DNA of 62,753 nt, the filler included, from Asterionella formosa (Eukaryota): NCBI GenBank assembly GCA_002256025.1. It is 6 parts of 6 records of this genome, joined end to end, with 100 filler letters (N's around TTAATTAATTAA, not from the genome) between each part and the next. Parts side by side here need not be neighbours in the genome. Positions count along the whole stretch, not along the records: positions 27,828 to 55,524 come from NKIB01001426.1; 5 more parts are not named here. One strand, 5' to 3'. Below the pieces are notes generated by a model. It made no database searches and was not told the origin of the DNA. It saw nothing but the letters and a program-made list of their open reading frames with translations. Below are positions 1 through 62,753 of the stretch, piece by piece; the first letter of the stretch is position 1, and every line of letters starts with the position of its first letter. Position numbers and translations under genes: made by a program.

Positions 1-2
1 AT

Positions 3-188
3 GGCAGTACTGGCACCAGTGTGGGAAATGTGATTATCACCAATAAGGATGGCAGTGTTACAACTGTTGAGAAGACCTGGACTTTCATGAAATGCCCTGA
101 TAATGAGGTGCACATTATGGGTCACCACTCATCACTTCCTTATGCCCCAACTATTCCGACTGCCAGTGCAGTGGACAAATCAAAGTGA
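3..188 (+). CDS. 3' end of a COG4337 / iota-class carbonic anhydrase-like protein (5' truncated by the contig edge)
   Basis: Frame 3, absent from the ORF track, reads GSTGTSVGNVIITNKDGSVTTVEKTWTFMKCPDNEVHIMGHHSSLPYAPTIPTASAVDKSK*. This matches the GNV..T.KDG..T.V.KTW.F...HHSSLPY C-terminal signature of COG4337. Confidence 0.7.
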   Translation, partial: GSTGTSVGNVIITNKDGSVTTVEKTWTFMKCPDNEVHIMGHHSSLPYAPTIPTASAVDKSK

Positions 189-680
189 TGGGCATATCCT
201 CTAGTAGTGTATCTAATTCAATTAAGGGGTTGATTTTTCTCAATTGAAAGAAAGTTGTTTTCAAAGAAAATAAATTTTGATTACTCAGATGTATTCTTAC
301 CAACAATTAAATTATTTTGCATTCAATTTATGCAGCTGTTCTTTACACAAATTCTACTCGGTTTAAAATGATGGTTAACATAGAAATGTCAGGTCATTAC
401 TTATAAGCGATGTGGGAAGTACTTCAGTTCAAACACGTAGATTGTAAGCAACCATCAAGAATGAAAGGATAACATGCCTTTCCTCGCCGGTATACGTTTA
501 GTTGACAATGTCGGCTACAAGGGTGGTCCGATTTTATATAGGAAAAGTAAAGTAATTTTATTTGTGTTCCCAGCATTATTGACTTTTGACATTTTACTTC
601 CTGCCGTTCTTACGACGAGGACGAAACTCAACGATCCAATACAATATTAAAGAATCATTCTCTGCTTGTCAACAGTAGTC

Positions 681-2915
681 TTACTTCTTTCTCCAATTGA
701 CCGGTCCCAAGCAGAAGCTGCCTGTCGCAGCTCCAGTCATAATCGACATAGCAATTCCAGCACAACCAGGTTGAGGAAGGTCCTCTGGAGGGACTTGATC
801 AAATCGCATACCAGTATTCAAGCGTTGCATAGGAGAGGACAAGTCCATATGGTCTTGAGTTGTGCTTGGACTTGAGGTACGACCCAAATCGGCGCGTGGG
901 GGACAGAACTCGGGAAAGAGCCTGTCTTCCATAGGGAAGCAGCCCTCCCTAGAGCGCATACGACGGCGCTTGCGGAAGGCGAAGATTTCCGGAGAGTGAG
1001 GGTGTATGATGCCAACATTCTTGCCATCTTCATTGGCCAATTGAGGAAGCGCCAACGTTGGAGAAGATGGAGGTGTTTTGATTCCGGAATCGTCGGTGCA
1101 ACGAGGGGGAGTTTCAGCACGGGTCATGACAGGACTGTTGACTTCATCCTTGATGGGACCATCCTCGCTGTCATCATCTTCTTCATCCTCGTCATCATCT
1201 TCCTTGAGGGCATCATCCTCGTCAGCCAGCGAGGTGTCAGGAGTGGAGCCTTTCTTTTTCTTTCCCTTTTTGTCAGCAACTGCGCTCTTGGTGGCACGAA
1301 CATCCAAACCTTCACGAAGTGCTTGAGAGGTCTTGGCTTCTGCCTTAAGGTCGCCCACTTCGTACAGCTCGCCAGTGTCTTCGTCTTTCTTCAAGAAACG
1401 CCCCCCGCGCTTTCGAATGATGAGAACTATGGTTCTTGCTAGCAGAGGCTTTTCCTTTCGTCTGGCCATCAAGTAAGTAGGCTGGAACTCTTGGACAAGC
1501 TTGCGGAATCGGCGATTTCCGACCTGAGAATTGGTACCCCCACCACGACCACATAAGACATCATGAGAGTTTATGTTTGAGTGAGAGTCGCAGACAGGAC
1601 TTTCTGACGGAGGACACACTGGCTTGGCTGGTGGTGCCGTAACTTCAAAGTCGATTTCCGCAGCAGCTTTAGGGAGAAGACTTCCGTTGGCGCAAGTCTT
1701 GTTGGATGTCACAATCGTCTCTTGCGTGGCAGGGGATAAATTATCGCGCTTGCGGGGGTCATGTGGAGTCACGATCATTGGATCGTTGTGGTGATACTCG
1801 TTGATAAGGCGTTCTTCCTCGTTCTCGTAAGGAGACCTGTTGTAACTCTGACGATAAGAAGAATTTTGCTCGCCGCTGCCATAGTAAGGGGCTTCGGGTG
1901 GGTATTGCGAGTAAGCAGACTCTGGAGTGTAACCGTAGAATCTGTAGTCATCAAACTGAGGAGGGGCTCCAGCTCCGCCATTGGCACTATCAAAAGACCC
2001 AAAAGATCCCTCCCTATAAAAGGCCTGTTGATGGGCGTCGTAAGCAGGAGGCGCGCTAGCAGGAGGCGGTGGATGAGAGGAGTACTGCGAATGAGGGGAT
2101 GCATAGTGATCTGAGTCAAAGGAAGACTCCGCTACTAATGGAGGACGCCCATCTCGCGAAGAATACCGACTGTGGCCATTGTCCTCAGGATGAGGTTCCC
2201 CTTCACGCTGTGCTGCTGAGTAAGGTCCTTCAACACGTCGCATACCATAATGTCTTCGAGGAGGAGAATGACTTGTTCCACTTGGTCGACTGACAGGTGA
2301 AGCTGGAGGGTATTGATAGTACCCAGGAGGATGGTTTCCTCTCGGAAGCGGGGTCGCCGGAGCCCTGTAAGGATCTGGCTTGTGGTTTGGAGAAATAACA
2401 TTCACATCATCTCCCGCATATCCTCTTGATCCAGGGGTAGGATACTGAACATGAGGACTGTAATGCTGCGATTGCGGAGGAGGGTATTCTCCATGATCAA
2501 ACGATCCCGAAGGATTGTAAGGCACTTGCATAGGTGGAGGTCTGGGAGGGGGGTAGTTGCCTCTGGGAGGTCCCCCGTAACCGTAAGAACTGCTGCTTGG
2601 CACCGAAGTAGGACCCCTCATGGGAATCGCCCGACGCTGGCCGTGGCGAAAGACATCCTGATCAGAATCATCCAAAACCTTGGTTACGTGCCCGGCGACA
2701 TCTAGTATAACCTCTACGCCTTCGTCAACATGACTGCTTGATCGCGAATGATGACTTTCAACCTTATCGAAGCTGTGGGATCGACGATAAGCAAGACTCT
2801 CGGGTTGATCAGATGAACCGTTGCCGTACATGCGACGGTATGATCGTGGTGCTGTTGCCGCTGCTGGATTTGGCGCGCTGCCGCCGCGCATTTGCTGCTC
2901 CATACGAGATCTCAT
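681..2915 (-). CDS. DUF6824 domain protein with a long low-complexity Pro/Tyr/Ser N-terminus
   Basis: 744-aa ORF. HDVLCGRGGGTN...GNRRFR...K...IV..IR..GGRFL..D....YEVGD..AEAKTSQALRE is the diatom-expanded DUF6824 motif. Basic NLS-like stretches KKGKKKK and RKRRR. Confidence 0.85.
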   Translation of the reverse strand: MRSRMEQQMRGGSAPNPAAATAPRSYRRMYGNGSSDQPESLAYRRSHSFDKVESHHSRSSSHVDEGVEVILDVAGHVTKVLDDSDQDVFRHGQRRAIPMRGPTSVPSSSSYGYGGPPRGNYPPPRPPPMQVPYNPSGSFDHGEYPPPQSQHYSPHVQYPTPGSRGYAGDDVNVISPNHKPDPYRAPATPLPRGNHPPGYYQYPPASPVSRPSGTSHSPPRRHYGMRRVEGPYSAAQREGEPHPEDNGHSRYSSRDGRPPLVAESSFDSDHYASPHSQYSSHPPPPASAPPAYDAHQQAFYREGSFGSFDSANGGAGAPPQFDDYRFYGYTPESAYSQYPPEAPYYGSGEQNSSYRQSYNRSPYENEEERLINEYHHNDPMIVTPHDPRKRDNLSPATQETIVTSNKTCANGSLLPKAAAEIDFEVTAPPAKPVCPPSESPVCDSHSNINSHDVLCGRGGGTNSQVGNRRFRKLVQEFQPTYLMARRKEKPLLARTIVLIIRKRGGRFLKKDEDTGELYEVGDLKAEAKTSQALREGLDVRATKSAVADKKGKKKKGSTPDTSLADEDDALKEDDDEDEEDDDSEDGPIKDEVNSPVMTRAETPPRCTDDSGIKTPPSSPTLALPQLANEDGKNVGIIHPHSPEIFAFRKRRRMRSREGCFPMEDRLFPEFCPPRADLGRTSSPSTTQDHMDLSSPMQRLNTGMRFDQVPPEDLPQPGCAGIAMSIMTGAATGSFCLGPVNWRKK

Positions 2916-3571
2916 CGTTGACTTGGTTCGATCGATCGTGTCTACTTCTTACTCCTTTGTCTCCGTTCTATCTATCCTTATTGATTAGTGCTATAGAACA
3001 CTGCGGTCAGCAATCTTGATCCAAGGTGAAGGAAGTTGTATTGTCCTGAGGCCGATGGGCGAATGCTTCAATCAATGAGAAACGTAAAGGGTATCTCGCA
3101 CTTTATTGTTGTGTCTCCGTTCGAGCACCTCGGCAGTGCACCTCGTTTTTACTTTTTTGTTTCCCTCCAAAGCCAGCTGGTATGTTCTTTGTGTGCGGTT
3201 GTACGAATATAAGCGTTGAATGGTCAAGGCCCACAATTTTCGGCTGTAGTCGGCATATATCCATGTAGACAGCATGCCTTTGAAACGCCAGCCGATTAGG
3301 AAATTATTGTGTGACACGGTTTATATCATTTAAGAATATGAATATCTTCCTATCAATCCACAATTCGATTCAAAAATCAAATATATACGTTTTTGTAGAA
3401 ATTGTAAGCCTGTCCGCCTTTAAATACGAGGGCGCCGATATCCACGACTTGGCTTCACTTCCCTTTGAATATTACTTTACTTCATATCTTCGAAAACGAA
3501 TGTTCGTATCAACGGACAGGAATAATAAAATTACTGCGAATACCAGCAAGTTGGGGTAAATTTGCTCAACT

Positions 3572-3712
3572 AAAGCTTTAGCTTTCTTTATCCCAGATTA
3601 AATTGTTGATTTAAGCAAAATGACCGCAACTTGCAGCAAGAAGTTGCGGTCAAAAGCTTTAGCTCTCTTGATCCCAGATTAAATTGTTGATTTAAGCAAA
3701 ATGACCGCAAAT
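3572..3712. repeat. ~81-bp tandem duplication (about 1.7 copies) containing a hairpin
   Basis: aaagctttagct..tcccagattaaattgttgatttaagcaaaatgaccgcaa occurs twice; tgaccgcaactt-N8-aagttgcggtca is an inverted repeat at the junction. Confidence 0.8.
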
Positions 3713-3925
3713 TGCCAGGTATGTACAGTAGAATATAGAGTCGGTAGAGTACCAGGTACCATTACCTGTTACTCCTACTACCGGGGTATTTACCGGTATG
3801 CTAGGCCATTCGAATTCCACAGAAATGCAAGCAAGCCGCAGGCAGTAAAGGAAGGACTTACTTAGCTGTCCCCCTCACCTCTTGAATACCGGTCCATACC
3901 CGCTCCTTACCCAGCTGCTACCATA

Positions 3926-5200
3926 TTAGGTAGAATCCCAGCCAGCCAGTTCCACCAGAGCATACATCCCAATGTGAGGAGGTATACCATGATTTTTGTC
4001 GCCATTGTTCAAAATGTTCTCCTTCAAGCAACCCTGTAATGTTAAGAAGAAAGAGTTTAATTTGATTGGTTCAAACGAAATGAATGCTGCCTGCACTGCC
4101 TCTATCAAAACGTCAACATCATGGTTGGCTTCTTGTTCCAGGGAGTTTCATTTACCTGACTGTAATACCCCAAAAAATGATAGATCGTTGATTTTCAAAT
4201 CCGGACTGTTTGCTGGTTTTTTAGTCATTCAAATATCCCATTCTTCATCTGTTGTAGCTGCTACAAAGGGAGCAAAATCGGAACCAAAATGTGTTGAAGC
4301 ATTGTCGTGCTGTCGATGTATTTTTAAGAATCATGAAACCAGCATACAACTGTTTTGTCACTGGGAGTGACTTTGTTTCCATTGTCCTGCCTGCTGGTCG
4401 ATAAAATGAACTTTTTTGCGCTGCTACTTGATTCATGAATGTTCAAATTCCAATGTTGCTATGTAATGTATACACCTTATCATCATCAAAACGCTGACGA
4501 GTAACAGCCGAAAGGAACATTATGTTTTCGACATGGTCTTTATGTCTTTTTCACCTTGTGGGAGCCTCTGTTCCATGAGCCAGATATATTTTCAACTTTT
4601 ATGCTGAAACAAAGCAAGAACCACTTTTCATCAATGTGGACCTGGTTATAGAAGACATCGCAATATTCGAAAAGTCCGGGATCGAAATCAACGTAATGGG
4701 AAGCAAGGATGCTATTGATCTGGATGGTTTAATTGCAAATGGTTTACACAGTACATAAAACGACTAATGTTACCCCCTTCCAAAAGCATCCTCAGCTTGA
4801 CCGCACTTGTTTGCGGACGAATTACATTATGTCTGTTATGCTTTGCAATCCAAAATACTGTTGACTTGGGAATTTTACGATATGAACTACTAGAACATTT
4901 GCGATGTGCAATTAATTCAATCGCTTCAATTATTTATTCACCATTATATTTGAGAGAAAAAATCGATGAAAACACGTAAATGTCACCATTATAATAACAT
5001 GCGAGCATGCGGTTCCATATACATTGTATGGTTGTTTTATCTACTTTGAACCATCTCGCAAAAAATTTAACGAGCGATTCCACACAATAAAACGAGTCAA
5101 CCATCTATTTTGTCCCCTCCATCAGCTTCTTTTTGGAGGTTCCGCAAACCAAAATCCAACACAAGTTAACTCTCTTCTGGTGTTAGATCCTTTCTCATGT
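3926..5200 (-). mobile_element. Decayed Tc1/mariner DD39D transposase (pseudogene)
   Basis: Minus strand gives VHIDEKWF (~4620-4645), QHDNASTH (~4290-4312) and PANSPDLKINDLSFF..LQS (~4157-4216). Exactly 39 codons separate the second and third Asp. In-frame stops and frameshifts are present; element boundaries are approximate. Confidence 0.85.
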
Positions 5201-7739
5201 GCTTCTTGAGGAGAGGTGGCCGCAGCAAGAAGGTCCTTAATACTTTTTGCGCAAAAGTGTCCGAAAATACACAATGAGTTAGTCCAGTGAATGCGTCATC
5301 GCTTTTTCATACTGAATATCTAGCAAATCAATCAATATTTATATCAATTTTTAATTTAAGTTGGTAATGTCAATTTCTGTTTAGAGTTGATAAAAACAGA
5401 TTGATCGTCAATGGACACAGTGACTCAATATAAAGACGAAGATAAACAGACAGGAAGTATATATTTACACAAACAAGAAGCTAGTAACAATATATAAAAT
5501 TTACATACATAGTGGCAATAGCAAGCACACCAGCATGTATGGCTAAAATTGGTTCTATATTCCTTTTTATAGAATAGAGCTAATGTCATGGTTAAAAATT
5601 TGCGTTGAACAAACTGGCTTCTGCAGTTCTAATGGTGACTCAACTTTGTTCATGCGCAGAAATTTGAGCAAACAAGACAAGCAATAAAAATTTTGAGTGG
5701 TATCATTGAAAAACTGTGTTTGATTGCTTTTGTCTGCTTCCCAAACCCACCATCAGTCAATTTAACGAACTAAAAATACATATACTTCTTATGACCTGAA
5801 TATTTATATATTTTGTTTTTGTACATATAGCAGCCAGTAGATATTGGTATGCTCCTACGCATTCAAATTTCATACATATAGCACAACAGGTACAGTACAT
5901 ACCAGTATAGCATGTAACATGCTTTTGAACAAAGAAGCCCTGTTTATTTCAGCCTCCGGTCATAATGCATTACTGTGCAATTTAATTGGTTCAAAATATG
6001 GCTCACGCTGGCAGCATCACGCCTACCGCCGGTGTCCCAGTAGTAGTTTAAGTTAACAGGTGGTGTACATAAGTTTGCGCTCCTAATGTTTGTATACTGT
6101 ATTCAAAAGTCATCTAGAATAACATACCGGTCTCTTGTTGTGAAAATAATAGCTTATTTACTGTAGGTTCATATCTACTAGGACATATGGGACAAACAGC
6201 AAGGTTGTTATGTACCGGTATGTTACCGGGTATATTTCTGGCATAATGGGAACAGCATTACTAGAAGGCGGATTAGCCTATAAATCACAAGTCTGAGAGA
6301 TAGCTAAATGAAGACCAAAACGTGATGTACCTGCACAGGCATCTGAATCTCAGTATGATATACTGATTCTCATCTGTCTTAACCATGACAAACTGATCGG
6401 ACTCAATATCTCCACGAAAATCAACAATGAATCATTCCTATTTCGCACATATATCTAGCCTAACATAGACGAGGTAATCGTTCAATAACAAATTTTTTTG
6501 CTCTAATTTTGACCACGAAAATTTGACATTTCCGCCAGAATTTGTTTTGGTCGTGGTTTGCTTGTATTCTTTCGCCAGTCAGGCATCTGCATTTCGCACG
6601 AGATGCGCAAGAGAGGAAGTTCGAAAAATCTTTTTACACATGTAGTTGCCAATTTTAATCTTTCTATATACCGGTATATGATATACATGAATCCATAGCT
6701 TAAAGATAGTCGCACAATACATCTAAGCCGCGAAATACGCCACTTTTCGAAATTTCATTTACGTAGGAGTGTTAATGATGGGGTACTTGACATGAATTAA
6801 TGCCACTCTTCCCGTAAAAAAGCTTACTTTTAACGGTTTCATGTGAAGTTTCACAATGAACTTTGAACTCAAGACTGAATTAGTTGATGTTTCAAATAAT
6901 TCATTTCAAAGTTCGACTAATATCCTGCTCTTGTGGCTAATTCATTTACTACACGCATCTTTATTTGTGAAATAGTAAGGATAGCTATTTGTGGTGTCTT
7001 ATTTCATGCATATACAATCTACAGTTTATAGTTGTGCACTTCACGTGAAAAATGTGAACTATTATAGTGAACAAGACTTGTTCTCTTCAAGGTTTTCATG
7101 TGATGGTTCAGAATCATACAGTGATTTCCAAGACAAAACTAGTTGATGTTATAACTACATATTTTAAAAGTTCAAGATAAAATTGTTTTAGAGGATAAAT
7201 CATTGCGAAAGACAACTCAAGTAATTTATGGTACATATGCCAAGAAGGTATGAATCGGCCAAGAAATGACAGTGAAAAGAGTTTTCGCCATCCTCATGCA
7301 CCAAATTGACGCAACCATAAACATCGCCACTGTAGGCTGAAGTAAGTGCGCATTGTCAATGTAAAATTGGCAAATTGAACTCGCACTACACACGCCAAAG
7401 CAACGCCGACTCGAGAGAGTGTGGTCCTTCAGCGCTTATCAGAAGCACTCATGTGACGATAGTAGCTGACCAATTTAAGTACTGGTACAAGCACCCTGAG
7501 TGCTTCTTGTTGTCTTGCGCTGTGTCATGGCTCAGTTGTTCTAATCCCTTGGCGCTTTTTTCCCATCCGTACTCACAATTGGCAGATTGACTATCACAGC
7601 AAGCCAAGGATTGCAGTCATCGGACGCACGCTTAGTCAAAGTGGAATTCAAATCTTTCCATTCTCAAACCAGGTTACAACAACTTGGGCAACGAAGGTAT
7701 GTTTTAATACGGTGGCTGTCGGGATTTCAGCACACCGCG

Positions 7740-8120
7740 CTTTGGGATCGTTGGATCTTGGATTCAACCAAGTAGGCGATGATGGGATTAGATCATAGGC
7801 ATGTGCTTTGTTTGGATATGCCTTGCATACGCTCTACTTGGTGGCAGGGAATCACATGCGGGAAGAAGGAGCCATGGCAGTGGCTGATGTGATCAGGAGA
7901 GGGTGCGCTGTGACCAAACTGTATTTGACTGGAAACCGATTAGCTAGTAGGGCCAGATGGAGTGATTTCAGTAACAGAAGCCATTCTAGATGAACTGAGA
8001 AGGAGAAAAACATCATATGGAGTCAGTGACACTCTGACACTCAAGGGATCCAAGAGCTCTTTTTAGGCGGAACAAGCATGCTGGGACCGATGGGTTGCCA
8101 CGCAGTTGCTACAATGCTCT
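7740..8120 (+). pseudogene. Degenerate RNI-like leucine-rich repeat fragment
   Basis: LHTLYLVAGNHMREEGAMAVADVIRRGCAVTKLYLTGNRL resembles LxxLxLxxNxIxxxGAxALAxxL repeats; flanking frames are broken by stops. Confidence 0.5.
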
Positions 8121-8769
8121 GAATGTACGAATCACACAGAATTGAGGAAGACACAACAGATTAAAATTTCATCATACAAGTGAATTGGTTAACTCATCAG
8201 TTGATTGTTTTCAATATGAAATCAAGGCGTATTTTTTCTATAGTAGGACGAGGCTAATGGTAGATCATTCAGTGCAGTCAAACAAACTCACATCTCGGGT
8301 TCACTGTTCTTTCTTACTATTTATAATTAGTGAAGTGATCAACCAAATAAATTCCTTCACAATAGGGTCACTATCTTCTTCTTTCATGCCCCTTGTCCTT
8401 GAAATCTAAACCATGACTGTTAACATGGACCCAACAACATAGGATGAAAAACACATGTCACCTGTTTCTTGTATCGCAAACCCACTCCAAACATGCTGAA
8501 ACAGTAGGAAAAGGGGGCGAAAGTCCCAACCACTTTCTTCACAAAATGAATTTCGAGCACATGGTTTTTCAAACCAAATGTTAAACAAGTGTAAGTTGTT
8601 GTTTGTTACCTCCTCAGACCAGGTATCCAGCCAGTTTAAATGCCCCACCATACCCTTCATCAATTCGCAAAGCGCATGGATCATGGACCTCCGTACAATC
8701 CACAAATCCAAAGCCTCTCGACCCCCATTTTGATTCATCTCATCCTTTTCTTTTCAATTCACAAAGCGG

Positions 8770-9345
8770 CTGAGAATTTAAGCAGCATTGGCAAAATTTG
8801 CTTTACATCAGTATTAATCCATCATAGTTAGGTGTGGGTTTCCACCTCTTGCCTTTTCTTCTTTCCTCCTTCGATTGTTACCCTCAATGACATTTTGCTC
8901 AACGCCTTGATTCTGGGCGTGAGTTGTCACCCCCCTCCTGAGGGACCAGCTGAGTCCATAATTTTCCTTTACTTCTTCCACATTCAGGCCCATTAAATGA
9001 GGTGTAGATTCTTGCAGCACTTTCTCTAAATATTGATAAAACCTGTTTGCATAGTGCCGAATTTTCTTTTCCCTTGTAACACTTTACCGTTTTTCATCCC
9101 AGCATGTTTCAAACAACTCATCAACCTACCAAAGCAGTCCCCAGGCCACAACCTAGTGGCAGTAATTGCTGCCACTGGCATCAGGTGGTAAACTTCTCCC
9201 TTGACTCCTTTAAACTGGCCCCACATAGCAATTGTTCTCCTCTAAAGGCAAAAAAATATTATCGTTCATATGACGTCAACTCCAACCCAAGAACCGATAT
9301 TAATTTGTCTTCTGACATCCGCGCTTCTTCGATATTCAAGTAGGG
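8770..9345 (-). mobile_element. Decayed tyrosine recombinase C-terminus (DIRS/Ngaro/Crypton-like element remnant)
   Basis: One frame with stops reads GQFKGVKGEVYHLMPVA...YGLSWSLRRGVTTHAQNQGV...I..NNRRRK.EKARG..P..MMD*Y, i.e. a box-II SLRRG motif plus the catalytic Tyr region. Confidence 0.55.
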
Positions 9346-10243
9346 CTCGACATATAACTGATTTTGTGGTAGCCATCACGCAAACACTATGTCCAAAAAA
9401 ATCTTGTGCCCTGCCACTTGACAGTTAGTGCCTCCAATAGTGCAGAACCGTTGAGAACCCTGAGCAAAGCAAGGGGCCCATGCCGCATGCAGAAGAATTG
9501 GCGCCAGCTGAAGCAGCAGTGGGAATGGTGGCATCAAACGCAATGTTACCAAAAGGATTCGACATGCCGGGCAAGTCTATTTTTTCTTCTCTGCTTTGTC
9601 GCTAACTTTCGGAAACCAGCCTGATCAAGCGCTGGTCCAACAACTGCTCCAGTCAAGGATCAACAATCAACAACACCAGTCCAAACCGCTCTTCAGAAAA
9701 ACGAAAAATTGTGGTGCAACGCCCGAATTCTGTAGTGCCTCCGCTACTTACGCGCCGCACAGATACATGTACGTCACCCTATCGTTTGAGCTCCCCGGGT
9801 AGTGTCCACTGTTTCCATCCTCCTAAGCTACCGTAGCGGTACCTGGTACCAGGTACCAGTTAACTTGCAGCTAGTCCGGAGACGCCTTTGCGGGTGTCTT
9901 GCCTTTAGCAGGCGCGCGGCTGGAGCGGTCATACCGGTAATCGAAAGTATTCACGCACATGCATGAACAGAAATTCAATATTTGCACTGTTGACACACGA
10001 CTGTCTTGTTTTACATTCCGGTATATCTATCATATACTGGTCGGAGTACTGCATAGTCGAAGGCGCGCTTCTCGGGAGCCGAACTACCTCTCCTTGTCTA
10101 CTGTTTCTTCGTTTGCTTATCACGATTATAGTGAAGGAAAAGAACTCGCCTTGCTATTCAACGATAACCAGCAACAAAGCCCATCGTTGCTTTCTCCTTT
10201 AATGACTTTGATCAAACCCGTACAGAGCAACGACTGATTCACC

Positions 10244-10924
10244 ATGGCATTTGCTGTGAGCGCCGTCAAAGTGGTTCTATTAGGCGACTCTGGAGTGGGA
10301 AAATCAAGCTTAGCACTCCGCTTCGCCCAGGACAAGTTTAGGCCCTATTCCGAAAGTACAATTGGAGCTAGCTTTATGAGTAAGACAGTTGATGTAAATG
10401 TGGAGAATGAAGAATCAGAATTATTAGAAGAGGGCATAAAAGCTGAACACGAGAAAAAGACAACAATGAAAAAAGTCGAGTTCAAAATTTGGGACACAGC
10501 AGGGCAAGAGAAGTACCATTCATTGGCACCAATGTATTATAGGGGAGCTGGAACTGCTATTTTGGTCTATGATTTGTGCAATAGACCTTCCTTCACTATG
10601 CTTCAAAAATGGGTCGATGAGATTAAAGAAAAAGGCCCCCCCGGCATTTTTTTTGTGGTTTGTGGAAATAAATCAGATTTGGCATCTCATAGACAAGTTC
10701 AAATCGATGAAGGATTGGCGTTTGCGGACAGGATCAATGCATTCTACATTGAATCTTCCGCTAGAGATGACAAGAATGTGCAAGACTTATTTGCAGTGGT
10801 TGCGAAACGAGTAAATATTGAGGACGAATCCGACGAGATACGAAGGGCAGAAGATGGCGGTATGGCAATGGTCAACCTTGGTGAGGGCGTCACAGCAACG
10901 TCGAGTCCTAAATGTTGTAGTTAA
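10244..10924 (+). CDS. RAB5: Rab5-family small GTPase
   Basis: GDSGVGKSS, ESTIGASF, WDTAGQEKYHSLAPMYYRGA, GNKSD, ESSA and a C-terminal CCS prenylation signal; intronless. Confidence 0.92.
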   Translation: MAFAVSAVKVVLLGDSGVGKSSLALRFAQDKFRPYSESTIGASFMSKTVDVNVENEESELLEEGIKAEHEKKTTMKKVEFKIWDTAGQEKYHSLAPMYYRGAGTAILVYDLCNRPSFTMLQKWVDEIKEKGPPGIFFVVCGNKSDLASHRQVQIDEGLAFADRINAFYIESSARDDKNVQDLFAVVAKRVNIEDESDEIRRAEDGGMAMVNLGEGVTATSSPKCCS

Positions 10925-11376
10925 CAATACATTTTCAAAATCTATGTGCATTGTTGGTTGTCACCCAAAAAGTAGTCGTGCATCGATATTGCTTGCCTCG
11001 CAGAAGTATATACGCACTTTGTCCACTAAACACCTGCATCCCGACTCCCAATTTAATTGTCAAAGAAAGCGATTCAACAGTGTTGGAGATGCTAGCTTTC
11101 TAGCATGCTTCATCGCCTCTTAGCGAGATGCACACAATCCTTAGAGGAATCCAACAATTACAGATTCTTCCTTTGAAGCAGATGGGAGAGGTCGGGCTAG
11201 AATTCGTTGTCAACTACATAAATATCGTCAGGAATTACTCTGTCGAAAAGTAGTCGTCCTAAGAATTGAAACAAGCTTTTTACTTTATTATTGCAACGAT
11301 GTAGTTTGTATCCTGTTGTGTCCACGAAATTCTGGTGTCTAATCATGAACTTCCTTTGACTCAGAAATGCGACAAT

Positions 11377-12159
11377 TCAAGCCAAAGGAGAGATTGGAAA
11401 TGTGCATGAATTCGACTGAATGATTCCTACAATGATACCAAAAATGCCAAGAGCCGACGCGAAAATCTCAACAATAAGAACTTTGACAAAAAGGGATGGA
11501 TCTTGGGCATCACCAATCGCACAACTTGATCCAGCAATTCCAACAGAGATGCCCGATGCAACATTGGTCAAACCAACCGACAAACCAGCAGAGAACATGC
11601 CGTAACCAGCGTAGTAAAACCCAGCGAAGTCCCATGCCTGGTCGAGAAAATAAACGGCCTCATCTGGTTTCTTTACCTTGTTGGCCAAGATAATCGCCAT
11701 AATGACACCGTAAATAGCTGTTGCCTCGCAGAAAATGACACTTTGAAGGAGGAGCGACAATTGTGTGAGAGCACATTGGAGCAATGAAATAATGAGAAGA
11801 TATACAGAATCACTTGTGCAACAACCTATAACTGAGTGTGCAGCATAGTGATGCGACCTTTGCGTCCAAGTCAGGGAGCAGGAAACTGTCAAAATGAAAA
11901 GCTTGTGCCCTCCAAGTCAGTACTGCAAGGACGTAGAATCGTACCTGATCAAGTTTTTGCTTCTGATTCTAGGGGCCTTGACCGCAGCTCCAACGAGCGA
12001 AGACCCAGTCAACCAAATTCCCCATGCAGCTCCAACAACGGACAATCCCAAACCAAACGCAATGCCGAAGTTAGCATACCCATATGGTGACATATGGGTT
12101 AGAACTTCTGACCATCCTTGGTTACAGAATTCCGATGTACAAGTAGAGGACGTTGCCAT
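11377..12159 (-). CDS. VMA16: V-type H+-ATPase 21-kDa proteolipid subunit c'' (2 exons; intron 11741-11944)
   Basis: SVVGAAWGIWLTGSSLVGAAVKAPRIRSKNLI|SVIFCEATAIYGVI...LFVKVLIVEIFASALGIFG; a GT..AG intron restores the frame. Confidence 0.92.
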
Positions 12160-13022
12160 GGTGGATTTCGTTTGCTTTGTGATCGTTTTTGTTGTGTCTG
12201 CACATTCTTTACATGTTATTAAAACAGCAATGTATATAGTATGAGCGTGGATCGCCAATGATTATACGTGCATGGATACTTTGTGAGAACACCGGTTGAC
12301 GTGCAAACATTGCTTGTTCAGAAGGCCAGACCACTCGTCTCTGCGGCACTCCTCGTAAGGTACCAGGTACCGGGTACCAGCAGAAATGAGGTCCTTAGCA
12401 TATGAGATATCTGTATATAGATCATACCCCTAAAGAGCAATGACTGTACCGGTATCAAAGCATACCGTTATATGCTAAAGTGGTCGTATTGGTGAACGCT
12501 AATTTACCTTCAACAATTTTATTTAGTTGTTCGTATTGTTTCGATTGAGGTACATCAAAAAATAATTTTGGAAAAAACAGACCTCGCATTGTGTAACTGC
12601 GAGCCTGCAACCTCCTTCAATTACTCCGAGCGGGATGTACGGTACCATATGTAGATCTACGCCGCCTGATTTATGTTCGGCTCGCCCGCTCTGCTCTGCA
12701 TCCTTTTTGTGATTGCTAAAAAAATCCTCATCAGAATATACAAACCTGTATATTATTTCGGAATATGTATTCCAGTTCAAACCGTCATATTTACAAACAC
12801 AATAACCCTCACCTACTGTGGTGCAAGTACCGGGATATATACCAGGTACCAGTACCAGTACAGTTACAATATCCGCACTTATGATGTATGAAATTTTTTG
12901 CCATTTGTGTACGTAGACTATTGCTAACAAACCGTCCCTGATCTACCGGTAAATCGAGCCATGAGAATAATGCAGACAGAAGCTGGACTCTGTTCGTTTT
13001 ACCACCCCTGTATTATTGCTTG

Positions 13023-13045
13023 TCATTCATTCATTCATTCATTCT
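13023..13045 (+). promoter_or_regulatory. (TCAT)n initiator-like tract upstream of the Hook gene
   Basis: tcattcattcattcattcattc ~150 bp before the ATG; a similar tract lies on the minus strand at 48540-48553, upstream of MUB. Confidence 0.4.
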
Positions 13046-13194
13046 TCTATACACACATTCCTTCTTGACGGTGTAATCTTTGACTTGATTGAAAGTCTCT
13101 AGTCGCTTCGCCTTTAAAGACTAAGGAGTACGGCAAAATATCAAGAGCTGTTGAGTGTTCCACTCACGAATACACGGAACGTGGACTGATTACT

Positions 13195-15060
13195 ATGTCT
13201 GATGCTGATGAAGCTCGTTATGGAGCCATGGTCGAATTCCTCGGAACATTTCCGACTCTTTCTGGAAGTCCTCCCCAGGATATTAGCGAATTAAGCGACG
13301 GAGTGGCATTGTTTGAAGCTCTTTCGGAAATGTACGTCATTTTCAAATGTTCAATTCAACATTGGAAAAATCTTTGTGAATACCGGTAGTCGACTCGATT
13401 GCACAACAATAGCAAGTGAGCCCGTGTTTCTAACTCTCCCTTCGCTTCCTAACACCCCCACAGAGCCCCTGATTACTTTGATCCTACCACCATTGCTCGT
13501 CACCTAGGAGACAACTGGGCCCTAAAATCATCGAATTTGCGAAAGCTCATTCGTAATTTACAATATTTTTACCACAATTCCTTGTTCAAGGATGCCGATT
13601 TTGACGCACTCAACGCCTCTGCCATCGCAAAATCCTCGGATCGTGCCGCTCTTGCCGAAATCTTTCAACTCGTCGCGGCGGCAGCTGTGACATGCGAGCG
13701 AAAGGCAGAATTCGTGGGTCGTATCATGAGCTTGGAACCAGACAATCAGATTCAAATGAAGGAGATTATTCAATCCAGCCTAAGGCGTTTGACGGACTAT
13801 GACGCTGCAGGAGTTGAAGAACAGGAAGAAGGGAACAATGAGCAAGAAATGGTATTTGGAGCAGAGACATCATTGGCTGGAACAGCAGGTATTGGAGCCG
13901 CCAGTACCTTTCGCGACAATGGGGAGGATCTGGAAAAGGCTTTGGTGGACGCCCGCCGTGAGTTAGCATCATACAAGTCCCAGGCCGGAATTTTGACGGA
14001 AGACCACGAAAGTGCTCAGAAAAAGTTGCGAGCATTAGTGGAAGATTTGCAGGACCGATTGCAAAATCGCCAGGATGAGCTTTCGATGATGGAAGTTGAA
14101 CTGAAAACTGCAACTATTGAGCTCCAAGATGCACAATCAAAAGTTGCTGATTTGGAAGAGAAAAATGCTCAACTTGCGGATGAATTGGACGTGTCAATTG
14201 CAAAGTCCGAACAACTAAGAAAAGCGGAGGCGACCGTCTTGTCGTACAGAAAGAAGCTTGAAAGTGTTGGGGTATTGTCTGAACAAATGGTTGCCCTTGA
14301 AGATCAATCCGCTTCGTACCTGAGACAAATCATGGAATTGGAAAAGGACGTCAAGAAAATTCCATCCATGCAGAAGACAATCGATGAGCTTCATGCACAA
14401 CTTTCCTCAATGGAGGCTTTTCATGAAGATGCTGGCTCGGCCATGAAGGGAACTGCATCTCAAATCGCAGAACTCAAAAGCAAACTCAGCGCGGCAGAAA
14501 ATTCTAAGAAAATGTACGAAGAAGAACTCAAGGACCTTCGAGCTCAACAGGCTGCAGCCGTGGATGAGGACTTTGTAGCACCTATGGGCGCCATGTCTGT
14601 TGTCGATACGACAGAGTACAAGGAGAAGATGATGCGATTGGAGTTTGAGAACAAGACTCTCGTTGAGAAGTTACAGACTCTTGAAATGACTAGTTTTGAG
14701 TCGGCCACAGTCGCATTGAATCCCACTGCTAATGTTGAAGCAGTGAAGACTTTGCAGGACGAAGTTAATAAGCTCAAAGACGAACTTGCCCAAAAGGAAG
14801 CTGAAAAATCCAAGGTCAGCGGTGACAAGGACAAACTCGAAGCATATACAAAGAGAACACTGGCAAAATTCCAAGAAAAGTACTTAGTTGCACTTCAAGA
14901 GTGTAAGGCGAAACTCAAGGAAAAACAAGACAAGATCGAAGCACTCGAGAACCGTAGTTCGGCAGAAAAAACAGCCCAAAAGAGAGAGGAACGATTGCTC
15001 TCGTCGACCGTCTATGAACTTGGTTTGGCTATCATGCAAAATCGATTGAAAGAGCGGTAA
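13195..15060 (+). CDS. Hook-family coiled-coil protein (2 exons; intron 13332-13463)
   Basis: Spliced N-terminus ELSDGVALFEALSEIAPDYF...NWALKSSNLRKL is the Hook domain; long coiled coil with DELDV and LRKAEATV..YRKKLE; C-terminal REERLLSSTVYELG. Confidence 0.85.
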
Positions 15061-15270
15061 TCGGAGATTTGGGCTTGACATTATTTTGTTTATAAGCCAT
15101 TATATGTAGTAGAATTCGAGCTTATTTGGACAATCCTTTGTATTTTTGAAATTTTGTTGGCTCGCGTCCAATAGAGGCATCACTGTTCAACTGTCACGTT
15201 ATGATTGCCAAATGCTTGAGTGCTGAGTGTGAAAGTGAAATGCAAATGATTCTGCATCGATAGCAGCTCC

Positions 15271-17006
15271 TTAACTAAAGCGTTTGTACTTCATCCACGT
15301 TGCAACCATGTCGATTGCCATGTTTGTGTCACTTTCATCCTGACTGAGGAAGACATCGTGGCCATTGTCGTTGAGCTCTACTTCCCATCGAGTTGGTCCA
15401 ATCCAATCCGCGCGACTCAACGTCTCAGGCGCTTTGAGAACATCGTCGCCTCGCGATGTGATGCATAGAAATGGTTTTGCGGTGACCGCCCTCTTACTAC
15501 TATGCATTTCCTCGAGCTTCCTGTGAACTTCCGTCACACCCTTGGCAAAACCAACCGTCATTGGGACTTTGTAGAGTGGGCGTGTCCCCCAATCGAAATA
15601 ATAGAGGGACCAGATTCTGGCAGACCAGTCACTCAGAACTATTTCTTCTTCAAGATAAGTGATTGGAGAGTCTTTGAGGGCCTCAGGAGTAACTGCGACA
15701 CCCATCTTGGTGTCGTTGGAGTCCTTTGCTATCATTTCCAAGGCGCCCGTATGCTTAAGACTAAATTCAATCATGTCACCACCAACAAAGCCCCAGTCGA
15801 GAAAGGGGCTATTGAAGATAAAACCATCAAAATCACCATCACCTCTTTCAATTAGGTAGTTGATAAGTACAGGACCTCCAGTAGAGTGAGCATATCCCAA
15901 AAAGGTATCATATTCCTTAAACGTCGAAATCAATTCAATCGATTTCTCGATATCACTGATATACGTGTCAAACGAGCCATACTTATTATGGCTGTTGAAG
16001 TGTGCATCACTCACCCACCCATGTTTACAGCAGTGACCGTTCATCTTGTAATTGAGTACATAGAGATCAAAATTAGAACAAAAGAACAACTTCTTTGCCA
16101 CATGGGGATGCATAAACGTATCATTTCTATGGGATGAAGGAAGAGAGTAACATACATAATTAGGTGAGTGAGATTTAGCATTCATCAGGCACAGTTAATA
16201 GTATAATTTTCGTTGTTTTCCGCCCCGTACCTTCCTAAAATCCATAGTACTGCCTTGTTGGCCTCATTAGTACTTTGACGCCAGCATTGAAGGAGCGAAT
16301 TGTCTTCAGGGTCAGTCGTGTTGTCGGGGATAACCTCTTCTGTGTACGTCATCTGATCAGTGTCCTGATACATATCGTCCATCTCTTCTTTGGAGACACT
16401 GCGGTCTGCGCAGTCAGTCACCATGACGCGAAAGACAAAGTCCATTCCAGCCGCTCTCTCCACCTCAGATGATCGAACGTACTCGGTCCATTCACTGTCC
16501 CTAGTTGGAGTGATTTCTGGCATTTCAGAGCGCAAGAGAGTAAATCCCAAAAGACATTCATCCTTAGCTGCATCTTTCTCGAACTCCATCACCCCTTCAC
16601 CAGTTGAGTCCCTATGTGGAGCCATGAAACTCTTGTCGAGCATCTTGAATTCAATCCCTTCAGTTGAATCTTTCTTGGCAATCAAGAGACACTTCGCATC
16701 CCACAAGGGAGTTTGCGAGTCCACCAAAACCGGGAAGGTGTGGCTTCCAATCGCGAAGTACTCCGTAGATCCGGTATCTGGACCCACCGTACACAAGGTC
16801 ACATATGGGTCCGAAATGGCATCAATTATGCGGGGAGTTCCAAAGAGGTTCCGCCTCTTGCCTATACCTCCTTTTCCTCCACCTTCCAGTGTCTTCGCTG
16901 TGGGTCGTACCCCAATCAAGTGGATGTGGTATCGCTCATATAACTCGGGAGCTTCAAAAAAGGTATGCAACGTAGGAACGCCACTCAAATCGGGCTGATC
17001 CGCCAT
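15271..17006 (-). CDS. C2-like domain fused to an alpha/beta hydrolase (lysophospholipase-like); intron 16127-16230
   Basis: N-terminal SDPYVTL...TPLWD...EFKMLDK (C2-like). The spliced AVLWILGR|NDTF leads into AHSTGG (nucleophile elbow), NSPFLDW, GDDVL and GHDVFLS, a Ser-Asp-His triad. Confidence 0.75.
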
Positions 17007-18368
17007 GGTGCCTGTATTGTTTGCTCAACACTTTTATTCAATATGTCATAATATCTTTCTTAATCTTATCGGTAGCTTGTGTGAGAAGAATGCACACATA
17101 TTATTCGAGAATACCGGTATTCGAACATACACATACCTATATAATAAAGAAGCATGCTGACATGTGACGTCACATCCTTGTGGGATTCACTGCACCAAAG
17201 TGGTGCTCCGAGTAGGATTCTCTATGAAATACAGATCGTTGTGATTCACATGAAAGGGTTGCGATGTGAATACATGGTACTCCGTACCAGGTATGTAAAA
17301 TACCGGTGTGTGAGACTCCCTCTGTGTGTTCTGGTATAGTTGCAATGGTGCAACCAAACTTTAGGTCATTTTTCATGCCTGGTAATGAAGGGTTTCAATT
17401 GGACTATGATGTACTGGCTTTATTTGGACAGTTGGAGGAGGGTTTTCAGTGGTGGGGACAACAGTTGTTCTAGGAAAGTAATTGTAAAGAATTTGCTATT
17501 GGCTGCCTCTGTCACTTCCCATTTTGCAGCTAGAAAATCATCTTATGTAAACCTTGATTTGATTTGATATGATTTCTGAGAAAGGAACTGCTTCTTCCTT
17601 TCATAAAAAACATGTCAACTGAGGCACAAGCAAGCAGTAACTACTTTCCATGCTCATCCCAATTATTCTACTAGGCAGTGGTCATAGTATGATGATTGCG
17701 CTGACTACAAATGAATCGATGAGGAAAGTGGGATACCATGCATAGCGTTGGGAAAACATTCTGGTTTTGTATTTTAGGGCATGAGTTTGATTTCAGTGAT
17801 CCAGCCATGATTGCGATCATCAATCCATAATGACACAACTGGAGTCCTTGCAATTGCGTACTCATATAAGGAGCCAACTGAATGTATACTTTGAAGCAGG
17901 CATTGTAAGATGGTTGAGCTTAATCAGCTGATGATTAATAAATTTGGAAATAGGAAACAGCTAATATTCATCACTGCGGACTGCATTTCTACTCCTGCTA
18001 ATTGATGTTGAAATTCTTTCATCTATAATTATTGGGTAAATGTAGAAATTATTGTCAATGCTAAATTTTTGTGTGTGTTTGTGGTAGTTTGGGGTTTGGT
18101 GGAGCTATTTCCTGACAAATAGGCAGCCATTCATGGAAATCCACCACATCATTTCGACTATTTTTGTGAAAATTATGATTTTTTCTCCACATTGCTTTGA
18201 GCAAAGAGCATGCTCAAAATGTAACAATTGTGTCATAGGTTTAAAGAACGCCAGAGAACCCGTATTGGGGTTGTCAATAATGTAATTTGCCTTATCCTTC
18301 TACATAAATAGTATTTGAGGTGGACAGAAACAAGAATTAAATTGATGTCCTAGCTAGTAGTGCAGCGT

Positions 18369-20741
18369 TTATTCATTTTCAAGTGCCTCTCCAAATGCGT
18401 GAATAGAATTCGCCAACACTTCACAAAGTCTGCTGCAATCCTCCTTGCTTGTCAGCGGCGACGACATAACATAAATGACATTACCAAGCGGACGAGCAAA
18501 GACTCCTTTGTCTCGAAGCATCTTGACTATTGGACCAGTTCTGGAATCTGCAGCATAACCAGTGCCATCTGATTCACCAGGGTGAATTGTCACAGCAACA
18601 ACTGTGCCTAGAGTAAAACTCATCTGGACCAAAGGCAACTCAGATAGCCTCCTGACTTGGTCACTATCAAAAAGTGAAGAAACTTTTGACCTGGATCCCT
18701 TAATGAGAACTTCTTCATACGCATCCAGTGCATGAAGTGCGCTCACACAGCCAATTGGGTGCGCTGTGTAGGAATGACCATGTAGCAGTGCTTGACTCTT
18801 CTCATCTCCAAGGAATGTTTCAAAGACATCTTCAGAACTCAAGGTTACACCCATAGGAACAATACCACCGGTAAGTAGCTTCGCATAGCTTGCAATATCG
18901 GGATTAGCTTTGAGTATTTCCCTACAGCTGCTGACACCAACACGGAAAAGACCAGATGCTATCTCATCGAAAACAACTGGAACCTTCTTTGCTCTTGCAA
19001 CATCCATCAGAGCCCGCTGCCATAGAGGATCGACAAATTTCATTCCACCGACTCCCATGAGAATTGGTTCAATTACTACTGATCCAATCAAACGAGGCCT
19101 AGATTTTGTGGCACTGGACTCATAAGTGTTCCATTCTTCCTGAATACTCTTAGTATAGCAATCATATAACAATGTATCAAGTCGACTTTCTACATCCATC
19201 ACCGCCTCTACTGAAGAAAAATCAATGTTTGCTTTGTTGTCAAGACTTGATACCCTAAGGTTCCCATCATGAAAGCCAAGTGAAGGAGTAGCAAGGAAAA
19301 GTGCCTTTGGTTCATACCAAGGATGCTGGCCTTCATTGAATACGCTCGGTTCGGCAACATCCATCACACCAAGAGTATCGCCATGGTAGCATTCTTTCTG
19401 TGCACAAACCATCCAATCGTATTGATGTACTTGTTCGTCTGACAACCCATGCCATTTTTGATATGTTTTCATCCCCATCTTTATGCTCACTTCCATAGCA
19501 GTACTACCATCGTCGGTGAAGAAGACACGACTAGCCCAACCATGACCAGGACCTTGGGATCCAATGAGTTTCTGAGACAGTCGAAGTGCAGGTTGATGGA
19601 CCACATCAGGAAAAATGACATGGCCATATCGGCCAGCTGCTGCAGCAGATGCCAATGCCATGGAGGATTCCCCATGACCAACACCTTGTGTCCACCAAGA
19701 AGCACAGGCATCAAACATTGGATGTCGCTCCAGTCCATTTTGACCATCCTTCAACACTTGATAGTTGTCGCCACTGGCGCTGTCAACCAGGGTAACCTTT
19801 GTATCATCCTGGACTTGTCCGTGTTGGGTGAATGGCCACCAAAACAAATCTCGTCCATAGGATCTCATCGCCTCGACTTCCTTGACTTGTTCATTCCAAC
19901 TTACCTCGAGATGTTGGTCGAATGAATCCAAGGTTTCGGCTACACGAGCGGTATCGTACCATTCATGCAGGGATTCGTTAAGAGGTGGTAGCTGTGGGAG
20001 TGCGATAATACAGATTTCTGGATTGTCAAACAAAGCTTTTCCGGTTCCCGCTCGTAGCCTCAGTTTCCGACTCGCGTATTCTCGAATTGCAGATACGTTG
20101 TCATAGTCCGTCTCCAACATGACGATACCTGCAACATCGTACCCCCTGACAATTAGTGATTCCAAGGCTGACAGGGTCGCACTAATCCCTCCCAGTCGAC
20201 CATCTCCCACCAGGACCACAGGAGCAATACCCAAAAGGGGTTGATAGAGGTCAGCTTGTGTAACCCAGCCCCAAGAGTTTTCATTCGTAGCAGACGCATG
20301 TTTTGGTGATTGGTTCAATGGAGATGCCGCTGATGGGCTCAGGACACCTCCCGCAGTTTCGATCCAGGTGGTTGATGGAGCAGATGTGCATTCTGCTAAT
20401 TTCGCTTCCAGTGTATTTAATACGTGCTTGTCACTTTGTGGTGCATTTTCTCGGATCGATGCCACATGTGGTGACGCTGGTGTCTCCCAAGAAAACAACG
20501 TCGCCACCGTGGAACCTTCCGCGTACTTGCTGACGAAGGCCTGGTCGCTTCCTCCGCATTGAAGTGGCTTGATGTAATGAACAGGTCCACCTTTCTTTAA
20601 TGATGCTTTGACCAAACCTGCCGAGATTACGGTCTTACCGACATTGGTGTTGGCGCCAAAGATGAAATGAGTTCGCGCATCGGCAGCGAAGCGGATGCGA
20701 TTCAACGAGGAGAAGCTTCTCCGTGAGATTCGACCTTGCAT
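18369..20741 (-). CDS. BIO3-BIO1: Bifunctional dethiobiotin synthetase / DAPA aminotransferase, likely mitochondrial
   Basis: GANTNVGKT P-loop, ETAGG, LGGIS; then WWPFTQH, DACASWW, DDGSTAME, YHGDT, FDEI, AKLLTGG and RPLGNV; Arg/Ser-rich N-terminal presequence. Confidence 0.95.
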   Translation of the reverse strand: MQGRISRRSFSSLNRIRFAADARTHFIFGANTNVGKTVISAGLVKASLKKGGPVHYIKPLQCGGSDQAFVSKYAEGSTVATLFSWETPASPHVASIRENAPQSDKHVLNTLEAKLAECTSAPSTTWIETAGGVLSPSAASPLNQSPKHASATNENSWGWVTQADLYQPLLGIAPVVLVGDGRLGGISATLSALESLIVRGYDVAGIVMLETDYDNVSAIREYASRKLRLRAGTGKALFDNPEICIIALPQLPPLNESLHEWYDTARVAETLDSFDQHLEVSWNEQVKEVEAMRSYGRDLFWWPFTQHGQVQDDTKVTLVDSASGDNYQVLKDGQNGLERHPMFDACASWWTQGVGHGESSMALASAAAAGRYGHVIFPDVVHQPALRLSQKLIGSQGPGHGWASRVFFTDDGSTAMEVSIKMGMKTYQKWHGLSDEQVHQYDWMVCAQKECYHGDTLGVMDVAEPSVFNEGQHPWYEPKALFLATPSLGFHDGNLRVSSLDNKANIDFSSVEAVMDVESRLDTLLYDCYTKSIQEEWNTYESSATKSRPRLIGSVVIEPILMGVGGMKFVDPLWQRALMDVARAKKVPVVFDEIASGLFRVGVSSCREILKANPDIASYAKLLTGGIVPMGVTLSSEDVFETFLGDEKSQALLHGHSYTAHPIGCVSALHALDAYEEVLIKGSRSKVSSLFDSDQVRRLSELPLVQMSFTLGTVVAVTIHPGESDGTGYAADSRTGPIVKMLRDKGVFARPLGNVIYVMSSPLTSKEDCSRLCEVLANSIHAFGEALENE

Positions 20742-21368
20742 GGCTTCTATAGAGACTTTACGAATGTGTACAACGAAGTGATTTGAAATAGAGAAAAGAC
20801 AGTGGTAAAGCAGCGTTCCTTCGAGTGTGGTTGAATTGTGGTGGCTGACAAAATTAGACTCTGGATTCGTCTGGGCAACTTAATTTGGATGACCATGGCT
20901 ACTTGGTACCAGTAGTAATACCGGTATGGCCATTACACGAAATGACAATAATATTGGTACATATTTAGGATAAAATATCCAAAGTATATAAGTAGTGCAT
21001 ATTTCATTTTATGATTTTCTTGCTTTCATAATCGTCTCGGTACTCTAGACAACACACTATCTACCGGTATATATCGGAGCTATATACCTACCGGTATATG
21101 TGTATATGTAAGAAATATAAAGGCACGGGGTCAGTATCCATATACATACAAATAGTGTACCGGTATAAACAGATGTGTTAATGATGCACCAAATGAAGTT
21201 TTTCATTCCCAGACATACATATGGCTGGAATCATGCTCAGAGTACAAATAGTAGCCACCGTAGCCCTAGTATGATAGATAATTAGCATAGCGAATATTTT
21301 ATGGATAAATATATTCATGCATGTCATTACGTAATGTTGTCAAGCATGTAACAACATCAGCGATCACT

Positions 21369-23075
21369 TTATTCATCTATATTCATTACAAACTTGTAAT
21401 CGAAGTCCAAGGCACATCGATGTGCCTTCATCTTCTTTATAAGGTTGTCGATTTCCACAGGGCCATGCTTGGAGCACTGCTGTTGCAGTTCTGGTTCAAA
21501 TAAGCCAGAATCAAGAGCATGGTAAGCTAACATGTACTGGCAAGCTCGTTGAGAAAATTTCCTTATTTGGGCTCCTGTAATCACTTCTGCTGACAAACAT
21601 GATCTAACACTTGCCATGAAATTCGATTTCCCCTTCTTTTCCTTCAGTGCCAGGTTCCGGTATGTGCCTTTGGCACACGCCCACATGTATTCCACCCCTG
21701 CGTCCCCAGCTATCTCAGCATGGCATTTTGGAGTTGGCATTACTTCCACTCTAAGTTTGGTCCCAATATATTGCATCATGCCTTGCTCATTCAAGAAGTC
21801 AGAACACAAGGACATAAGATGTTGAAGACTAGTGTTGCACTCTTTTAGGCCAAATGAATCTTTTCGACCAGTAAGTGTGTAGCTATTCACCTTGTTTGTT
21901 CCATCAATTAATCCCCTTTCCCAAAGCACTTGAACTAATCCCTTCGATTTTCCTTCCCAAACCTCCTTGACCCTTGAAATTTGTGACGATGTTGGCACTT
22001 GATATTGTGGACAGAGGAACACCAGATCGCTTTTATTCTTCCCTTTACTATTGGCTCCCTTAGCAGCAAGATCGAATTGTAATTGGGCACGACTTCCCCA
22101 ATTTCCTTCTGAACAAACTGCCTCAAAGCCCAGGCCAAATATAAACTCCTCTGTCTCAGCATGAAGATTTCGAATTCGGAGCAATGCTTATCAGCATCTC
22201 CCCCTTCCACCAAAAATTTCCAATGGTTGGTGGGATGTCTATTAATTGATTCGAACAGCTCAATTCGGGAAATAACAACTCCTTTGACATTGGCTTCATC
22301 TTCATACTTTGCTTTGGGAGCAAATAGTGTCCTGGCCTCACCTGACTTCCAATAATCTATGCTCAGATGAGCCTGCTCTTGATCTATAGTATCCGAAATT
22401 GTTGATGATTATTGAGGTTGATTTAAGGCTTCAATGGAGGGAGTATCAGCTTCGTTTGAGTTCATCAATTTGGCTCGTTTGTTGAGTGATTCAACTTCAA
22501 GATTATCCATCACCTCTCCAGTTAGAATTTGCCTTGAACCCCCCCCCTAAGAGTCGCTTTGTGATGCTACTATTAAGAAAAGAAGCGACATTATTGTTCT
22601 TTTGAAACAAACAAGGAGCAGGAGAACCATGGTCAGAAAAGAAGAATACTAGGTTGTAGCGGACGCTCTTGACTTGACAGTTGGCTGTATAGAAGTCCAC
22701 CACTGTGCCACTTGGAATGGTGATTCTATTGTGATCATAGGACATTGAAGGGTAGCACTTGTTCATGTATGTCATCAATGTTCGCGTAGTCAATAGTATG
22801 TCGCTTCCAATGTTGTATTGTTGGTTCATGTAGTGAATGAGGAGGTCGGCCGGAATCCAGCGCCCACGTAGTGATGACTCCGCCATCACCAAAGAAAAAT
22901 ATCGTCCAAACAACTGAAAGTTTGATGTCATCTGTTTTGCGGTTTGGTTTCCGATCAGCGCTACTATGATCATGGTTCTAAAACTATATCGTAAAACACA
23001 AGGCACTGAAGGGAAGCAAAGGGAACCAACCGAGCGCAATGAACATGGTGATGGTTGTAACAACAAGAGATTCAT
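21369..23075 (-). mobile_element. Decayed DDE-type transposase (TPKCH.E.AG..EY.W family), copy 1, with a probable N-terminal ORF fragment
   Basis: GKSKGLVQVLWERG...DFLNE...TPKCHAEIAG.GVEYMWACAK..YR...HRCALDFDYK; related decayed copies at ~28850-29700 and ~37650-38400. The upstream 190-aa ORF is assigned to the element only by position. Confidence 0.65.
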
Positions 23076-24499
23076 TGTGCAAAATATTTAGCTATATTTT
23101 TAGAAATAATGGTTTGTACCAGGCCTACTAGAGCTACTATATGTTCTTCGATCATGCACCCAGCCATACTGGTATGACATATCTTACAGTTCCAACGAAG
23201 CCTAGTACCGGTGCTTAAGGGGGCATTATGGGAGGATTCGAATTCCTCACACGAATTCACGTACTCAGGAGTGGTTTTGAAGCACCCCGTCATCCATTAA
23301 TATCCTGGTGTCCTGTGAGGCACCCCGCCCCTTCACCTGCTGGGCAAGGTAGTGTGAGACTTTCACTCACTTAAAAACTGTGTGCAGCCCCTGTCTTGAC
23401 CAGTACACAGTCTGCCCTATCCGTTGGGGCGTATAATAACTTTATGATCTATGACATCCTTGTAACAGTTTCAGTATTGGTAAGCTGCCAGCTGTGTCGA
23501 CCTCCCTAGGGAATATGATGTATGTTCATTTTGTTGAGGATCTCAACAGTGTCCAAATTGTTTTAGCTAGAGCGAGTGTTGATTCTTTTGTTGGTTTCAA
23601 ATATTTTATTCCACTTCGTTTTGGTTATGTATACACTTTGCTTTTGCGTTGAGCGATGCTGGTGATGACCATTGTTTGCTTCATTGTCAATTAGCGTTTC
23701 ACTACTTAAATACTCACAATAATAATTATTTTTCATGATGATAAAATTCATAAATATCTTTCACTACAGCTTTTCTGCTAATTTTTGCTTTGACGGCGTC
23801 AGCTTTGCATTGCAATTCCCATAATAATGCAAATTGTTTTCATTACCATCGATATTATCCTGCTATTGCTCTTGTTTACTCATTCCTTTCCATTCTGATT
23901 TGAAAACTTGAACTAATGAATTGAGCAAAAAAGAAAACTTATGAATATCAGAAAAGATGGCTGGGGGCGACTTAATATATGATTATATGATGCAATCTGC
24001 CAAATGATTGTCAGTTGGAGAGTAGGAGGCAAGCATGGTTTGGCTGTGATGATAAATTATGAGCTAGAGAGTCACTTTAGCACTTGTTAATTGGGAATCA
24101 CCGGGGATTCATGGAGGCCATAATTCGAAGGTTACATTGCATACAAGGTGTCTGTGATATACATTCAGTAATGCTTTATAGTCTAGCATTATGATCATCC
24201 ATGTAGAACGAATAAGCCCTATTGCTCTATCATTTTCTTCATAATTCTACAAAACGAATATTCTTCTATGAGATTTAATTTAATTTATATTATTGACTTT
24301 ATTATCGACTTCGAATTGTTAGTATGAAAGTGGGGCATAAATTGATGGAGAACTAGAGAACTCTGGTTGAGAAAAGTATAGCAAAGTGACATCATCACCT
24401 CAAATGTACCGGCAGACAACGTCGTTATCTAGTCGGCACCCAATAATAATACTTAAACAACGCACTGTTTTTGCTTATTAACTTTTTTTCTTATTATGT

Positions 24500-24958
24500 A
24501 TAGAACATGTATACTGTCATGCAACATATCGATGTGATATGCTGCTGCGTTGCTAACCACTGCATGATGTGACACGATTAATAAAAAGCAATAGATCTAA
24601 ACTTTTTCATTTTATTTACCGTTTCTAACAACATGTATGACTAAACGTATTTTAGAATGTGATCGGCGATATTTCATGATTGATCGAATAAATTATATTT
24701 GATCAGAGATATTGTTAAGCTCAGGTATATGTAAATGTATAACATACATACTGTTATGCAATATATCGATGTGATATGCTGTTTTCTTACCACTGCATGA
24801 TGTGACACGAATGATAAAAAGAAGAAGATTGAAACCTTTTTCATTGGATCTACCATTTCTAATATATATGACAAAATTTTTTTTAGAATGTGATTGGAGA
24901 TATTTTATGATTGATCCAATGAAGTTTATGAGATCAGAGATATTGTTGAAGCTCAGGT
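24500..24958. repeat. ~235-bp imperfect tandem duplication
   Basis: atactgt.atgcaa.atatcgatgtgatatgctg...accactgcatgatgtgacacga...ttttagaatgtgat...gatcagagatattgtt.aagctcaggta occurs twice. Confidence 0.85.
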
Positions 24959-27502
24959 AGGAGCTCTGTTTGTGTTGATATAACGTTAAGATTTAATGGT
25001 ACAGACAAAATCTCTCGATCTCAATATATAGGAATATTGCCGTCTTGTGTGATCGGAATTTTTTAAAGTTGGATCGTACATTTCTAAAGCATTAGATCTT
25101 AAACCTTTAAAGCATACGATAGAACAATAAAGTAGGAAAGCATTACACATTTGAAAAATTTCGAAATTTTGACATGATGTGATCATTGATGATATTTACT
25201 TCACAACCTCCACAAATGTCGAGTTCGTTACAAATAGCTTAATGTAAAATGTATTTAATTATTGTACATGATTAAAGTTCTAAATGAATAATGTTGAATA
25301 TATATTCATAAAAACACTTATAGTTATATAGCTATGATTGATTCAAATTATAAAATACACTGGCATCGAAGGATGCCACCATAGTAACACTACTGCACAC
25401 CAAAAAAACACAGACAAAACCAAATATGCTGATACAGATGCATTCTGCCTACAAGAAGATCTTGGCTTCTCCTCACTATGGGACATCCGTGTTTCCATAT
25501 TAGATGCCCTTCACCCACCCACGTAACAACATCATCGTTTCTGCGGTAGAAACCCGCTGGTGGAGAAGACAATAGAAGTGCGCAAACGTGTACAAAAAAT
25601 TCTTTTGCACGAAACTTAATCCAACACTTTGCCAACATGTCACCAGCATGTTAAATATGATCGCTAAGCAATACCACAGATTATGTGGAAAAGACAAAGC
25701 AATCATCTTGCTCTTCATGTTAAAAAATTCCAAAATATGAGACTCATCAAGTCTGCCAATGTCAGCAAATGTAGGCCATACCTGGCCAGCGAGGTATGCA
25801 TTATGAAAGACCAAAATAATTGTCCTCTTTCTTCGCACAGTCGCCCCTTACAGTGTGCCTGCACGATACTAAATACTACCAGATTTACGATCGTTCAAAT
25901 ACCATTAAATTTATGATGGTAGTCCCTGGCTTTCTTGTCATACTACCTACGCAACCATTTATGGCTTGTCTGACACCCCAAATTGTGCGTTCAATGCTTT
26001 TACGACCAAATGCAAGCATGCACACCTTCTACCCCTATAATCCGTCTACTATTGCCAGGCCACTACAGCAGCTATTCTGAGATTGAATAACACCTCTTGT
26101 ACCCATACTCCTTCATGGGTTATTCACCAACACAAATAAGATATCCATTTATGGAACTACGAATACACTTATCCCCCACCAAGAAAAATATTGGTACTCA
26201 CCAATACAAGAGCATTGTGCCTAGTATACTATGGGGCCTCATCTTCAAAATCGGTCACTTTACTGGTGATCCTCTTCACAATACTATTATAACAATCACC
26301 CCTATAATGGTCATCTTACCTGCAAAGAGATTATGTGAGGGAAAACATTTGGGCAATCCCAGGGTAATGTGCACATTCGCATCCCATTCTGGGTCAGGCC
26401 AACGAATATACTACATAAAGGACAGCACCAATGCCATGCATATGCGACCCTGGCAACACCAACAGCTGACACACGCACCAACAGCCTAGCTACATGCTCA
26501 CATGCCAAGCAAGCTGGTCTACGTAGAATACTAGCTAGTACATCCCGTAGTAGTATATCCACTGACTCTGCAGTCTATACATTCCACCAGCCGGAATTCA
26601 CATTTTCCAGCACATGGAATCCACAAAAGAATAGTTCATTTTATACAAAAATTACAAGTATGAACATTGCTCTTCCATACATGCCAAGGAACAACTTTGT
26701 CTGAAACAGAATCAACGCATCTCCAATATTCGTCCCAAAACGTATGATTACCCTGTTTAAGGATGACTCTCAGCAGTGAAAAAAGAAATAAGGATGACTC
26801 TCAGTTTTTAGTTGGTACCTTTCTCACAGACAAGATTGTCGTGGCAGCATGTCTTAGGGTAGGTCAGAAAAGTGTGAACTAGCTACCGGTACCAGGTACT
26901 ATATTTGAGTCCTCCGAGTTATTCCCAATTCGTTGCTCGCGAAATTTGGAATTATAATCATTCATTGTGTTGTTTGATTTGGAACACTAGCGCTTGTTGT
27001 CCTTTTTGGAATTATATGATTCTTATCTTGTATACTACCCCATCAGCATATTTTGTACTCAACTGTTGAACCAGATGGAACAAACCAAACAAACAAGCAC
27101 GAGTCCCTACCATAAAAGAGGCATTCTCGTTTTCGGTCATTCGTTTAGTTATACGAATGAAGTAGAAGAATTTCGTAATTGTTCAGTCACGACGAGGAAA
27201 ATGTCTCGTCCATCATCATAAAAAATTGGTGGGACTTGACGGGAAAACCGGGTATCAAAATCGTTTTCGGATGGCCGGTTAGGATTTATTGGAAATGTCT
27301 CTTTAGGATAGAGCGACAATGACAGCATGTTCGATGGTCTTCCATATCTTTGTACCGGTAAATGGGGAGGAATATTTCAAGTCTTAACTCAACAGATATG
27401 ATTATTTCAACGATTCTCAATCTTCGTCCCTACTTACTAGCTAACCAACTGCCGAACAGCAACATTTGTTTGTTGGTCCTGATCCTTAGAGCATCGCCAC
27501 CG

Positions 27503-27724
27503 CATCGACCAAATACCAAAGCCAATTGCAGTTGAAAATATCAATACACGTCACTTGGTTGAGAATTTTTTTATCAATAGTCGAATTTTTCATATTTTTC
27601 CCCACCGCATCGACCAAATCCTAGAATAGTCAAATCTCGCGCCGAAACTTTTAGCGAATAGAAATAGCACTAGAATTTTATTACATGTGTATCGTTATTT
27701 TAATAAACCCGATTACTACCAATA
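27503..27724. repeat. Dispersed repeat (probable transposon/MITE end), homologous in reverse orientation to 31660-31881
   Basis: catcgaccaaataccaaagccaattgcagttgaaa...ccaccgcatcgaccaaatccta...aaacccgattactaccaa is the diverged reverse complement of 31660-31881. Confidence 0.85.
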
Positions 27725-27727
27725 AGA

Positions 27728-27827
27728 NNNNNNNNNNNNNNNNNNNNNNNNNNNNNNNNNNNNNNNNNNNNTTAATTAATTAANNNNNNNNNNNNNNNNN
27801 NNNNNNNNNNNNNNNNNNNNNNNNNNN
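27728..27827. other. Artificial contig linker N44-TTAATTAATTAA-N44 (also at 55525-55624, 57333-57432, 59141-59240 and 60948-61047)
   Basis: Five identical 100-bp spacers; TTAATTAATTAA places stops in all six frames. Confidence 0.98.
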
Positions 27828-28689
27828 CAAGATGCAACTTCCAAGATTCGTTGGTCTGGTTTCTGCTCAATTGAATTTTCGGTGGACAAGGTACCGTCGC
27901 TTTCCCTCTGTTGATCTTTTAATGGAAGCCAGCAAAGATGATGAACTCCACAATAATCTCGCCTTGACATCATGTAGACTGAGGGTCGAGGGCTGATCAT
28001 TCAAGTGCACAACTGCGCTCTGTATCTTCGAATAACAGCGCCGTAGAACGCCTGTACAGGGCCGTCCAGTCTCTCCTCTGTATTGTCCTCAATAGGCTCT
28101 GACTGCTTTAGTTGAGGCCATCAGGGTCAATTTGAACACAATGATGTGCATGTGTAGTATGAGTAGCAGCTGTCACGGCAGTGTCATCAAGCCAACTGAT
28201 ATCCGTGTACTAGCAAAAAATAATTGGTGGTTTATATGAAGGCTATGTAGGCTAGGGTTTAAGGGTTTAAAAAAGAGGGGGACGAAATATCGATATAGGG
28301 GGACGAAATATCTTTTTCCTATATATATAGAAAAAAATATATAGCATTGGTGATGGTAAAAATTGTAATTTACAGTATGTATCAATAAAAATGAACGTGA
28401 TTTTTGGAGCATCCAAAGTATGATATGCAATGTAACAAGTAGAGCCATATAAGAAATAAACAAAATGGTTTTGGGTTAGAAATGAAGTGAAAATTTGAGG
28501 AGACATATGCAATTTATGCAGGGTGGAACATTGGCCCAGCACTTGTGGTGACTCATGGTGATTGTGGACTGTAGATGTTTAGAGGTGTTGGTGAGCTATT
28601 TTAATTAAGAGAACAAAATTATTCACCAGATTTGACATACTTGTGTTGTCTGCAAAAGAAAACATCTTATTCATGTGTTGCACACCTTA

Positions 28690-29140
28690 TAATGACAATC
28701 ATATGATCATATATTTTTTCAATATATCATTTCTTATGTATAATAATTGTCATTATAGAGAATATTGTAAGTATAAATGTATAGAAACATGTATTTATGA
28801 AATATTTACCATCACACTACTACAACAATCAGCAATTGCTCAATCAATTGACATTCATTCCAAGCTTGTAATCAAAGTCCAAGGCACATCAATGAATTAT
28901 CTGCAAATAAAGCAACTTTGTCATGTGATGCATAAAATAATGACAATCTTATGATCATATTATTTCAATTTATAATGTAATATGTATAATAATTGTTGTC
29001 ATTGAAAAATTGAAAGTATAAATATATAGATACATGTATTTATGTAATGTTTACCATCACAGCACTACAACAATCATCAATTGCTCAATCAATTGACATT
29101 CATTCCAAGCTTGTAATCGAAGTCCAAGGCACATCAATGC
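28690..29140. repeat. ~250-bp tandem duplication that includes the transposase 3' end
   Basis: aatgacaatc.tatgatcatat...tttaccatcaca..actacaacaatca.caattgctcaatcaattgacattcattccaagcttgtaatc.aagtccaaggcacatcaatg occurs twice. Confidence 0.85.
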
Positions 29141-29700
29141 ACATGAATCTTCATCCTTGTTACAATGTCTTCGATTGCCACTGGAACAGGCATGTTGATA
29201 GCACTGCTGCTGTAGTGATGGATTGAATTGGCCAGAGTCTATGGCATGACATGGTAAGCCAACATGTACTGATGAGCTCGAAAATCTTTTCGTTCCTCCT
29301 CTGATAGAAATTATCTAATGCTTCCCCTTTCCCCCTTCATTTCTCTTTCAGTGACAAGTTTCGCTTGCTCGGTATGCCCCTTTGGCACAGATGGCAGCAC
29401 ACATTTATGCAACTCCCTGCCTCTCTGCAAGCAATTTCTGCATGAAACTTTGGTGAAAAAATGTCCTCAAGGCAACTGACTCCAAGCTTGGTCCCAGCCA
29501 GTGTGCTCATCATTCCCTTTTTCTCTTTCAACATGTGAGTGCACATTGACATGATGTGTCTCAAACTTGAATTAAGGTTGACGATGTCATGTGCATCTTG
29601 CTTGCTGTCCAGTCAAAGTGGTATCATAGTAAGGTAAGCAAGGTTTGCCATCGCTCTGTGACACTCTTTACCAGGGAATAAGAAACATTACAGTTCTTTG
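29090..29700 (-). mobile_element. Decayed DDE transposase, copy 2
   Basis: SPKFHAEIA...NLSLKEK and an H.CALDFDYK tail match the copy at 21369-22184; many stops. Confidence 0.65.
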
Positions 29701-31086
29701 AAAATACAGGAGCAGGCGACCCAGTCTCAGCCAAGAAGGGTATGATGTGCAAGACATGTCCAACCTCTCTGAACTCCATTCCTTGTCGCTTTGATGCTCA
29801 AAAAACTCGTTCTCACGATGATTCATGAACTCAACACAAATGAAAATCGGTAAAAACAGAATTGATGTGACGATAACATTCACATGGAATCCATTGCCGG
29901 AACACCAATGATGTGACAACAAAATGGACATGGAAACAACTACTAATGCTGGAACACCAATGACACTGTCGCATACAAATAACCTAACATTGGTATCTAT
30001 AGGTGATGGAGGGTACGCAATGACGCAATAGCACGTTTTCGTACAAACAACCTAACATTGGTCTCTATATACTAGGTGATGGAGGGTACACAGCAACATG
30101 GGAACATAGAAACAGCCCACCATTAGTACCTATATTTACTGGCAATTGCTCATGCATCATTTATGAGGACCAGAATGTGTTATCTGTAAAGTCTTATGTT
30201 TATATGATAATGATGTCATTAATATGAGAAAAAATGATCAAAACTACTTTAAAGTATTAAGATACAATGATGTTAAAAGTAACATCATAATAGCTAAATA
30301 TTGTTATCTGTGATCTTATTTTATTGGCAGTCATTGCTCATCAGAAAGTATGATCTGTAATTCATTAACTTTGATTTGTATATCCTACAAGTTTGAGCAA
30401 AGCATATTTATTATATGATAAACGATGTCCATGATATGAGAAATGGAATCATCTAATTATTATATGATTTGTACCATATGAAAAATGATGAATGACCCAA
30501 GCTAATTGAGGGGCTTAATTAAATCACCGACTTGTAGGTACAAGAATTGATATGGAAATAATTCAAAAAGGACATCATTTCGTGGAAAACAATGATATCC
30601 TCATGCATTGCTTGTATAAATTTGAATTATAAGGAAAAACACGCGTTCTTGTTCAATTCTGTTGATAACATAAAGGAAGTTATCTGTACTCAGAACTGTT
30701 TTGATTGACCGTAATGAATCAGTGATGAAACATAGGAAATCGTCTATTTCTGCTGCTCTTGGTGGCATATTGTTGTCTTTCTGATGTAGTCAAAAATCTC
30801 GAGGAAAGTGAGTTTTCCATAAAATCATCGCTGGTCCTATATGTTTCCGAAATTTCTGTGAAGTTTCAAATGATGTTTTGTTAAACAAGCCAGACTCTAG
30901 GACCACATAGAATTTGATGAGAACAAAATCCAGGACACTGTCATCTATTCTTGGTGTCTCCTTAACAAGGAAGCAGAAATGGATAATGGTCTATCAACTA
31001 AAGGATTAGACAGTGGGCGAGTGCTGGATTGGAAGCGATGCAGCACCAACATACTCAGTAATAGACATAAGATTGGTAGCGCAAAG

Positions 31087-31361
31087 CTACAGTTTTACAG
31101 TACCAGCATAGTAATAGGTACAGTTTCACTGTAGCCACGTCATGTTCCGACCGGGTATTGAGACAAGGGGAAGAATGGAATGCTGGCTGGTAGTAGGGCA
31201 AACCTACAGTTTCACAGTACCAGAATAGAAATAGGTACAGTTTCACTGTAGCCACGTCATGTTCTGACCGGGTATTGAAAGAAGGGGAAGAAGGGAATGC
31301 TGGTAGGGCAAACCTACAGTTTCGCAGTACCAGCGTAGTAATAGGTACAGTTTCACTGTAG
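31087..31361. repeat. ~115-bp tandem repeat, about 2.4 copies
   Basis: Recurring unit ctacagtttcacagtaccag.atag.aataggtacagtttcactgtagccacgtcatgttc.gaccgggtattga...gggcaaac. Confidence 0.9.
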
Positions 31362-31454
31362 GAATTGTACCTGTAGTCCACCAAGCCAATTGAAGTTGGA
31401 GTCATTACACATCATGATGCATTGTGTTGGTCGAAAACGCAAAACATTTTACCA

Positions 31455-31881
31455 CTACATCGACCAAGACCAAATATGCTTTCGTCTTGATTGAGGACGA
31501 CCCCCTTATCGACCAAATATCAGGTATTTGGTCGATTAGACTCCGACCATAACCAAACAAAGGAACAAGCGTTTCAATTGTTATAGATTATGGCTCGCGC
31601 TGGCAACATCATAACGTCAAATATGAGTACCACACACCACACAGTCCCATCATTTTCTAATTGGTAGTAATCGGGTTTACTGATATAACAGTACACACAT
31701 GTAACAACAATCTAGTGCTATTTCTATTCTCTAAAAATTTCGGCATGAGATTTGACTATTTTAGGATTTGGTCGATGCGGTGGGAAAAAATATGAAAAAT
31801 TGACTATTGGTAAAAAATTTCTAAACCATATGACGTGTTTTAATACTTTCAACTGCAATTGGCTTTGGTATTTGGTCGATG
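31455..31881. repeat. MITE-like repeat rich in TCGACCAA/TTGGTCGA motifs
   Basis: Bounded by acatcgaccaa and ttggtcgatgt, with an internal hairpin atcgaccaaata..tatttggtcgat; the right half is homologous to 27503-27724. Confidence 0.6.
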
Positions 31882-32573
31882 TATTGGAGATACTCTTATC
31901 ATTATACCTATTCATGAGTTAACGTACTCAACCAAAAGCACCACCATTATCAATCAGCTGGTTGATTTAACATTGCTACCTGTAGTACATTAGTGGTTTT
32001 CTCGCGCTATTTTGTGCTCAAGTGGTATCTCAATGGCCGATTTTTCCAAAATAAGAAATGAGTACATACCGGGTAGTAACATGAAGTATTACAGTACAGG
32101 CATTTCTTGAGAGGCTCAACTAAAATTTCGGTGAAACTCGAAGAAGAAGTTTTACCTATAGGAAAAACAGGCTAAAACATCCCGGAAAACACAAACGTTG
32201 CATTTGTTTATGATGAGCGGGCATGAGAGCCTGTATCAAACATGTCCTTCTGTACTCTTTTGTTTTTCTTAATATACCGGTATGGTTGTCAATATTTTAG
32301 ATTGGTCGTATGTACATGTTGCTAACAACGGTATATATTTTCCCACCTGTTTTTAAACAACATCTATGTCTCTTTTCATTGTTCCCTGATGATGGCTGGC
32401 TTGCTTTGTTATGTGAGGAGTTCGCTTCCTGCCGACACAAGAAGAACCCAAATCTCTCGTTCAAATTCTGTAAACAAACACTGAAAGCACATCATATTAC
32501 CGGTACCGGTAGTGAGAATCCCACTCGGTGACGCCTTTAGAACTCGTCCTAATCTTTCATTGAAAACGCTACT

Positions 32574-33596
32574 ATGGTTCGTCACGCGAACGCCGTCATT
32601 GCTATCATGGCAACCGGGATGGTACAGCTTGCTCCTCCATCAGCCAGCGCCTACTCGACAAACCCAACCTTCTCCAGAAACAGACGCACGTTGCTTCATG
32701 CTGCGTCGTGTCACCTATTTCCATCCACTCCCAAAAACATTTCGTCCCATGTGAGACCGATCTTCGTGAGAAATCTAGCGTTGGTTCTAAGTGCTACATT
32801 GGGGGTGAGCAAGCAATCACATAGTTATCGCGATTCTGACATTGGCGCAGAAATTACGGGTTTGAACGACATGGAAACGACCTTTTTGACATCAGACCTT
32901 ATGTCCTCTCTGTCGTCATTTGAAGAACCAGACGTTCGTTTAAGAGGCGATGTTGCTGAGGAGGATGAGGGAGAACGGTTCTGGAGTAATAAAGAAGAAC
33001 GTTTGATGCTTCCTGCTGAACATGAAGCAGTTGCAGTCATTCATCACGTGGATCCACCACCAGATGATCCATTTGCAAAGGAACTATACTGGAGTAATAA
33101 AGAAGAGCGGTTGATGCTCCCTTCAGAACATGAAGCAGTCGCGGTCATTCATCACGTGGATCCACCACCGGATGATCCATTTGCAAAGGAACTGTACTGG
33201 AGTAATAAAGAAGAGCGGTTGATGCTACCTGAAGAACATGAAGCAGGCGCAGTCATTCATCATGTAGATCCACCACCAGATGATCCATTTGCAAAGGAAC
33301 TGTACTGGAGTAATAAAGAAGAGCGGTTGATGCTTCCTGTTGAACATGAAACAAGAATCTATCATTTTGAGGATGAACTGGAAGATCCTTTGGAGAAGGA
33401 ACGTCTAGACAGATTAATACTTTGCAGAGAAAATGAACGAAAAGCACGAATTATGGAAGCCAGCAAACAACCCAAATCACCAGAGGTCGAAGCTTCCCTC
33501 AAAGAAAAATATGCTTCCATCAAGTCACTTGAAGAGCGAGTCTTTACGATCTTGTTAGATCTAGGAATGATTGAGATCACGGGAGACGAGTATTAG
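32574..33596 (+). CDS. Putative plastid-targeted protein with 3.4 tandem 36-aa His/acidic/Pro repeats
   Basis: 340-aa ORF; moderately hydrophobic N-terminus ending ASA-Y, then a Ser/Thr/Arg-rich stretch; 108-bp repeat units start at 32982, 33090, 33198 and 33306; C-terminal helix LKEKYASIKSLEERVFTILLDLGMI. Confidence 0.75.
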   Translation: MVRHANAVIAIMATGMVQLAPPSASAYSTNPTFSRNRRTLLHAASCHLFPSTPKNISSHVRPIFVRNLALVLSATLGVSKQSHSYRDSDIGAEITGLNDMETTFLTSDLMSSLSSFEEPDVRLRGDVAEEDEGERFWSNKEERLMLPAEHEAVAVIHHVDPPPDDPFAKELYWSNKEERLMLPSEHEAVAVIHHVDPPPDDPFAKELYWSNKEERLMLPEEHEAGAVIHHVDPPPDDPFAKELYWSNKEERLMLPVEHETRIYHFEDELEDPLEKERLDRLILCRENERKARIMEASKQPKSPEVEASLKEKYASIKSLEERVFTILLDLGMIEITGDEY

Positions 33597-33875
33597 AGGT
33601 TTTACCTTTATAATGAACTTTTTTGAATAATATACCTATGTGTAACTACATCGAACATAATAATTATGTATTAGTTATTTTTTCATCAAACTAAAAAATT
33701 GAAGTAACAAAAAATAGTCAACATTTATAAGGGAAGCCTAAGATTTTGCATATGTATTATTTATTTCCAGGAATAATTATGATATACAGGCATGTCTAAA
33801 TAAATCACATAAAAAAACACAAATTTGACCTTTCAATAAGAATAGTTCCTCTCGAGCATTAATACATGGCAGCAT

Positions 33876-34385
33876 ATGCTCACATCGAACAGCACTCGCT
33901 TTCTCATGCGCTGGAGACTCCCTTCGCTTGCTTTTTCTACCATGACATTTGAAAACAGCGACGAAACGATGCGAACGATTCTCACAAAGAGCCGACGAAT
34001 TGCGTTAGTTGGCGCTTCGAAGAATCCAGCCCGGCCTTCGAATGAAGTTATGAAATTTCTGCTGAACTCGGGTTATACTGTCATTCCCGTGAATCCGGGC
34101 TGTTCTGGAGATACCATTCATGATCAAACTGTCTATGCAACCCTCCGAGATATTCCTGGGCCACCAGTAGATATGGTGGACATTTTTCGCAATTCCGAGG
34201 ATGCCGGTGGAGTTGTCGACGATGCGATCGATACTGGAGCCAAGGCGGTGTGGATGCAAATTGGGGTGATCAATGAGCCGGCAGCTCAACGAGCACTAGA
34301 AGCAGGGTTGCTAGTAGCTATGAATGTCTGTCCTCATCCAGAAAGTCATAGGTTGGGTATTCATGGCCCTGATGACAAATGTTAG
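33876..34385 (+). CDS. CoA-binding protein (YccU-like, CoA_binding_2)
   Basis: [17 protein letters not shown]...GY.VIPVNP...VDMVDIFR...[12 protein letters not shown]...NVC. Confidence 0.9.
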
Positions 34386-34678
34386 TTTTGCAAAAACGTG
34401 AATGCCTGATTTTGTTGTGATTGCTGTTATTGCCCACCTTTATCATCTTCTCATAGATGTAGGCCATGGAGCACAACCTGGAAAATTTTCAATAATAGGC
34501 TGCTAGGCTATATATATTTGCTATGACAATGACGATTGCTATCTTGAGTAATGCATTTTTTGGTTGAGTTATCGTTCTAGCTGCACCGATTGTAGGTTTT
34601 ATCCAATGGTTGGTTTGACATGGATCATTAAATAGCGAATAAATCATAAATGGATTCTTCCTTGATTTTCCACTTTCA

Positions 34679-37148
34679 TTAATATCGACCACCACCACGT
34701 CCACCATACCCACCACGCCCACGAAATGATCCACGGCCGCCTCGACTGGGATATGGAGGAGGCGCTCTTCGATCTGATCCTCCACCACGGCCAGCATCTC
34801 CTCCTCGCCCACCACCATGATAACGTCCACGGTAGTCATTGTCATCATAACTTTCAGATCTAGGTCGTTTCATAGGAGGACGATGATCCATCATCACCAT
34901 AGGCAGTACTGATGGTGGTGGTTCCTGTAAAAGAAAGAAGGAAAAAATATGATAAATTGAGTGGCATATCCTCCATATAATCCACCACCACACAGTGATA
35001 ATTGTCTAAATCTCTCTAGGACTAACTGCTACTCTAGATCTAGAGTGTTCTAGTACTGTAGTGTGCATGTGTAAAGAGTATAGTCCCCTTTTTGTCCAAT
35101 GAGTGAATATACATTTGGGAGTGAAGTGTCCACCATGACTCAAATCGAGATCACCAAAATGTCTTGGCTGGTCCAACAAAAAAGTTCTCACGCGTATATC
35201 ACTCCTTGTGCTTCTTTCCAATAGCATTCCTTCCATTTTCGATCGTCAACGAGGTACATATACCAGTGCACAATGACAACCACGCAAACAAAATAGCAAA
35301 CAAGCAAATAAGCCATATCACGAGATCTAACGAAACGCAGACAACCAATATGCAACAAACGAGGACGACACAATTGGAACAAGAGTTACGTACATGATCA
35401 TAATAACCACCTCGCCCACCATTGCCATGATCACCTCCTCCACCATATCGTCCACCGCCGCCACTACTACGATCAGAGCTATATCGTCCTCCGCTTCCGC
35501 TTCCGCTTCCCCTTCCACCTCGAAATGATTCCCGACCAGTACCACGACCATCATGAAATCGACCAGGAACAGCAACTGGTTTTATCTCATCTCGTCGAGC
35601 GGGTGTTGCAGTTCGAATTCCAGCCGGTCCCATGGCATATCCTGCTGGAGGTGCACGTTGTTTGCGTGCTTCACGCCTGGCTGCTTCTGCATCACCCTCT
35701 TCTTTGGGATCTGGTTCCTTTTTGTGAATCTCGTCCACTTTCACCTTGACAGCAGCAGTAACAACAGCAGGAGGAGGAGTTGTTGTTGATGTAGCCGTAT
35801 CAGTTGCTACATTAGCTGGTTCTGGAATAACAGGATGTGGGGTTTTGAGTTCCGCAGTGGTTTCTTCTTCCGCCTTTACTGGAAGTTCATCTGGTTCAAC
35901 AGCGAATACATCCCCTCCAAAGTCATCGTCACCTCCAAAGTCGTCGTCGTCGTCTTGAGGTTTTGTTCGATGAATCGTCCTTCTCGATACGATGACCCCC
36001 TTTTCCGCGGCATCACCTTCAAATAAGTTTCCAGGTGCTGAGTCGTCATACACATCTGTCTCTTGCTCATCTGGCTGCTCCTTTTCGATCTCTTGCATTT
36101 TTTCCATGACGCCATCGATAAAATGTTCAACAGCCTTTCTAAGTCCCACATTTGGCAACAAATCATCTGGACTAACTCCTTCATTTCCTGTCAATGGGCA
36201 CTTGAATCCCTGTTGCGTGAGTGCATCTCTAATGCACGTTTCACATGCCGTCCGCCCTTCTGGATCCCACGGCAACAGCATGGCGTCTTGAACAACCCCG
36301 AAGCACAAGGCACACTGCAAATGTTCCGGAATGGATGTGGCAGTAACCTTGAGAGCATAATCCAAGTCTCGATGTGAGCCTCCAGACAAGGCAGATTGGC
36401 CTCCTCCCCTGCTTTTGAGTTCTTCAAAGCCAATGGCGTTGGGTTGTAGTCTCGGCGCGTTGCTGGTGGCTTCGGAGTCTTGGTCCACTAGAGTTGATGT
36501 TAAATTGAGAAAAGTCCTCGGAATGCCCGTCGCTCTTTTCTTGGGCATTCCTTTCATTTCCTGATCCCTGAGTTCCGGATCTGCATTTAGCCGCGGAGGC
36601 TTCATATGATGACTTGCCCCAGGTCTGCTTGATGTCGGAGGCGGCGGCAGTCCTCCAGGCAACCCTCTTCTCTGCAGCGCATGTTGAGTCGCACCGCCGC
36701 CACTGCTGTTATTCGTCGCGTTGGTGGCTTCCGTAACAGCCATGAGCGCCGCCAGTTCCTGATCACTGCTGCCCACAAAGGCGTCCTCATCGTCATCGTT
36801 GGATCGAATGTCGTACATGCCAGTGGGCACCGTGGCAGAAGCAGCAGTCGCTGCACTCCGAGGCGGCGCATATTGACCAGCCGCAATACGATCCAGCAAT
36901 CCGTGTCCTCGAGCAGCAGGCAGTCGAGCGCAAATGATGCGAGTCCCACGTGGAATCCACATGGCTTCGTCCACGTAGTCTTCGTTCGTGGCGGCATTCT
37001 TAATCGACAGATCGAATTCTTGGGGCGAGGCGTCGAGCCGTTTGGCCTTGACGATGGCCTTTTTGACATCGAATAGTCGTGCGGCAGTGCCTGGCAAGTT
37101 CAGCGCTTCAAACTGAGTGGCCGCTTTGAATTTGAACAGAATGGACAT
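34679..37148 (-). CDS. RBBP6/Mpe1-like DWNN-RING E3 ligase (2 exons; intron 34925-35393)
   Basis: N-terminal DWNN (SILFKFKA...YVDE...IPRGT.II..RLP), KRATGIPRTFL, RING-like CALC...ACETCIR...CP...L.PN..LR, and an RGG-rich tail after the GT..AG splice. Confidence 0.85.
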
Positions 37149-37649
37149 TTGCGAAATATAAAAGGATGGAATGGGCTGGAGTGGAATGGAATGGAATGGA
37201 AGGATATGATTGAGATTGAGATTGTAGTAGTGTACGGCAGGTTAGTCTAGCGAATCGACCTTGCCAGATGGTAGCAACTGATGTGAGTATTGAACTAGCT
37301 TTGTAGAATAGTAGTCTAGAGTAGAGCTGCAATAATGAGAGATGGTTCTAATTCGCAAGGACAACAACAAGTGCAACCAACTGAATGATGGATACGCACA
37401 GAATCTTAGTTTTCTTGGGACACACACAGGTGGTAGGTATTTAGTAGAAAGAATGTACGGCAGAGCAATTACCGCTATGCTGAGGCTGAGATCATCTGCT
37501 GTCGACATCAAGCATCAATGACTCTCCGCCTATTTACCAAGGGTCCTGTAAAACATGTTTGTACCTATTAAAAGATTAAGCTAAATATCTCGACCATCGG
37601 ACTTTCTACATAAATACCTACCAGGTCGGTTTCAAAAAAATTTTGCATC

Positions 37650-38400
37650 CATAATTGATGCTTTCCCCAGCATTTCAGAAAATCATTTTGGTGTCAACAT
37701 AACAGTGATCCCAAGTTTCCAGCCTGCATCATGTTGGAGCATTCCTTCCTCATTTATGAAATCTGAGCATACTCCCATGAAATCTCGAAAGATTGTAGCC
37801 CTGTCTGTCATCTCATGATTGTTCTTCTTTCCATTGATTGAGTATTTCTGCAAATTGTTTTGGTCAATCATTCTCCTCTCCAACAGAGTAGCTTTTACTA
37901 TCCCCTTTGATGTGCCTTTCCAGAATTCTTTCTTGTGCTGCACTGTCCTTTTTATTGGAAGCTGTGTGCATAATTGAACCCAGCTCGACGACTCTAATGG
38001 CTTTCAACTCGCTCCTGTGCATTCCAGCTATACTATACTATCTTCAATAAAATCTCATCTCTACAGTTTTCTCTCGCTGCTTCTGGAATATGAAAGGGCA
38101 CTGTAGTAGCGGTAGTTTTCCATTAAGGCCAACCCACATCTTGGATAGTAGAAGCAGGAATCCAACTCGATGACCTCCTATAAACATAACAATAGGCTAG
38201 GAGGCTCCTCATCTTGAGGTCGCTGTCAAACACTCAGCTTTACTCGAAATTTTAGGCTATTCACATGTGGTTAGAAAAGGACCTTTAACTATCAATGTGG
38301 TATTCCACCATTGTTTCCCCATCCTGTAAATGATGGTGTCCATGTCCACGTCCACATATCCACATCCAACTCCAATTTGACTGCATTATTCTATATCAAT
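37650..38400 (-). mobile_element. Decayed DDE transposase, copy 3
   Basis: FWKGTSKG...LLERR...CSDFINEEGMLQ...VMLTPK is homologous to 21369-22184. Confidence 0.6.
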
Positions 38401-39117
38401 AGAATTCAACTAAGCAATGTCATTCAACATGATTGCACAGCATCAAAAATGTAAGCTGTATATCACAAATGTGGCGAATTCTTTCAATAAACCCCGTAAA
38501 TCCATTTGAACCAGAATACTAGTATAATTACTATTTCTGATGACATTGGAATCACTACAGCAGGCAAGCAGATACAGCCGCAAAGTTACTGAAACTTGCA
38601 GATGAGGGCACATGCAAGGTACACTGTTCTATACCAGCCTATTCATTATTATAAATGTGCACATCATGCATAGGGTAAAGCAATATGTCCGGCTCTGTAT
38701 GTCATGCATATGAATATTTGAAAGGAAACACTCATACTACCAGTAGTCTAGAGAACATTGGACTGATGGATTCTAGTGTGCCAAGATTCTACTACTAGTT
38801 GTGTGGTGACAATTAATGCATGGTATCCTGGTACAGCAGTCTAATGCTACAAATATGCAGGTTTGGAATGGAACAACTTCTGAAGGTGAATCATCAATTG
38901 TTCTTCTTCTAGATCAGGGCAGAGCAAGAAGAGACTATGCTTGGGATATGGATTTTTGTAACTTATTCATAAATAGACTTTAATGGTCATCTGAGTTGTT
39001 GCATTTCACCTTTGAATTTTGAGTAGTCTGCCCTTGCATGAGTACCTGCCCTTCCTTGACCACCATTTATTCGAAAAGCAGCACTGAGTGTGATTTCGGT
39101 AATCATCCAAAATCACC

Positions 39118-40116
39118 TTAATAATACCGAGTATACTTGAATGCGTTTGTAAGATTGCTATTTTCGGTGAATGGATCCACAATCATTTTCAACGGCTTTT
39201 CTCTTGTACCTCCAACCATTTGCATTCTCAGCATGTTACTAAAATTTTTACCAAATTGCAAATCATATTCCCAAGCGTGCCCATCGCCGTGCAGGTATAA
39301 AAAGGGAATATTGGGAATGTTACCGGCAATAAATTGAAACACAGGTTGGAAGTAAGTATTATGCTGGGAATAGGGATGGGCGTGCGCCATAATGACCACT
39401 CCACTGGCTTCGATTGGAACATTCTTCGAAAGCACATCAATGGTAAATTTGGCCAGCTCCTTTTGGCGCTTGTCAGCACCTGCAATGACTTTTCCACCAA
39501 CCAGGTTGAGCATAATGAACAGCGTTCGTTTGTAGACAAAATAAAGATTTTCGGTGCGATTCTGGAGACGTTCAATGTTAAAGCCATGGTTCCACGAGTC
39601 CACAATGCCAAGTAGGTGTCGATTCCAAAAAGTCCATGCATCTGAAATCTGCGCAGTGGGGCAGTCGTTCCACTCATTGTCTCCAATGACGCTAAAGGCA
39701 GGTGCACGAGATCGCAAAAGCATTGAGCGAGTGTCTTGATAGATATACTCAATGCAGGGCGTTTGGCCTGATTTAATGTCGCCAAGATGAACAAGGAATT
39801 CGCAGTCAGAAGCCACATTTTCCAGCTGTGCCTTCATTTGCGTTCGTTGAGTTGGATTGTAAGGCGCGTCTGACATGACGCAAAACACAGTTTGAGTGGA
39901 ACTCCGAACAATGTCTCTCACTTTTCCAATAGGAGTTGTGCAGTTCGGTTTCGTGGCAACGACAGGTCCAATGTCAATCATTGCGAATAAAAGTGCAATT
40001 ACCACCGGAATCCCAGCAGGGATTCTTCGTCTTGTAGCAGGAACAACGTCTGGGAATACATTCATTTCTGGCTGTGATTCTTCTTCGGCCACTGGTTCTT
40101 TCTGAGTATATTCCAT
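39118..40116 (-). CDS. Calcineurin-like metallophosphoesterase with an N-terminal membrane anchor
   Basis: SDAPY, VHLGDIKSG, IGDNEWNDC, AHAH and LHGDGH motifs; hydrophobic IPVVIALLFAMI segment. Confidence 0.85.
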   Translation of the reverse strand: MEYTQKEPVAEEESQPEMNVFPDVVPATRRRIPAGIPVVIALLFAMIDIGPVVATKPNCTTPIGKVRDIVRSSTQTVFCVMSDAPYNPTQRTQMKAQLENVASDCEFLVHLGDIKSGQTPCIEYIYQDTRSMLLRSRAPAFSVIGDNEWNDCPTAQISDAWTFWNRHLLGIVDSWNHGFNIERLQNRTENLYFVYKRTLFIMLNLVGGKVIAGADKRQKELAKFTIDVLSKNVPIEASGVVIMAHAHPYSQHNTYFQPVFQFIAGNIPNIPFLYLHGDGHAWEYDLQFGKNFSNMLRMQMVGGTREKPLKMIVDPFTENSNLTNAFKYTRYY

Positions 40117-40448
40117 GTTTATTGGAGCGTCGTTCTTGACGAAATTATGAGCAAAAAACCCAACATTCGGTTCTGCGTGCAGCTGCAGTTGCTAGCATAG
40201 GCGCTGAAGGCGAAATCATGATAGATACTGACATTTCTCCGTTACATGCACACACAGATAGTAGGGGTATTAATGCATGCGTTTGGCTTCACTTGACTGT
40301 ATTCCATTGTCTTAGGTTGAGAAAGGAGAAATCATATGATACGGCAATAAGGTTGAGCAGCAAGATGGATGTTGTGTTGTATTTGCACTATGTATGATAA
40401 CCGGTAAGCATATGAGGGTAAAAATGGTCAGTTCATTGTCTACTCTGT

Positions 40449-40630
40449 GTACCTGGTACCTGGTACCATTGGTACATGTTACCAGTTCGAGGGGAGCCAG
40501 GTACAAGGTACCACAGGTCAGTAGCTGTCAATGGTGTTGGTATTCTAATTGTGGTGAGCTACTTACTGTATTACTACCAAGGTACCGGACCGGATACCTG
40601 GTACTCAGTACCGGTACAGTACCGGTATTT
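40449..40630. promoter_or_regulatory. TACCAGGTA/TACCGGTA palindrome cluster in a divergent intergenic region (representative of many)
   Basis: Dense gtacctggtacc and taccggta copies; similar clusters at ~3750, 9840, 12360, 12830, 20905-21165, 45435-45540, 48556-48812 and 49768-49941. Confidence 0.5.
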
Positions 40631-40853
40631 CCATCTGCATATGTAGAACACATAAAAGAATGCAATAATCGGATGATTTGCTTGCTAATTATATAAAACA
40701 ATATACCGCTATGTATGCGAAGTAAAATTTCCATACATAGATATACCGTATATATAATGGTTAATGGTCAGTTCCTGCCATGCTGACAACAAGAATAACG
40801 ACCATTTGATATCCTTCATTCGAATAGCTACACAGCTGCTGCTGCTTTGCACG

Positions 40854-43160
40854 ATGGGATGCTGTCCTTCCAAGGACCTTTCTGCCGTCGTGGGCAATCA
40901 TCCCACGAAAGATGAGCCCATGACAATGGCAGAGATTGAATCAAGAATTGAAAGCATCGAATACACGAAAACGGCAACGCTGGGTGGAATCAAAGTTAGG
41001 TATGCCTACCTGAGTCAACGGGGTTATTATCCGGATGGTACGTGTCAACACTCGGTACCAGGTAGTATACACATAATACTGGTCATGACACGGGGTTATT
41101 TCACTTTTTGCGACACCAAGAGCAAATGCACAGGTATCCTCCTTTCTTGTGACTTTTCACAACTGACTATGGGTGGCTAACCATGCATCACTTTTCCCAA
41201 CATACAATTCACTCACTCACCTACTCCTTGTATAAATTTTTTGGTATATCACACACTCTGTGTATATTGTAGACCCCAACAAAGCCAACCAAGACGCCTA
41301 CTCCATCGCCTTGAACTTTGGCAATCAATCCTCCGACGCCTTTCTTGGCGTCTACGACGGGCACGGCAGAGATGGGGACCAATGTGCCATTTTTGCCAGA
41401 AAAAGTCTTCCAGAACAAGTGGATAAGTTTGTGCGGAGGGCGAAAGCGAAAGAAGCCAAGTTGCACTCATCGTCCCTTGCAGAATCGAAAATTGAATTGA
41501 CCAAGGATCAGTTGCAGGCGGCGCTGAACAAGGCGCACGTGGAATGTAATCGGGCCATGCATCGGGCGCAAGAATTGGATGATTCCTTATCAGGAACGAC
41601 ATCCATATCCATGTATGTGCATGGACGGCGCAATCGAATTACCATTTCAAACGTTGGGGATTCAAGAGCTATTATAGGACAACGAGATGGAACAACACTA
41701 AAGGCATTGCCGCTCTCGAGGGATCAAACACCCTATCGGAGAGACGAACGAGCAAGAATCAGGGCGACGGGGGCGAGGATATTGTCGCTGGATCAAATTG
41801 AAGGCCTGGAACCTATTGAACCAGATGAGGATGGCGATGATGGAAAAGGGGATCTGGAGTTGGGAGAAGAATTGGACGAGGGCGGGGATCCACCGAGAGT
41901 ATGGAGCCCGCACGGAGAATATCCTGGAACGGCCTTTACAAGATCTCTAGGAGATGCAATTGCGGAGGAACTAGGGGTCTATGCAGAACCGGAAATGTTG
42001 ACGAGAGAAGTTACCACGGATGATCAAATTATTGTGCTGGCGAGTGATGGAGTCTTTGAATTCTTGACAAATCAAAGTGTCATCGACATTTGTGCCAAGT
42101 TCACGGATCCGCTAGAAGCATGTCGTGCTGTCGTGGCAGAGTCTTATGAGTTGTGGCTGCAATATGAGTTACGAACTGACGATATTACCATGATATGTCT
42201 ATTTGTCGACGAAGTCAATGACGTAAACACCATATTCGGTGAATCATACGTCTCGGCATCGAGTCGAGTGTTGCAGCTTGAAACATCAGCAGAAATGAAA
42301 ATTCCGGAAACAAAAGGACATGACAGCTATTCTGTCGATGATAGTGTGGATGAGATGGTACCCTTGGATGGCCTAAAACCTGTGCGGACTCACTTGTCAA
42401 GGGAAAAATCAAGAGCTATTCAACAAATGAAGATCAAAATGGCAGCGGACTCAGATTTGGACGTTAGTTCCATGGAAGATTTCGACTTGTCCAAATTATA
42501 CACAAAAAAGACGGAAGAGGAAAAGTCAAGAATAGCAGAAGCCATAAGGGCCTCCGTCATGTTTCAAAATATTACCGACGAGCAGCGAGAAATGATTTTT
42601 GGAGTCATGGAACCCATTACTGTGAAAAAGGGCACCTGGGTAATAAAACAAGGAAGTGTTGGAGACCGCTTTTACATTGTCGATACCGGTCGCTTTGAAG
42701 TCAGAATCATTCCTGATGGTGAAGAAGACAATGATGGCTCTGGTGGGAATGTCGTTCACGTCTATGAAGGGTCTCACGAAAAGCACGCTCATCCTTCGTT
42801 TGGAGAACTGGCGCTCATGTATTCTGCTCCTCGAGCAGCATCGATTATTTCGCAAACAGACGGACATTTGTGGGCTTTGCATCGATATGCATTTCGGCAA
42901 GTCTTGGCACAACAGACATACCGGACAGAACTCATGTCAAGGCTGAGACATTTGGAACTTTTTCAGAACTTGTCAACGGATAACATGAAGAAAATTGCCG
43001 CTGCTATGGACGATGTAACCTTTTGTCGTGGCGAGTGCATTATTGAACAAGGTAAACCGGGGGAAAGTATGTATATTATTTCTTCCGGAACATGTGGTAA
43101 GTACGTTGTCCTCTTGATTAGTTTTGCACCTGCCACAGCGCCCCGCTCACACAAGTGTCA

Positions 43161-43225
<65 letters not shown>

Positions 43226-43440
43226 AATATGTAGAACGAATTGAAGGAAACAAACCCCACAATGCTACTCTTACAACTGGTGATTACTTCGGTGAAGAAG
43301 TGTTGCAGAATCAAAAGTACTATGCTGCCACAGTTGTGTCGCTTCATACTACCGTTTGCTGGCGAATTGCTCGTGCAACACTGGAGAAAGCGGTAGGAAG
43401 TTTAAGACCCAGGAAGCTGTCAGCAACGAATATTGTTTGA
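40854..43440 (+). CDS. PP2C phosphatase fused to two cyclic-nucleotide-binding domains (introns 41038-41272 and 43097-43225)
   Basis: MGCC acylation start; NQD, YDGHG, SGTT, NVGDSRA, TRSLGD, LASDGV and DDIT PP2C motifs; GDRFYIV...FGELALMYSAPRAAS and a degenerate second cNBD (GESMYII...YFGE). Confidence 0.9.
43166..43222 (+). repeat. (TG)n microsatellite directly abutting the 3' splice site
   Basis: About 28 TG units followed immediately by CAG. Confidence 0.95.
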
Positions 43441-44009
43441 GCGACTGTCAATGCTCTCGTTTTTGTTTGGTTGTAGCCATTGTTTTCACAATCAAAAGTA
43501 TTTTGCTAACGCCCTCCAAGGTACTATAGTGTATCTTCCAACTCATTCCATTTTTGGAAGAACATGAGCACATGCATCACTGACGAGACAATTTGTGTAG
43601 TCTACTAGATAGCCCAGCTGTTGGGAGTACGGGAAAGGTTGCCCCATGTTAGATTGTACCTATGATGTATTCCAAGAGTTACAAGCAATACACTTACAGT
43701 GTGCAATCGTCTGAAGTTTATACCCTGTGCTCTCAACATTTACGAAACATTAAAATGTGCGTCACATTCCTTTCATAGCAACAGCAATTGCTTTCGTTGA
43801 CCCACTTGTTTTACACAGTATACGCATCAAAAGCACTTCGACTTTTTTAATATTTCACACAACACAAAGACAATCCTACTACCGGTACTGGTATATACCT
43901 GTCCATCCATTGACAATACCTTTTCAAGTTCCCTAATTCCTTTACACTTTTCACTATGGACAACGGGGTACGATGAATAAAGCTGTATCGATCGCATCAC
44001 AAACAATTT

Positions 44010-45083
44010 TCAAATTATAGCTTCGTTTTCCACATTAAATTGAGGATGATAGATTGGATTTGCTTTCCGTCCAGGAACAATACTATTTACCATTGTCTTT
44101 TGTATATCTTGACCTTGATCATAGATACGCATAACATGTTTCATCATGGGATGTCCATCACCACCATTCTCCCCAAAGACCATTTCCCTGTACTCTTGTA
44201 GTGGTACCCACGCTGCTTCTGCAATTTCTCCAGCTTGTGGTATTGGCTTAGAAAAGATTTCTTGTCCATCCGTCCCTACATGTTCAATGATTGGTTCCAT
44301 TCTACAAACAAAATATAAATCTGATCTACCAAACTGTAATCCATGTGTATGACGGAAACATACAATTGATTTGAACCGACATGGTACACCTGTTTCTTCC
44401 ATAACTTCCCGTTCAGCCGCGACATCCAGTGGTTCACCTAGTTCTGACAAGCCTCCTGGTATTTTCCATGGCATGTAGTTGTTTCGTAATTCTCGAACAC
44501 ATAGAATTTCTTGTCTGCTATTAACAACCATGGCGCCAACACCAATTTGGTGTGTAGCATAGGTAGGTATCTTGGATTCTCCTTGTTCCAACCATACTAC
44601 CAAATTGCAAGTATCCCCTTCGGCATGATGGAATTGTAATCCCAAGTCCATCATGTCCTCCAACAAACTTCCTCGAGACATGGGAACAGTAATCCATAGA
44701 CTAGATAGGTTTAGTTGTTTGCAAGCAGCAATTGTAGTTTCTAATCGTTTCTTGAAGTTTTCCTTTTCAAAACAACACAAGGAGTGTTCGATGTTGTCAG
44801 TTTGGAGAGACTGTGGTGGTACAGTGATTTTAGCGGCGCGATGTGACCCAGTGTCGTATGGCAACACATCTTGCCATGCACAACCAGTTGTTTTGGTATC
44901 TGCCAGAGTCATGAGTGTTCGATGAATATGATTCGTAATAGGATGAAGGGGTGCTATGGTAAACGCAATGTGTGACGCAGAGCAGGATGTATACGATAGA
45001 GCCGAGAGTGAAATACATGCGGACGAAAGGACACGAGATTTGCCTCGGACCATGAGTCGATTACTTCCTCGTCGTGCCATCAT
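44010..45083 (-). CDS. Nudix hydrolase (NUDT6 / plant NUDT2-8-like) with an N-terminal extension
   Basis: Nudix box GGLSELGEPLDVAAEREVMEETG; FHHAE, YATHQIGVGA, FRHTH and SDLYFVC motifs. Confidence 0.9.
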   Translation of the reverse strand: MMARRGSNRLMVRGKSRVLSSACISLSALSYTSCSASHIAFTIAPLHPITNHIHRTLMTLADTKTTGCAWQDVLPYDTGSHRAAKITVPPQSLQTDNIEHSLCCFEKENFKKRLETTIAACKQLNLSSLWITVPMSRGSLLEDMMDLGLQFHHAEGDTCNLVVWLEQGESKIPTYATHQIGVGAMVVNSRQEILCVRELRNNYMPWKIPGGLSELGEPLDVAAEREVMEETGVPCRFKSIVCFRHTHGLQFGRSDLYFVCRMEPIIEHVGTDGQEIFSKPIPQAGEIAEAAWVPLQEYREMVFGENGGDGHPMMKHVMRIYDQGQDIQKTMVNSIVPGRKANPIYHPQFNVENEAII

Positions 45084-45902
45084 TTAAAAATGGAGCACTA
45101 TCGTTGAGCAGCGGTACGCTGGGTTTTAATTAGATGGAGATATAATGTCGTCCTCGTGGACTGGAAACGTATTGGAGACAGTATCTGGTAGTAAGCGGAA
45201 GGAGGCTGGAAGTACGTACTACGGGTTGAGCTCACCGGTATACAAGTCACTTGTGACCATTGTTGTGATGATGTGGACACGAAGAAAGCAAGCCACGAGG
45301 GCGGAAGACGACGAAGAAGCCAAGGGCAGGGCGGAATTGGATGCCCATGTGTGAAATTTATATTAATATAGAACTCGGTATACCGGTATTTGTTCATTAT
45401 GTTTAGGAAGAACTGTATGCTTCGTAAAAGTTCAGTACCAGGTACCATGTAGTCTACCGTAGTCTACCTGGTACCAGGTACCTGGTAATCATAATGCTGG
45501 TGCTGCGGTGGTATGGCTTTCATGTAGGAGTACCAGGTAGCAGACACCACCACGTCACCCAACGGGTTTCAAACCATGATCAGCATCACTTTGCACCCAT
45601 TCATCTACCGTACTCGTTGGCGCCGACTATGACACTTCCTTCGCCTCATCTTCTGCTCTTGTGAATTGTTCCGCGTCCCTCTCCATTTTTCAACCGAAGT
45701 GTCATCAGATCTGTCTCTGCTTTGCCCTGACCAACTCAGACCCCTGCAGGCTGGTGCGCTCAATCCCATTGCGACTCGACCAGAGCAATCAAACGCCAAG
45801 CGAAACCCCGTCAACACCATTTGAAGCTACCTACTGACATTTACTGAACGCCAATAATCAGTCAGACTCATCGACCCTTTCGCCGTTTCATTCAACGATT
45901 CA

Positions 45903-47156
45903 ATGATATTCGACTCACAGAGAACAATGAGACGACAGCGGAGAGCAGCATTCATGTGCTGCTTTCTGGCTCAGGCCCTGCTGCCAGTTTCGGTCACCGC
46001 CTTTGCTACTCATCTCAAATCACCTCGAGCATTGGCCATCACAGCTACCACAACCACCTTGCAACGCAAGCAACGCGCTTCCCAATCAGCATCAAGATAC
46101 TCGTTCCTATCCGTATCGCCCTCGGACCAAAGCAATAGCGTAGAATCCAAAACTCCCTCTCTCCTGGAACTGGGGGGAGGACCAACAGTTGTCATTACAG
46201 ACGCAACATCGAACATTTACAAGTCTGCCATTCAACGAACGCTACTTTGGGTAGTACTGGCTGGCATCTTTGGAGGGGGCCTCTGGACGCTCGTGAGCCC
46301 CAATGTTGGCGAAGAATTCTTTGCTGGATACTTGGTGGAACAATCGTTGAGCGTAGACAATTTATTCGTCTTTTTGCTGCTTTTTGAATTCTTTAAAGTT
46401 CCACTAGCAGCACAAGACAAGGTGCTCAATTTTGGGATTTATGGAGCCATTGTCATGCGAGCCATTATGATTTCCTTGGGGGCCGTGGCATTGGAAAACT
46501 TTCATGCTATTTTATTAGTATTCGCGGCGATTTTGGTATATTCATCCGTCAAGGTACTGGCGGGCGACGATGATCAAGAGGAAGAGGACATGTCAGAAAA
46601 TGCCATTGTCAAGTTCTCAAAAAAGTTGATCGACTCTACTGATCATTTCGATGGAGACAACTTCTTCACTATTGTCAATGGCATCAAGAAAGCTACGCCC
46701 TTGTTTATTTGCATGATTGCCATTGAAGTGAGTGATGTTGTCTTTGCGGTAGACAGTGTACCGGCAGTCTTTGGAGTTACTGAGGTATGTGTGAAGAAAA
46801 TTTCCTGCATTCCTCTGTTGCTTCTGTCACTTTGAGTGTCCTCATCCCTTTTTTTTTCTTTGACTCAAATGTTAAATTGCGAAAAAACACAGAACCCTCT
46901 GGTTGTCTTTTCTTCCAACATGTTTGCAATTATGGGACTCCGTTCCTTATATACAATTTTATCCAAGGCAGCTACTGACCTCAAGTACTTGGAACCTGCT
47001 GTTGCTGTGGTTTTGGGATTTATTGGAAGTAAAATGATTTTAGAATACTTTGGATTTCATATTCCAACTGAACTTGCTCTTGGTGTGGTGGCCACCCTAT
47101 TGGGGACAGGAGTGGGTGCATCGGTATATGAAAAGCAACGTGATGTCCAACCATAA
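45903..47156 (+). CDS. TerC/Alx family membrane protein, probably plastid (intron 46785-46892)
   Basis: GYLVEQSLSVDNLFVF, GIYGAIVMR, DVVFAVDSVPAVFGVT|NPLVVFSSNMFAIMGLRSLY; signal peptide ending VTA-F. Confidence 0.92.
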
Positions 47157-47729
47157 AAAGTATAGTGGGAGAGAGAGAGAGAACTAGAGTGACTGCTATT
47201 ATACTATTATATATGAATGATATAGAGACTATACCCAGTATGTATTATTAGTTTGATACAAACTGCTATATCAAATTACCTTTCAATGTCAAGGAAATAA
47301 GCTTTTAAATACATTAGGTATGTCATGATAGTTCTTCTGATGGGGAACCATTATGAAAGGAAATTGTTGATCGTTGATAATTATTTCCATAATGTCTTTG
47401 ATTCATGCTGTGGACAACAAATGCAATTGGAGCACTCAGTCACACAAACACACACACACACATCCATTTCACCAAATGGTTTGTTGAGCAAATCACTACA
47501 CTAGTATTCTACAAAGTACACTACCGGTAGCTAGCTCGTTATAAAGTGATGGACCATATCATAGCAGCAGCAACAAAAACATACCACGTGTTTAAAAAAG
47601 TCAAATCGAGTATATTGATCATTGCCATCACAAAAACTCAACATTTGTTTTACTCCTACACTCTCCTTCGACCAGTTTCGATCCCAAAAAATAACATGAA
47701 TTACCATCTGTTTGCTTGTATTTTTTGTT

Positions 47730-48371
47730 TCACAGAATCACACAACATCCTTGACCTGCAGCTACCGTGGTTTGAGGCACTGTTGAATTTGCACTTGAGG
47801 GGGACCGAGTCTTTTCTGATTTAGTAGCTGGTGTTTGCAAGTCTGGTTTGACAGATACATTGACTGGGGTGGGGTGTGTTTTAAAGACTGGAACTTGACA
47901 TTCTTCCAGTGACCGCGAATCTGGCATTAGAATTCCTTTGCCCATACAGACCAAACGTAGTTGATCCCCACCACTGCATTTCGGAAGGTCTGTTGGTTGT
48001 GTTATAATTGTGGAACAAGGAGAAAGTCAAGAGTTAGTTTCGAGCCATGATGCAGCTGGAGCACTACTAACTGAGGCCCCTAACTGACTGCCGGTATATA
48101 TAGTTCCAACGTCACTGCATTGGTGCGCACCTTCTGGCCACACGGAAAGCAGAGCTCCCTTGACTTCACCAATGGTCTGGTTTGGAGTGCACTCCATAGT
48201 GACAGCTAGTCCATCCCTATTCGCAAAAATGAACCTCAAAGTAACCTTGGTTGAATCATATGTATACGCAGGTCTCCGGTTTCCTGATGTCGACGTGATG
48301 GGACCATTCGAAGCATCTTGTTCCTCAATGGGAATGTCGGACTGCTCTGAATGCTCTTTGTTGTTGCTCAT
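47730..48371 (-). CDS. Membrane-anchored ubiquitin-fold (MUB/UBL3-like) protein (intron 47990-48130)
   Basis: VTLRFIFAN...TIGEVK..L...WPE|DLP...QLRLVCMGKGIL; C-terminal GCCVIL CaaX. Confidence 0.85.
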
Positions 48372-48829
48372 TTCGTAGTAGGAACTTTTATGACCTTTGT
48401 GAGCAGCTCTGTCGACCGTGACGATGGGGGGTCGATCCAACCAAGCGCTTCAATGCGGTATAATCACAACAGTATACCAATGGTAAAATGATAACAAAAG
48501 GCACACAAAGTCTTCAACTTTCGCTCCGCTTCCGATAGGATGAATGAATGAATCGTACCCTGGTACTCCAGGGTACCTATGGCACGATGAACAACAAGAG
48601 GAACTCTGTGCGTTTGTGCGTACATATGATGCTGTTAAGTAACGGCAGTTACATTTAGTACCGTACCAGGTGCCGATATTGCAGTCATGAATCAGGGTAC
48701 CGGCATTTCGTATGCACATAGCTACTATTGCCGGTACATGTGTGATGATGTACATGGCTTCCCTTGTAGTACCTGGTACCTTTGAAGTTCAGGTATGTAC
48801 CAGGTACAGGTACTAAAATACGGTTTATG

Positions 48830-49722
48830 GTGGGCGCGCTTCGAAATACCAATAAATTTATGGCAAAATTATTTACATTACAAATATTTCTTGGTGATTT
48901 GATATTTAAAATTGTGATTGTACACACTGATATTCGAATTATCTTAGATTACTAATCTACTAGCATCAAATATGTATTTAACAATAAATATTTTAAGTTA
49001 AATTTTCCTACTAGCAACAATGCATCCTCTCGCTCCTCATGACCTCGCTCCTCATGTTCATTATATATATACATTATCATTGATGTCATTGGTCACTAAC
49101 CATGTCGGTTTTCCTCCCTTCTCCTGATGAGGATGATCATGACATGATCATCTCAGCATTGCTATTCTCTGAAAGGCTCAGAAACAAGCATGTTGATGGT
49201 ACCAGCTTTTTTCTCTGCATGGTTGTTCTTCTGCAACAAGTGTTGGGCACGAAAAAGACCAGGTGGTGGTACTAGCCATTGTGCTGGCTGGATAATAAGA
49301 GTGGCAATGTGCTGCAGTATAATGGAGAAGAAAATTCCAGTGATGGATATCATTGGCACAAGGATGGTAAGTAATACTGGGGCACTGTTCACACCATTGG
49401 CAAAAAAGAAAACAATCCATTTTACTCCAGCATTGCTACCAGTAAACCTTTTTGGGTGAGAGCAAGCCATTTCTGGAATAAGTTTGCAAGGCTTGAAATG
49501 TTCTGGGAATTTATTTGCTGTCATTCATGCCTAAACACATTTTTATATATTTCACTGTTAAATTATTTATAGCTGTTAAAAAAAATTGTGTTTGTGTTGA
49601 CCAAATTTGGTAACTCCTAAACACAAATATTTGGGTTACGAGTAAAACGATTTGTGTCAGCATGGTACACAAATTTTAGAGACATGATATAATGAATTTT
49701 TCTAATTTCGAAGCGCGCCCAC
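48830..49722. mobile_element. Non-autonomous TIR element (~893 bp)
   Basis: Perfect 18-bp inverted repeats gtgggcgcgcttcgaaat (48830-48847) and atttcgaagcgcgcccac (49705-49722) around an AT-rich interior; no clear TSD. Confidence 0.7.
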
Positions 49723-50068
49723 TATGTGAGAAAACAATGCTGAATATCTTCATTTGCTGACCTTATTTACCGGTACCAGGTACCATGTACCTCGTACTCA
49801 ACAGGTAGCTGCACTCCCTTGATTCTGCCCCTTTGAAATGTACGACCTGTACTTCTTACAGTACAGTCAGTACCCTGGTACCTGGTACCTGGTACCTACC
49901 AGGTACTGTGCTGTATGGTGGTACCTGGTACCGGTACTACCGTAAGAGTGACTGATTGTACATTTGAATGATGTAGAAAACATACTGTTCAAACGGGGAG
50001 TAGTACCTGGTAGACTCAACGGTTTATCACACTTTTTGATTCCTGACAAAAGTGAAACTCATTCCACG

Positions 50069-52555
50069 ATGTCGGACGTAGTTCCTCCTCCATCTCATGA
50101 AGAGGAAAGCCTTCCTCAAGGATCGTCTTTGTCCATCATGACCGCCATTAAGCTGCTGACAGCATCCGCTCTTCTTGTCGGCACCGCGACGACGTTCACG
50201 AGCAACACTACGGATTCAAATTCCGCCATTCATCGAAAGCTCCTTCAAGTGGGCGATACGATCCCTTCGTACATGAACGACTTGATGCTGGAATTAAAGG
50301 AGCGAAAGAAACTCATGGAAGAAACACCCCCCGAGGAGGTCAAGTATTGGTTTGAATACACAGGCCCACTTCAGGTGAGTCACGACTCTGTTGTATGAAC
50401 TGCCCGTACTCGCGCGGAACTGGCTGGCTCGTTGCGGCGAAATGAGGATCACAATCATTATTCATAGTTCATCTGAAGTTCAAAGTCACCCTTTGCTTGA
50501 TGTCTACATTCCATCAGAATCGCTATCTGATTGCCGCAACTGTTTCTTTGGGGGGATCAGTCGTTTTCAACGACTGTTGTTTTACTCTGGCATGGGACTA
50601 TTCTAACTCCAATTTTTCGTTAATTTCCGGGACAGAAATACTTTTACCGATACTCTAAATCACGAGGAAAAGCAGACTCGTTTGAAGGCCGCGATGACTC
50701 TGGCGTCACTTCTTCTCGATTTACTGAGCAGTCTCTGGGTAGTAAGGAATTTCATGACTTTCTTTTGGACCCGGATGTCAAGGATGAGGAATTGTCGGCT
50801 CATGCACGCTTGTTGGAAAATTGCCTTTCCATGGGTTCACCAGCACGCCCAAAGATGGGCAAAGGAACGCTGTGGAATGAATGGTTCGGGAGAAAACAAG
50901 CGCCTTCAGCAGCGAGTATGGACCGATGCCGCATTCTATTCACTCTCAATATGGTTGGGGCTGGTCGGGGAACTACCATGTTGTGGGAGACAAATCCTCC
51001 TCAAATTCATGCACAGGGAGCCACTCCTTGGATATCGGAACAAGAAACAGCTGCAACTCATTTGGAACGAAATTTGAAGGAAATGGACGCCATGTGTGCG
51101 ACTGGACAAATCGCGGTCCGTGTACAAGTATTAGTGTGTGAGCCGATCCCTGCCAAGTGGACCGATTGGATGGATAGCATGCTAGTGAATTGTGGTGGCA
51201 AGCCGAATGCCATGGAACGCAAAGATAATGGATCGCCTTATGATTCTGGTGTCTTGGTAGAGGAACGGCCATCCCCTGTACAAGTAGTGGTGGTTGCGTC
51301 GGCAGCAACTGCCGATACCTGCCATGACTTGAAGAGTGGTTTCATGGAAAAAAGGATGCAAGATTTGATTCTCGCTCCTCCATTTCTAGCCAATGGAAAA
51401 ACGAAGATTACGAATCCCGCCATTAAAAATACTCACCCTGACTTGGTTAGCTCGGATGATCATGATTTATATATTGCCTTGAAGTGGTCCTCCATGGTAA
51501 CCGTCAGGGCCGTTCACGCTTTCTTGCAAGCGTCAGCTGATTTGGCTGCTGCTGCGGGATCACCCAAAAACAAATCACCGACCCAACCGGAGAAGAATGC
51601 AGATGGAAGCACAGCTGATATTTCAAGTGCACCTTCATCGCCGTTTTTGATCCCTTCCTTTGTGCGTGTATCATACGTGAGCGAAGAAAACTCAAAAGTG
51701 GCCAAATGGAGAATGCATGGTGATTTCTTTCACCCAGCTGCGTGGGAAGTTTGTAAAGATTCCTTCGACGTAACGTGGATTCCTAACTCGCTGTCAGGCT
51801 CTGGTGGTGTCAACGGTATTTGTTATGCTCAAGGTGTGGTGTCGGCCTCTCGCAAACTGAAGCAAGGCGAAGAATGCGGACAATGGTGGGTTTATTTTTC
51901 CGAAGAGCAAATGCCAACAACTCCCGAAGTCCATGCCAATGAAGTGACGACACCCTTAGTTCTGGGTGGATCCAACTATATTTGGATGTTGACGGAGCGT
52001 CATCGACGTGAGATTGTCAAGCAAAAGATTTGCCAACGCGATGGAAATATGTCTTGTCCCGAGTCTCCTCAAGCAGTGATTCCGCTGGGCAACTTAGAGT
52101 CCTTTCTTATTAACTTTACTCCTAACACTGCCCTTGGCAAGATACACGTGAAAGGTCGCCGTCCTGGGTATTCCCGTGAAAAGGAACGTGAGTTGGACCG
52201 CCAAAAGGTTCGCGAACGTAAGCAACTTAAGGATCAAGAAGATATTGAAAAGGCGCTATTTGACTACACGATTTACCCAGCTGCTTTGTTCCACAAGGAT
52301 GCAACAATCAAGGCGGCCCGTTCTCGTGACTTGGTCTTGACGAAGAATCGAAATGAGGAAGCGATTGGTCCACAGACTGTCAAGTCAAGTTATTACGATG
52401 TCACCATCACCAAGCCACGAGAGCCGACTTCTGCTTGGTGCCAATCCATTGCACGCAAAGGACTTTGTGTCTTGTACGGTGACTATTTCCGAACAGGCTC
52501 TGACGACCGCTGCATGGAAGCATGTGGTATGAAGAAGAATTGGTCGCCTTTGTAA
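50069..52555 (+). CDS. Uncharacterised protein with an N-terminal signal anchor (2 exons; intron 50375-50635)
   Basis: Exon 1 (...IKLLTASALLVGTA...YWFEYTGPLQ) splices GT..AG in frame with the 596-aa ORF, giving ~740 aa. No family recognised. Confidence 0.75.
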
Positions 52556-52811
52556 AAAGTACTCAAAAGCAATGTATAGTAGAGTTGGGGTAAGCTGATC
52601 GTGCGAGAGCGATCTCAAAAGGTTATAATAAAATTCGTAATAAGATGTCCTCGACAGTTGCGTTGTTTTGGTGCACACATGTTAAAAAAGTACTGCATCC
52701 TCTAAGGAATTATACTAATGCACTGTAATTACCGATAGTTCGCTATATCATGATGCCAATCATCCCTTTATTAGCGCGCATCGATCATCACCAATACAAC
52801 CAATGGTTGGG

Positions 52812-53015
52812 CTACTTCCAAACGCCAAACCAACTGTTCTTATCAGGAGTCTCAGCATTCGAGTTTTTGTTTTTATCATCATTACATGGAGTTCCGGCTT
52901 TCCAATTTGGACAGCGGTCGTCTTCTTTGATTCCTGCCAATGCGCTTTGAATGTGCATTCCACAGCCTGCCCATGTTGCCTTTCCACAGTGACTGCAATT
53001 GACTTTGCGACACAT
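52812..53015 (-). CDS. Small (67-aa) Cys/His putative metal-binding protein
   Basis: MCRKVNCSHCGKATWAGCGMHIQSAL...RC: the C-x4-CxxCGK.TW.GCG.H pattern that I recognise from uncharacterised fungal and actinobacterial small proteins. Confidence 0.75.
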   Translation of the reverse strand: MCRKVNCSHCGKATWAGCGMHIQSALAGIKEDDRCPNWKAGTPCNDDKNKNSNAETPDKNSWFGVWK

Positions 53016-53538
53016 TTTTTGATATCCTATATGAGATGTTTGGTAAGGTAGTAAATAATAATAAAATACGAACCAACGAGAGGTACAGAACAACAGAGGA
53101 AAGCAAGCAAAACAACCGGTGGTGTAAGGAGTGGAAAAATGACAAAACAAAAGCAGTCGTAAGTAATAATAGTAATAATGATAGAAAGTAATGATATTCG
53201 AGGTGTCTTTTGCGAACCACAACTGCGAACAGCCAAGAAGGAACAACTTGTGCGTGCGTGTACGTTAGAAATATTCATAGTCCTGATTTTAGTAATATAT
53301 GATATTCATACATATATATCAAATGTTGTCCAGCTAAAAAAATGGATCAAGAAGAAACATCGTCACCAAAATCAAAGCGGCAAGTAAGGAAAAAGGAACA
53401 ACATCGGCCACTCTTCTGCACTTTAGGGTTTGCACACTCTGTGCTGCTTCTGCTGAGGACAGTCTCGTTGATCAACAGACAACCATCCAACATATACATA
53501 AGGTCGAATCGACAGGGTAAAATAACCTTAATCACACA

Positions 53539-54687
53539 ATGAGGGACTCACGAAGAAAGTATCATCAATTGGCATCCAACATGTTTACCTTGTCAAATCC
53601 TTTCCTCAGAAGAATCTTGATGCAACGTCCGATACGCAACAACAGCAACAGCACTGGCTCTACAGGGCAAGTGCTAGTGTCCAAATCAACTGCAACAACA
53701 GCAATAACAGATCTTGACAAGGATTCCACTCGCCACCTCGTCGAACGCCTCTTGACCGAGACACGGCAACTCATGGACAGTGAGAACGATAGTAGCAGCA
53801 TCAATAGCAGTACTACTGCAAGGATGAAAACACATCATGTGGTAGCCTTTTCTGGCGGTGTGGACTCATCGTTGGTATTGCAATTACTTGTAATGGTTGC
53901 TGCTACAAGACCCACCAGCACAGCAGATACCATTATTCAACCCATACTAGGAGTATCTCCAGCAGTCTCTCAAGAACAATTGGAACAAGCACACACTGTG
54001 GCAGCTCATATTGGCGTTGATTTACTTACAGTCCCAACCCAGGAAGGTTCGGATGCCACTTATATTGAAAATACAGGTCAAGCATGCTTTGTCTGTAAAA
54101 CACACTTGTATTCCTCCCTCAATGCCATTATGAATCATATTACAAATTTGGAAAACAACAACGACAACAACAGTAGTAGTTCTACAACAACAACAACACG
54201 TCGATTATTGTACAATGGTACAAATGCAGATGATACAAAAGATCCAACACGTGTTGGACTCCTTGCAGCACGAAATTTTTCTGTTCATTCACCATTGATT
54301 CATAGTACTAAACAACAAGTCCGACTAGCGGCACAATATTTGGGATTGCCCAATTATAATACGGCGGCATCACCATGCTTACGATCACGATTGGCATTGG
54401 GAGTTCCGGCAACTGTGGTACATTTGACTATGTTGCAACAAGCAGAACGACAAGTACGAATGGACTTGAACCTATCTCATCAAGTCAATATGAGAGTACG
54501 AATGTTACATCAAGGTCGTGCTCGTATTGAACTAGATGCCATGCTCTTGGATCTTGCCATACCATGGATGGAGGTGTGGACACAACAATTTACAACTTTG
54601 GGATTTTCTTCTGTATCTCTAGCACCCTTTCAAACTGGATCTGTGTCGACAATGAAACATGTCCCAGCACAAGGGACAGTAATGTAG
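53539..54687 (+). CDS. larE: LarE-like ATP-dependent sulfur insertase (PP-loop)
   Basis: VAFSGGVDS PP-loop, Y.EN...ACFVCK, NGTNADD..D..R.G..AA, SPL...K..VR..A..LGLP, ASPCLRSR, AE, RVR and RIE motifs; an N-terminal extension could be a targeting peptide. Confidence 0.8.
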   Translation: MRDSRRKYHQLASNMFTLSNPFLRRILMQRPIRNNSNSTGSTGQVLVSKSTATTAITDLDKDSTRHLVERLLTETRQLMDSENDSSSINSSTTARMKTHHVVAFSGGVDSSLVLQLLVMVAATRPTSTADTIIQPILGVSPAVSQEQLEQAHTVAAHIGVDLLTVPTQEGSDATYIENTGQACFVCKTHLYSSLNAIMNHITNLENNNDNNSSSSTTTTTRRLLYNGTNADDTKDPTRVGLLAARNFSVHSPLIHSTKQQVRLAAQYLGLPNYNTAASPCLRSRLALGVPATVVHLTMLQQAERQVRMDLNLSHQVNMRVRMLHQGRARIELDAMLLDLAIPWMEVWTQQFTTLGFSSVSLAPFQTGSVSTMKHVPAQGTVM

Positions 54688-55624
54688 TGCACTAAAATCA
54701 TATCATGTCAAGCAATCACGTAAAGAGTTTATTTTGTAAACAGATAGATATTGCCTAACGTATAAATATCATCAACACTACACTACTGCAATTCCAAAGG
54801 AGTCCAATGTTAAATAGTGATATAGTAAAATCATGCACCACAAATACTTGTGATTTCTATATCTGTAGAGGAATGCCACTACTACTCTCCCATTGGCACT
54901 GTAATTTTAAACATTTTCTCTACCAATTCAAACTACTAGAGGCTGATGATGGCGTGATCCCCTCTGTGACAACCAAAGCTCTCAAGAAGAATCCGGTTGC
55001 CATGGACATTCCAATGAACAATCCCACAGCCAGTGCCATTATCAAGTCTTGCTACAATCACAATCTTTCAATCCAAAAATCCTGTTGTGGTTTTTACTTC
55101 CACCACAAAGGAAACAGCATCCAGCATTTCTGGTAAACTACATGGGAACATGGAATGGAAGACAGTCTTTATAACTTATCTAAACTAGATTCGACTAATA
55201 GTCCCAATGTGCTTGAACTGTGCTTATCCAGGGTAGTGAAACCAAGAGTAATGAAAAGCCAACACGAAGAAAGGAGTATCAGGTGCTTCTGCCTGGTGCC
55301 ACAATGCCAAATGTGAAAAATACATTATTTGTATGTATATAAGAACCATGTAGCTATGTATGTATGCATGTATCTCTGTGTGTGGGTTTGCGGAAGTATG
55401 CATCTCTTTACATCATCCAATACACACAAGCTGTCTCATTGCCTTTGTTTAGACCATCATCCAATTGATCCTCCCAATTTGTTGCAAAAGTGTCCAAGTT
55501 AGTGCTCAATACAGAATGCCCCTTNNNNNNNNNNNNNNNNNNNNNNNNNNNNNNNNNNNNNNNNNNNNTTAATTAATTAANNNNNNNNNNNNNNNNNNNN
55601 NNNNNNNNNNNNNNNNNNNNNNNN

Positions 55625-57332
55625 TGATCCGCATCCACAAAACAGTGAGTAGTTACAACATTACCTCTGGGCTCGGGTGCGTCCCCTGGAATAGACTCCT
55701 GCGCTCCCCTGTAAAAGTCGTGCCAATCGCATTTAACAAACCTGGATTCGTCTATATCGGGGTGTGTCAGATCAAAGATCAATGTCCTCTTAGGTTTCGC
55801 TTTCAAATATCCGAACATATGATATACCTGCTGTAAGTGTCCGCTTCTCGGCAATGCTAGGTGAGTAGATAACATAGAAACCTTCATAGCAATGTCTATT
55901 TGTCCAAGCTCCACTGCCCAGCGGAGCACGCCGATCAGTTCCTGGTAGTATCTCACGCCTTCAATCTTGAGTTCGGCAGAGGTACCCAGTTCCGGTCTAT
56001 AATTCCCCTGCAATGGGGTAGTGCACCTCGTCGGAAGCCGCTGACCCGACTCGTCGAGTTTGAACTCTATTTTGGCGATGGTTGCCTTGACATACTGCTC
56101 CGAAGTCATGGCCCAACACTCAACTCCACCGACTATTTTCTGCATTACCTGGGCTCCCAGGTAATTTTCCGGCTTTTCGCCTTACGCCGAAAGTTTTCGC
56201 CCATTTTGATGTCGAACACGAAATGGCACCTTATCTTTTGGTACCCTGGCGGAAGGTCTCCCTCTCGCTTTTCCCACTTTTCGAATGCCGGTCGCATGTT
56301 TTTCATTGCCTTGCAGATGGCGTCCCACCATAATGTGTTACCATTGGCTTTATCAATCGCGAACGCCTCTTCGACGGACTTCGGTATCCGTATACCGTAT
56401 TTGTGAGTTCGCTGCCAATACTGAGACTTTACCTTTGCTAGGACTCGGTCCCGTTTCTTTAGAAGAGTCGGCACCCACCACGCGAACGCCGCCTCGTCAT
56501 CAATACGATTAGCAATTGAGTACTCCGCCACCTGTATGGGATACGATTGCTTCATATCCTTAAGTGCGACCCAAGTGGTACTCCTGTCCCTCCATTGGCA
56601 TAGGAGTTGCCACCCTTGAGTCGTCTGTCTCCGCCGCTTGACACCGTTAGACATTGTAATGAACGCATCCTCTTTGTCGAGTGCCGTCGCATTCCGCCTA
56701 TGATCGATAATGTCGTCGAGAAGTATGTGTCGTGCGCCCTCCTCGTCTATCTGTGAAAACAAATTCTGAGCAATAAGGTTAGAGGACAATGCCTCTGAGA
56801 GTCCGTCCAAGAACTCGACCTCATACTCTATTGTGTCAAGCAAAGGATTTTCGTCAGCCTTGCCGATAGGTCTACCATCGGCGTCGCGCAATCTCTTGGT
56901 GACTCTGCCAAATTGAACACCGTCGTTGTCATCTCCAGCGCCCCTCGCTATCGCTATCTCTTTGTTGAGGTATGTATTCTCGAAAAAATCGGGCGTGAAG
57001 GTGTCATCGGCATCTGGTATTTGGTGATCGCTCACAACATGACATTGTTTATCTCTTCGCCGAATGCTGAATCGTCCTGTAGATCCGTGTATTCATCCCA
57101 ATCCTGCAATTGTCACTCCTCCTTGTCGCCTGCATTTTGGTGGTCGTTGTCATGCATGATCTCGTTTATCCTCTCATTGTACTCCTTGCATCTGTCTTTG
57201 ACTTTGCTAGTTGTTAGTTCAAGGTGAGTGATATGCTGCACTGTAGTGCGTGAGATAACGCGACAAGCAATGGTTAGAATCCAATACGACATTAGGTTAC
57301 CGACTTGGTGAGACACACCAAGCCAGCGCCCG
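55625..57332 (-). mobile_element. Ty1/copia (CoDi-like) pol fragment with the RT core deleted
   Basis: GRWLGVSHQVG..MSYWIL; YEVEF.DG..NLIAQNLFSQ; THKYGIRIPKSVEEA..ID..NGNTLW; CHFVFDIKM..FRRKA; YQELIGVLRWAVELG.IDI; start of RNase H at FVDAD. Confidence 0.92.
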
Positions 57333-58139
57333 NNNNNNNNNNNNNNNNNNNNNNNNNNNNNNNNNNNNNNNNNNNNTTAATTAATTAANNNNNNNNNNNN
57401 NNNNNNNNNNNNNNNNNNNNNNNNNNNNNNNNACGCCGATTACTGGTACAGCCGCCACAAAAAAAACGCTAGTCAAATATGATCACCCAAATTAATTATT
57501 TGGGTGGCCCAATATGACGAATTTAGCTACGTACATAATTTAAGGGTATGACATCACAAAAAAATATGATGCATCATACAATATATATGGACGGAGTGAA
57601 CTAAAATAGTTTCGACAACTTCCATAATTATTTTAGAAACCCACATAATTTTTGGGGCCAACTGACAATATTTTCTTGCGACACGAAAAAAAATTTGTTC
57701 AGTAATAATCTCTATAATACGGTACTTTTCTCGACAATTCGCAACATTTCCGTTCACAAATATTCTTCACTCTGACTACCATTAATTCTGTTAGTTTGCT
57801 CCCATTTTATCTTTACTTTGATCACATTAATACCTCAAGGTTAAACAAATATATATGCTAGTCAAAAAAATAATTATGTGTAACCAATTCACTCTTTCAA
57901 TTTCATTCTACAATCGCAAAATCAATCAAATTAATCGCTTCGCTATATAGTAGTTTATATTGATACTTTCTATAGAACGTGATTCTCAAACCAATACGAC
58001 AAGCAATGGATGTTCATTCTTGCAGCTGGATGCTGTAACGACTCACAAGATTGCCTGGCTACTCATACTTGCAGGAGTCCCTGTTGCTAGTATCAGTAGA
58101 TCAATTCATAGCAAATGAGCCGGCTGCTCATTCTCATTG

Positions 58140-58845
58140 CTCAGAATGATTGTCTGCTGTAGAAACAAGAGGGCAACAGCATTTGCAGAGTGAGTTGATG
58201 AGATAGCAAAAGTTGCGAGGCCATGATTTCGGTTCTGTTTGCTCCTTACCATGTTCCCCAATGTCCAACCCAGCCCTCATCAAATTGATTGTCTGCAATC
58301 AGTGAACAACGGTCGCAGAGTGAGTTCATGGACGAACAATTTTTACAAAGGCATCGTTCTTGTTGTGCTTACCATGCCGCCTGATTCCCAACAAATCCCT
58401 TTCTCAACAGATTGATTGTCTGTAGACAACAAACAGCGTTTGCAGAGTAAGTTCGTGATCAACAATTAGTAACAAGCACAAAATCAAGCCCTTCTTCTAA
58501 TTCATTACAAATAGGCAATGCCTGCGCTAACAATTCCGAACAAAAACGAAGGAGAATAGGAGAGGAGATCTGCCCACAACAAGCAACAGCAAACAATATC
58601 AGCAGAAGGCAAGAAAACATTGCACTTGCTTACCATGTATACAGTTGTCCCCTATGCACCAGAGGAATCCTTTCAACAATGTAAATAACAAATGATTGAT
58701 AGCCTGCCTGACACAGGATAGCCATCCTGACACAGGCAGAGCACGACGCATTTCATTATTCCCAAGGTTCAACCCTGCCCTGCCAAAAACAGATTGATTG
58801 TCTGTAGAAAAAGAAAAAGGTTCGCAGAGTATGTTCATGACTGAC
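58140..58845. repeat. Degenerate repeated motif, four copies, three spaced ~130 bp apart
   Basis: gattgtctg(t)aga...aaca...cgcagagt.agttcatg recurs at ~58148, 58287, 58414 and 58796. Confidence 0.65.
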
Positions 58846-59942
58846 CACTTTTCCAATTCCAAACGGCACAAGTAAGAGGAAGAACGAAATGGAGGTAAGG
58901 GAACTACAACAGCAATCAAACATATTTCCAAACACAAGACGAAGAAAACGAGCGACGGTGCAGAGCAACAACAAAAAGAACAACAGCAATGTGACAAAAG
59001 ACCTGTTTCCATTTCCCAAAATTTTAACTGCTTACCATAATTTCTCGAACTTTCAGATGCATCCTTTCTGTGATGACACCAAGCAAGGAGAAACAAAAAA
59101 TGCCTGCCTGTTTCTTCCAGAGGAACCGGCCCACAACAGANNNNNNNNNNNNNNNNNNNNNNNNNNNNNNNNNNNNNNNNNNNNTTAATTAATTAANNNN
59201 NNNNNNNNNNNNNNNNNNNNNNNNNNNNNNNNNNNNNNNNAAGTCATTATATACATTATACATCATTTCATATATGTATCACAATCACCACACACACCAG
59301 ACCAGCACAACACCCTAGCTCAGCAAGCAGCAATGATAGCCCGCCCTCAACCAAAATTATGATTGGCTACGCAAATAGCACATCTCGTTTTAGCAGCAAA
59401 ATCGTGATTTGAATCTTTTGCTGATAAAATATTTGCCTCTTTTCCAGGTTTTTTCATCAGAAAAGAGATGCTCGGATACTTTTTGACGTCATATCCTCGG
59501 GTTTATCAGAATTGTGTTTTTTAGAAATAATTTTTTTTAATCAGCCCTACATAAGGTAATGAACCTGATTTAATGAAATTACTGTACAGTAGTTGTATAT
59601 CATGGGTGGAAATTTGCGGAAATATTATATCATTCTCGTGTTGAAAACATGATTATGGTGTTGACGTTGACTCCAAGGTAATTCAAGAAAACCTCTCACA
59701 GGAGCGAGGCAACGGTATGCTTCTGGGAGAAGCAGCCAGAACAAATACAATTCGAGCTCAGAGTATATAGGCAACGGGAACAAATGTCACGAGGAATTGT
59801 ATACGACGGAAATAGCACTAACACTAACAGCTGTATGGTTTTCGCAGGAGTTATCACTTAGATCTGTTGATACATGCTATGAGAAATTGTTGCTTTTGTT
59901 TTCATGTCAACATGAATAAATCAATGGGATGCGTACCTACTG

Positions 59943-60758
59943 TCAAGGGTCGCGTCCCATTGATCCCATACATGCTGTCTGCTCCCATTTAGTCATTTCC
60001 AAATTGGCTTTGGCGTAGGCTTCATTGGCGGTTTCGGTGGCTTTCCGCAAGGTTGACCGCTACGTCGACAACAGGTAAGATTTGAAAGCAAACCAGGCAG
60101 CATGAGAGCACATTTTACTACTTACCTTTGTCAGAGCCGCCTTTATCATCACTGCAAGACTGGATACTTCCTCGTCTTCGCTCTCTTCTCTAAGGTCAGA
60201 TGCTTGAGCGAGTTGCCACAGTCTTTCAGCTTCATGGGCTTGCTTCGTTTCCTCCATGTCCATTTTGGTGGTCATATTTTTGAGAAAATCCAATTTCTTT
60301 TCGCGTCTCTTGGTCTCATGTTGCCGATTTTGTATTCGTCTCTCCAAAGACTTCTGATATATGTGTTGCTGCGTCTGATGGATAGCATAGACGTCGTAAA
60401 TTGTGCGTTTCCAAATACCTTCCATCTCAGAAGCATCCGCAATTCTGATTTTTGCGTTTTCCTTGTCCTGTTCAATCCGTTCCTCGCTTGCTTTGACCTG
60501 GTCACGAATATTAAATAGCTCGATTTCTATTCCGTGTCGGCTTCGCACCTCAGTCAGTAGCTTCCGCCTCATCTCAGCATTGGTCACCTGCTCCTGCCGA
60601 AGAATTCCTTCCTGGCGATGCAACTCCAATTGTGCAATATCCCGGATGCCCCGCTGCGAGGCAAGCTGCAATGCACGTTCTTGAATACGGGATGCGACAG
60701 TCAAGATGTCGCTTGAGGTTTGGGCGCAATCAAAAGAGCTCATTGTCGTCAAGGACAT
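59943..60758 (-). CDS. Uncharacterised coiled-coil protein (intron 60060-60125)
   Basis: E/Q/R/K-rich helical ORF; the GTAAG..TAG intron continues into RSTLRKATETANEAYAKANLEMTKWEQ...*. Start codon uncertain. Confidence 0.7.
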
Positions 60759-61049
60759 GGAACCGAACACATGGAATTAGAAAGAACAAGAAAGATACCG
60801 AGTAACGGCGGGAAAAAGTTGTCACATAGTAGAATATAACAATGTACGGACTACCAATACATGTTCGTGCTTTCGAAGATTAGCTTTACTTTATACGTAT
60901 CATTGTAAAAAATGTGCACGAAAATTATATTTCATTTATTTTATGTTNNNNNNNNNNNNNNNNNNNNNNNNNNNNNNNNNNNNNNNNNNNNTTAATTAAT
61001 TAANNNNNNNNNNNNNNNNNNNNNNNNNNNNNNNNNNNNNNNNNNNNTT

Positions 61050-62753
61050 GCTGAAATGTCTGCACTTTCCCTCAAGAAGGCTTCCTCACTTTCTGGAATG
61101 GGACAATCCTCTAGAAGCAAGCTAAAGGCGCTGAAGGTCAAGTATGCGAAGGAAAGGAATATAAGTGGTATTTCTTCTGCTGCAACTGGGACCGAAGCGT
61201 TTCCGTCCACCACGACATCAACTACGACGATCAAAGAAAACGAACCGCTGCAACCCATGAAAGACAACGACGATGACAAAGAGAAACCAGAACAACAGGA
61301 AAGCGAGCAAGAAGAGATGGGCGAGCAAGTCGACAACGACGAACAGGAGGTCGAGGAAGGACTGGAAGTCCAGGAAGGACAGGAAGTGAACGAACTACAA
61401 GACGACGAAGTGCCAGCATTCAAAACGGAAATAGCAAATGAAGGAGACCATAGTATGCCCGATAAGGAAGAAGAATTGCCTCAAGACTACACAAGTATGG
61501 ACAGCTCAGTTACATCCTATCGCACTGGCTTGAGCAACAGTGTTCATCGTGTTCCTGGTGCTGGTGCTGAGTTGGCTGACCCAAAGACACATGACATGGA
61601 CAAATGGCACGAATTGTTGGTGAAGCGCAAGGCACGTTTCCAGTCACATGGTGCGAAAGCAGGGACCTTTTCTAGAGTTTTCAAACTCAAGGGGGTGAAA
61701 CATCCTGAACTCGACAAACCCGCGGTGCCCGGATCAACTACGATCATGCTTGCGAACACCCCTGGGACTCAAGAGTTTAATGAAAAGAGAAAGCGTACTC
61801 TAGATCGAATTGAAATTTATAGGAAGAAACGCGAGGGATCGTTCTTGCGAAGAACGAAACCAATGACGATCGAGATGCAGAAGGAGCTGCTAATGAAAAA
61901 GAATTTCCCGTTTAAGGTTGAACCCTCGAAACCGTCGTTTGTGCGAAAACAAGGAGAAAAGTTACCCATTATCAAGCACATTTTCACGATGTCCACAGAA
62001 GAAGAACTTATTCTTGATGCTTCCCTCTCGTTTGTGATCGGGTTGAGGCATGGCATTTTCATGTCAAACGAACCCTTAAGTGAAAAAAAGAAGACAGCGT
62101 TTAAAAGGTGGCTTGATCTCCTAAGCGTTGGCCTACCTCCTGAGTGGGGACTACATACTCTCATTGATGACCTGAGTCAGAATATCGATTATGTTTCTAG
62201 CAAGGATACTATTCTCTATCAAGTCCTTGACAAGCACCCTCTTCCTCGAAAAAAGTGGAGCAAGTCGTGCGAGAACACTGGAACTGGCGGATTTTCATGC
62301 GGAATGTGGAAGCTCCTCCACACTATGACCATCGGCATGGCCGAGCACCGCGGTGGTCGCAACCTCATCGATGCTAAAGTCGTCGATTCAACTTCTCCTG
62401 TGTTCTCTCCCGCTGACGCTGCAGACATTATCCGAGAATATATTGCTCACTTCTTTGGATGCAAGGATTGCCGCGATCATTTTCTTGCACAATATGATCA
62501 GTGCTCGTTTCGACGATGTGATCGTCTGACCGATGACGCAAACACTGCCGATGCAGAAGACTGGAAGCAACTAGCTCTTTGGTTGTGGGAAGTGCATAAT
62601 GATGTTAGTGTTCGTGTGTCCACCCAGAAAGTCAGTCGTGTTATGAAGAAACAAAAGTCATTGCTGCAAAACGGCGACACGATACCCGTTATGTCGAAGG
62701 AGGATGAAATCCAAGCCCTCTGGCCGACGATTGAAGGATGCTTGGCCTGCTTC
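61050..62753 (+). CDS. Partial QSOX/Erv1-Alr sulfhydryl oxidase, truncated at both ends
   Basis: Open frame, missing from the ORF track, with WSKSC...GFSCGMWKLLH, FFGCKDCRDHF, LWLWEVHNDVSVR and WPT..GCLAC. Confidence 0.88.

Follow-up and report, generated by a model that had tools for sequence, protein, structure and literature searches.

A predicted LarE-family, three-cysteine PP-loop enzyme of the diatom Asterionella formosa and its divergently transcribed small Cys/His neighbour

Introduction

Does a diatom possess a sulfur insertase of the nickel-pincer type, and does the small cysteine-rich protein encoded next to it serve as its partner? LarE is an iron-sulfur enzyme that inserts sulfur into the nickel-pincer cofactor, and the nickel-pincer nucleotide (NPN) pathway comprises LarB, LarE and LarC together with a user of the cofactor such as LarA. 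Both questions are raised by a locus of Asterionella formosa in which a LarE-like gene and a small gene stand head to head within the window (the whole stretch of DNA analyzed, 62,753 nucleotides). A sequence-only reading had proposed either organellar NPN synthesis or a stand-alone thiolation enzyme, with the small protein as a possible co-regulated carrier of metal or sulfur. Its description of the pathway as a prokaryotic one was overstated, because PMC11770544 reports NPN-biosynthetic genes and LarA homologues in some unicellular eukaryotes and shows that a LarA homologue of Phytophthora nicotianae is active. Our literature search found no description of nickel-pincer or lar genes in diatoms, although the taxa in Figure S1 of PMC11770544 may include diatoms.

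Results

The locus holds two genes, with the following coding sequences and transcripts.

53539..54687, plus strand: LarE-family coding sequence, 382 aa, intronless (ORF, TIGR00268, PDB match, Foldseek, RNA contigs)
52812..53015, minus strand: coding sequence of a 67-aa Cys/His protein of an unnamed, widespread family (ORF, six close homologues, profile)
53412..54781, plus strand: LarE transcript as covered by contigs (starts 53412-53459, ends 54735-54781, four RNA runs)
52600..53177, minus strand: small-gene transcript, continuing below 52600 (RNA contigs, four runs)
53178..53411, no strand: gap between the transcripts, presumed bidirectional promoter (uncovered in 4/4 RNA runs; limits approximate)

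The two coding sequences lie head to head with 523 bp from ATG to ATG, which bears out the divergent neighbour that had been placed about 520 bp away. Evidence for transcription comes from RNA contigs of four RNA runs in two studies, and both transcripts appear in poly(A) libraries. These contigs are colinear over each gene separately, with zero joints, and the LarE gene is therefore intronless. The stretch from 53412 to 53539 contains no ATG. On the other side, contigs of the small gene run about 120 bases past 52600 at one end and reach 52976-53177 at the other (52976 in run X11), so that the divergent transcripts are some 235-330 bp apart; because contigs cannot prove absence, the gap at 53178-53411 is only a hint of a promoter. 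The 67-aa gene is a separate gene and is independently transcribed. Neither ORF is a chance reading frame, given a LarE match at E 7e-46 and 1455 homologues for the one, and homologues and profile clusters for the other.

We then asked to which family the 382-aa product belongs. The NCBIfam LarE model, TIGR00268, which describes COG1606-type PP-loop sulfur insertases, matches residues 99-369 at 156.6 bits (cut-off 150), and the next best family, MnmA, reaches 19.6 bits (cut-off 284). Scores for other PP-loop families are similarly low (NAD+ synthase, 19.5 vs 255; QueC, 12.7 vs 150.3), and the ORF falls below the curated NCBIfam cut-offs of MnmA, QueC, NadE, TilS, GuaA and AsnB. Pfam yields sub-gathering, weak PP-loop matches alone (tRNA_Me_trans, NAD_synthase, QueC). 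Among sequences in the PDB, the LarE of Lactiplantibacillus plantarum matches with an E of 1.5e-11. An AlphaFold2 model (pLDDT 85.5, pTM 0.81) has the LarE fold of an N-terminal PP-loop domain followed by a C-terminal domain; every Foldseek row shown is a LarE chain, the best by E-value being 5unm (E 1.3e-18) and the best by TM-score being 8cnz, the [4Fe-4S]-containing LarE of M. maripaludis (TMt 0.83, rmsd 3.3). Judged by sequence and by model, 53539..54687 encodes a diatom member of the LarE family, a PP-loop protein with the three cysteines, and it does not group with QueC, MnmA or NAD synthetase. Eukaryotic genes of the nickel-pincer kind have been published before.

The motifs on which the cluster and substrate assignments depend are these.

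53851..53868, plus strand: PP-loop SGGVDS, residues 105-110, the ATP pyrophosphatase motif (S105, G106, G107, D109 and S110 invariant in 149 aligned sequences)
54085..54096, plus strand: CFVC, with Cys183 and Cys186 as the first two proposed [4Fe-4S] ligands (invariant in alignments)
54367..54390, plus strand: ASPCLRSR, residues 277-284, with Cys280 (54376-54378) as the third proposed cluster ligand (alignment)
54493..54501, plus strand: RVR, with Arg319 and Arg321 as proposed P2CMN phosphate binders (alignment to L. plantarum Arg212 and Arg214)

Across the 149 aligned LarE sequences C183, C186, C280, S283, R284, R319 and R321 are invariant, although the prokaryotic rows were retrieved by a pattern containing CxxC, so that conservation of CxxC there is partly by construction. 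The diatom protein carries the CxxC...C trio of the putative [4Fe-4S] subtype, a motif defined in PMC9283937. Its Cys280 aligns with Ser177 of L. plantarum LarE, one residue past Cys176, and the same one-residue shift occurs in T. maritima LarE (PMC9283937). Ser283, Arg319 and Arg321 align with L. plantarum Ser180, Arg212 and Arg214, for which binding of the P2CMN phosphate has been proposed (PMC9283937), and all three are also invariant in the 84 eukaryote-like sequences. A low-complexity Asn/Ser/Thr insert occupies residues about 203-219.

Ahead of the catalytic region stands an extension.

53539..53709, plus strand: N-terminal extension, residues 1-57, presequence-like, probably mitochondrial (pLDDT, composition heuristic)

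In the AlphaFold2 model, pLDDT is below 50 at residues 5-34 and 48-52, and the first 40 residues contain eight R/K and one D/E with no hydrophobic signal-peptide core. By the same simple composition heuristic, an extension of this kind is present in 91 of 106 LarE homologues that start with M, and a signal-peptide-like core in 0/91. Such features suggest that the diatom LarE is probably imported into mitochondria. The PP-loop, CFVC, SPCLRSR, Arg-rich N-terminus and lack of an intron described from the DNA were all recovered in the sequence and RNA contigs, and the extension is of the organelle type, Arg/Lys-rich and disordered in the model.

The best named matches among the homologues are diatoms, and the gene is conserved across diatoms, with orthologues in Epithemia, Cyclotella, Mayamaea, Nitzschia, Thalassiosira and Cylindrotheca. 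The best named diatom relatives are 42-52% identical and prokaryotic ones 28-36%; when metagenomes were scanned with an alignment of diatom LarEs, the 80 loci recovered were without exception prokaryotic, at 28-36% identity, and no diatom contig was among them. In a FastTree phylogeny of 149 rows, a single branch with SH-like support of 100 separates 84 eukaryote-like LarEs from 65 prokaryotic ones. In the ESM Atlas, the closest look-alike cluster (261 members) consists mostly of Oomycota by language-model similarity, a measure that uses no alignment. The A. formosa ORF clears the curated TIGR00268 cut-off by just 6.6 bits. Of five further homologues scanned, P0037 (179.4), P0029 (176.4) and P0071 (168.9) exceed the cut-off, and P0088 (149.6) and P0296 (140.1) fall just under it; the orthologues from three named diatoms and a LarE-PLP fusion among them span 149.6-179.4 bits. 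A search for longer LarE-containing proteins found three: an 895-aa JGI protein with no additional Pfam domain, and a pair of Closterium gene models that also contain leucine-rich repeats. Neither LarB nor LarC is fused to any of the three.

Compared with the LarEs of Thermotoga maritima and M. maripaludis (8cnz), which are [4Fe-4S]-dependent sulfur insertases of NPN synthesis, the diatom protein shares the PP-loop, the CxxC...C trio with its third Cys one past the L. plantarum Cys176 position, the conserved phosphate-binding Ser/Arg/Arg and the overall fold. It differs in being eukaryotic and in having a disordered presequence of about 57 residues and the Asn/Ser/Thr insert; identity to 8cnz in the structural alignment is 18%, and cluster and activity of the diatom protein are predicted. 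With L. plantarum LarE (PDB 5udq and others), a sacrificial sulfur transferase with the single donor Cys176 and no CxxC, it shares family, fold (E 1.3e-18 by structure) and the ATP and substrate-phosphate residues. By contrast, CFVC in the diatom stands opposite SWYYAK in L. plantarum, so that a catalytic cluster mechanism is expected in the diatom LarE, not self-sacrifice.

To place the enzyme relative to its pathway, we looked for lar genes in the window and around prokaryotic relatives. No Pfam domain marking LarA, LarB or LarC occurs in the 21 scanned window ORFs of at least 150 aa. As a control, larB and/or larC lie within 3.5 kb of larE in 8 of 21 prokaryotic loci (cysteine desulfurase in 4/21); the other 13 lack both genes in the vicinity, which shows that a LarE homologue can occur away from the pathway genes. 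At three of these 13 (L009, L019 and L048), a MocA-like cytidylyltransferase and a NifS-type desulfurase adjoin instead. The oomycete system offers a eukaryotic comparison: P. nicotianae LarAH15 is an NPN-dependent D-gluconate 2-epimerase (PMC11770544). Like that system, the diatom LarE belongs to a stramenopile, and by the alignment-free measure its closest look-alike cluster is mostly oomycete; unlike it, the diatom shows no LarA homologue among the window ORFs scanned.

The 67-aa protein reads C2-C7xxC10-C18-H21-C35-C44, the C-CxxC-C-H-C-C pattern that the sequence-only reading had described and that can be read directly from the sequence. Its conserved domain is the following.

52905..53015, minus strand: conserved domain, residues 1-37 (M1, C2, C7, C10, W15, G17, C18, G19, H21 and C35 invariant in 83 aligned sequences)

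It begins Met1-Cys2, with no presequence. Six close homologues (E 1e-16 to 3e-10) include one from a named Attheya and two from MMETSP transcriptomes, and a profile gathers 1037 representative clusters. Members also occur in Phytophthora and a chytrid, with look-alike clusters in land plants. For residues 1-40, taken as four 10-residue blocks, AlphaFold2 predicts a beta-hairpin and a short helix with pLDDT 87-91; against the PDB, Foldseek finds no match at E <= 0.001 (best E 3.2). There is likewise no named family for it in Pfam or NCBIfam (0 in each), zinc fingers, rubredoxin and metallochaperones included, and Pfam on 24 bacterial members returns scraps only, with E of at least 0.034.

BolA is an Fe-S trafficking domain, and some protist members of the small family are fused to it (P0205/P0282 and P0216 above the cut-off, P0225 below). 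At 30 of 78 loci of Actinomycetota, the small gene has a CoA-persulfide-reductase-like gene, coding for a CoA-disulfide reductase plus a rhodanese, no more than 1 kb away; at 24 of 78 that gene is within 150 bp on the same strand. Single loci are flanked by a CsoR/CstR-type repressor, TauE, a rhodanese or a thioredoxin. These neighbours recall the cst-like CoA persulfide reductase (CoAPR) operon of Enterococcus faecalis, with CstR, RhdA/B and CoAPR (PMC9405070): the actinobacterial relatives adjoin, on the same strand, a CoA-disulfide reductase with a C-terminal rhodanese. On TIGR03385 the actinobacterial reductase reaches 440 bits where the cut-off is 578.8, and the diatom 67-aa gene has no such reductase gene beside it. 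The family is thus linked with sulfur and Fe-S genes, which the sequence-only reading had not foreseen, and these associations fit awkwardly with mere adjacency to LarE.

We also asked whether the two genes travel together elsewhere. LarE was found at 0/78 prokaryotic small-protein loci and the small protein at 0/80 LarE loci. Among 30 genomes with the small protein, just five have a LarE above the cut-off and 25 have none. A complex prediction for LarE 58-372 with small-protein residues 1-46, run without alignments and without controls, scored 0.00 (mark 0.34), a value that bears on binding in neither direction.

Discussion

The explanation that we favour, and consider fairly probable, is that A. 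formosa has an Fe-S-type LarE orthologue, probably mitochondrial, and that the gene for the 67-aa protein stands on its own, belongs to a metal- or thiol-binding family of wide distribution, and most likely owes its place next to LarE to the compactness of the genome rather than to any dedicated partnership. Mitochondria, into which LarE is probably imported, are where cysteine desulfurase and the Fe-S assembly machinery reside. As an ATP-dependent PP-loop enzyme it would adenylate the carboxylate on a pyridinium mononucleotide, and the activated oxygen would be replaced by sulfide bound at the open iron site of the [4Fe-4S] cluster that Cys183, Cys186 and Cys280 would ligate. Family, fold, conserved motifs and residues, transcription, lack of an intron and presence across diatoms are observed; that the diatom enzyme binds a cluster, which substrate it uses, where it resides and that the remaining pathway genes exist in this organism is inferred.

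That the gene is a bacterial contaminant, or a mis-called PP-loop relative such as QueC, MnmA, TtcA or NAD synthetase, we regard as virtually negligible. The weak sub-threshold matches that Pfam returns by itself would fit a mis-call, yet no other family exceeds 19.6 bits and all structural matches are LarE. Contamination is rejected on the eukaryotic genes that surround it in the window (Rab, HOOK, DWNN, PP2C-cNMP and DUF6824 domains) and on its transcripts in poly(A) libraries; the best named relatives, moreover, are diatoms at 42-52% identity, against 28-36% for prokaryotes. Another alternative, unlikely in our judgment but carrying appreciable weight, is that diatoms retain a LarE homologue alone, which thiocarboxylates or thiolates a different phosphorylated carboxylate outside the nickel-pincer pathway. 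It would account for the lack of larA, larB and larC among the window ORFs, for the 13 of 21 prokaryotic larE loci that have neither larB nor larC nearby, three of them beside a cytidylyltransferase and a desulfurase, and for the silence on diatoms in the literature that we searched. However, absence from one 62-kb window says little because eukaryotic genes are not expected to cluster, the equivalents of the P2CMN-phosphate residues (Ser180, Arg212, Arg214) are invariant in 84/84 eukaryote-like sequences, and the closest look-alike cluster comes from oomycetes, among which an NPN-dependent enzyme has been proven (PMC11770544).

The remaining alternatives concern the neighbour. We think it improbable that the two genes form a functional pair, in which the 67-aa protein would be a co-regulated donor of sulfur, persulfide or Fe-S, or a metal carrier, for LarE under a shared bidirectional promoter. 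In its favour are the closely spaced divergent transcripts, both in poly(A) RNA libraries; the reductase-rhodanese genes of Actinomycetota, whose architecture matches CoA persulfide reductase, an enzyme that releases H2S (PMC9405070); the repressor, TauE, rhodanese and thioredoxin neighbours of single loci; the BolA fusions; and the dependence of [4Fe-4S] LarE on an external sulfide donor (PMC9283937, PMC11796402). Against this, neither gene accompanies the other at any of the prokaryotic loci and 25 of 30 small-protein genomes have no LarE, and the partnership is therefore unsupported. The family's presence in Phytophthora and a chytrid, with look-alike clusters in land plants, argues for a general role of the 67-aa protein, and its lack of a presequence beside an import-type LarE hints at different compartments. 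The transcription of both genes from one short divergent promoter region and the sulfur and Fe-S ties of the small family keep the partner idea from being refuted, while linkage in prokaryotes, where it was examined, is not conserved. A sulfur link between the 67-aa protein and LarE is conceivable. In its most speculative form, which we rate as a long shot, the undescribed and very widespread Cys5-His domain family would carry sulfide, persulfide or a small Fe-S unit and, co-expressed with LarE from the bidirectional promoter in diatoms, would load the fifth sulfur onto the LarE [4Fe-4S] cluster and so feed a mitochondrial nickel-pincer pathway; if true, this would mean a new nickel demand for marine and freshwater phytoplankton.

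Irrespective of any partnership, the 67-aa neighbour exposes an unnamed family of small proteins with more than a thousand representative clusters, for which the recurrent persulfide-reductase neighbours provide a concrete first hypothesis of function. As to LarE itself, should larB and larC prove absent, the well-conserved diatom protein would be left as a thiolating enzyme that lacks an assigned substrate. If diatoms do make the nickel-pincer cofactor, this major group of primary producers would possess a cofactor pathway dependent on nickel and sulfur that the literature we searched does not describe for them. It would stand beside urease as a reason for their nickel requirement, and could be tested in a tractable eukaryote with organelle targeting.

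The gene pair and its transcription

Direct reading of the ORFs and the sequence bears out the earlier description of this gene pair and its motifs: a LarE-like gene and a gene for a small Cys/His protein lie head to head, with 523 bp from start codon to start codon. The stretch is contained in 20 public runs from 13 studies, and eight of these runs are RNA. Contigs of four RNA runs (two studies; two poly(A) libraries) served as transcript models, and each of the four gives two separate pieces at the pair.

Features of the gene pair
52812..53015, minus strand, small Cys/His protein ORF, 67 aa (ORF listing)
53539..54687, plus strand, LarE-like ORF, 382 aa (ORF listing)
below 52600 up to 52976-53177, minus strand, small-gene transcript piece (RNA contigs)
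53412-53459 to 54735-54781, plus strand, LarE transcript piece (RNA contigs)

The LarE contigs follow the DNA colinearly without joints; the gene is therefore intronless. Because 53412-53539 contains no ATG, the annotated LarE start is the first ATG of the transcript. Lys7 becomes Met through a population variant (A>T at 53558), which explains why the 99% identical homologue P0001 begins six residues later. Contig cover is absent from 53178-53411 in all four RNA runs, and we read this interval as a short bidirectional promoter, although contigs cannot prove absence.

The window DNA is eukaryotic. Among its remaining large ORFs, the Pfam scan identifies Rab, HOOK, DWNN, PP2C-cNMP, DUF6824, class-III aminotransferase with AAA_26, and Erv1 domains. 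An 836-aa ORF at 18369-20879 (minus strand) joins the AAA_26 domain, read as dethiobiotin-synthetase-like, to the class-III aminotransferase domain, and we interpret it as a BioD-BioA fusion gene for biotin synthesis. Nearer the pair, a 574-aa ORF at 50831-52555 (plus strand), unmatched in Pfam, stops about 260 bp short of the stop codon of the small gene. The small gene's RNA contigs extend beyond 52600 towards this ORF, so the two transcripts, which converge, may overlap at the 3' end. ORFs at 55573-57092 (minus strand) look like retrotransposon Gag-Pol fragments when the translation is judged by eye (no Pfam match), and since a run of N breaks them, the sequence some 0.9 kb downstream from LarE holds a repeat or an assembly gap.

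The large protein is a LarE

The large protein carries the PP-loop SGGVDS at residues 105-110, CFVC at 183-186, and SPCLRSR, which contains Cys280. The NCBIfam LarE equivalog TIGR00268 matches residues 99-369 with 156.6 bits (E 7e-46; cut-off 150), whereas all remaining NCBIfam PP-loop families score below 20 bits against cut-offs of 64-606; Pfam PP-loop matches are all sub-threshold. Five further homologues fall on either side of the TIGR00268 cut-off, three above (168.9-179.4 bits) and two just below (149.6 and 140.1). Sequence search found solved relatives only among L. plantarum LarE chains (E 1.5e-11). An AlphaFold2 model built from an alignment of 149 sequences (pLDDT 85.5, pTM 0.81) returned LarE structures without exception in Foldseek, the best by TM-score being 8cnz (TMt 0.83, rmsd 3.3), M. 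maripaludis LarE with its [4Fe-4S] cluster. The identity proposed from sequence is confirmed. A grouping with QueC, MnmA, TtcA or NAD synthetase, named beforehand as refuting, did not occur.

The PP-loop, C183, C186, C280, S283, R284, R319 and R321 are invariant across the 149 sequences, with CxxC conservation in the prokaryotic rows arising by construction, as these were fetched with a CxxC-containing pattern. In pairwise alignment with L. plantarum LarE, Cys280 falls one residue past Cys176, S283 matches Ser180, and R319 and R321 match Arg212 and Arg214. The accessible part of PMC9283937 describes the same one-residue Cys shift and a CxxC-C motif in the [4Fe-4S] LarE of T. maritima, and proposes Ser180, Arg212 and Arg214 as binders of the substrate's phosphate.

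Evolution and targeting of LarE

Among named relatives of the large protein, the best come from diatoms (Epithemia, Cyclotella, Mayamaea, Nitzschia, Cylindrotheca and Thalassiosira; 42-52% identity). In a FastTree phylogeny (289 columns), a single branch with SH-like support of 100 separates 84 eukaryote-like sequences, which are the protein's top homologue matches and are named only in part, from 65 prokaryotic LarEs. The nearest ESM Atlas cluster (261 members, 89% eukaryotic) is mostly Oomycota, followed by a Bacillariophyta cluster; this alignment-free proximity is only a lead. Gene models P0297 and P0298 from the charophyte alga Closterium join a LarE-like domain to leucine-rich repeats, probably as a merged gene model, and show that LarE homologues extend beyond stramenopiles; P0297, the one scanned, scores 148.4 bits.

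N-terminal extensions of at least 15 aa (median 49) occur in 91 of 106 Met-starting homologues; medians over the first 40 residues are 6 Arg/Lys and 1 Asp/Glu. A signal-peptide-like hydrophobic core was found in none of the 91, and residues 5-34 and 48-52 of the AlphaFold2 model are disordered. By these heuristics, rather than a trained tool, the N-terminus is consistent with a mitochondrial presequence but not with the plastid route of diatoms, which begins with a signal peptide. In the diatom-like LarE P0037 (12-member cluster), no stop separates LarE from the N-terminal portion of a PLP enzyme of Cys/Met metabolism (PF01053, E 3.4e-8), and at the joint a Met precedes an Arg-rich stretch resembling a second presequence; the alternatives for P0037 are a genuine fusion to a possibly sulfur-mobilising enzyme and read-through into the adjacent gene.

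Role of the diatom LarE

The sequence-only reading regarded the nickel-pincer nucleotide (NPN) pathway as characterised in prokaryotes, a view now out of date: according to the accessible part of PMC11770544, NPN-biosynthetic genes and LarA homologues are present in some unicellular eukaryotes, Phytophthora nicotianae LarAH15 is active as a D-gluconate 2-epimerase, and the LarAH15 branch takes in all eukaryotic LarA homologues. Diatoms go unnamed in that part, eukaryote names are absent from the paper's text supplement, and our literature search returned no relevant paper on lar or nickel-pincer genes of diatoms.

We favour NPN synthesis, with some confidence, as the likelier role of the diatom LarE. 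Its main rival, a stand-alone thiolase, we consider unlikely. Pfam detected no LarA, LarB or LarC domain in the window's other ORFs; among 21 control larE loci of prokaryotes flanked by 2.5 kb or more on both sides, larB and/or larC lies within 3.5 kb of larE in eight and neither does in 13, while a cysteine desulfurase is nearby in four. In three prokaryotic loci that share a different context (L009, L019 and L048), larE is preceded by a MocA-like cytidylyltransferase and followed by a NifS-type cysteine desulfurase, and neither larB nor larC occurs within 3.5 kb.

The small protein and its relation to LarE

The small protein, whose Cys/His pattern reads C2, C7xxC10, C18, H21, C35, C44, belongs to a large family without a name and carries its conserved domain. 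A profile of its six close relatives (58-83% identity; one named, Attheya, and two from MMETSP transcriptomes) detects 1037 representative clusters at E <= 0.001, of which 211 remain at E <= 1e-10. Several Phytophthora species and the chytrid Rhizoclosmatium supply the named members, which are annotated 'hypothetical' throughout; ESM Atlas look-alike clusters are mostly Streptophyta and Actinomycetota. M1, C2, C7, C10, W15, G17, C18, G19, H21 and C35 are invariant in 83 sequences. AlphaFold2 models residues 1-40 as a hairpin and short helix (pLDDT near 90), for which Foldseek found no similar solved structure, and the protein has no Pfam or NCBIfam family.

Prokaryotic genomes hold at least 520 stretches encoding the family. 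The 78 loci analysed are nearly all from Actinomycetota, where the family is widespread, encode a form of about 40 aa (Cys5-His), and carry two copies in 22 cases.

Example loci of the Actinomycetota family
L107:6353-8284
L101:8001-10546

In 30 of the 78 loci, a gene for a CoA-disulfide reductase with a C-terminal rhodanese is found no more than 1 kb from the small gene; in 24, the distance is at most 150 bp and the strand is shared. The encoded protein scores 440 bits on TIGR03385, under the model's cut-off, and shares its architecture with the CoA persulfide reductase of a CstR-controlled operon, which converts CoA persulfide to CoA and H2S (PMC9405070, accessible part). Four further neighbours, a CsoR-family repressor, TauE, a stand-alone rhodanese and a thioredoxin, were seen at one locus each. 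Of 19 longer family members scanned, P0205/P0282 and P0216 carry a BolA fusion, P0225 gives a weaker BolA match below threshold, and P0160 is fused to Dabb; the members with BolA are eukaryote-like. The prokaryotic neighbours and BolA fusions thus tie the family to reactive-sulfur and Fe-S genes, and the Actinomycetota loci point to a role in persulfide or sulfide handling.

The suggestion that the small protein and LarE are partners finds no support in prokaryotic linkage: LarE is absent from all 78 small-protein loci and the small protein from all 80 LarE loci, in a search sensitive enough to recover LarE in 80/80 and the small protein in 78/78 of their own loci, and LarE exceeds the cut-off in only 5 of 30 small-protein-bearing genomes. 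The small-protein family also ranges more widely than LarE, and a presequence has no place ahead of its invariant Met1-Cys2 start, in contrast to the seemingly imported LarE. We rate a partnership as very unlikely but do not dismiss it, because [4Fe-4S] LarE requires an outside sulfide donor (PMC9283937 and PMC11796402, accessible parts) and its neighbour's family is sulfur-linked.

The tie of this family to sulfur and Fe-S genes was not to be expected from the window alone, and the most original outcome is the unnamed small-protein family itself together with its link to persulfide-reductase genes.
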